A stretch of DNA of 64,000 nucleotides from Macrostomum lignano. Lineage: Eukaryota. The first letter of the stretch is position 1. Each line of letters starts with the position of its first letter. Made by a program: the position numbers and the translations under genes. The notes below the pieces were generated by a model that worked only from the letters and a program-made list of their open reading frames with translations, was not told where the DNA came from and did no database searches. Below are positions 1 through 64,000 of this stretch, piece after piece. The stretch covers positions 1 through 64,000 of the forward strand of contig NIVC01001505.1 in NCBI GenBank assembly GCA_002269645.1, in the 5' to 3' direction.

Positions 1-1760
1 ATACCCCCCCCCCCCCGAATTCCTCAATCTCTCACGATGGGCTCAATTCCATGTTGCAGAACGATTTTTCAAATCAATTAAAAGCAGTTGCCCCGTTGTG
101 GGCAAATGAGGAAGTACAGTAGGGACTGATCCCTTCTCCCAGCCTGTCTGGCCTCTTTCCAAGTGCCTGGTTCTGAACTGAAAGAGGCCCAGTAGTGAAC
201 CCCCCCCCTCATATAACACTCAGCTAACGTAGAGGTTTGATCCCGGAAATCAAGAATATGATAAGACGTCCTATCCCAAAGCCTTCCTATATATATCGCC
301 GACTGAGGACTACGTAGAAGCGAAAAATTATGAAATTAAATCCATTCTTGCAGACTCCTTCTGCATGGAGAGATTGCCGCAGAAATGAAAGAAAATTGAA
401 ATTCCCAATCAACCCCATTCAGAAGCTACGAAATTGGAATTGAACGAAAGCTTTGCAGAATTTTCATTTCCTTCAAATCTCGAGGTTTGCCTGTCCGACT
501 GCTGACAACCTTCTAATGGTTAATTGCAGAAGCTGCTGCCCACTTGGTTGAGCGGATTGTATTGGGAGGAAAACTCACATAGGATAACAGTCAGAACAAC
601 ACGCACAGGGAGGCTATCGGGATGCAAGGTCCCCCCCCTCATTTCTCAAACGGAAGGCACAAGTGGAATCACAAGTTGACAAGTGGACAAGGTCGGCATG
701 TAGAAGAACGTATTTTTAAGACATAAAACAGTTGCGAGAACACGAAGGGAACTCAGAGGAATAAAAACTGGGCATTTTTCCCAAGCCAACTCAGACCTCA
801 CGACCCCACGGTAATGGAGTGGAATTCGATGTGACAGTCAGCCACCAGTCCAAACCTGCTCGCTGCAGCTCTGGGTTAGAGAGCATCCTTTTGCCTCGTC
901 CCTCCCTGCTCCCCCATCCCCTTGGGCTCAGCCCGACTCCATGAGGCGAAGACAAAGGCCTCAGCTCAGCCTCTCTCAGGCGGATGCGTTCTGCTGTTGC
1001 TGCTCCTGCACTATTGCTCTATGGCAGCGGTTCTCGCCAACCAATAAGTCAAATTGGGACAACCGACCCACACTGCGTCTCGTGCCACCTCTCTCAGTCT
1101 CACCCTCCAGCCGTGTGCCATGCGGTTTGCTAAAATTTGAATGCCTCCAGCACTCACTGCTTGACCAATGCTTTGGCATTTGACCCCAGTGCCAGTGATC
1201 ATTCCAAGAATAATCACTTTTTTTCCCGCAAAATCCCAAACGAACTTTTCTGCCGTTCCCTGCTATGAGGAAGGATTTTAATTGAAAAGTGCATCGAGGA
1301 AAGAACTCGGAGAGTGGTGCAGGGGAAGGGGTAGATAGATGAGCAGCGCCGGGCAGCTCTTAATTGAATTGGGATTTTTGTCCAGTTCTCTGCGCGGTTG
1401 AAAACGATGAAAAATTATTTGGGCTGCTGCCGCAAAACAATGCCCTCGCTTCCTTAATCACAAAACACTTGACCCATCAGGCAGGAGGCAGATCAGTTCA
1501 GCGGATAACGCACCCGACTCTTGCGACACCGTACCCAAATTCGATTCCGTGCGGGTCCACTGTGGTCTTGGATTTGCGGCAGTGCTTAAAGCCCATACAA
1601 ACTTTACAGTCAAACTTGCTCACCGACTGAACTAAGCTGCCTTAATCTCTTTGAGATGGCAAACCAACATGAATGGCCTAAAATCATATCTACCTACCAA
1701 ATAGCCAAATAGCCCTATTTGTAACAAAAATGCAATCAAACAAGCTAAAAAACAAGACAG

Positions 1761-1769
1761 AAAGGATAT
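1761..1769 (-). other. U12-type (minor spliceosome) AT-AC intron 5' splice site
   Basis: Minus strand reads CC|ATATCCTTT, the U12 consensus, at the P|W position where voltage-gated Ca/Na channel genes carry a conserved minor intron. No branch site or 3' end found in 1-1760. Confidence 0.85.
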
Positions 1770-1951
1770 GGCCATGTGATGGCTCGAAGGCACCACGATC
1801 TGACCGGATGTCGCTGGTGCAGGAATCTCAAGACCACCGGATAGAAGCCCTGGTACAGCAGCTCCCCTTCGGCTGTCACTTCGACTTCCGGTGGATGCTT
1901 GTCAGGCGTCTTTGACTGACGCTGCTGCTGGCCTTCTGCTGTCTCGCTCAT
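1770..1951 (-). CDS. Cav3: First coding exon of a T-type (Cav3) voltage-gated calcium channel alpha-1 subunit; the gene continues left, outside the window
   Basis: MSETAEG...LLYQGFYPVVLRFLHQRHPVRSWCLRAITWP matches the Cav3 pre-IS1 segment (LPYPxLxPVVFFxLxQxxxPRSWCLRxxxNP-WFE). The exon ends in phase 2 after TGG CC at an ATATCCTTT donor. ATG at 1951; an upstream in-frame start at 2077 is also possible. Confidence 0.85.
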
Positions 1952-3236
1952 CGCTGTTCTTTCTTTCAGAGCTATCAATAGTTTCGCTTGGCTGCGCTCG
2001 CTTCGCGTTGGCAAAAGCGTCGAGGCCAGCTGCCGTGATTCAGCATGTCGCTGCCGTAATGCGTTCGATTGTTTCAACTGGCTGGTTCTGGCGCCAATTA
2101 AATTTCGATAGGAGTTGGGAGAGCGCTTCCAATTGAATCTCTAATTGCTGGCTAAATAAGAGAGCGGGTTGGAAGGAAGACAGGTGGGACGAATAAAAAA
2201 AATATTTTTCGGTTTGGGTTGGCGGGTTTGGGTTGGTGTGCGGCCGATTCCAGTGAAAATTGTAATGAGGGAAGGGCTGCAGCTGCAGGCTTGGTATTGG
2301 ATGCTGCTCACAGCGGGGGGTACTGCTGTGTTTGCGCCTGCATGAGGAGGAGAGAGAAAGTGAGTGCACAGCGAGGCAGCGTTGAGCGCTGGAAGCGGGG
2401 AGACACACGGCGGGGAGCGCCTCCTCCTTGGGCCAGCTTCTTCCACAACCGGAGCACTGAGGCAGGGTGAGTAGCATTTTTTGCTTCCGCATTTTAAGCC
2501 AAGGCTGAGAACAAGAGAAAGAGAGACAGAGGGAGGGGTGGAGAGGAAAGGCACAGAGGTCGGTCTTCAACAAGGCTCACAGCGTTCAGCCAATCCCAGC
2601 TAACAGATATCTGCGCGAACTAAAACCTTCAATTCCCATTTTCATCCCATGCCCTCGACACTTCTTCCCAATGCCCCCCACCGCTGGGCCTGCCGTTTTC
2701 CTGTCCTCTCATATTTTTTTGTAGACAGACTGAAGCTAGGCAAGCCAACGGCGCTGTTCTCTCCAATGCCAACCGCATAAAAACACACAAACAGATGCGG
2801 CAGACAGCCGATTTTCAAAAGGCAGAACAGTTTTAAAGAGGCCAACTGTGAAGAGTTGCAACGGGATAAAATGCCTGGCACCAGCTGCTCCAAGAGTTCA
2901 TCAACGGGCTGGTGATCCGGGGTGCCACGATCCGAGTGACGGCACTTTTGCATGCTCGTGGTTCCTACACACGATACTGAAACTGGCATTAAAGACCTTG
3001 TTCAATTGGGGGGGGGGGTCTAGATGTTTCTGAGTCATGCTGAAACATGCTGAATTTTATGAACGTTAGCATGATTGAACTATCAGTTGTTTCTCTCACG
3101 TATCACTAATGAATACGAAAGATTGACAGCAAATCTATAAATTTGTTTTCGTCATATAGTTTTTCAATCTTTTGTCTCGTCTTTGAAAAATCGACACTAA
3201 TTAGCAGTCTTAGAAAACTCTGCGTATGCGTACAGA

Positions 3237-3562
3237 GGGGACCGTAGCCCAGTAGTCTAGCGCAGGCTCTGGTGTGCCAGCGGCCCAGGCTCGATTCCAA
3301 GTGCAGTCACATTAATTTGGGGCTGAATTGGAGTCTCGGCTTGGCTCTGCTCATGCAATTAACGCCCCTTGAGAGACAATCCACAAGGCACAGTGAAGTG
3401 TACATGCCTAACGATAAATAAAGTTAGGGCCGCTGTACACTCCTGTGTGAGTGTGTGCCTGCGTACGTATCCTCGCGCTTGCGTGCCTGCTCAGGGGAGT
3501 CGGCGGAATGGGGAGCACTGCCTCTCGCCGGTTGTTCGACCATGTCGCTTAAAGTGCACACA
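3237..3562 (+). mobile_element. tRNA-derived SINE, copy 1
   Basis: Head GGGGACCGTAGCCCAGTAGTCTAGCGC...GGCTCGATTCC has Pol III A/B-box-like motifs. A ~320-bp homologous copy lies inverted at 44200-44528. Confidence 0.8.
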
Positions 3563-3654
3563 GCCTCCCAGAGATATCGAAGTGCAAAAACAACCTAACA
3601 AAGAACGCAAGGACTATACTGGACATTTATAAGTCTGTCTATCTCGTATCTCCG

Positions 3655-4269
3655 TCTGTCTCCCAGGGCACGCTGGTTTCCTCGGCAACGAGTGCGCTGA
3701 CCTGCTGGCCAAGTCTGGCGCGCTTTTGGGCCGGGCCCAGGGGCCCCATCCCCGTCTCGGTGATCAACTCCCACGTCAAGCGCTGGGCAGACTCCCATGC
3801 AGCATCTGCGCAGATGGCACGACACTCGGAATTTCAGGCAATCCCGTGCTGCCGTTCCCTGCCCCTCCTCTCTCCTGCTGGATCTCCTGGATCTTAGAGC
3901 AGTCAGCAAGGCCCTCTCCAGGCACGGCTGCTTCTCTTGCCACCACTTCCTTCAGTGCCACTGCTGAGAACTTTATCTGTCACTACCCGGTTTTCACTCA
4001 CCTCGGGCCAAACCCGGTTCTCTTCGACGTTTCCAAGCCCGAGAGCATCCCGCTGCTCGCCCGGTACCTCAGGGGACACAGGACGAGTTGAGTTCTTCCC
4101 CACCGCCGGTGAGAAGGACCGCGCTGCAGGCGAGACCGCACGGGTCCCCCTGAGCGAAATCACTTCGTTGGAAGTCTTTGGTCGCCCAGCTGGGGCTAGC
4201 GGAATGAGTGGTCTCCTCCGCCTCTTTGCTGCATCCGCTGCTCGGTGCCCCCTACAGCTAAGTCAAGTA
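3655..4269 (+). mobile_element. Decayed 3' fragment of an RNase H-containing non-LTR retrotransposon
   Basis: PGHAGFLGNECADLLAKSG (C-terminal RNase H motif) at ~3662. A frameshifted Cys/His tail follows (TAENFICHYPVF). The 3' end CCCTACAGCTAAGTCAAGTA resembles that of the 43250-43882 fragment. Confidence 0.7.
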
Positions 4270-4477
4270 TGTCTGTCTCGTATTCGATACGATCGTAGAT
4301 TTGTAAACTTGTGTAGACTCGCTTAGGAATAAATCATGTGAGTACTTCAGCCTTAACTTCTGCCTCTGAGTCTATAAGGCGAGTAGTACATATCAGGATA
4401 ATTATTAATAATATTAATGATAATAATAATATATTAATATAATAATTAATTTATAATTTATTAATTTATCACACCTG

Positions 4478-4690
4478 CCCTAATGGCCAGATGTGCACAG
4501 CTCAGCCGCAGCTATTGCGCGGCGCATCTGAAGGCTGCGTACGGCTGTTCAGTACCCCAGCTAATGCTGGCACCCATTTTACAGCTGGGTTGAGCTGAAG
4601 CAATGCAGAATAAAGTGTCTTGCTCAAAGGTACAATAAATTGCTCCGAGTGGGTCAAGAATCGAACCCCCGACCTTTCTGTCGTGAAAGT
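4478..4690 (-). mobile_element. Second SINE-like element with a CORE-like central domain
   Basis: Minus-strand B-box-like GGGTTCGATTC near 4660. The segment CCCATTTACAGCTGGG...AAAGTGTCTTGCTCAAAGGTACA resembles CORE-type SINE sequence from memory. Single copy in the window, ends approximate. Confidence 0.45.
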
Positions 4691-5386
4691 TTAATTTCTG
4701 TAATTGGGTCAGTCTGGTGTTGCTACTGTTTTAGAAAGCTTCGTTTAAGCAAAACGTCAAAAAACAATATAGAAGCCAGGAGAGCAGGGTTAAAGTCTGC
4801 GATATTTTAGTCAAGCTGCATGCCGCGCGGCTTGACAGTCACCGCCGGCTCACGGAGTCTGCCTCTGTCGAAAGCATCGGGAAAAAATCACAACAGATAT
4901 AGTTGGGGGGGAGCATCCGCATGTCTGCAGCTCCCAGCAGAATTCGTGACGTATGGAAGCGATGTCTCCGGCTGGGGAAGGGCACACGAGCCGGATAGGA
5001 TATATAGGGCTCATCACGCACGAACTGATCACAACAATAGCGCCACTGTCACATCGGATAGGATCGAGTAAGGCACAGATGATTGCTCACCGGAATACTA
5101 CTCTCTATATACACTCCAGATGTAGCAGTTGTAGCTGTACTCTTTACTTAATGAAGATGACTTTGACAATAATACTAAAGCAATAGCACAAATGATATTA
5201 CCTGTAACAACGTTTAACCCAATGCGAGTTATGCCTACTACCGGTATCAGTAAAAATTACGAGAAAGTGATCGATCCCGACACTAAAAATTAAATTTGGT
5301 ACTTGTTGCAGGGGTATTACAATTATACTTTTGAGAAGGTTTTATTTTTGAGAAAGTTTGCTACTAAGAAAGCTCATAAAATCTTC

Positions 5387-5500
5387 ATGAGTGCCTGCGG
5401 CGCCAAAGTGAGTGCCTGCGGCGGTAAAATGAGTGCCTGCGGCGCTCTAAAAGGAATTTCTGCGGTGCTAAAATGAGTGCCTGCAGCGCCAAAAGTAGTG
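5387..5500. repeat. Short ~21-bp tandem repeat (ATGAGTGCCTGCGGCGCCAAA), ~5 degenerate copies
   Basis: Directly visible periodicity. Confidence 0.75.
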
Positions 5501-7172
5501 CCAAAATTTAGTCATGTACATGTACATGTTGAATTCTTGGCTTTGTCCCCCCCCCACCATAAAATCCATGGCGCGCGACGCCCCTAGTGATAGAAGCACA
5601 CAAAAAAATATCTCTAATATAAATAAGTGTTATAAGGCATTACGATCGAATACGCTGAAGGAACAAAAACGAGTAGATTGTACGCTCGTGAAAAATATAC
5701 ATGTACATGCAGAAACAATAGCGATAAAACTACATTTGGATGCACATTGCATTGGTAATGAAGTAGCGTCACCGCAGCTACATGTAGGGCATGCCTCGCG
5801 GCCAAGCAAACTTTGACAGCACCACTAAAAATCGAGTCCAGGGCGCAAAAGTCAGCCAGCATCAGCAGACACAATTAGGACCACTGTTTTATACATACGA
5901 GTATATACGAGATGTTGGATATATTGGATGTTCTACGTTGGATGTTTACGTACAGGACGTAAAACTCAAGGATCATGAAATTTTTTGAAGGCCAATTTGA
6001 AGGCAGTGAAGATTAACCATTCTCTTGAATTATCATGCAAGATAATTCAAGTTCCTTTTATATAGTCTGTGGTGTCCCCAATTGCAGTTGAGCATTAGAT
6101 ATTTGATGTAGGAGCATTAGAGTCCCTACTCCTAATCATTTTTGTCGAGATTATACATCAAAGCTGCGCTGTGGAATGTGGATCTGAAAATTCGTTATGT
6201 TGTTCTAAAATTGTCGTTAATTCGCACGTGTGAAAATGGCGGCAAAAAATACTCAGTCATGTTGAGTGGGTCGTAACGTTATTTAGCATATATGACTAGT
6301 CTATGTTTACAGCATATGGACTTGCACGGCTTACGTTCTATCTAACGAAACAATACCAATCACGACTTTCGAATCCTTCTTAGTCTAGAATATATCTTAT
6401 ATATATCTTATATATCTTATATCTTAATTGCTTTAGCGATTGCCGATTGGCCTAGATATCTCAGGAAAGTTTCTAGACTAGGGGCCTAATCTCTCTCTTG
6501 CTGCCTCTGCCTGAACTGAAGGCCCAGCCCATAGCCACCCACATGCCATTGCCTTGCATGGATTTGTCTATATGCTCATATTATATAGAACTAAAAATGA
6601 ATAGACAAATTAGGCAGTAAAACATTTGTATGTAGGCCTAGGGCCTACAACAAGGCTAGGCTATAATAGGCCTATAAGTTTAAGTTAGGGCCTATGCCAC
6701 ACTTAGATAGAGAATGGCAGCCAGGCCCATGTCTATAATCCAAAAACTTATAAAAACAATGGCCCTACCTCTAGTAGTGATTAGGTCTATACTTATAAGA
6801 TTTGACTAGGCTACTGTGTCTAGTGTCTATAGGTCTAATATTAGGCCCCTGTCTCCCACTAGTCCACCAGAGACAGTAGCTATAGGGCCATCAATGAAGT
6901 CTGCATAGCGCCAAGGCCATGTTGTTAATATTGAATGAGTTTATAGGGCCTAGGCCTACTTAAACTTTAAATCTTAAGGTTAAACATACAAAGGGTAGCC
7001 TAGCCATGTCCCTAGTATATAATCTATTTAACTGTTCAACATTGGAGATGACAATGATTTTTTATTGCCAAAATTAAAAAGCAACAGTAGGCCTAGGCTT
7101 ACTATGTGTACTTATATATATATATGGCAGATGTGCCTATCAACTATAAGCTCCAATGACCAATATTAAATA

Positions 7173-8333
7173 CAAGGGATGTCCCAAAAATTGGTGCACT
7201 TTCTTCACCATAGCCTCTTCTGACTGATTAGAAATATTAAGTCTATTGCAATTGAAAAGAGAATTATCTACCAGTTAAAATGATATTCTATTTATTTCTA
7301 TATCTGCTAGCATTCTTGAGATATGAGTGCTTTTCTACCCTATCCCTGTGCTACTTCTACAAATGTTTTTGTGTTACCTGATGTACAAAACAACAAAATA
7401 TTCAACAAATAAACAAAACATCCGCAACATAAAAGCTGAGGAAAGAACAGTCAAAAGTTAATCATCAACATTGTCCTGAGGCTTCTCTATATAGCTAGTC
7501 ATCACTGTGCTGCACACTTCTGACATTGGCTATGCATATTTTCAATTTTGTCAATTAGCAAGATCTGAGTGTGGCATCTCATGAAGGAGGACTTGGCAAT
7601 TCAATGCTTCAGGCTCCCACAATAAGCAAAGATTTGTCCATGTAGCAGCTTCCTCTTTGGAAAGAAGGCAAAGTCAGTAGTTAACAAATCTGGAGAATAG
7701 GGTGACACTGAGAGCAACACAAAATTTGTCTTCTCTGTTTTCTTGGCTATGTGGGACATGCATTGTCATGGGGCAGAAAGTACAAAGCTGCGGTACTTAG
7801 TGGGCTAAGATCTTTCACAGTTCCAACTCCTCAGTTATCGTGCAGTAGAACAGTGGACTTTGGATTGCCAAGCATGTCTACAATCTCACAAACTGTCAGT
7901 CTGGCATCAGTGTCAAGCAATGCTTGGATTTGCCTATGCTATTGCTGATGCCATTGATGACATGCACAGCTAATGGCAAAAGTGTGCAGCACAGTGATGA
8001 CTATGTCAAGAAGCCTCACGACAATGTTGATGATTAACTTTTGACTGTTCTTTCCTCAGCTTTCATGTTGCAGATGTTTTGTTGATTCATTGAATATTTC
8101 ATTGTTTTGTGCATTAGGTACAAGGCTTTAGTCTATGGCAATTTGTAGAAGTAGCACAGGGGGTGAAGTAGAAAAGTGCTCATTTCTCAAGAATGCTAGC
8201 AGATACAGAAATAAATAGAATGTCATTTTAATGGGCAGATAATTCTCTTTTCAACTGCAATAGACTTAATATTTCTGATTGGTCAGAAAAGGCTGTAGTG
8301 AAGAAAGTGCACCAATTTTTGGGATATCCCTTG
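7173..8333 (-). mobile_element. Internally deleted mariner (Tc1/mariner) DNA transposon
   Basis: TA on both sides (7171-72, 8334-35). Imperfect inverted repeats ~350 bp long start CAAGGGA(T/C)RTCCCAAAAATTGGTGCAC. The minus-strand core has decayed transposase motifs: DARLTVCEIVDMLG, ...K-I-L-A-H-*-VPQL (RWVP-like) and PYSPDLLTTDFAFFPK (YSPDL-like). Confidence 0.85.
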
Positions 8334-9084
8334 TATATAGCCATCATTTCTATAAGTACTCATTTAAGTTATAATATATAGGCCTATAGATGGTTCTGCA
8401 ACAATTGACTATACATAACTGCCTATGCAACAACTGCTTGCATGACAACTGCCTGCAAAAAAACTGCCTACATAATAACTGCTTGTAGCAATAGCTAATT
8501 ATAGAGACAATTGACTATCAGGGGGCCTAGCTGAGCTTGTTTAACAACTCAGAACATAACATTATAGGCCTAGTTATTATTAATATTAGGCCTAATAATT
8601 AGAAGAAAATATAAAATATATAATAACAAAGAAAAAAACAGGTTTTAGTAGACCTATAATAAATTCAAAAAGCAAAAATAAATTATATTTTTTATTTAAC
8701 AACTATATTATATGTGCAAAATTCTAAATTAATAGAAACTATTTGTTACTGCTATAGTACATTGGTTCACATATTTTATTAACTTGAACAAAAGCAGTTG
8801 TTGCCTAGGGCTAGGCAGTTGTTATGTAGTCAGTTGTTGTATAGGCAATTGTATGTATGCAATTGTTATGCTATTCTATAGGTGGTCTAATAAACAATAT
8901 TTATGTTTAGGCCTTAAATAAATCTATAGAATCCCTTTTTATTGACTATACCTATTTTAATAATTATAGGCCTAATAAAAAATAATTATGTTGATAATAT
9001 TAATTATATTATCTATAACAATTGTAATGGACTAGATATAGTAAGAAAGTATTGCCACCAATTCTATTAATCAGTGGTAACCAC

Positions 9085-9382
9085 CATACATGCGCAACAG
9101 TCGGCCGAGTCGGCCAATCCAGCTGACTGATTTGGCGGCCAACCAAGGAAGTTGCAAAAATGCCCACCCAAAAAAACACAAAAGTAGTAGTACTAAGTAG
9201 CTGACCAGGCATTTTGGCTTAATAAGACAGTCATAGTTACTCCTGCCATTTGCCCAAAGTTGTGGTTATTTTGCTTTAAGGTGTTTTTACATGTAAGTTG
9301 CATTTTTGGCCAAAAACTATATTGCATTTTTGTTAAAACTAAGTTGCATGGCCAACCAAATTTTGGAGGTTGCGCATGTATG
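9085..9382. mobile_element. 298-bp hAT-type MITE
   Basis: Perfect 14-bp TIRs CATACATGCGCAAC and an exact 8-bp target duplication GTAACCAC (9077-9084 and 9383-9390). An 8-bp TSD is typical of hAT elements. Confidence 0.8.
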
Positions 9383-12120
9383 GTAACCACAAGTAGTTAA
9401 TGCTATGATATTGTACAAGATCTAGTGATACCAATGTCCATATTATGTACTATGGTTTATTAGCTTTATCTAGAGGCCAAGAGATAGATGGTCATTGGCC
9501 TATTAGCTCTTTGATAGCAAATAAGGTAGTAAAGATTCTTAAGCCTAAAAGTGTAAATAAGTTCTAGGTTTAGGCCAAGGTAGATATGTCTATCCTGACT
9601 ATAGTAGGGGGGGGGGCTTTCATAGATAAAGTACTTGATATTCTTGATATTGGAGCCAGAATGGGCATTTCTCACTATGAAGCCCCAATAGAAGAAGTTC
9701 CTATTTTCTATCTAGCATCTAGTATAACCTAGGAAAATTTGGCAGGTATAGGCAAATATACATATGTGCAGGTGCACTTATAGCTATGAATAGATATGTG
9801 TACACATGTGTATACATGTGAGCTAATGGTCTATTTAGCCTATGACCTAGGCTATTGTCTAATTATTGCACTTAGCATATAGATGACATTGCTCTATAGT
9901 CAATAAAGGATAATGCTAGTCTGCTCAACTGTCAGTTCTTATGCTAAAGCTTATAGTTATAGGTAGCTAAGATTATATGTCTCAGCTATAAGGTGTCCCA
10001 AAAGGGCCACAGTCATTGCCCCAATGTCCCTATAGGCCCTAATTGAGTCCAAGCAGGGCCCTGCAAAGGGTAGGCTACTTAATAGATATTCTCTAGGCTC
10101 TATTAATAAGCATTTTTTAGCTCTAATAACAATGATGCTAGTGTATTACACATATTAAAATTCTTTAAGAGCTGATAATTTATTGCTTCTATATCAATAA
10201 AAATTTATATAGGCCCATAGTTGGCCTAATATAAATAGCTTTTATGGTCTTAAATATTTAGTATGCACACTGCTTGGTAACCTAGCCAATCTAGATAGTA
10301 TATACTATAGTAGATTAAATATTATTTCTTTATTTAACCTTTACTTGTCTTTGTTTATTGTTTTCTATCTGGCTCAATCTTTTTTATTTTTATCTTTACC
10401 TTGTTGCCTTCTAATTGGCTTCTCAATCTTGCCTCTTACCTTAGTTGCATACTCTATCCCCATTGTCTTACCTGCATTTGACCCTACCCCCTATTTTATT
10501 GACATGAATATACCCATTTGGGACTTGAGCCCCATTTACTTCTGACTGTCTGTTCAATTTAACTAGGCTCTAGGGTACAATATGGGGTTAAGTGCTTTTT
10601 TGCTATAAGTAAATATTGTATATTGTTATATTTATCTAAAGTAATAGAAATCTAATATAATAGATCTAGAAATTGTATACTCATGTTTAGTAGTCTATCT
10701 AAGCTTTTATGCTAGGTTTTTTACATTATATAGTTGCAATTATAGTTAAAAATAAGGGAACTTTTGGGAAACTAAATTGGGAATATTGGGAATTCCGAAT
10801 TTCGGGAATATAGGGAAACTTAATTATATATTCTATAGCTTATTTATCAATGACAATTTACCCAGTGTTTGGCTGCTAGCATGCTTAAATTCACTTAATG
10901 GTTAACGCAGTAAGTTTTAAATGTGGTTTTTTCTGAAATTGGAAGACTTATGATAAGGCTAAAATGTGTTATTTATACCAAACTTTATGCTTTTTGTTGA
11001 AATCCAAGTACTGTTTTTCAAACTAGGCATAAAACTCTGTTTAAATAAAATTCCAGGTGCAAATATGTCCTAATTAGTTCTACTACTAGTAGCACATTGG
11101 GAGTATGCAACAATTATTGCCAGATGGTCAAAAGGCTTATTTATGGTAAGCTTTTTATTTTTTAGTGCCATTTATTACTTTTTATTGCTAATTTGGTTGC
11201 AAAGTTTTTGAAAATATTTAATAAATGATGAATGAGTAAAAGGTCTGAGTTGACACTTGATGTGGCAGTGTTGTGCACATTGCACTAGTCTGCAAGTCAA
11301 TACTGGTCTCATTTACTATTTTACAGCATCAAATTCGAGACAATTAGTGAGCTACAGACAATTTTACAGTTTTTTTTCAATCAACGAGTTACGAAGAGAA
11401 TGCAAGTACAATAAGTTCTAGCAATTGCTTGCATCCATACATTGACTCGAACATTGCATAGAATTGTGGCTCATGCAGACTTGCAGGCTTTTGTTGATTG
11501 TGCACATTTCTAGCCGCTCAGTTGTCTAACATTTCACTGACGTGAAAAACAAATCTGATTCTGTTCTACTCTATATTTAATATTTTAAATATGTCAACTG
11601 CTGTGTGTTTTTCCTGATTCATATGTTCTACCTTTTTCGTCTGTGCATTGTAGGGGCTGCTGCATTTGCTAGACTGTATCTGCATTAGCCAATAAGGTAA
11701 GTTTTTCCTGCTTTCAAACTGACCAGATTTCTTTAAGTGTCCCGAAGAAATCCAGGATATTTTTGAATCCTGCAGCCTGATCTCGGTGTAAAATTCCTAT
11801 TTCAGCAGCAGTGTATATCTGGCTTGAATGGCTTGACTAGCTCTGGCAATGTTAACAATGACAATCGAGCTGACAGGCTTGTAATTATCTTGTCAGAAAT
11901 TTGTGCGCGCACCGCGCTTTCGTCAAATTTTTTTCATTAATATGCTCACTCAGCAACTCACTATTGTTCAATTTGCATCTAATGATAGGTTTCTGTCCGG
12001 GGCTTCTCTGCTTCTCCTGAACTTCGCGTGCACCAAATCCAGGAAATGTGATTTGTTATTTAGCCAATAAATATTTGGTCTGTCCAGTGTCCAATGTATT
12101 TGGAAATTGAATCTACAGCA

Positions 12121-12504
12121 ATGAAACTGTTAACATCGAGTTGTTTGATTCTGATCTCGCTGTTGTACCTGGCTGCTTGTTGCCAGGGCCGGTCGCTGCC
12201 ACAGAAACGGCATGCTGACGGTGGAGAAGGCTTTGAAACTCTTCTGTCAAGACCGGCTAGCACTGAGGAAGATGCCGATTCGCTTGCCAATGCCGAGGAG
12301 GTGCGTGTAAATCCGTCACTAATTTTCTATTGTCAATGCATTCATTTTGTAACCAGTTTTTAGCTACTCATAGTAGTAAATATCAAAATCAGTCGTAAAA
12401 TTTCTTAACTTCAGGTTCTTGCCGCCATAGCCGCCCAGCGCAAATGGTTTGTGAATCAACATATTTTACCGCCAGAGGGTAGGCGCAAGCCGAGTGAAGA
12501 TTGA
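12121..12504 (+). CDS. 89-aa secreted peptide (prohormone-like) precursor; exons 12121-12300 and 12415-12504
   Basis: Hydrophobic signal peptide MKLLTSSCLILISLLYLAACCQG. GAG|GTGCGT donor and TTCAG|G acceptor join in phase 0. Dibasic sites KR and RK plus a G-RRK amidation signal release WFVNQHILPPE-amide. Confidence 0.65.
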
Positions 12505-14654
12505 CAGCGTTGAAGATTCTGGCTTTTTATCTGACTCGTGAACTGATTTTAATGACGAATTTATAGGCCAAATGGCGAATGTAAAGATATGGTAAATGTA
12601 TTTTAATTTTCCATGAAATTTTAAAGACTGACATTGACATTGCTGCCTGATATCTTTAAAGTAACACGTTTAATGAAAATATCGCTGTTAGCTTATGGCT
12701 TTTTAATTATCATTTGGCCACCAAAACTTACTTATATAAACAAAAAATCTACATGGGAGTTTTTAAACTAAGGCTCCATTTTCTTGCGTTTAATAACCAT
12801 CTTCAATAGTTTGCAATTTTTTTGGTTATTATGGTCTTGTATTCATTAACTTTTGCTCGGGTGTTTGTGTTGCATTCATTAAATGCTAGCAATGCTATGG
12901 TTTTTATAGGACCAAAAATACGTCTCAGAACAACGAAATGCAGCACTAAAAATTGAAAAATAATAAGAGTGCTTAAAACCCGCGCGCAAGCATAGGCCGC
13001 GCTGCCGACCGAATTCAGAGCGCCGGCGTCAGCAACAAAGTAGTTGGAAGAAACGCGCAGAGTTTGCTTGTCTCGCCTGTAGTATGCCTGCAGTATAAGC
13101 AGCAGCATCTGTTCCAAATGCATGCATGTTATACTTGACAGCGCCCGTCATTGGGATTCTATCCTACATTCCTACCAAACGTGTGTAATAGGCCTTTGTT
13201 CTATCCTATGAACTTCCAATAATGCAACCAAGTTTTAATAGGGCTGATGCTTCTGTATCTAATCCCACCGGTAAGTCAACAAGCTGTCACAATGTCCTTT
13301 GTTCTCTCTAAATCTCAATCGCTGTCACCAGTTACAGGGCTAATTATCTACTGTCTTTAGAATCGGTCTTATACTTAGTATATACGCTCGTATGTCTGAG
13401 TATATGTTATCCTTTACTGGTAGCGTTCCTATTTTATACTGGTAGCATTCTTACTTAGTTCTGGTGGCATTATATGTAAGCGGCCTGAGCGGTGTATTAC
13501 TGTTATTGCTACTGGTATATGTACTGAATGTATTTCTTTCAGTCCTGACGTTCCCGAGATTAGAGGGTCACAGCCTTCGTCGGTGTTCTATAAGTCTGCT
13601 TCGAGATGTAATTCGTCTCCTTTTACTTCGTTTTTTTACTACTCGGTAGTATATACGGTACACGTTCCTTCTACTTCACTTTACTTAAAATTAGCAGTCT
13701 AATTAAATTCTCAAATAATTTACTCAGAACACTCCTTATCAATTGCTAGCTTTATTAGTGTCTGAAACCACATTTGGCGAGGTTGGTCTTTCTCACCGAA
13801 AACTATCGTTTATTTATTTTGAGACTGATTCAAACAAAGCTTAATTGCAGTAAATATTTCAAGAAATACGAGCATTAAAACAAAATATTTTTCTTAGAAA
13901 CGCGCAGATTTGAAATTGCTTAGATAGATTGATCGTCGCTATTTTCTACTCTTGGATTTTATTAAATACACTGACGTATACTGGCCAAACAAACAGGCTT
14001 CCTGCCTGAGCCAAACTTACTACTACTTTCGCGTAAAAATAAAGAAGGCCTTCCACACGTGTTTTATTCGAGTTTGAAGTATATATGGTGCAGTTGTAAA
14101 AAATAAGCCAGTGTAGCCTAGGCCTACTGAAATAAAATTACTTCCATGTTTTAGAACGATCTTCTATAATAAACCTTTCAACCTTTGTTATATATTTAAG
14201 TGCGTTTGCTATTCTAAGAATTTTATGTAAGAAGCCAAATTAGGCCCCCTAGGCCTATGTATGTCTAAGTATAAGACTAATATAGACTCCTAACAGACTC
14301 CTATAGGTATATAGGTTGTCTTATATATATATAATATTTATATATAGATAGATAGATATATAAAATATATATATTATTTGCCTTACTATAAATCTTATAT
14401 AAATTTTACCATTTTCAATCCTTCAATAATTTCATTCCCAATTTGAAAAACTATTCAAAATAAAAGAATGCATGGCATATAACAATGTTACCAAGTGATC
14501 CATGGCATGAGTTATAATTTATAAATCACAATATACTTCTTAATGAACTAATTCTAATAGAACTATTAGAATATCCTTAATGCAATAATAATGGTATACA
14601 ATGCCAATAAACATATATGCCCAACACCTAACATCCAAACCAGACAGGTAAAAT

Positions 14655-15355
14655 GGCCGGTTGACGGTCATTTCATCTGCCGCCTTTTCGTCTGCCGCCT
14701 TTTCGTCTGCCAATATACGATATAGTCGTTTCGTCTGCCAATATATATAATATATAAATCGGAATAACTAATTATGTCATCAAGCTTCGCATGGAAGTGT
14801 AATGTAAATGTCTTATTAATTGTAATTTATTATAATGCTAGGATTTTTCTGAAAGTTCCGGAGCTAATATGTTGCAAATACACAAAGCCAGAAGCAAGTA
14901 TCTCCAACCGTTTAGTTTCCTTCCAACTTTCTTTTTACAAATAATTGCAAAATTTTTAAAATTGTAAAATTTTGTAAATTGTAAATTGTAAAATTGTAAA
15001 ATGTTTTTACAAATTACGCATCAAGGCCCACTAGAAGTTACGTTGTAACGGTAACTTCTAGTGGTCCTTGTTACGCATGCGTCCATGGTGAAAAATTATC
15101 GATAACACCACTTTCTCAGAAAATAACTTCGCATCGATGCGTCGTAGAAAATGAAGAAAAACAAAATGTATCAATATAAATAAGAAAACATACTTAAAAC
15201 TTGCTTATACTAATTTATTTTAATTCCCTACATAAAAAATACTAAATAAGTGAACCAAAATAAACATAAATAAAAAAGTCGTTTCGTCTGCTAAAATTCT
15301 TTGGCAGACGAAAAGGCGGCAGACGAAATGACCGCAGACCAAATGGCCGCCAGCC
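14655..15355. mobile_element. ~700-bp MITE-like element with repeated subterminal motifs
   Basis: The left arm (...CGGTCATTTCATCTGCCGCCTTTTCGTCTGCC) is the reverse complement of the right arm (GGCAGACGAAAAGGCGGCAGACGAAATGACCG...). GGC/GCC termini are flanked by AT on both sides. Superfamily not assigned. Confidence 0.6.
15023..15069. repeat. Dispersed palindromic hairpin AGGACCACTAGAAGTTAC...GTAACTTCTAGTGGTCCT (other copies at 24115-24180 and 48573-48625)
   Basis: Near-perfect 18-24-bp arms with variable loops, found at three sites. Confidence 0.8.
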
Positions 15356-16498
15356 ATGATAAGTCACAAAATCAAAAATGCAAAAAAACAAACAGTTATG
15401 GGAAGAAAAAAGGAAATGAAGAGAAAAAGAAAAGAAAAGAGGAAGGAGAAAGAGGGAAAAGAAGAGAGAAAAAGAAAGAGAATAAAAGAGAAAAGGCAAG
15501 AAAAGACATATAAAAGGGAAAATTAAGTTGCAATCAGGGGAACTAAGTTGCAATCAAGAGGAACTAAGTTGCAATTGGGAAGAACTAAGTTGCAAATCTG
15601 GACAAAACTAAGTCACACTGGATGGATGAAATTTTGAGGTTGTGCATGTATGCCAATAAATTAGGACCCTCTTGCTACAAATATAAATATCTTAAATAAA
15701 GTGGCATAAAATCATTTAATAATAAATTCTAAAAACATGCTTTGGTTATAGCTTTATATATATATTATTTATAAATATATTATTTATGTGAATCAACTAA
15801 TGCATAGATACTTGATTAATCAAATATTTAAAAAAATTGATAATTTAGTTAAGAAATTGTTTCATTAGACCTAAAACTATTGCATATATAGTATCTGGAT
15901 TTTGTTGCTGTTAAACCTTAAAATCTTATTTTATAAAATGAAAATATGATGTATAGACCTATGGAGAAAATAAAATGAAATATTTTATGCCTTAGTCAAC
16001 ATTTATTATTGTAATGTTTTGATATGTTTTGACTACTTATAAGATTAGGTTTATTTTTTAAAGAACTTTCATGCTCTAGTAATAACAATAAGAATAATAG
16101 TTTATAATAAAAATGCTGATTTTGATCATTATACTTCTTTTACTATTCTTCTTTATATATAGTTTACTATTTTTTGTGAAAGTATAGTTATTGAACTATT
16201 TCTTTAAGCAATAAAAGGCCTTACAACTTCAATCTAAGCTCATTCTATAACCATTGAATGACAACTAGCTTCTTTAGTATAATTTTTGTGCACAAACAGA
16301 ATTCAAAACTTTGATTAATGTTTCATAAATCCAATGTGAAACACAGACTAATATTGCTGTGCAGGCCTACTGTCAGTGTATTTATCAGCAGTGCCTGCAT
16401 GTCAAATTCCTTTTTGTTTGTCCAGTTCATGTCACCTACTGGCTCTTGATTTAAGTGAAGTGTCGCATTAACTTAGATTGCAGATATTGCTGTCCAGC

Positions 16499-18859
<2,361 letters not shown>

Positions 18860-18921
18860 TGACTTTTGGCGGTATTTCGAGATTTATCAGAATTTTTTAA
18901 TTAAGCTGAGATTTAAGGAAT

Positions 18922-19157
18922 ACGGGACCTCGAATTTGAGGATTCGAATACGGGACCTCGAATTTGAGGATTCGAATACGGGACCTCGAATTTGAGGATT
19001 CGAATACGGGACCTCGAATTTGAGGATTCGAATACGGGACCTCGAATTTGAAGATTCGAATACGGGACCTCGAATTTGAGGATTCGAATACGGGACCTCG
19101 AATTTGAGGATTCGAATACGGGACCTCGAATTTGAAGATTCGAATACGAGACCTCGA
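18922..19157. repeat. 28-bp tandem repeat (GGGACCTCGAATTTGAGGATTCGAATAC) x ~8
   Basis: Direct, head-to-tail, no spacers. Confidence 0.95.
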
Positions 19158-19536
19158 GTTACATGATTCGAAATCGAAAAATTTAGCTGCGACATCCTTT
19201 TCGTGACTGTTTGTACTTTTTAAAAGTCCATTTTAAAAATGAAGCGTATAAAGTGCAACTCTGTATGTTGCGTCAAGCGCAACAATTTGACGCTTAAGCG
19301 CCCGTTGTGCTTAATCAGTAATTTATGTTGTAGTTACTATGCATGTCATATTTTATTCACGTAGAATGTCTTATATACATGGTTTACTTTTCTCCTTCAG
19401 TTTTTTAGAATATTAGCGTAGAAATATTTTATGTAGATATAGTATTCTGTTTATTCAGAATTTTATGCCAAAGTTCAAAGCAGTTCTTTTGTAGGTACAA
19501 GCATTGGGGTGATTTTTAGCTACCGAACGATATCCC

Positions 19537-19843
19537 AAATCCCAAGGTCATATCGGCATCTTAATAAATCCCAAGGTCAAATCGGCATCTCAATAAATCC
19601 CAAGGTCATATCGACATCTCAATAAAATCCCAAGGTCATATCGGCATCTTAATAAATCCCAAGGTCAAATCGGCATCTCAATAAATCCCAAGGTCATATC
19701 GACATCTCAATAAAATCCCAAGGTCATATCGGCATCTTAATAAATCCCAAGGTCAAATCGCCATCTTAATCAATCCCAAGGTCATATCGGCATCTTAATA
19801 AATCCCAAGGTCAAATCGCCATCTTAATCAATCCCAAGGTCAT
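19537..19843. repeat. ~30-bp tandem repeat (AAATCCCAAGGTCATATCGGCATCTTAAT-like) x ~10
   Basis: Direct. Unit variants recur in a higher-order pattern. Confidence 0.92.
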
Positions 19844-20228
19844 TTCACTACCTATCCCCCATGAGTGCCAGTAATAACTGTTTATGTTTTGATTGCATTT
19901 CTCAAACTGCAACAAATTATTTGTAAAAAAAACATTTTTATTCGCGACCGATTGTTTCTATTTACGAGCTACATCCAAGGAATTGTTGATTGGCTCGTCT
20001 TAATTTGAATGCCAACTGTGTTACACGTACCGCTGTATCAAATATAAGATTCACATATGGTTTCAGTAGTTATCGGGTGCTGATGCGGAGTGTTTGTAGA
20101 CTGAGATAGCGATTCTTTAAATTTATTTTTATCAAAATTTACTTTTTTAGTTTTTTGTATTCCTGGGAGTATTCCTTTAGAAGTTATTGGTTACCGAGCA
20201 TGTCTTTTGGTGATTGTGTTGTCTGCCT

Positions 20229-20286
20229 ATTTATGTGTCCGTCTGTCTGCTGTCTGTCTGTCTGTCTTTGTGTCTGTCTGTCTTTG

Positions 20287-20323
<37 letters not shown>

Positions 20324-20342
20324 TTGTGTCTGTCTGTCTTTG

Positions 20343-20395
<53 letters not shown>
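20229..20395. repeat. (GTCT)n microsatellite upstream of the Speedy coding exon
   Basis: Direct. It ends shortly before a TTTAG| acceptor at 20417. Confidence 0.95.
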
Positions 20396-20484
20396 CAAGT
20401 CTAGACTTTTTCTTTAGATGCCCCTCAATCAAACACCCCCTTGCCCCGAACCTTCAGTGGCCGCTGTCCAGCTCTCTACTTGGC

Positions 20485-23102
20485 ATGCTGGCCAACGCTC
20501 GCAGTCGCGCCCTCTCCTTCGTCCGAGAATTCTTCGGCAACGACGAGGAGGAGGAGCAGCAGCAGCGAGGCGAGAACGGCAGCACCTCGGCGGAGATTCC
20601 GACATCGACCACGACTGCCACAGAGGCATCCACGGTGCCGAAGAAGCCGCCGGCCAGCTGCAGCACGGCATCGAGTGCCAGCTTGATCAAGCCGGTAGCC
20701 TGCAGAATCGACAGCACCGACCGGGACTTCGACGATGAGGATGACGACGGCGGCGCCGGCAGCGAGTCGAAGGTGTCGGCCGGCGACTTGACCCGCCGCC
20801 TGCATCACTATGGCAACCTGCTGGCCAAGGACTGCGTGATCCGGCAGTTCCTATTGGACGACTCCTGCCTGAGGCTGGCCGACCGGACTCTGCTGGCCAT
20901 CGCTTTCGTGTACTTCATCCGCTGCCGACTCAAACTCGGCGAGTACAATCGCAACAATTTCTTTGCCTGTCTGTGGCTGGCTCACGAGACCGAGGAGGAA
21001 TATGACAACCTGCGGCTGGCGCTCCTGCCCGCCTGGCTCGGCCGCCGCTGGACCCGGCTGTTGAAGCACGCTGGCAAGGCCAGGACTGAGTGAGGCGTTG
21101 TGCCGCACGGGATTGCTTGTTGTTAAAGGGCTTTTGGGGGAATTCGTTTTGTAGATTGCGGAGCAGATTTCTGTAGATTGGGCAGTAGATTTCTGTAGAT
21201 TGGGAGTAGATTTCTGTAGATTGGGAGTAGATTTCTGTAGATTGGGGAGTAGATTTCTGTAGATTGGGTAGTAGATTTCTGTAGATTGGGGAGTAGATTT
21301 CTGTAGATTGGGGAGTATATTTCTGTAGATTGGGGAGTATATTTCTGTAGATTGGGGAGTAGATTTCAGTAGATTGGGGAGTAGATTTATGTAGATTAGG
21401 GAGTAGATTTCAGTAGATTGGGGAGTAGATTTCTGTAGATTGGGGAGTATATTTCTGTAGATTGGGCAGTAGATTTCTGTAGATTGGGGATCGTAGATTT
21501 CTGTAGATTTGGGAGTAGATTTCTGTAGATTGGGCAGTAGATTTCTGTAGATTGGGGATCGTAGATTTCTGTAGATTTGGGAGTAGATTTCTGTAGATTG
21601 GGGAGTAGATTTCTGTAGATTGGGGAGTAGATTTCTGTAGATTGGGGAGTAGATTTCAGTAGATTTGGGAGTAGATTTCTGTAGATTGGGGAGCAGATTT
21701 CTGTAGATTGGGCAGTAGATTTCTGTAGATTGGGCAGTAGATTTCTGTAGATTGGGCAGTAGATTTCTGTAGATTGGGCAGTAGATTTCTGTAGATTAGG
21801 GAGTAGATTTCTGTAGATTGGGGAGTAGATTTCTGTAGATTGGGGAGTAGTTTTCTGTAGATTGGGGAGTAGATTTCTGTAGATTGGGGAGTAGATTTCT
21901 GTAGATTGGGGAGTAGTTTTCTGTAGATTGGGGAGTAGATTTCTGTAGATTGGGGAGTAGATTTCTGTAGATTGGGGAGTAGATTTCTGTAGATTGGGGA
22001 GTAGATTTCAGTAGATTTGGGAGTAGATTTCTGTAGATTGGGGAGCAGATTTCTGTAGATTGGGGAGTAGATTTCTGTAGATTGGGGAGTAGATTTCTGT
22101 AGATTGGGCAGTAGATTTCTGTAGATTGGGCAGTAGATTTCTGTAGATTTGGGAGTAGATTTCTGTAGATTTGGTAAAGTGGGGAGTAGATTTCTGTAGA
22201 TTGGGGAGTAGACTTCTGTAGATTGGGGAGTAGATTTCTGTAGATTGGGGAGTAGATTTCAGTAGATTAGGGAGTAGATTTCTGTAGATTGGGCAGTAGA
22301 TTTCTGTAGATTGGGCAGTAGATTTCTGTAGATTGGGCAGTAGATTTCTGTAGATTGGGCAGTAGATTTCTGTAGATTTGGGAGTAGATTTCTGTATATT
22401 TGGTAAAGTGGGGAGTAGATTTCTGTAGATTGGGGAGTAGACTTCTGTAGATTGGGGAGTAGATTTCTGTAGATTGGGCAGTAGATTTCTGTAGATTGGG
22501 AGTAGATTTCTGTAGATTTGGTAAAGTGTGGAGTAGAATGCGGATTTAGGAGTAGATGTGGACCCTCCGGTCTCTCCTGCAATTTTTGTTATGAATCCCC
22601 AATCTAGGTGGAAATTACTGTTAAAGAAAGAACTGCAGCAGTCTCAAAAAGCCACTCATAAAATCCTGTCAGGTTGTGGCGCCGCATGCGCTACCGCACG
22701 CTGGTCACGCGCAGTCAGTTGGCGCCAATTATGGCGCGCATCGAGCGCCACCTGCCTCACGTGGCCTGGCGGGAGCGGCCGTCGCCCGGGCCGCACCCGA
22801 CGGCTCTGAGGCGGCACCGACAGCCGTCGTTCAGCGCCGACTCGGAGTCCGGGCCGAACTGCGCCTGGTGTCGGCGAGATCAAAGGCCCGCGAATAGGAA
22901 ATCTGCTCAGCAGAAGTGCAAAAATCTGTCGCAAGAAACGGCGGAAAAAGAAGATGAAGAAGAGAAAGAGGTCACGCAGCAGCATCGAAGAAGCAACATC
23001 CGGCTGCGGCCGCTGCGCTATCGATCCATTATCGATCTGTCGTCCGACGAGGAACCGCCGCAGGCGAAACAGCCTCGCCGGTCTCGTCGCTTGCAGCACT
23101 GA
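20485..23102 (+). CDS. Speedy/RINGO-family CDK activator; exons 20485-21089 (may extend 5' to the acceptor at 20418) and 22673-23102
   Basis: The Speedy box DCVIRQFLLDDSCLRLADRTLLAIAFVYFIRCRLKLGEYNRNNFFACLWLAHETEEE is followed by GA|GTGAGG. It joins in phase 2 to GTCAG|G-LWRRMRYRTLVTRSQLAPIMARIERHLPHVAWRER, which matches the Speedy LWxRxxYRAxVSR...WxRER segment. Confidence 0.85.
21111..22530. repeat. 22-bp minisatellite (GTAGATTGGGGAGTAGATTTCT) x ~60, filling the Speedy intron
   Basis: Direct periodicity. Confidence 0.97.
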
Positions 23103-25318
23103 TCGATAGATTTGTTGCTGCTTCTTAAAAGTAAAGAACCCAAATAGTCAACAATCGAAGCTGCTTGACTTTCTGTGTCTGTAATATTTCTTTTCGGAAG
23201 CAAAACTGCATTTTCGAGAAAATCGGTGGAGAAATTGTTCTTTCCTACTTCAAGTAGTCTCAAACAGGCTTCTATGTACTGTCGTTGCAGTTTTGTTTTT
23301 CCAGTTTTTTATTGCACACAGTTTGGCTTTGCATTTGGTAGCTTCGTTTTGTTTGTTTTTTGTTTTTTCGTGTTTTCATCATTTTTGTTAGTTACGAGGA
23401 GTGTTGCAAAAGTTTCCGGACTTGTGTTGACTGTGTGAACGACTGGGCGAATGCAAAGCGATACGACATTTGCCATACACAACTTGCTGGTTGAATATTA
23501 TGAGGAAAATGAAACTCAAATACGTGTAGAGCCAACGCGGCCCGGGAACTTTAGCAACAGGATCCTCGTATTATTTTGTTGGCGTTTATTTTCGCTTTAA
23601 ATATCATGCATTTTGCCCCTAATATTTTACTGTTCAACCAGTCTGTTTTTGTCGATAAAATTTCCAAGTTATTACAATAAATATAAATCTCGTGTCAAAG
23701 TTTGCTAAGTTTATTTTCAGTTTTTCTACTACATGTAAGGTTTAAAACTTGTGTAGATTATTTGTGTGATTGCTGGTTTGCTTTTATTTGCTGTGGCGGC
23801 TAGTGACGTGTCGGAGATAATTCGAATATTTAGTGTCGGAAATATGCATTCCGAATTGAAATTTCGGAGATATGAAGTGTCGGAGCGAGCTTCGATCATC
23901 TCAAGTGTTTTCTCGTAGGTCGATTCGATCCATGCACGCAGTAAGAATTGGTGGAAATTTCGACCTTTAATAGCCCCGAGACCAATAGATACAGAGGCAT
24001 GATTCTGCTTGTGAACACCGACGAGCGCACGCTATTGACTTTCTCGTAAAATTGTGATTCAATGCTGATGCAATTGGTAATTATTGGGCGAGGATGATCG
24101 GTGGGGAACAATGGATCTAAGGACCGCTAGAAGTTACCGTTTTGTGAATTACCGTTGGTAACTTCTAGTGGTCCTTAGATCGAGGGGTGCATGGGGAAAA
24201 ACTACATGATGGCTATGTTAGATTGTGTAAGATTTCCCACAGTATTATCTACTACGAGTATTAATAGATTGCTTGTTTCCCATTGGCCCAAACTGAGAAT
24301 CACCATCGACAGTACTCCAGCTGCATGGTCTCCAAATCTTTTTTTTCAAATTAAAAAATTATCTGAATACAGTAGATACATGTTAACACGCGTCACGTCG
24401 ACCAATAAGTTTAGAATACATGTAAATAATAAACTTTTTAATTGACTGAAAAAACACGCGACTATTAGAAAAGGCTGGGACAAATTTGCTTTCCAACAAA
24501 AGCAGTCAGGCTTAAGGCTTGAGTACATGTACAATGAATAATGTAATTTCCATTGACAAGCGTAATTCCATTATTTGTACCTATACTGTATAGTCATACA
24601 ATTCAAGAGATGGTCCTTGAATTTAGTCTGTGGGCTACTAATAACATTTAGCTATGTACAGCAGCCTTGCTGCTCTACAAATGTACAGCCATAGAGCCGT
24701 AAAGTATACTTACTGGTTTATGACTTGGACCACAGATGAAGTCCTGTTTTATACTAAGAAAGGTTCAATAGGGAATAAAAGGGGGTTAAATATTTCACTC
24801 TTAAAATTTGTTCATTGCACGAAATATTTTCATACCGTCGACAAAGCACTAAAGCACATGATAGACCATTGCATATAACAGTACAGTGGTACTTGCAACA
24901 AAGATCGTGACGGGTAGGATCGGGAGTAGTTCGAAGAGTTCGTCGGAATCGTGTACGAGGTTTGCTCGCGATAAACCAAATAAAACAAAATTTAAAGAAA
25001 CAAACACTGCCTTTGGTTTACCCAAGGCAACTTTGCTAATTAAGTACTAAAAAATAAAAACTTCTGGCCACACATGCAGGCACTTCTCGGTATTCACTTA
25101 TCGATTTAGCGTACTCTTTTTTTCGTTTTTTGCAATTCGAGATTTTGATTTTTAAACTAGCCACACCCATCACCACAGTGCAAATTATGCAGCTTATAAC
25201 ATGTTGAAAATGTACGAATTACAGTTTCACTGTATAAAACTCTATTTAAGTGGCAAAATATAGTACTCATCGCTCTATTCTAACCCAAGGCAAAGTCAAC
25301 CATAGTTAATGAGAGCTG

Positions 25319-41011
<15,693 letters not shown>

Positions 41012-41934
41012 AAGCTGCTTAAATGATTGTGAGCGACAGTCATTGAGAGCCTACAATGCACCCTCTATTAGTAAACTATGCACTAAAGACGTTTGTTTTT
41101 CGTTTGAATTCGCCTTGCATTCCGTACTATCCAATCCTATTGTTTTTGTGTAAATTTTGCCAGTGCAAGGAAGGCACGATTAAAATCATTTGAGAATCTT
41201 TTATTATAAAAAATCATTGTCAAAAAACCTTTAAAAATATTCAATTTCAACACTTTCATTTCCTTCTCGTTTGGGTTTAAGCGTTTCATATTTTTAAGTA
41301 ATAAAATTCTCTATTTTCTAAATTTGGTACTGTTATCAGTAGTTTTTATCTAATTTTTCATACAAGTACTTAAGTCTCTGATATCCCTATTCATTACATG
41401 CTTAACACTCAGATTTACACCAGCCGTGCGTCTTACTTTATTGACCAAAAATGCGACTTACCTATGAAAGAAACAAGCAAAAATTTACGAATTTAGGTAA
41501 ACGACACGAGTAAATTTAGCTGTATTATTAAGGCAAAATGCCTCAGATATGTTCGTTGACAGCCAATCTCTTTAAATGAATTAAAATAAAAACCATTTTA
41601 AAAAATTTCCTCTTGGTTACGTTCTTACTTTCTGCAGTTTTTTTCTTGTTTTAGATTTAAGAAGACTATTTTTCATAATATATATTAAAATATTAAATAC
41701 ATCAGCGTACTCTAGTAACCTTAGTGCTCCGTTTAAAACTTATTTACGGCGGTTTTTGTCATTGACACGACTTGTCATTATATCGTCATTTTCTGTCTCT
41801 TCACTGAGTCTTCAGGGTTCACAGCCGGTCATCCGGTCTTCTGATGACTGACTGCTTTGACATTTTGCCGACAGTAAGAGTCTTTGAGCACGCGTGAATT
41901 AGGGCGGGTAGATTACTATGGATTAGGGGTTAGT

Positions 41935-43250
41935 TTTCTGTAGATTGCGGGTAGGTTTCTGTAGATTGCGGGTAGGTTTCTGTAGATTGCAGGTAGGTTT
42001 CTGTTGATTGGGGGTGGGTTTCTGTAGATTGGGGGTAGGTTTCTGTAGATTGGGGGTAGGTTTCTGTAGATTGGGGGTAGGTTTCTGTAGATTGGGAGTA
42101 GGTTTTTTTTGATTGGGGGTAGGTTTCTGTAGATTGGGGGTAGGTTTCTGTAGATTGGGTTAGTTTTCTGTAGATTGGGAGTAGGTTTCTTTTGATTGGG
42201 GGTAGGTTTCTGTAGATTGGGGGTAGGTTTCTGTAGATTGGGTTAGTTTTCTGTAGATTGGGAGTAGGTTTCTTTTGATTGGGGTAGGTTTCTGTAGATT
42301 GGGGTAGGTTTCTGTAGATTGGGAGTAGATTTCTGTAAATTGGGGTACATTAGGTTTCTGTAGAATGGGGGTAGGTATCTGTAGATTGGGATAGGTTTCT
42401 GTAGATTGGGGTAGGTTTCTGTAGATTGGGGGTAGGTTTCTGTAGATTGGGGGTAGGTTTCTGTAGATTGGGGGTAGGTTTCTGTAGATTGGGGGTAGGT
42501 TTCTGTTGATTGGGGGTAGGTTTCTGTAGATTGGGGGTAGGCTTCTGTAGATTGGGTTAGTTTTCTGTAGATTGGGAGTAGGTTTCTTTTGATTGGGGGT
42601 AGGTTTCTGTAGATTGGGGGTAGGTTTCTGTAGATTGGGTTAGTTTTCTGTAGATTGGGAGTAGGTTTCTTTTGATTGGGGGTAGGTTTCTGTAGATTGG
42701 GGTAGGTTTCTGTAGATTGGGAGTAGATTTCTGTAAATTGGGGTACATTAGGTTTCTGTAGAATGGGGGTAGGTATCTGTAGATTGGGATAGGTTTCTGT
42801 AGATTGGGGTAGGTTTCTGTAGATTGGGGGGTAGGTTTCTGTAGATTGGGGGTAGGTTTCTGTAGATTGGGTTAGTTTTCTGTAGATTGGGAGTAGGTTT
42901 CTTTTGATTGGGGGTAGGTTTCTGTAGATTGGGGTAGGTTTCTGTAGATTGGGAGTAGATTTCTGTAAATTGGGGTACATTAGGTTTCTGTAGAATGGGG
43001 GTAGGTATCTGTAGATTGGGGTAGGTTTCTGTAGATTGGGGTAGGTTTCTGTAGATTGGGGGGTAGGTTTCTGTAGATTGGGGGTAGGTTTCTGTAGATT
43101 GGGGGTAGGTTTCTGTAGATTGGGGGTAGGTTTCTGTAGATTGGGGGTAGGTTTCTGTTGATTGGGGGGTAGGTTTCTGTAGATTGAGGGTAGGTTTCTG
43201 TAGATTGGGGGGTAGGTTTCTGTAGATTGGGGGTAGGTTTCTGTTGTTTG
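41935..43250. repeat. 21-bp minisatellite (GTAGATTGGGGGTAGGTTTCT), paralogous to the Speedy intron array
   Basis: Direct. It is the source of the QSTETYP/NLQKPTP repeat ORFs. Confidence 0.96.
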
Positions 43251-43882
43251 GGGAACTGCATGGCTCAGATCGGACCTGTCTAACAGGGACATCTGCGTCA
43301 TCCAATCCGAGGACCTCCTTCCTGGGAAGACCATCCCTCATAGCCTCGGTTTACCTACCACGCAATGCTGCCGTCAGATCGATGACTGGGCTGACTCCCT
43401 CCACAGGGTCAGATGGGCGGGCACCCAAAACTGCCGGCAATCTCGTGCCGCGGTTCCGTGCTCCTCTTGCAGGCTCAGAAACGTCCTTCTGAACCAAAAT
43501 CGGAAGGATATTCGAGCCCTTGTCATGACCTTTACCGGCCATGGCTACCTCGCCAGGCACTGCTTCCTCCGAGGCGACCTCGAGAGTGAACTTTGCCTTT
43601 TTTGCGAGTACCACAATGAAGATGCTCAGCACTTGGTTTGTCACTGCCCTTTCTTTACGAGAGACGAGGTCTGCCAGCCCGACAGCATCTCACGGCTCAT
43701 CCAGACAAGACGAGCCACTTTCTTCCTCACGGAAGATCACGCTGCAGGACGGACTGACGGACCACCCTGACCGGCCCCACGCCTCTGCCTGTCTGCGGGC
43801 CTTCAGGGGCTAGCGGAATGGGCGACCCTCGCCTCCCGCTGTGTCTACGAACCACCCTGCAGCTAAGCCAAGTAAGAAGTAG
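43250..43882 (+). mobile_element. 3' fragment of a non-LTR retrotransposon
   Basis: ALVMTFTGHGYLARHCFLRGDLESELCLFCEYHNEDAQHLVCHCPFF is the TGH...CxxC...H...C tail typical of RNase H-bearing LINEs. The 3' end is CCCTGCAGCTAAGCCAAGTA. Confidence 0.75.
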
Positions 43883-44199
43883 ATTGGGGAGTAGATTTCT
43901 GTAGATTTTAAAGTAGATTTCGGGGAAAATACTTGTTAAAGAAAACTGCAGCTGTCTCAACAACCATACAAAAGATCCGGTCAGTTATAGATCACAGAGT
44001 CTACATGCCTGACGAATAGAAAGTTGTGTGAGAATGTGTACGAGTGCATTTGTATGTGTTCTGGAGACAGCAGAATCGGTAGGTAAAACTGTCTCAGCGT
44101 TGGATGCGGGATGGTTTCGCCGCAGGCGTTGCGCCAGGGTGCCCGCAGCCCTCCTGCACTTATTTTATTTTTTTATTAGAGGCAGGGGGGTTGTGTGCA

Positions 44200-44528
44200 C
44201 CCTGGCGCACTTTAAGCGACATTGTCACACAACCGGCGAGAGGCATTACTGCCCATTCCGCCGACTCCCCTGAGCAGGCATACAAGCGCGCGGATACGTA
44301 CGCAGGCACACACTCACACAGGAGTGTACAGCGGCCCTAACTTTATTTTTATCGTTAGGCATGTACACTTCACTGCGCCTTGGGGGGTTGGCTCTCAAGG
44401 CCGTTAATTGCACGGGCAGAGCCAAGCCGAGATTCCAATTCAGCCCCAAATTAATGTGACTGCACTTGGAATCGAACCTGGGTCACTGGCACACCAGAGC
44501 CTGCGCTAGACCGCTGGGCTACGGCCCC
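44200..44528 (-). mobile_element. tRNA-derived SINE, copy 2
   Basis: Minus-strand head GGGGCCGTAGCCCAGCGGTCTAGCGC...GGTTCGATTCC (A and B boxes), homologous to 3237-3562. Confidence 0.82.
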
Positions 44529-44624
44529 CCTTCCTGCGCTTATGATATAGATCCCCAATTTCTGGGAAAATTCTTGTTTAACAACTCTAGCAGTCTCAAC
44601 AAGCCACACATAAAATCCGGTCAG

Positions 44625-44821
44625 GTTGCGGCGCCGCACACTGGTCACGCGCAGTCAGTTGGCGCCAATTATGGCGCGCATCGAGCGCCACCTGCCTCAC
44701 GTGGCCTTTCATGCAAGAGCGGCCGTCGCCCGGCCCGCACCCAACGCTCTGTAGCGGCACCGGCAGCCGTCGTTCAGCGCCGCCTAGGAGTCCGGGCCGA
44801 ACTGCGCCTGGTGACGGCGAG
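44625..44821 (+). pseudogene. Truncated, frameshifted duplicate of Speedy exon 2
   Basis: Aligns to 22673-22880 including the acceptor context. It has a 12-nt deletion and a +4 indel, and is cut off by the YR retrotransposon at 44823. No exon 1 copy seen. Confidence 0.85.
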
Positions 44822-44822
44822 G

Positions 44823-47800
44823 TAAACCATGAGATAAGGATGGACAGGCAAGGGGGCAAACAAAGCGGCGTTTGGCGAGCAAAAGGCGGCAATAGCGCAA
44901 AGAAGCATTAAAGGGGGAGCAGCAAACGAACTCCCAACCCTAAAGAGGATAAGACAGTTAGTCAGAGTAGAGACGGGAGGAAAATTAAAAATGCGACACC
45001 ATCTGACCGACTGCCCGAGATTTGCAGTCGGGCGCTTCACACATTCAGAGCGCCAGTCACCCAGGGTCATGATATCAGGCAAGGCCACCCCCGCCTGTAG
45101 GGAAAAGCTGGCCCCACCGCGCCGCAGGCTGTGGCCAGAGAAGGCGGACGGGTTGAAACCGCAATTACGCAGAGCCTGCCGCAGAAGCGAGGTCAGCAGA
45201 CGAGGCTTCAAATGCAGCCTCCGCGAGCCCACGAGGTAGAACAACGGGACGGTGGCGCCGACGCGATTCTGGCGCAGGCGGCGCAACATCGCACTGACAG
45301 GGCACCAGGCCGCGCCGGCCAGGCAAGGCAGCTGCACCATGTGGACACGCTGGCCGAATTGGTTGGTCTTGGACCGCTGCAGCTGCAGCACCAGCCCGGA
45401 GCCGGAACAGGACAGATGGCTAGGGCGCAACTCGGCAGCTCCAGAGTCCAGCAGCAGGTCGCCAACTCGGATCAGCCCCCACCAAGCCATCAGCAAGGCG
45501 GCGCAGAATGGAGACCACAGGTTCGGGGCGAAGCCTCAACGGGCCGCAGGGTCGCCCGCAAGCCGCCGCAGGTGAGCGGGCTCGAGCGCCGTCGCCTGCT
45601 TGGTCTGAAGCCCCAGGAAGCGCCGAGCGCCCTCAAAAGGAACTGCAGCCGTGCCGCCCCTCGAGCTGGGTCTGGCGAGCCGGCCAGCTGGTGGAGCACC
45701 GAGACGGCATTGATGTAGGACCGCAGGGCTGAGAAGGCGCTAATTCGTGATTGCACCAGGTGGACGACGTACTGGCACAGGTCGCTTTCGCTGGCGGTGG
45801 TCGGACCGATGCCCGCCTGATCACAGAACGCACGCCAGGCCTTGAATTGGCTGCGGTAGGATTTGCAGGAGTTGTCTGCGAGGGCAAGGCGGCAGAGCAG
45901 ATATCGGTGGAGTCACTGCCTTCTGGGGCGACCTGAAAGCGGAGGGCGGCGCGAGAAGACACCGACAGCGCGTGCATGGCAAAATTGTCAGGCAAAAGGC
46001 AGATATGACCATAAAAACGAAAGCAAAAGTTAAGAATTCAGCACGAGAACCGAGCATACGAGACGCAGCGTCACTAAAAATTTGCATACGACCCGGCAGG
46101 TGATAAGTTTCAATACTAATACCATCACGAATGCACAACAAAGCCACAGTTTGATAGATCCGAAGGAGATCGGGATGACTGCAGGACAGGCGCTTTATCA
46201 TGCCGACAGCGGCGGTACTATCAGAGTATACCAAAACCTTGGTGTTGACTGTGCAGAGTGGAGCGAAACTTTAAAACCGTCAACAGCGGAGCCATGGCTT
46301 CGTTGAAATTTATGAGTAAATTCATAAACTGGCCATCGAAGTCTCTATCCCAATTGATGTACTCGTAGACCCAGTCAGTGAAGTTGAGGTCCTCAGAATG
46401 CCTGCCACACCTTCGGTGCAGCTGTCAGACTCAATCGCAGCGAGCTGCTCTTAGTTTGGCCATAGACTACTTACTAGGCGGCAACCAGGCCAGCGCTTTC
46501 CGCCACCAATCCAGATGCTTTTTTCAGCTCGGACGTAAGCACAGTTAGAGCCTTGCAGTCATAATCCATGGCGGTGATCAACGGCCGAAGGAAAGGCCGC
46601 AGCTGGCCATTGATTTGACACAGCCAGCCGAGCTTTCCCACCAGCTTCTGCATTGTCTTGAGGCGGATGGTCTGCGGTCTGGCCCAGACCGCAGTCCTGG
46701 CCCAGTCTCGCAGTCCTGGCCCAGAAAGCGCCACTTCAAGCCAGTAAGACGGTGGTCATTGGGACTGATGGCGACGGACCTGTAGGGATCTTTCAGATCC
46801 ACTTTGGCCATGAAGGAATCGGGCTTTAAAATGCTTTTTGAATTCTCGAACGGAGCCAAAACGGATGCCTTTTTCCTGCTGACAGTAGTCATTAACAGAG
46901 TCGGCGAGCGGAGCAGACAGATCGTGAACGAAGTGGACTTTCCCGTTGGCTTTAGGCAAGGCACCAATGAGGTTCACTTTCACAGGCTCCCGGGTAACGG
47001 TGTAGCGGCCTAGCCGAAGCTCATCCAGATGCTGAGCTTCCTCCTTGGCGGCATTCTGGCTAGCGGATGCGTAATTATCTCTCAGAGTAGTAATATTAGG
47101 TTGCTTATTATTAACCAGAAGAAAGTAATGAACGATAACATTCATCAAATACTGCTTGTCGGGGCCGTTATGCAGCAGCTTCTCCCAAGCAGAAGCCTTC
47201 AAATCACCAGCAGAGGAGTTAAAAGTGGCTTGAAGCAGAGGATTAAAAGCACTATAAAATTCATTCAGTTTTTTGTCTCCTGCATTGGCCGCGAGTCATC
47301 AGAACCGCGCTGGAGCAGCTGAGCAGGATGTTGGTGCTGATGGGCAGGATGCTGTCGCCCACAGCCCTTCACTTTGCAGATGTGGCGGTAAGAGCAGGAG
47401 GCTCTCTGGCAAACAGCAATGGCGTTGTAGCTGAGGCACACGGGCCGCGGGCTAGCAGGCTGGTCTTTGCTTTGGGGTAGGCGCACACTGGTTGGTGCGT
47501 GCAAATGCTTGTGATAGAGCTGAGGTGGCTCGCATCCCCACTGGCTCCCTGTGGAATCGTGCATGAGCTTGCGGTAATCCTCATCAAAATCCCAGACAGC
47601 GCTAGTCTCGTAGCCGGCACCGGCATCAAGAAGCTCTCCCACCTTCTTGGGTGTACTGCAGATATCCAAACAGGCCTTCAGTGTTGAGACTTCCATCACC
47701 ATTACTTCTAAGTAGGCTACCATCAGCAATCAGCCTGGACATGATCTCGGCGTTAGCAGCAATCCACTGGCCAACAGAAACTTTCCCTAGCGGCCACCAT

Positions 47801-48493
47801 GTTGCTTCTATTCCCGAGGCATTCTTACTCTTTGGTTTTCCAAAGTCCCGCACGGGGTAAAGCCGGCTTGATCCCGTCGGGATAGCACTGCCACCGGCAC
47901 TCGTCTGCCCAGTCCCTATCGATTGGCCCAGCGTTTCAGCACATTCACGCAATACATCAGTCCAGACTGGCGCTCACCTGGCTGAGACAGCGATGATCCC
48001 GACGCCTCGAGCCCACCCTAGCTGTCGCTGCAGCTGAGCCTTGCGGTTCTCGGAGACCCGACATTCCAGCTCTTCCACTTCGTGCTGAAGCCGCCTTCTC
48101 CGATTGCCATCCGACTGGGACTGGGCCCCGCGGCAGTCTCCTCGTCTGATCCGTCGCTATCCGGGCTGCGTCCAGCGCTGCAGAGAGGGCGGCCTCTTTG
48201 TTTTTGGCCTGGCGTCTCCGTTGATCAGATCTCCGGCTGTGTGCTTTGCTGCATGGCTTGGCGAAGGCGCTGAATGAGCTCACTCTTTTTGCCTTGTTGT
48301 TTGCATCTGTAATTGAATAAAAGGCTACGCAGCTCTTTGGCTGTATAATGATTCAGCGGTTCTTGCGGTTCAGGCATACTTCAAATAGCTAGCCTGCTTA
48401 AAAGTTAGCTAGTTTGAAAAATTGAGTGCAGAGTGGCAAGAGCGGCGAGAGCGCAGTTGCGCAGCCTCCCCCCTCATATAGTTTATAAACCAT
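44823..48493 (-). mobile_element. Decayed tyrosine-recombinase retrotransposon (Ngaro/DIRS group), element B
   Basis: Minus-strand order: gag (ATG 48377, SAP-like YTAKELRSLL...GKKSELIQRL, C-terminal Cys/His finger, stop 47265), RT (MAKVDLKDPYRSV, YxDD region deleted), RNase H (VYSDSTAA...DAASR), YR (RVGDL, RSKTNQ, HSLRRGG, GDW). Multiple stops and frameshifts. TAAACCAT at both ends. Confidence 0.9.
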
Positions 48494-49326
48494 TGGCAAA
48501 CCTCTGAACATGGCAGAGTAATGGACACATCATTGTGCAGGATGGGATTATCGGTCGGGAACAGCGGATCCGAGGACCACTAGAAGTTACCGTTGTGTGT
48601 TACCGTTAGTAACTTCTGTGGTCCTTTAAGTGGATCGAGAGGGTGTGGGGGGACAAAAATTATAATGAGGCCGTATATTTTACATGTAGGTTTGTGTAAG
48701 ATTTCCCTCGGGGTGATCTACTAATAGATTGTTTGCTTCTTTCCGTGGTCCCATCTGAGAGCAGTAATAATCCAGCTGCATGGTCTCTCCGAGAATCACT
48801 GTACCAAAATTTTAATGTGATTTTTTTTTAAATTAAAAATTTACGTGTATCTATACTGAATTGCAGTACATGTACATTCTATTTAACACACTTCAAATCT
48901 AAGTTATAAAAAATAAACTATTAAATTGACTGAAAAAACGCGAGACTATTAGAAAAGGCTGGGTAATAAAATTTATCTTCTAACAAAAGCAGTAAGGCTT
49001 GAGTCATACATGTAGATATACGATCGTGTGTTTATGTATACATGTAATTCCATAGACAAGCTAGCCACATGTAATTCCGATCTATAATTTACATGTATTA
49101 TTTAGTTTAAGCTCCACTTATAGTATAAAGTTCCACTGTGTATAGTTATACAACACAGTGGTCTTGTATTTAGTCTATCGCCGACTAAAATTCAGCTATG
49201 TACTCAACACTGCTCTACATATGTATGTAATAGCTATAGAACGGCAATAGTACTACGCCATGACTTTGGACTCCCGCGCGCACAGAAGTCCCCTGTTTTT
49301 TAGTACAACGGTTCAGCAGGGCAAGA

Positions 49327-50252
49327 GGGGGGTCGCTTTCATAAGACCGAAATTTCACAACGCCGAAAACTACTGCACGATCCTTCACAAGACCAAAACT
49401 TTATAAGACCGAAATTTCACAACGCCGAAAACTCAAAATGCAGGGCCCTTCACAAGACCGAAACTTCATAAGACCGAAGTTTCACAACGCCGAAAACTCA
49501 AAATGCAGAGCCATTCACAAGACCGAAACTTCATAAGACCGAAGTTTCACAACGCCGAAAACTCAAAATGCAGAGCCATTCACAAGACCGAAACTTCATA
49601 AGACCGAAGTTTCACAACGCCGAAAACTCAAAATGCATGGGGCCCTTCACAAGACCGAAACTTCATAAGACCGAAATTTCACAACGCCGAAAAATCGAAA
49701 TGCTCAGTAGCATTGCCACGTGGCCCACATATACTCATACAATGTATGCTGATGAAAATATGCTCATACGTTATCATATGTTATCAGCGAATCAATGGTT
49801 ATCAAATACTTGGCCTGTACACAAATGAAGCAAAAAAATCTTAAGGGTGCTAGAAAGGGTATTCGTCAAACTTCATAGCACGTTTGTGCATGGTGTATGT
49901 GATATGTGAATCCATTTGGTATTTCATAAGACGAACATAAACGTGAACCTACGTTAAAGAAAATAAATTTATTCAATAAAATGTCGTGAACAACAACTTG
50001 AGTACTTCGTATAGGTGAATTAACAAAGTGTTTCAATTGGTTTCTTCACCATAGGCCCGCGAAATTGTCAACGAGAGAGGACATTATGTACTATATGGCA
50101 TTTTATTTTATGCGGCCTTACGAAGTTTCGGTCTTGTGAAGGGCCCTGCATTTTGAGTTTTCGGCGTTGTGAAACTTCGGTCTTATGAAGTTTCGGTCTT
50201 GTGAAGTATGGTGTTTCGGCGTTGTGAAATTTCAGTCTTATGAAACCCCCCC
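49327..50252. mobile_element. ~925-bp MITE-like insertion with tandem subterminal repeats
   Basis: Arms GGGGGG(TCGC)TTTCATAAGACCGAAATTTCACAACGCCGAAA are inverted at the two ends. The element is absent from the paralogous position near 24780. TSD not resolved. Confidence 0.75.
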
Positions 50253-50708
50253 TTATGAAATCCCTCTCAAGGGGGTTATAATATTTCCTTCTTTCATTTG
50301 TTCATTGCCCGAAAGCATTTCATATCGACGATAAAGACTGTGATCGACGAGTACGATCGGAAGTCGTACGAAGAGTTCGGAGTCGTGCACGAGGTTTGGT
50401 CGCGGTAATCTAAATAAAACAAAATATTTAGAAACAAACTTTTCGCCTTAGGTTTACTAAGAGTAATTTTCCAGGTAATATACAACAAAATAAAAAATCT
50501 TGGCCATAAATGCAGGCAGTTCTAGTTATCTAAGATTCTATGTAGCGTACCTTTTTCGCTTTTTTGCAATTCGAAATTTCGATTTTTAAGCTAATTTTCA
50601 TTATAACATATTGCAGATTTAAAAGGTACAAATTGCCGTTTCACTGTATAAACTTGTATTGTAGGTGGCAAAAGATAGTACTCATCGCTCTATTATAAAT
50701 GAGAGCTG

Positions 50709-50754
50709 ATGGACGATCAATTGTTACCATCAATAAGCTTGTCTGTTTTTCTTG
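50709..50754 (+). CDS. Putative exon 1 of a second RNF213-like paralog (MDDQLLPSISLSVFL-g|GTAAGT)
   Basis: Differs from 25319-25370 (MDVDDQLVPSLSLSIFL-g|GTAAGT) by an in-frame 6-nt indel, one synonymous change and three conservative changes. The donor is conserved. No downstream exons in the window. Confidence 0.5.
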
Positions 50755-51075
50755 GTAAGTTTGTGGTCTGGTCTCTTCAGATTGTTATATTTATTAGCTT
50801 CCTCAAAGGTTGCGATTTCAGGGGCCGGTTTTAACCTGCTCTGTAATCGTGTTTAGCCGACGGGGCCGCCCCCTCCGCCCGTCTGTGCGTGCGGCCCGCG
50901 CGTGTGCATCCCTGCCGCAAGGTGGGGTGCTGGGTGCCGGCCGGCAGGCGGGGGTGTTGGGTTGGGGGTGGGCGGCGTCGGCCCCCTTTTATTTGTGCGC
51001 TCACGCTCTCTCGTGCGCGCTGCGAGAGCGCTTTGGCTCGTAAAATTTTTTTGCGACTATCTGGCTCTGGCTATC

Positions 51076-52092
51076 ATGCATCGTGTGGACCGACTAACAG
51101 TCAAACAACTCAAGAGTGAGCTGGGTAGCCGAGGCCTCTCAACCGCAGGCAATAAGTCGGCCTTGCAAGCCAGACTGAGACAACACGAGGGGCAGTCACA
51201 GCTTCAAGACGGCGGGACATCGGCATTGACATCGGCATCGGCATCGCCCTGTGCGCAGGAGGAGCTCCAAGACCAAGGCCGGTACCCACGGGAGGCGGAC
51301 CTGGACGGCGAGATTCGGCGGGCGCAGAAACGGCTGCAGCTCCTAGAGCTTCAAACACGCGAGCGAGAGCTTCGTGAACGCGCCGTCGTGACTGCTCGTA
51401 CAGAATCAGGTGAGCAGCAGAATCTTTTCGCTGAACTTATCAACCCAACAGGCCCCGTCAGCGCTAGAGCCAACCCCCGGCCGGTCGGGCAGCCGTGTCT
51501 ACTCGTCAGAGACTTTGTCGATGATCTGTCAGGCCAGGCTGACGAGCTGCTCACCAGGGGCAGCTCTGGCGGCCTCGTGCTCAAGAAGTCGACGACCAAG
51601 CTGGACGGCATGACAATTGGGCAGTGGTTCGCCGGCAGTATGAAGGTCCTGCTTCAGATACTTGAAGACACAGCGCCGCAGCTGACCAGCAAGGGCCAAG
51701 TGTACAGCACAACTGAGCAAGTCAAAGATTACGCCCAGTACAATGTCCAGGTGGCCGAGCTATTCGACAGATTCCCAGCGCACCGGGTGATCAGATTCGA
51801 CCATGACTACCGCCAGCACCGCGCAGCCAACAGCCTTCGCTGGGGCAAAGACTGCGCCCAGATGTCGATCAGGCACCTGCTCAGCATTAAGACGGACCAG
51901 TACAATCAGACAGCCAAGCGAAACCAGCCTAGCAACAAGAGCCGCGTCATGGGTCCGCGGACATCCTCAGGCCGCGAGCTGTGCTTGTCCTTCAACAGCA
52001 CCAACGGCTGCATGAGGAGCAACTGCCGATTCCTCCATGCCTGCCGAATCTGTGAGGGCAGCCACTCCGAGCAAAATCACGCAAAAAACTGA
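51076..52092 (+). CDS. Gag-like ORF1 of element A, 338 aa: N-terminal SAP domain, coiled coil, C-terminal CCCH plus CxxC-H fingers
   Basis: RLTVKQLKSELGSRGLSTAGNKSALQARL fits the SAP consensus. C-terminal CLSFNSTNGCMRSNCRFLHACRICEGSH. Confidence 0.88.
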   Translation: MHRVDRLTVKQLKSELGSRGLSTAGNKSALQARLRQHEGQSQLQDGGTSALTSASASPCAQEELQDQGRYPREADLDGEIRRAQKRLQLLELQTRERELRERAVVTARTESGEQQNLFAELINPTGPVSARANPRPVGQPCLLVRDFVDDLSGQADELLTRGSSGGLVLKKSTTKLDGMTIGQWFAGSMKVLLQILEDTAPQLTSKGQVYSTTEQVKDYAQYNVQVAELFDRFPAHRVIRFDHDYRQHRAANSLRWGKDCAQMSIRHLLSIKTDQYNQTAKRNQPSNKSRVMGPRTSSGRELCLSFNSTNGCMRSNCRFLHACRICEGSHSEQNHAKN

Positions 52093-54728
52093 GCAAGCGC
52101 GCCGACACGGCGCGCGAAACCGATTTTACCCCTCCTGCTTTTAACTGCCTCGCTCAGCCCGCTCCCGTGCCCTGCATCGTCAAGCCTCCAGTGCGGATGT
52201 CCGATCTGACGCAGCCAGTGGGCGATCTCTGCATCGACGCCTGGCGCTCCGAGCTTGTGGGCGACCCCGACGCTGATTTTATTCTCGACGGCATCGAGAG
52301 CGGCTTCTCCATTGTCGATGACTTCGACTTTACGCCGTGTCTCTGCAGCAACTACCAGTCCGTCAACCGGAATCGCGACCAAGTCCAAGCTGTTATCGGT
52401 GAAGAAATCCGGCTCGGGAGGTACGTCCCAGTCGTGGACAAGCCTGCGATGGTCTGTCCGCTGGGAGCCATTCCGAAAGACAGCTCCGGCATCCGGCTAA
52501 TCCATGATTGCTCCGTCCCTCGCGGCTGCAGCCTGAACGATCACTATGCCCAACAACGGCGTCTCCGCTTCACCTCCGTCGACGAGGCCGTCAGGATGAT
52601 GCAGCCCGGCTGGTTTATGGCAAAGGTGGACATCGCGTCAGCCTACCGCAGCGTGCCAATTTCTCCGCAGTGCTACCAAGCCACCGGCATCCACTGGGAC
52701 TTCGGCAATGGCTGCTCAACCTTCCTGGTGGATACGCGGTTACCATTCGGCAGCAGAGCCTCCGTCAGCATTTTCCATCGCCTCACGCAAGCGGCCCGGC
52801 GAATGATGTGTCGCAAGGGGTTCCTGGCAACCGTCGTTTTCATCGATGACTTCCTCGTCATGGCCAGGACGAAAGCCGAGTGTGACAGGGCCTACCACGA
52901 GCTGCGCAACCTGCTCACCAGGCTTGGCTTCACCATCAACGAGAAAAAGTCGGTGCCGCCGACGACAAAGCTGCGATTCCTCGGCATTGACATCGACACC
53001 GTGCAAGCCAGTCTTTCCTTCCCAGCCGACAAAGCCGAAAAGCTTCAGCTTCTCCTTGACACCTGCCTCTCGCGGAGGAGCCTGTGCAAGGCGGAACTGC
53101 AGAAGCTGCTCGGGCACCTCAGCCACTTGTGCACTGCCGCCCAGCACGGGCGAACTTTCCTGCGGCCGCTGATCGAACTGGTCAACAGCCTGGCGCATCC
53201 GTCCGACAGGGTCGGCGTCACGGAGGAGCTCCAGTCGCAGCTGAGGTGGTGGATGACCGCGTTGAGCACGCTGCCGCCTAGAGCTGCCTGGCCCTCGCGT
53301 CGGCCGGCTGGTGCGATTGAGTCTGACGCCTGTGACATTGGAGGCGGTGCTGTGCTGCATTTCGTCGACAGAGAACCGGTTTGGCTCTACATCGACTGGC
53401 AGTCCGACTGTGATGGCGCGTTCAAGGAGCTGCACATCAACCTCAAGGAGTGCGCCGCCCCGCTGGTTGCGATTCTGCAGCACCAAGAAGCCTTCAGCGG
53501 CTGCTCGGTTGCAGTCTACACTGACAGCACCGCCGCCTGCGGCATCATTAACTCGGGTTCCGCCAAGCACCAAGGTATTGCCGACCTGCAGAAGCGCGTC
53601 GCCCTGACCTGCATTCAACGCGACATCATCGTCCGCGCGCACCATGTGCCTGGCCGCTTCCAGCTGCTCGCAGACCCGCTGTCCAGAGCGCATGACCCCA
53701 GCCAGCTTGCCAACTTTCTGTTTCGCTTCTATGGCACCTGCTATGTGCCAACCAGCTTGCTTGCCTCCGCTTGCTTGAGCTCTGCCGCTGCCTCCCACCT
53801 TCTGTTTCAGGTCCGCCTCCTGTGGTCCCGGGTCCCGGCCTCTCCGCACCGGCACGTCGACTGCTCAGCCAAGGCTTCGCCAGCTCAACTCGCTCCGCCT
53901 ACGCCAGCCAGTGCGCGTCCTGGATGCGATTCTGCGCCGCCCACAGACTTCAACCGCTGTCAGCGCAGCCCGCCGACGTGTGCAACTACCTGGCGGAGCT
54001 GGCGAACAACCGGCTGTTCTCAGTCAGCAGCCTATCCTGCCACCTCGCCGCCGTGTCTTGGCTCTACAAATCAAACAGCGTGGCTGACCCGACGAGGCAG
54101 CCACTGGTTCAGCTTGCCCTGCGCGGCGCCCGCCGGCTCCTCGGCGCCGCCCCAAGGAGCAAACGAGCGTTGCGGCCGGCCGACCTGCAGCGGCTGCACG
54201 GCGTGCTGCGACCTGAAGAGCCCAGGGACTGCGCATTCTGGTGCGCCTGCATCGTGGGCTGGTGGGCCATGCTACGGCGAGCCAACCTGTGCGTATCCGG
54301 CCGGTTCGATCCGCAGCGAGACCTCAGTGCGAGCTGCATCCGGCCGTCAAGGGCGGGCGTCATCCTCGTCATTCCGAGGTCGAAGACCAACCAGTTCGGG
54401 GCGCGCCAGCACCGAGTTTTCTTGCCGCAGCTCCCAGACGGACATCCACTCTGCCCGGTCACCGCGCTCCAGAAGCAGCTGCGCATTAACCGACCGCAGG
54501 ACGCCCAGCATCACTTGTTCAGTACCCGAACCAGACGGTCCACCGCACCGCTCACCGCGCGCACCTTCGCGAGGCGCCTGTCCGCGGCACTTCGACAGGC
54601 CGGGTTCGCCGAGCCAGCCAGGTTCTCTGGGCACTCGTTGCGTCGAGGTGGCGCTACATCCGCGGCGGAGGCCGGCATCCCCATCGATTCAATCATGCGA
54701 GTCGGTGACTGGGCAAGCAGCGCTGTAG
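52089..54728 (+). CDS. Reverse transcriptase / RNase H ORF2 of element A, in the -1 frame relative to gag (track ORF 52167-54728)
   Basis: RT motifs IRLIHDCS, MAKVDIASAYRSV, LPFGSRASVSIF, VVFIDDFL and FLGIDID. RNase H motifs IESDAC, HINLKE, VYTDSTAA and LADPLSR. The frame is open from the gag stop region onward. Confidence 0.92.
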   Translation: MSKRADTARETDFTPPAFNCLAQPAPVPCIVKPPVRMSDLTQPVGDLCIDAWRSELVGDPDADFILDGIESGFSIVDDFDFTPCLCSNYQSVNRNRDQVQAVIGEEIRLGRYVPVVDKPAMVCPLGAIPKDSSGIRLIHDCSVPRGCSLNDHYAQQRRLRFTSVDEAVRMMQPGWFMAKVDIASAYRSVPISPQCYQATGIHWDFGNGCSTFLVDTRLPFGSRASVSIFHRLTQAARRMMCRKGFLATVVFIDDFLVMARTKAECDRAYHELRNLLTRLGFTINEKKSVPPTTKLRFLGIDIDTVQASLSFPADKAEKLQLLLDTCLSRRSLCKAELQKLLGHLSHLCTAAQHGRTFLRPLIELVNSLAHPSDRVGVTEELQSQLRWWMTALSTLPPRAAWPSRRPAGAIESDACDIGGGAVLHFVDREPVWLYIDWQSDCDGAFKELHINLKECAAPLVAILQHQEAFSGCSVAVYTDSTAACGIINSGSAKHQGIADLQKRVALTCIQRDIIVRAHHVPGRFQLLADPLSRAHDPSQLANFLFRFYGTCYVPTSLLASACLSSAAASHLLFQVRLLWSRVPASPHRHVDCSAKASPAQLAPPTPASARPGCDSAPPTDFNRCQRSPPTCATTWRSWRTTGCSQSAAYPATSPPCLGSTNQTAWLTRRGSHWFSLPCAAPAGSSAPPQGANERCGRPTCSGCTACCDLKSPGTAHSGAPASWAGGPCYGEPTCAYPAGSIRSETSVRAASGRQGRASSSSFRGRRPTSSGRASTEFSCRSSQTDIHSARSPRSRSSCALTDRRTPSITCSVPEPDGPPHRSPRAPSRGACPRHFDRPGSPSQPGSLGTRCVEVALHPRRRPASPSIQSCESVTGQAAL

Positions 54729-54799
54729 AGCGGTACCTACCGCCTTCGGTTGAGCGCGGTGCGCCGCTGCGCCTGGCTTCACTCCTCCCCTCAGCGTGA
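53771..54799 (+). CDS. Tyrosine recombinase ORF3 of element A; no ATG before the conserved N-terminal domain
   Basis: Catalytic set intact: RRANL (R), RSKTNQ (K), HSLRRGG (HxxR), GDW...ERYL (W, Y). N-terminal STRSAY...WMRFC core-binding region. Confidence 0.93.
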   Translation: MLELCRCLPPSVSGPPPVVPGPGLSAPARRLLSQGFASSTRSAYASQCASWMRFCAAHRLQPLSAQPADVCNYLAELANNRLFSVSSLSCHLAAVSWLYKSNSVADPTRQPLVQLALRGARRLLGAAPRSKRALRPADLQRLHGVLRPEEPRDCAFWCACIVGWWAMLRRANLCVSGRFDPQRDLSASCIRPSRAGVILVIPRSKTNQFGARQHRVFLPQLPDGHPLCPVTALQKQLRINRPQDAQHHLFSTRTRRSTAPLTARTFARRLSAALRQAGFAEPARFSGHSLRRGGATSAAEAGIPIDSIMRVGDWASSAVERYLPPSVERGAPLRLASLLPSA

Positions 54800-55662
54800 C
54801 CTCCTCCCTGGTTTGGGATTTTTGGACTCGTTTCGTCCGCTGCCTTTGTCGCCACGCCTGTGCCTTCCCTCTTGCTGCTTTTGGCCCTGTTGGCTAAGGT
54901 TGCGATTTCAGGGGCCGGTTTTAACCTGCTCTGTAATCGTGTTTAGCCGACGGGGCCGCCCCCTCCGCCCGTCTGTGCGTGCGGCCCGCGCGTGTGCATC
55001 CCTGCCGCAAGGTGGGGTGCTGGGTGCCGGCCGGCAGGCGGGGTGTTGGGTTGGGGGTGGGCGGCGTCGGCCCCCTTTTATTTGTGCGCTCACGCTCTCT
55101 CGTGCGCGCTGCGAGAGCGCTTTGGCTCGTAAAATTTTTTTTATTAATTTTCTTGTAATGCTTTTATTCCGTTGCTTCGTGACTTCCCTTTTAATCGCCT
55201 CAAATCCTAAAATATATTCGCTATCGCAGGACTCGTTTCGTCCGCTGCCTTTGTCGCCACGCCTGTGCCTTCCCTCTTGCTGCTTTTGGCCCTGTTGGCT
55301 AATAGAAATTATGTTGTTTGCCATTTTCAGGACAGTAGTTTTATTTTATTGAAATCCTAGATAAATAATCTCATTGTTCCTGTACAAATAAATAGTCTAT
55401 GACCTAGGCTAGGTATAACTATAAGTATAAGTAGCATATGAAGTTTTAGATTTGCACTTTTAATTTAGACTAGAATTTAAATTTCGAAGATAGGATAGGA
55501 TTTTTAGGATCTTTACTAGCAATCTTCGCCCCCCGTTGGGGGACATCTATATAGAATCTCTGTTCTCGACAAGTAAGTAACAAAAAAATAGCGAAATAAA
55601 GCCTTCACAAAGAAAACAGACAAAATACTCAAATGAAGTGCAATGTAAAAAGAAATCATCGC

Positions 55663-55935
55663 AAGACAGCAAGCATCCCCCAGATAGCAAGCATCCCCCA
55701 GATAGCAAGCATCCCCCAGATAGCAAGCATCCCCCAGATAGCAAGCATCCCCCAGATAGCAAGCATCCCCCAGATAGCAAGCATCCCCCAGATAGCAAGC
55801 ATCCCCCAGATAGCAAGCATCCCCCAGATAGCAAGCATCCCCCAGATAGCAAGTATCCCCCAGATAGCAAGCATCCCCCAGATAGAAAGCATCCCCAAGA
55901 TAGATAGCATCCCCAAATAGCAAGCATCCACCAGA
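55663..55935. repeat. 18-bp minisatellite (CAGATAGCAAGCATCCCC) x ~15; degenerate copy at ~61655-61865
   Basis: Direct. Confidence 0.95.
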
Positions 55936-56019
55936 CAATAAGTAGCTAGTGCGACAATTTCTTTAGCATTATAGCGGCTCTTTTAAAATTCGCTTACTTT
56001 TACGTTTGAAATTGTGTAT

Positions 56020-58425
56020 ATTTTATGTTTAACAGGGTGGCTCTTTTATGTTCTACATTGTGGCTCTTTTTTGTTCAACATGGTAACTCTTTTATGTTTG
56101 ATACGGTGGCTTCCAATGTCTGACATGGTGGCTCTTCTATGTTTGACATGGTGGCGCATTAATGCTCGACATGGTGGCTCTTTACTGTTTGACATGGTGG
56201 CTCTTTAATGTTCTACATTAAGGCTCTTTAATGTTCTACATTGTGCTCTTTAATATTTGACATTGTGGCTCTTTAATGTTCGACAGGGTGGCTCTTTAAT
56301 GTTTGACATGGAGTCACGTATGTGTTAGACATGGAGTCATGTATATATTTGGCATGGAGTCACATATATGCTTTACATGGTGGCTCTTTAATGTTTGACA
56401 TGTTGGCTCTTTAATGTGTGACATGGTGGCTCTTTAATGTTTGCCATGGAGTCATGTATATATTTGGCATGGAGTCACGTATATGTTTGACATGGTGGCT
56501 CTTTAATGTTTGACATAGTGGCTCTTTAATGTTTGACATGGTGGCTCTTTTATGTTTGACATGATGGCTCTTTAATGTTCGACATGGTGGCTGTTTAATG
56601 TTTGTTATGGAGTCATATGTATATGTTTTACATGGTGGCTCTTTTATGTGTGACATGGAGTCACGTATATATTTGACATGGAGTCACATATATGTTTGAC
56701 ATGGTGGCTCTTTAGTGTTCGATATGGTGGCTCTTTAATGTTTGACATGGTGGCTCTTTAATGTTAGACATGGTGGCTCTTTAATGTTTGACATGGTGGC
56801 TCTTTAATGTTTGACATGGTGGCTCTTTTATGTTTGACATGGTGGCTCTTTAATATTTGACATGGTGGCTCTTTAATGTTCAACATTGTGGCTCTTTAAT
56901 GTTCTACATGGTGGTTCTTTAATATTTGACATGGTGGCTCTTTAATGTTCAACATTGTGGCTCTTTAATGTTCAACATGGTGGCTCTTTATTGTTTGACA
57001 TGATGGCTCTTTAATGTTCGACATGGTGGCTCTTTTATGTTTGACATGGTGGCTCTTTAATATTTGACATGGTGGCTCTTTAATGTTCAACATTGTGGCT
57101 CTTTAATGTTCAACATGGTGGCTCTTTATTGTTTGACATGATGGCTCTTTAATGTTAGACATGGTGGCTCTTTAATGTTCGACATGGTGGCTCTTTATTG
57201 TTCGAAATTGTGGCTCTTTAATGTTCTACATGGTGGCTCTTTAATGCTCTACATTGTGGCTCTTTAATGCTCTACATTGTGGCTCTTTAATGTTCTACAT
57301 TGTGGCTCTTTAATCTTCGACATGGTGGCTCTTTAATGTTTGACATTGTGGCTCTTTATTGTTTGACGTGATGGCTTTTTAATGTTTGACATCATGGCTC
57401 TTAAATGTTCTACATTGTGGCTTTTTAATGTTCTACATTGTGGCTCTTTAATGTTTGACATGGTGGCTCTTTAACGTTCGACAGGGTGGCTCTTTAATGT
57501 TTGACATGGAGTCACGTATGTGTTAGACATGGAGTCATGTATGTATTTGGCATGGAGTCACGTATATGTTTGACATGGTGGCTCTTTAATGTTTGACATA
57601 GTGGCTCTTTAATGTTTGACATAGTGGCTCTTTAATGTTTGACATAGTGGCTCTTTAATGTTTGACATCGTGGCTCTTTAATGTTTGACATGGTGGCTCT
57701 TTTATGTTTGACATGATGGCTCTTTAATGTTCGACATGGTGGCTGTTTAATGTTTGTTATGGAGTCATATGTATATGTTTTACATGGTGGCTCTTTTATG
57801 TGTGACATGGAGTCACGTATATATTTGACATGGAGTCACATATATGTTTGACATGGTGGCTCTTTAGTGTTCGATATGGTGGCTCTTTAATGTTTGACAT
57901 GGTGGCTCTTTAATGTTTGACATAGTGGCTCTTAATTTTTTACTTGGTGGCTCTTTAATGTTTGACATGGTTGCTCCTTACTATATGACATGGTGGCTCT
58001 TTAATGTTTGACATGGAGTCACGTATGTGTTTGACATGGAGTCACGTATATATTTGGCATGGAGTCACGTAAATGCTTTACATGGTGGCTCTTTATGTTC
58101 GACAAAGAGTCATAAGTATATGTTTTACATGGTGGCTCTTTTATGTTTGACATGGAGTCACGTATATGTTTGACATGTAGTCACGTATGTGTTTGACATG
58201 GAGTCACGTATATATTTGACATGGAGTCACGTAAATGCTTTACATTGTGGCTCTTTATGTTCGACAAAGAGTCATAAGTATATGTTTGACATGGTGGCTC
58301 TTTAATGTTTGACATGGTGGCTTTTTAGTGTTTGACATGGTGGCTCTTTAATGTTTGACATGGTGGCTCTTTAATGTTCAACATGGTGGCTCTTCTATGT
58401 TTGACATTGTGCCTCTTTTATGTTT
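56020..58425. repeat. 23-bp minisatellite (TTTGACATGGTGGCTCTTTAATG, with a GACATGGAGTCACGTATAT variant), ~100 units
   Basis: Direct. Confidence 0.96.
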
Positions 58426-58899
58426 AGCAGTTTTGTGTTTTTAATGTGTTTTAATAAAAAAATCTTTTTGCACTACTAAGATTCGAACCCAGGTCACTAC
58501 ATTAGCATACCAGTCTGTTCGCATCTGGCTATCTCTTTTCATTTGGAGAACATGAATTGTGGCCCTTATAATTCAATTCTTACAGCAAGTCAATTGGAGT
58601 AGAAAGTTATGACATAATCAATTTCTCAGTCAGCCAGTATCAGTCTCAATTTAAGTTAGCAATATGGTTACGCAATTTTAATCAAGTCGGGTGTGCATTT
58701 CTTCGACACTGTTTTCAAATTGTTGTGATGCAATCTTTATCACAATCGGAATTGAGCCAGTCAGTTTTTTCTCTAGCATTCTTACAATGCATTTCAGGTC
58801 GAAAGAGCTGCTTGACCTTTGCAAAAAAGCATGTTTTTCGAATATTTAATCCCTTTAAAATTGAGCAATTTCTTAGCCAGGATGCATGTACCGTCCCAG

Positions 58900-59018
58900 G
58901 AAAATTTCTGATCGAATGGTGCAAGTTTGAAGAAAATCGGTTGAGCCATTTTTTCTGAAATCTATCGCATACCTACCTACCTACCCACAGACAACTCATT
59001 TTTAGTATATGGGACTAG
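58900..59018 (+). mobile_element. Possible 3' end of a non-autonomous Helitron-like element carrying the upstream minisatellites
   Basis: CAAGTTTGAAGAAAATCGGTTGAGCC...(CTAC)n CACAGACA...TATATGGGACTAG resembles non-autonomous Helitron 3' ends from memory. 5' end not identified. Confidence 0.3.
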
Positions 59019-60584
59019 CTAAAGTTTTGCCCCCCTTCGGGGAGCAGAAATAATTAATATTCGTCTAATATAATATACCTTTTAGCAGGAGTACTTTAAG
59101 TGTTTTTCTTAAGCTTAAGCTTAAAATAGGAATTTTTGGAGATCGTTAATAACGCATTTTAGGTAAAACAAAACTATCAACTTTTTACAGTTTTTAGTTT
59201 AGAGCCCTGTATATGTCAACGTGTTTGATAAAAATTATTTTTATCATTTTTGATAAAAAATGGCCTTCGGGGTGGCCAATAAGCAAGGGACGAATCCTTT
59301 TAAATGAAAAAAAATTCTTAGGGAGGGGGCTAGGAATCGAATTCTCATTTTAATTCCAGGCTTATGTACCAATAAAACATGTTTGTGCAGAATTTTATAA
59401 CAGACATTGAAATTCAACCATACTTGCCTTCTTTCAGAGCTACTTCTACCAGTATGCTTCAGTACGCTACCAGTACCCTTGTAAGCCTTGACATGTCAGC
59501 AATCCCCCCCACAAGCCTTAACATATCAACTCCCCCCTTGACATCTCAGCAATGCTCCCACAAGCCTTGAAATCTTAAAAAATCTGTCTATTTTCTAACC
59601 CTAACCCTAACCCTAAAGCATTGAAATTTCAGTAATTCTCTCTAAGAGTCTATAGCACTACTACAGCATTATAGCGATTCCCTGCAAGCCTCGACATCGT
59701 AGGGATTCCCAAATGAATCTCTTAACTTTGACATGAAGCTTCTTTTTTTTTACATTACGCTTTTTCTATCAGCGATCCCTCCCGTGAGGAGCCAACAAAT
59801 AATGTAATAACTTTTTTCCAATAAACTACATGTAGCTTCTGACATTAGCCTTGACATCTCATTTATTCCCCGTGAGCCTTGACATCTCAGCTATAGATAG
59901 ATAGATAGATTCCCCTCGTAAGCCTTGACATGTCAGCGATGCCCCCATAAACCTTGAAATCTAAAAAATCCCCTGTTAACCTTGAAACGCGCTAAAATCT
60001 AACCCTCAACCCAAACCTGACGTAAACCTAACTTTCACCCAACCTAAAGCCTTGAAATCACAGCAATTCTTCTTCCCTAAGCCTTGGCATTTAAGTGATT
60101 CCTTCTTTAAGAATCACAGCACTATAACGATTCTCTCCAAGCTTTGACATCGTAGCAATTCCCAAATGAATATTTTAACTTTGACATGACTTTTATTTTA
60201 TGTATACATAGTGCTCCTTTTATTTTTACATGACTCTTCTTCTATCAGCGCCCCCCCCACCGTGGCAAGCCAACAAAGAATGCAATAAAAAACTTAAGTA
60301 AAGTACATGTACTTTGAAGTAGCTTCTGACTTTTGCTTTAACATCTCAGAAACCCCCCTGTAATCTCAGTTATTCTCTGTGAGCCTTGACGTCTCAGTAA
60401 TTCTCCCCAGCACAGCACTGTACTATAGCTTCATTTAATTTTTATATGACATTTCTTTCATGTCTGACATGACGCTTCTTTTGATTTTTACGTTACGCTT
60501 CTTTTATTCTTCCATGATGCTTCTTAATTTTTTAAATGACACACTTTCATTAGTTTTTATATGAGGCTTCTATAATTTTTTCAT

Positions 60585-61500
60585 GACGCTTCTATGCTTG
60601 TTTACATGACGCTTGTATGATTTTTACATGACGCTTCTATGATTTTTACATGACGCTTCTATGATTGTTTACATGACGCTTGTATGATTGTTTACATGAC
60701 GCTTCTATGATTTTTTACATGACGCTTTTATGATTTTTACATGACGCTTCTATGATTTTTACATGACGCTTCTATGATTTTTACATGACGCTTCTATGAT
60801 TTTTACATGACGCTTCTATGATTTTTACATGACGCTTCTATGATTTTTACATGACGCTTCTATGATTTTTTACATGACGCTTCTATGATTGTTTACATGA
60901 CGCTTCTATGATTGTATACATGACGCTTCTATGATTGTTTACATGACGCTTTTATGATTGTTTACATGACGCTTCTATGATTTTTACATGACGCTTCTAT
61001 AATTTTTACATGACGCTTCTATGATTGTTTACATGACGCTTCTATGATTGTTTACATGACGCTTCTATGATTTTAACATGACGCTTCTATGATTTTTTTA
61101 CATGACGCTTCTATGATTGTTTACATGACGCTTGTATGATTGTTTACATGACGCTTGTATGATTTTAACATGACGCTTCTATGATTGTTTACATTACGCT
61201 TCTATGATTGCTTGCATGACGCTTCTATGATTTTTTATGACGCTTTTATGATTTTAACATGACGCTTCTATGATTTTTTTACATGACGCTTCTATGATTG
61301 TTTACATGACGCTTGTATGATTGTTTACATGACGCTTTTATGATTTTAACATGACGCTTCTATGATTGTTTACATTACGCTTCTATGATTTTTACATGAC
61401 GCTTCTATGATTTTTACATGACGCTTCTATGATTGTTTACATGTCGCTTCTATGATTGTTTACATGACGCTTGTATGATTGTTTACATGACGCTTCCATA
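60585..61500. repeat. 22-23-bp minisatellite (TTTACATGACGCTTCTATGATT) x ~40
   Basis: Direct. Confidence 0.96.
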
Positions 61501-61890
61501 ATTTTTTTTGTCTTGGCGTTAAAAGGCTTTAATTAAAAAAACTCTACTCTCTAAAAATTCGAACCATCGTCCCTGCATTTAGCAGTTTAGTCTGTTTACC
61601 TCTAGGCTAGCTCTCATGAATTTTAGTCATTACCCCTAAATAGAAAATATTCCCAAGACAGCAAGCATCCCCCCAGTAGCAAGCATCCCCTAATACTCCT
61701 AGCAAGCATCCACCCAGATAGCAAGCATCTGCAGATAGCAAGCATCTTGCAGATAGCAAGCATCTTGCAGATAGCAAGCATACCCCAAATAATGTAGAAG
61801 CATCCTTCCAGATAGCAAGCATCCTGCACATAGCAAGAATCCCTAAATAGCAAGCATCCCTGGATAGAAATAATCCTATACATGTAGCCA

Positions 61891-63707
61891 AGCTTATCAA
61901 GCGCAGTAATCCTTGGCTATCGAGTGCAGTAATCCTTGGTTTATTAATAGCAATAATCCATGGCTTATCAAGTGCAGTAATCCTTGGTTTATTAATAGCA
62001 ATAATCCTTGGCTTATCGAGTGCAGTAATTCATGGTTTATTAATAGCAATAATCCTTGGCTTATCGAGTGCAGTAATCCTTGGTTTATTAATAGCAATAA
62101 TCCATGCCTTATCGAGTGCAGTAATCCTTGGTTTATTAATAGCAATAATCCTTGGCTTATCGAGTGCAGTAATCCTTGGTTTATTAATAGCAATAATCCA
62201 TGGCTTATCGAGTGCAGTAATCCTTGGTTTGCCAAGAGCAATAGTCCTTGGCTTATCGAGTGCAGTAATCCTTGGTTTGCCAAGAGCAATAGTCCTTGGT
62301 TTATTGAGTGCAGTAATCCTTGGTTTATTAATAGCAATAGTCCTTGGTTTATTGAGTGCAGTAATCCTTGGTTTATTAATAGCAATAATCCTTGGCTTAT
62401 CGAGTGCAGTAATCCTTGGTTTGCCAAGTGCATAATCCTTGGTTTATCGAGTGCAGTAATCCTTGGTTTATTAATAGCAATAATCCATGGCTTATCGAGT
62501 GCAGTAATCCTTGGTTTGCCAAGAGCAATAGTCCTTGGCTTATCGAGTGCAGTAATCCTTGGTTTGCCAAGAGCAATAGTCCTTGGTTTATTGAGTGCAG
62601 TAATCCTTGGTTTATTAATAGCAATAGTCCTTGGTTTATTGAGTGCAGTAATCCTTGGTTTATTAATAGCAATAATCCTTGGCTTATCGAGTGCAGTAAT
62701 CCTTGGTTTGCCAAGTGCATAATCCTTGGTTTATTAATAGCAATAATCCTTGGCTTATCGAGTGCAGTAATCCTTGTTTTATTAATAGCAATAATCCTTG
62801 GTTTATCGAGTGCATTAGTCCTTGGTTTATTAATAGCAATAATCCTTGGCTTATCGAGTGCAGTAATCCTTGGTTTATTAATAGCAATAATCCTTGGCTT
62901 ATCGAGTGCAGTAATCCTTGGTTTGCCAAGAGCAATAGTCCTTGGTTTTTTGAGTGCAGTAATGCTTGGTTTATTAATAGCAATAATCCTTGGCTTATCG
63001 ATTGCAGTAATCCTTGGTTTGCCAAGTGCATAATCCTTGGTTTATTAATAGCAATAATCCTTGGTTTATCGAGTGCAGTAATCCTTAGTTTATTAATAGC
63101 AATAATCCTTGGCTTATCGAGTGCAGTAATCCTTGGTTTATTAATAGCAATAATCCATGGCTTATCGAGTGCAGTAATCCTTGGTTTGCCAAGAGCAATA
63201 GTCCTTGGCTTATCGAGTGCAGTAATCCTTGGTTTGCCAAGAGCAATAGTCCTTGGTTTATTGAGTGCAGTAATCCTTGGTTTATTAATAGCAATAGTCC
63301 TTGGCTTATCGAGTGCAGTAATCCTTGGTTTATTAATAGCAATAATCCTTGGTTTATCGAGTGCAGTAATCCTTGGTTTATTAATAGCAATAATCCTTGG
63401 CTTATCGAGTGCAGTAATCCTTGGTTTATTAATAGCAATAATCCATGGCTTATGAGTGCAGTAATCCTTGGTTTATTAATAGCAATAATCCTTGGCTTAT
63501 CGAGTGCAGTAATTCATGGTTTATTAATAGCAATAATCCTTGGCTTATCGAGTGCAGTAATCCTTGGTTTATTAATAGCAATAATCCATGGCTTATCGAG
63601 TGCAGTAATCCTTGGTTTGCCAAGAGCAATAATCCTTGGCTTATCGAGTGCAGTATTCCTTGGTTTGCCAAGAGCAATAATCCTTAGCTTATCGAGTGCA
63701 GTAATCT
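61891..63707. repeat. 24-bp minisatellite with 48-bp dimeric higher-order structure (GCAGTAATCCTTGGTTTATTAATA / GCAATAATCCTTGGCTTATCGAGT)
   Basis: Direct. It is the source of the ECSNPWFINSNNPWLI repeat ORFs. Confidence 0.97.
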
Positions 63708-63778
63708 AAGTGTTTTTATTTAGTCCTTTAATAAAAGCTTTTAATAAAAAATTTTACACTACTACTTTTAAACTACTT

Positions 63779-63840
63779 AGATTCGAACCCAGGTCGCTGC
63801 ATTAGCAGTCTGGTCTGCTCAGCTCTAGGCTAGCTCTCAT
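63779..63840 (-). other. tRNA-like module (pseudo-tRNA / SINE-head-like); related copies at ~58478-58535 and ~61557-61617
   Basis: Minus strand TAGCCTAGAG...GACTGCTAAT...GGGTTCGAATC contains a B box and a tRNA-Ser(GCT)-like anticodon loop. There is no complete cloverleaf, so it is not called a tRNA. Confidence 0.55.
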
Positions 63841-64000
63841 CGAAGTTATCAGTGAATTTGTACCACTTATATAATTAATTCAACACTCACACCAAGTCAG
63901 GTAGAGTAAAAAGTCACGCGAAGCAGTTATGACATAATCAATTTCTTAGGCAAGTCAGTACCAGTGTCTATGAAAGTTAACAATATGGTTACGTAATATA

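What the first reader, a model, noticed from the sequence alone, without database searches (positions are those of the whole stretch)
52083..52115. Textbook -1 ribosomal frameshift signal linking gag to RT/RNase H, conserved in both elements
Seen: element A gag ends GCA AAA AAC TGA, giving heptamer A-AAA-AAC at 52083-52089. A 7-nt spacer follows, then a perfect 7-bp GC stem-loop GCGCGCC-GACAC-GGCGCGC (52097-52115). The -1 frame runs without stops into RT, predicting a ~1,217-aa Gag-RT-RH fusion. Element B independently ends ACA AAA AAC TGA (47274-47265, - strand), and its -1 frame also runs open into RT, though I see no clear hairpin there. Established: A AAA AAC plus a downstream structure 5-9 nt away drives -1 frameshifting at MMTV and HTLV gag-pro. 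Inference: these YR retrotransposons set the Gag:Pol ratio by programmed frameshifting. With the splice above, one transcript would yield three proteins.
Basis: partly seen in the sequence, partly recalled or inferred. Interest (0 to 1): 0.85.

Follow-up and report, generated by a model that had tools for sequence, protein, structure and literature searches.

The report
Gag-pol frameshift site in Ngaro retrotransposon
An apparently intact Ngaro-type jumping gene in this animal-like genome carries the classic "slippery" sequence A-AAA-AAC plus a hairpin at the end of gag, and the same signal at the same spot in about two dozen distant relatives makes it very likely that reverse transcriptase is made as a Gag-Pol fusion by ribosomal frameshifting, a known trick in a little-studied element family.

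Summary
A 7-nt spacer follows, then a perfect GC hairpin at 52097-52115 (-15.3 kcal/mol). The -1 frame is open from 52056 into RT/RNase H.

Element A (50806-55302) is an apparently intact Ngaro-type tyrosine-recombinase retrotransposon with split direct repeats. Element B is a decayed copy of a different family (28-40% aa identity) with the same heptamer and stop, and no hairpin.

Comparative evidence is strong:
- 22 of 81 related loci from other assemblies, plus a hemichordate genome copy, carry exactly A6-C in gag register in the gag/pol overlap.
- 24 of the 28 AAAAAAC in 87 kb sit at that spot.
- The site is spread over several deep pol clades.
- Only 4 of 24 have a Met between the site and the conserved pol N-terminus.
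- Other relatives use a conserved UUU_CGU (+1) motif or a single in-frame stop. Gag-Pol recoding therefore looks like the family strategy.
- A downstream hairpin is strong in A and its closest relative but absent in about half of the loci.

Verdict: a real and almost certainly functional -1 frameshift signal, a new member of a known kind. No experiment was done, and the predicted 1,217-aa product is doubtful past RNase H.

The parts
50806..51052 (+). Split direct repeat A1 (5' end of element A)
   Evidence: families D8/D9. 50806-51052 repeats at 54896-55141 with 96-100% identity.
51076..52092 (+). gag ORF (338 aa from the first ATG) with an N-terminal SAP domain and a C-terminal CCCH-like knuckle; ends AAA AAC TGA
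   Evidence: SAP PF02037 E = 2e-12 at aa 63-96 of the 396-aa ORF. C-x8-C-x4-C-x3-H was read from the translation.
52083..52089 (+). Slippery heptamer A_AAA_AAC in gag register (proposed -1 shift site)
   Evidence: It is the only in-register X_XXY_YYZ in gag and RT/RH. It is conserved in 22 relatives plus L085.
52090..52096 (+). 7-nt spacer; its first three bases are the gag stop codon UGA
52097..52115 (+). GC hairpin, 7-8 bp with a 3-5-nt loop, -15.3 kcal/mol (proposed stimulator)
   Evidence: It is the only perfect >=7-bp hairpin in element A and falls in the top 0.6% of 30-nt windows. The closest relative, L001, has a different GC stem after the same 7-nt spacer.
52056..53810 (+). pol reading frame (-1 relative to gag): linker, reverse transcriptase and RNase H. 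The frame itself stays open to 54728.
   Evidence: RVT_1 E = 3e-16; RT_RNaseH E = 7e-4; 329 homologues, the best 43-45% identical.
53771..54799 (+). Tyrosine recombinase ORF (-1 relative to pol), with no ATG before its conserved domain
   Evidence: Phage_integrase, SAM-like domains.
54824..55302 (+). 3' repeat block: B1 54824-54897, A2 54896-55141, B2 55229-55302
   Evidence: D8, D9; D11 is 100% identical.
47265..47274 (-). Element B: heptamer A_AAA_AAC (47274-47268) followed by TGA (47267-47265) at the end of a gag remnant
   Evidence: The gag remnant ORF is 47265-47729.
45002..47241 (-). Element B pol and YR remnants, broken into at least 5 frame pieces (decayed copy, 28-44% aa identity to A)
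   Evidence: tblastn of A proteins against the window.

Best explanation
Element A is an apparently intact Ngaro-type tyrosine-recombinase retrotransposon. Its full-length RNA is translated from the gag AUG at 51076.

Most ribosomes stop at UGA 52090 and make Gag (338 aa). A minority slip one base backwards when AAA (Lys) is in the P site and AAC (Asn) in the A site of A_AAA_AAC (52083-52089). Both tRNAs re-pair on AAA_AAA. Translation then continues with CUG 52089 in the -1 frame into RT/RNase H, giving a Gag-Pol fusion (...NHAKN-LSKRAD...).

The 8-bp GC hairpin 7 nt downstream would sit at the mRNA entrance of the ribosome at that moment. It probably raises the slip rate in this element.

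Shown: the anatomy, and the deep conservation of the exact heptamer, its register and its position.
Inferred: that slippage happens, its efficiency, and the role of the hairpin.
For: Anatomy:
- The heptamer is in gag register inside a 37-nt overlap.
- It is the only such heptamer in gag and RT/RH.

Conservation:
- A_AAA_AAC in register lies in the gag/pol overlap of 22 of 81 related loci plus both window elements.
- A Glandiceps talaboti genome copy reads CCA AAA AAC TAG, with a 477-codon gag.
- 24 of the 28 AAAAAAC on the coding strand of 87 kb are at this spot. The run is always exactly A6 followed by C, and is preceded by C in 23 of 24.
- The site occurs in several deep pol clades.

No alternative entry to pol:
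- Only 4 of 24 loci have a Met between the site and the conserved W..EL..D.D pol motif.
- In A, 10 other ATG triplets precede ATG 52197, which has C at -3 and T at +4.

Family context:
- Sister lineages place pol behind gag through a conserved UUU_CGU in the +1 frame (9 loci, one clade).
- Others use a single in-frame stop (about 17 loci, plus Clytia, Oculina and L084).
- One has a direct fusion (L037).
- A C-terminal extension of Gag is therefore the common theme.

Negative control: pol->YR overlaps show no enrichment of heptamers (3 of 40).

Hairpin:
- It is unique in the element.
- L001 has an unrelated GC stem after the same 7-nt spacer (-19.5 to -22.9 kcal/mol, better than all controls).
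- 11 of 24 loci are at or below the 10th percentile for a 30-nt downstream window.

Literature: A_AAA_AAC is among the shiftiest heptamers for mammalian ribosomes (PMC5009743).
Against: - No expression, ribosome or protein data were available.
- Downstream structure is absent in about half of the relatives and in element B. With 50-nt windows the family as a whole shows no excess (mean z -0.05), and A's window is only at the 13th percentile.
- Some relatives with a long gag and pol in the -1 frame lack any canonical heptamer (L046, L052, L073).
- In A alone, Met 52197 lies upstream of the conserved pol domain, so internal initiation would not remove conserved sequence.
- The hosts of most comparison loci are unknown, and some loci are related pairs (L010/L076, L030/L077).
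Confidence: 0.8

Rival explanations
1. Transcriptional slippage. RNA polymerase II, or reverse transcriptase over replication cycles, adds one A in the A6 run. A subset of RNAs then carries gag and pol in one frame, and the ribosome does not slip.
For: The site is a homopolymer run. One relative, L037, has gag and pol fused in one ORF through an A8 run at the equivalent place.
Against: - The run is exactly six A in 24 of 24 loci, is always followed by C, and always lies in the X_XXY_YYZ register. Polymerase slippage needs neither the register nor the C and would favour longer runs.
- A6 is short for appreciable Pol II slippage (general knowledge).
- Sister clades use non-homopolymer signals at the same junction, UUU_CGU or a stop codon.
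Confidence: 0.05
2. Pol is made independently of Gag, by initiation at ATG 52197 (IRES, reinitiation after the gag stop) or from a spliced or subgenomic RNA. The heptamer would then be incidental.
For: - In A, an in-frame ATG (52197) lies 12 codons upstream of the conserved pol motif.
- The YR ORF seems to need something other than a canonical heptamer, so the element may also use splicing.
Against: - 20 of 24 heptamer-bearing relatives have no Met between the site and the conserved pol domain.
- ATG 52197 has a poor context and is preceded by 10 ATG triplets.
- This reading does not explain the conservation of the exact heptamer and register.
- A short P-P/A-F-N/S motif, encoded between the heptamer and ATG 52197, recurs in B, L001, Saccoglossus P0040 and, in the gag frame, in readthrough-type relatives. 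This point is weak.
Confidence: 0.07
3. The copy is dead and the arrangement is a relic or coincidence with no present function in this genome.
For: Element B is clearly decayed. No expression data exist for A.
Against: - A has intact gag, RT/RH and YR ORFs.
- Its terminal repeats are 96-100% identical, as expected for a recent insertion.
- The signal is conserved across the family whatever the state of this copy.
Confidence: 0.05

Closest known systems
Retroviral gag-pro -1 frameshift sites on A_AAA_AAC (MMTV, HTLV-1/2, BLV) and the astrovirus ORF1a/1b site
   Same: - Identical heptamer.
- A spacer of about 7 nt followed by a stable 3' structure.
- A structural protein extended into replication enzymes at a set ratio.
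(Own knowledge; the shiftiness of A_AAA_AAC is in PMC5009743.)
   Different: - The downstream ORF is RT/RNase H of a tyrosine-recombinase retrotransposon, with no protease and no DDE integrase.
- The stimulator here is a simple short-loop hairpin, as in astrovirus or HTLV, not the MMTV pseudoknot.
- In many relatives no structure is detectable.
- The gag stop codon directly abuts the heptamer in A, B, L001, L011, L016, L017, L057 and L085.
Gag-pol recoding in LTR retrotransposons (Ty1/Ty3 +1, many Ty3/gypsy and BEL -1, some readthrough)
   Same: One element family mixes -1 frameshift, +1 frameshift, stop readthrough and direct fusion at the gag/pol junction.
   Different: This is a different order of retroelements, the YR/DIRS order. 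The library search found no paper describing gag/pol recoding signals for it.
Ngaro superfamily of YR retrotransposons (Ngaro1 of zebrafish and relatives)
   Same: - gag, RT/RH and YR in that order.
- Split direct repeats A1...B1-A2-B2.
- No methyltransferase.
- Overlapping ORFs (descriptions in PMC3783388 and PMC9210276).
   Different: - Published descriptions I could read say only that the ORFs overlap.
- Poulter & Butler 2015, as quoted in PMC13003380, propose frameshifting for the YR ORF, not a defined gag/pol signal.
- The Gag here carries a SAP domain.
Influenza A PA-X and amalgavirus +1 frameshift motif UUU_CGU / UUU_CGN
   Same: A sister clade of nine related elements has an invariant CCN CCN CGK UUU CGU in the gag/pol overlap, with pol in the +1 frame. 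The core matches UCC_UUU_CGU of PA-X (PMC3498833) and UUU_CGN of amalgaviruses (PMC5052127).
   Different: This concerns relatives, not the window's elements. It is a retrotransposon rather than an RNA virus, and it is untested.

Membership tests
Canonical eukaryotic -1 programmed ribosomal frameshift signal | X_XXY_YYZ heptamer in the register of the upstream (0) frame | tested here: met
   A_AAA_AAC at 52083-52089, with AAA and AAC as gag codons.
Canonical eukaryotic -1 programmed ribosomal frameshift signal | The -1 frame is open across the heptamer and continues into a long coding ORF | tested here: met
   The -1 frame is open from 52056 and carries RT and RNase H domains.
Canonical eukaryotic -1 programmed ribosomal frameshift signal | Stable RNA structure 5-9 nt downstream | tested here: met
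   - Element A: 7-nt spacer and an 8-bp GC hairpin of -15.3 kcal/mol, unique in the element.
- Family-wide the result is inconclusive: 11 of 24 loci at or below the 10th percentile for 30-nt windows, no excess with 50-nt windows, none in element B.
- Pseudoknots were not searched with a dedicated tool.
Canonical eukaryotic -1 programmed ribosomal frameshift signal | Phylogenetic conservation of the shift site beyond amino-acid constraint | tested here: met
   The exact A6-C sits in the same register in 22 relatives, both window elements and L085, at 35-45% pol identity. 24 of 28 AAAAAAC occurrences are at the junction.
Canonical eukaryotic -1 programmed ribosomal frameshift signal | Measured frameshifting, or a detected transframe protein | not testable with these tools
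   Needs reporter assays, ribosome profiling or mass spectrometry.
Ngaro-type YR retrotransposon | Encodes RT/RNase H and a tyrosine recombinase, in the order gag, RT/RH, YR | tested here: met
   Pfam RVT_1, RT_RNaseH, Phage_integrase and SAM-like domains in consecutive ORFs.
Ngaro-type YR retrotransposon | Split direct repeats (A1 ... B1 A2 B2) | tested here: met
   A1 50806-51052 and A2 54896-55141; B1 54824-54897 and B2 55229-55302.
Ngaro-type YR retrotransposon | No methyltransferase domain, no protease, no DDE integrase | tested here: met
   No such Pfam hits in any ORF of element A at E <= 0.01.
DIRS1-type YR retrotransposon | Inverted terminal repeats with an internal complementary region, and a methyltransferase domain after RNase H | tested here: not met
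   The repeats flanking element A are direct, not inverted. The inverted repeats at 49319-50252 lie outside the element. No MT domain was found.
Rfam frameshift elements | Match to a curated frameshift-stimulating RNA family | tested here: not met
   No Rfam hit at E <= 1 in 50700-55400.

The most novel reading that the evidence does not exclude
Ngaro-type tyrosine-recombinase retrotransposons of marine invertebrates would be a single family in which Gag-Pol expression has switched repeatedly between three recoding mechanisms at one junction.

- An ancestral -1 shift on C-A_AAA_AAC, often with the gag stop abutting it and often without any detectable structure.
- One clade that replaced it with the influenza PA-X / amalgavirus type +1 motif UUU_CGU.
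- Clades using UGA/UAG readthrough, including UGA-CUA and UGA-CUC contexts.

That would be the first defined recoding signals for the YR retroelement order, and the first cellular or retrotransposon use of the UUU_CGU +1 site.
Probability: 0.45. Interest if true: 0.65.

Novelty: new member of a known kind. Interest (0 to 1): 0.5.

Why it matters
- It gives the poorly studied YR (DIRS/Ngaro) retrotransposons a concrete, testable rule for how RT is expressed and how the Gag:Pol ratio is set.
- It should improve annotation. Gene callers split or mis-splice these ORFs; for example, the Oculina and Saccoglossus models fuse gag and pol artificially.
- The family offers a natural comparative series for asking what replaces a downstream structure as stimulator. 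It includes the same heptamer with and without a hairpin, an abutting stop codon, and a conserved 5' C.
- It also shows how lineages swap -1, +1 and readthrough solutions.
- The mechanism itself is textbook, so the single-site finding is confirmatory rather than surprising.

Tried and rejected
The hairpin loop is 3-5 nt, and no GUGUC complement to the loop lies downstream. The MFE of 52083-52200 adds only an outer helix that includes the stop codon (z = -1.7). I rejected an H-type pseudoknot, but ran no dedicated pseudoknot predictor.
- Family-wide structure with 50-nt and 70-nt windows. No excess or a marginal one. Only the compact 30-nt test shows enrichment.
- Rfam. No hit.
- Second frameshift for YR. 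There is no in-register heptamer at 53700-54000 in A and no enrichment in 40 relatives. I rejected a canonical -1 PRF there.
- Literature. Goodwin & Poulter 2004 and Poulter & Butler 2015 are not held. I could not check whether they already mention a gag/pol frameshift. Eight full-text searches found no description of it.
- Close relatives for nucleotide covariation of the hairpin. None exist in the databases; the best pol hit is 43-45% identical, so covariation could not be tested.
- Host identification. I got only as far as eukaryotic and probably metazoan context, from a Spy1/RINGO domain ORF and a 3,040-aa AAA ATPase ORF.
Full report
**1. What is in the sequence**

The + strand at 52081-52092 reads GCA AAA AAC TGA in the frame of the ORF that ends at 52092. 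The positions are:
- heptamer A_AAA_AAC, 52083-52089
- gag stop UGA, 52090-52092
- spacer, 52090-52096 (7 nt)
- hairpin GCGCGCC-GACAC-GGCGCGC, 52097-52115

ViennaRNA folds the hairpin as 8 bp with a 3-nt loop, -15.3 kcal/mol alone and -16.7 in context. The -1 frame has a stop at 52053-52055 and is then open to 54728. The heptamer therefore sits in a 37-nt overlap.

**2. What the elements are**

Pfam finds these domains in consecutive ORFs:
- a SAP domain in Gag
- RVT_1 and RT_RNaseH in the -1 ORF
- Phage_integrase with SAM-like domains in ORF 53771-54799

The element is bounded by split direct repeats:
- A1 50806-51052 and A2 54896-55141, 96-100% identical
- B1 54824-54897 and B2 55229-55302, 100% identical

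This is the Ngaro arrangement, not the inverted repeats of DIRS1, and there is no methyltransferase. All three ORFs are intact, so A looks like a recent insertion.

Element B is only 28-44% identical to A at the protein level. Its pol is broken into at least five frame pieces. It is a decayed copy of a different family.

The surrounding window is eukaryotic and probably metazoan. It holds a Spy1/RINGO domain ORF and a 3,040-aa AAA ATPase ORF.

**3. Is it more than chance?**

Within A:
- The heptamer is the only in-register X_XXY_YYZ in 338 gag codons, and none occurs in RT/RH.
- The hairpin is the only perfect >=7-bp hairpin with a 3-8-nt loop in 4.5 kb.
- Its 30-nt window is in the best 0.6% of the element's windows.
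- A coarser 50-nt comparison is unimpressive, at the 13th percentile.

**4. Comparative test**

The pol has 329 homologues at E <= 1e-10. The best are 43-45% identical: a Logan contig and Macrostomum lignano. Others come from corals, Clytia, Saccoglossus and Glandiceps. I fetched 81 related loci and four genome loci.

In 22 of the 81 loci, A_AAA_AAC lies in gag register in the gag/pol overlap with pol in the -1 frame. The Glandiceps talaboti copy reads CCA AAA AAC TAG after a 477-codon gag.

Across the 87 kb of the 24 loci that carry the site:
- AAAAAAC occurs 28 times on the coding strand, 24 of them at this junction.
- It occurs 7 times on the other strand.
- The run is always exactly six A followed by C.
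- It is preceded by C in 23 of 24.

A rough NJ tree puts these loci in several deep clades. The closest relative, L001, ends gag with TCA AAA AAC TAG. It then has a 7-nt spacer and an unrelated GC stem, CGGCCGG...CCGGCCG.

**5. Alternatives for entering pol**

- Only 4 of 24 loci have any Met between the heptamer and the conserved pol motif (aW..EL..D.D..FlL.Gi..GF).
- In A, the candidate ATG 52197 has C at -3 and T at +4. It is the eleventh ATG triplet downstream of the gag start.
- Transcriptional slippage would not need the register, the 3' C or a fixed run length, yet all three are invariant.
- The single counter-example is L037, where gag and pol are fused through an A8 run.

**6. Family context**

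Nine loci form one clade with pol in the +1 frame. All nine carry CCN CCN CGK UUU CGU in the overlap. This core matches the PA-X site UCC_UUU_CGU (PMC3498833) and the amalgavirus UUU_CGN motif (PMC5052127).

About 17 loci have gag and pol in one frame separated by a single UGA or UAG. So do these copies:
- Clytia hemisphaerica (UGA CUC)
- Oculina patagonica (UGA CUC)
- L084 (UGA CUA G)

The junction always lies 15-57 codons upstream of the conserved pol motif (for the 24 heptamer loci). Expression of pol as a C-terminal extension of Gag by recoding therefore looks like the family rule. About 22 loci stay unresolved because they are truncated, decayed or lack a canonical signal; L046, L052 and L073 are examples.

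**7. The hairpin as stimulator**

For 30-nt windows starting 4 nt after the heptamer:
- 11 of 24 loci fall at or below the 10th percentile of their own locus.
- 5 of 24 fall at or below the 5th percentile (binomial p = 0.006).
- B, L054 and L058 have essentially no structure.

The hairpin is plausible as a stimulator in A and L001, but it is not a defining feature of the family. No Rfam family matches.

**8. The C-terminus of the fusion**

RT/RH homology ends near 53810. Beyond that point the pol frame overlaps the YR ORF, which is -1 relative to pol, for 918 nt and encodes P/S/A/R-rich sequence.

In about 45 relatives pol stops within 3-300 nt of the RNase H end. Only A and L001 keep the frame open across the YR ORF (a third locus, L050, also runs on, but there YR is in the same frame as pol). 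Synonymous-codon shuffles of the YR ORF show that this is unlikely by chance: P = 0.0002 for A and 0.008 for L001. I have no explanation for it.

The pol/YR junction has no canonical heptamer in A and no enrichment in 40 relatives. Many relatives show a polypyrimidine tract followed by YAG there. In A this is ccaccttctgtttcag|g, ending at 53811. The YR ORF has no ATG before its conserved domain. The predicted 1,217-aa product is therefore arithmetically right but biologically uncertain.

**9. Prior knowledge**

- Papers I could read describe Ngaro ORFs only as overlapping (PMC3783388, PMC9210276).
- Poulter & Butler 2015, as quoted in PMC13003380, propose frameshifting for the YR ORF.
- The large recoding review PMC5009743 does not mention DIRS, Ngaro or tyrosine recombinase in the 300,000 characters held. 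It lists A_AAA_AAC among the shiftiest heptamers.
- The two primary Ngaro sources are not held, so prior mention cannot be excluded.

**10. Verdict**

The signal is real and deeply conserved, and I judge it very likely functional as a -1 frameshift site (0.8). It is a new member of a well-known kind. The mechanism is textbook. The added value is that it defines Gag-Pol recoding for the YR retroelement order and exposes switches to +1 and readthrough in sister lineages.

Noticed in passing
Related loci L002, L008, L009, L012, L014, L019, L021, L027, L074 (sites at 1275, 1191, 1282, 1151, 1837, 1052, 1284, 1161, 1005): One clade of related Ngaro-like elements has pol in the +1 frame. All nine carry an invariant CCN CCN CGK TTT CGT (Gag PPRFR) in the gag/pol overlap. 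The core UUU_CGU is the +1 frameshift motif of influenza PA-X and amalgaviruses.
   Followed up: partly
L003, L005, L006, L015, L018, L020, L022, L029, L032, L040, L041, L043, L048, L049, L051, L059, L061; L082 (Clytia) 2845; L083 (Oculina) 4408; L084 2453: In these relatives gag and pol are in the same frame, separated by a single TGA or TAG. The contexts include TGA CTA G and TGA CTC. This is a stop-codon readthrough arrangement at the same junction.
   Followed up: partly
L037 1242-1249: gag and pol are fused in one ORF through a run of eight A where relatives have A6-C. This could be a real fusion, a homopolymer sequencing error or a slippage product.
   Followed up: no
window 53811-54728 (and L001 1906-2656): The pol frame stays free of stops for about 300 codons across the YR ORF, in A and in its closest relative only (one other locus, L050, runs on, but with YR in the same frame). 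Synonymous shuffles of the YR ORF give P = 0.0002 and 0.008. This suggests stop avoidance or dual coding.
   Followed up: partly
window 53771-53880: The YR ORF is -1 relative to pol and has no ATG before its conserved domain. No slippery heptamer lies in the overlap. A polypyrimidine tract plus CAG|G ends at 53811 and looks like a 3' splice site. Similar YAG motifs occur at pol ends in relatives.
   Followed up: partly
window 51262-51363 and about 51990-52050: Gag of element A has a SAP DNA-binding domain (PF02037, E = 2e-12) and a C-terminal C-x8-C-x4-C-x3-H knuckle just upstream of the shift site. Similar knuckles precede the recoding site in the relatives.
   Followed up: no
24 heptamer loci, position -1 of the heptamer: The base before A_AAA_AAC is C in 23 of 24 loci (codon NCA). 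This may be an E-site or context effect on frameshifting.
   Followed up: no
window 41906-43208, 55592-55968, 55973-58000, 49319-50252: Minisatellite arrays of 21-nt, 18-nt and 23-nt units flank the two elements. A 65-nt repeat array between them (49319-49704) has an inverted partner at 50113-50252.
   Followed up: no
window 31787-40909 (+) and 20155-21093 (+): There is an uninterrupted 3,040-aa ORF with dynein-type AAA ATPase domains, and an ORF with a Spy1/RINGO cell-cycle domain. This is eukaryotic host context.
   Followed up: no
P0017, P0062 (Oculina), P0040 (Saccoglossus): Public gene models join gag and pol of these elements into single proteins. Automated annotation evidently bridges the recoding site with artificial introns or frame corrections.
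   Followed up: no
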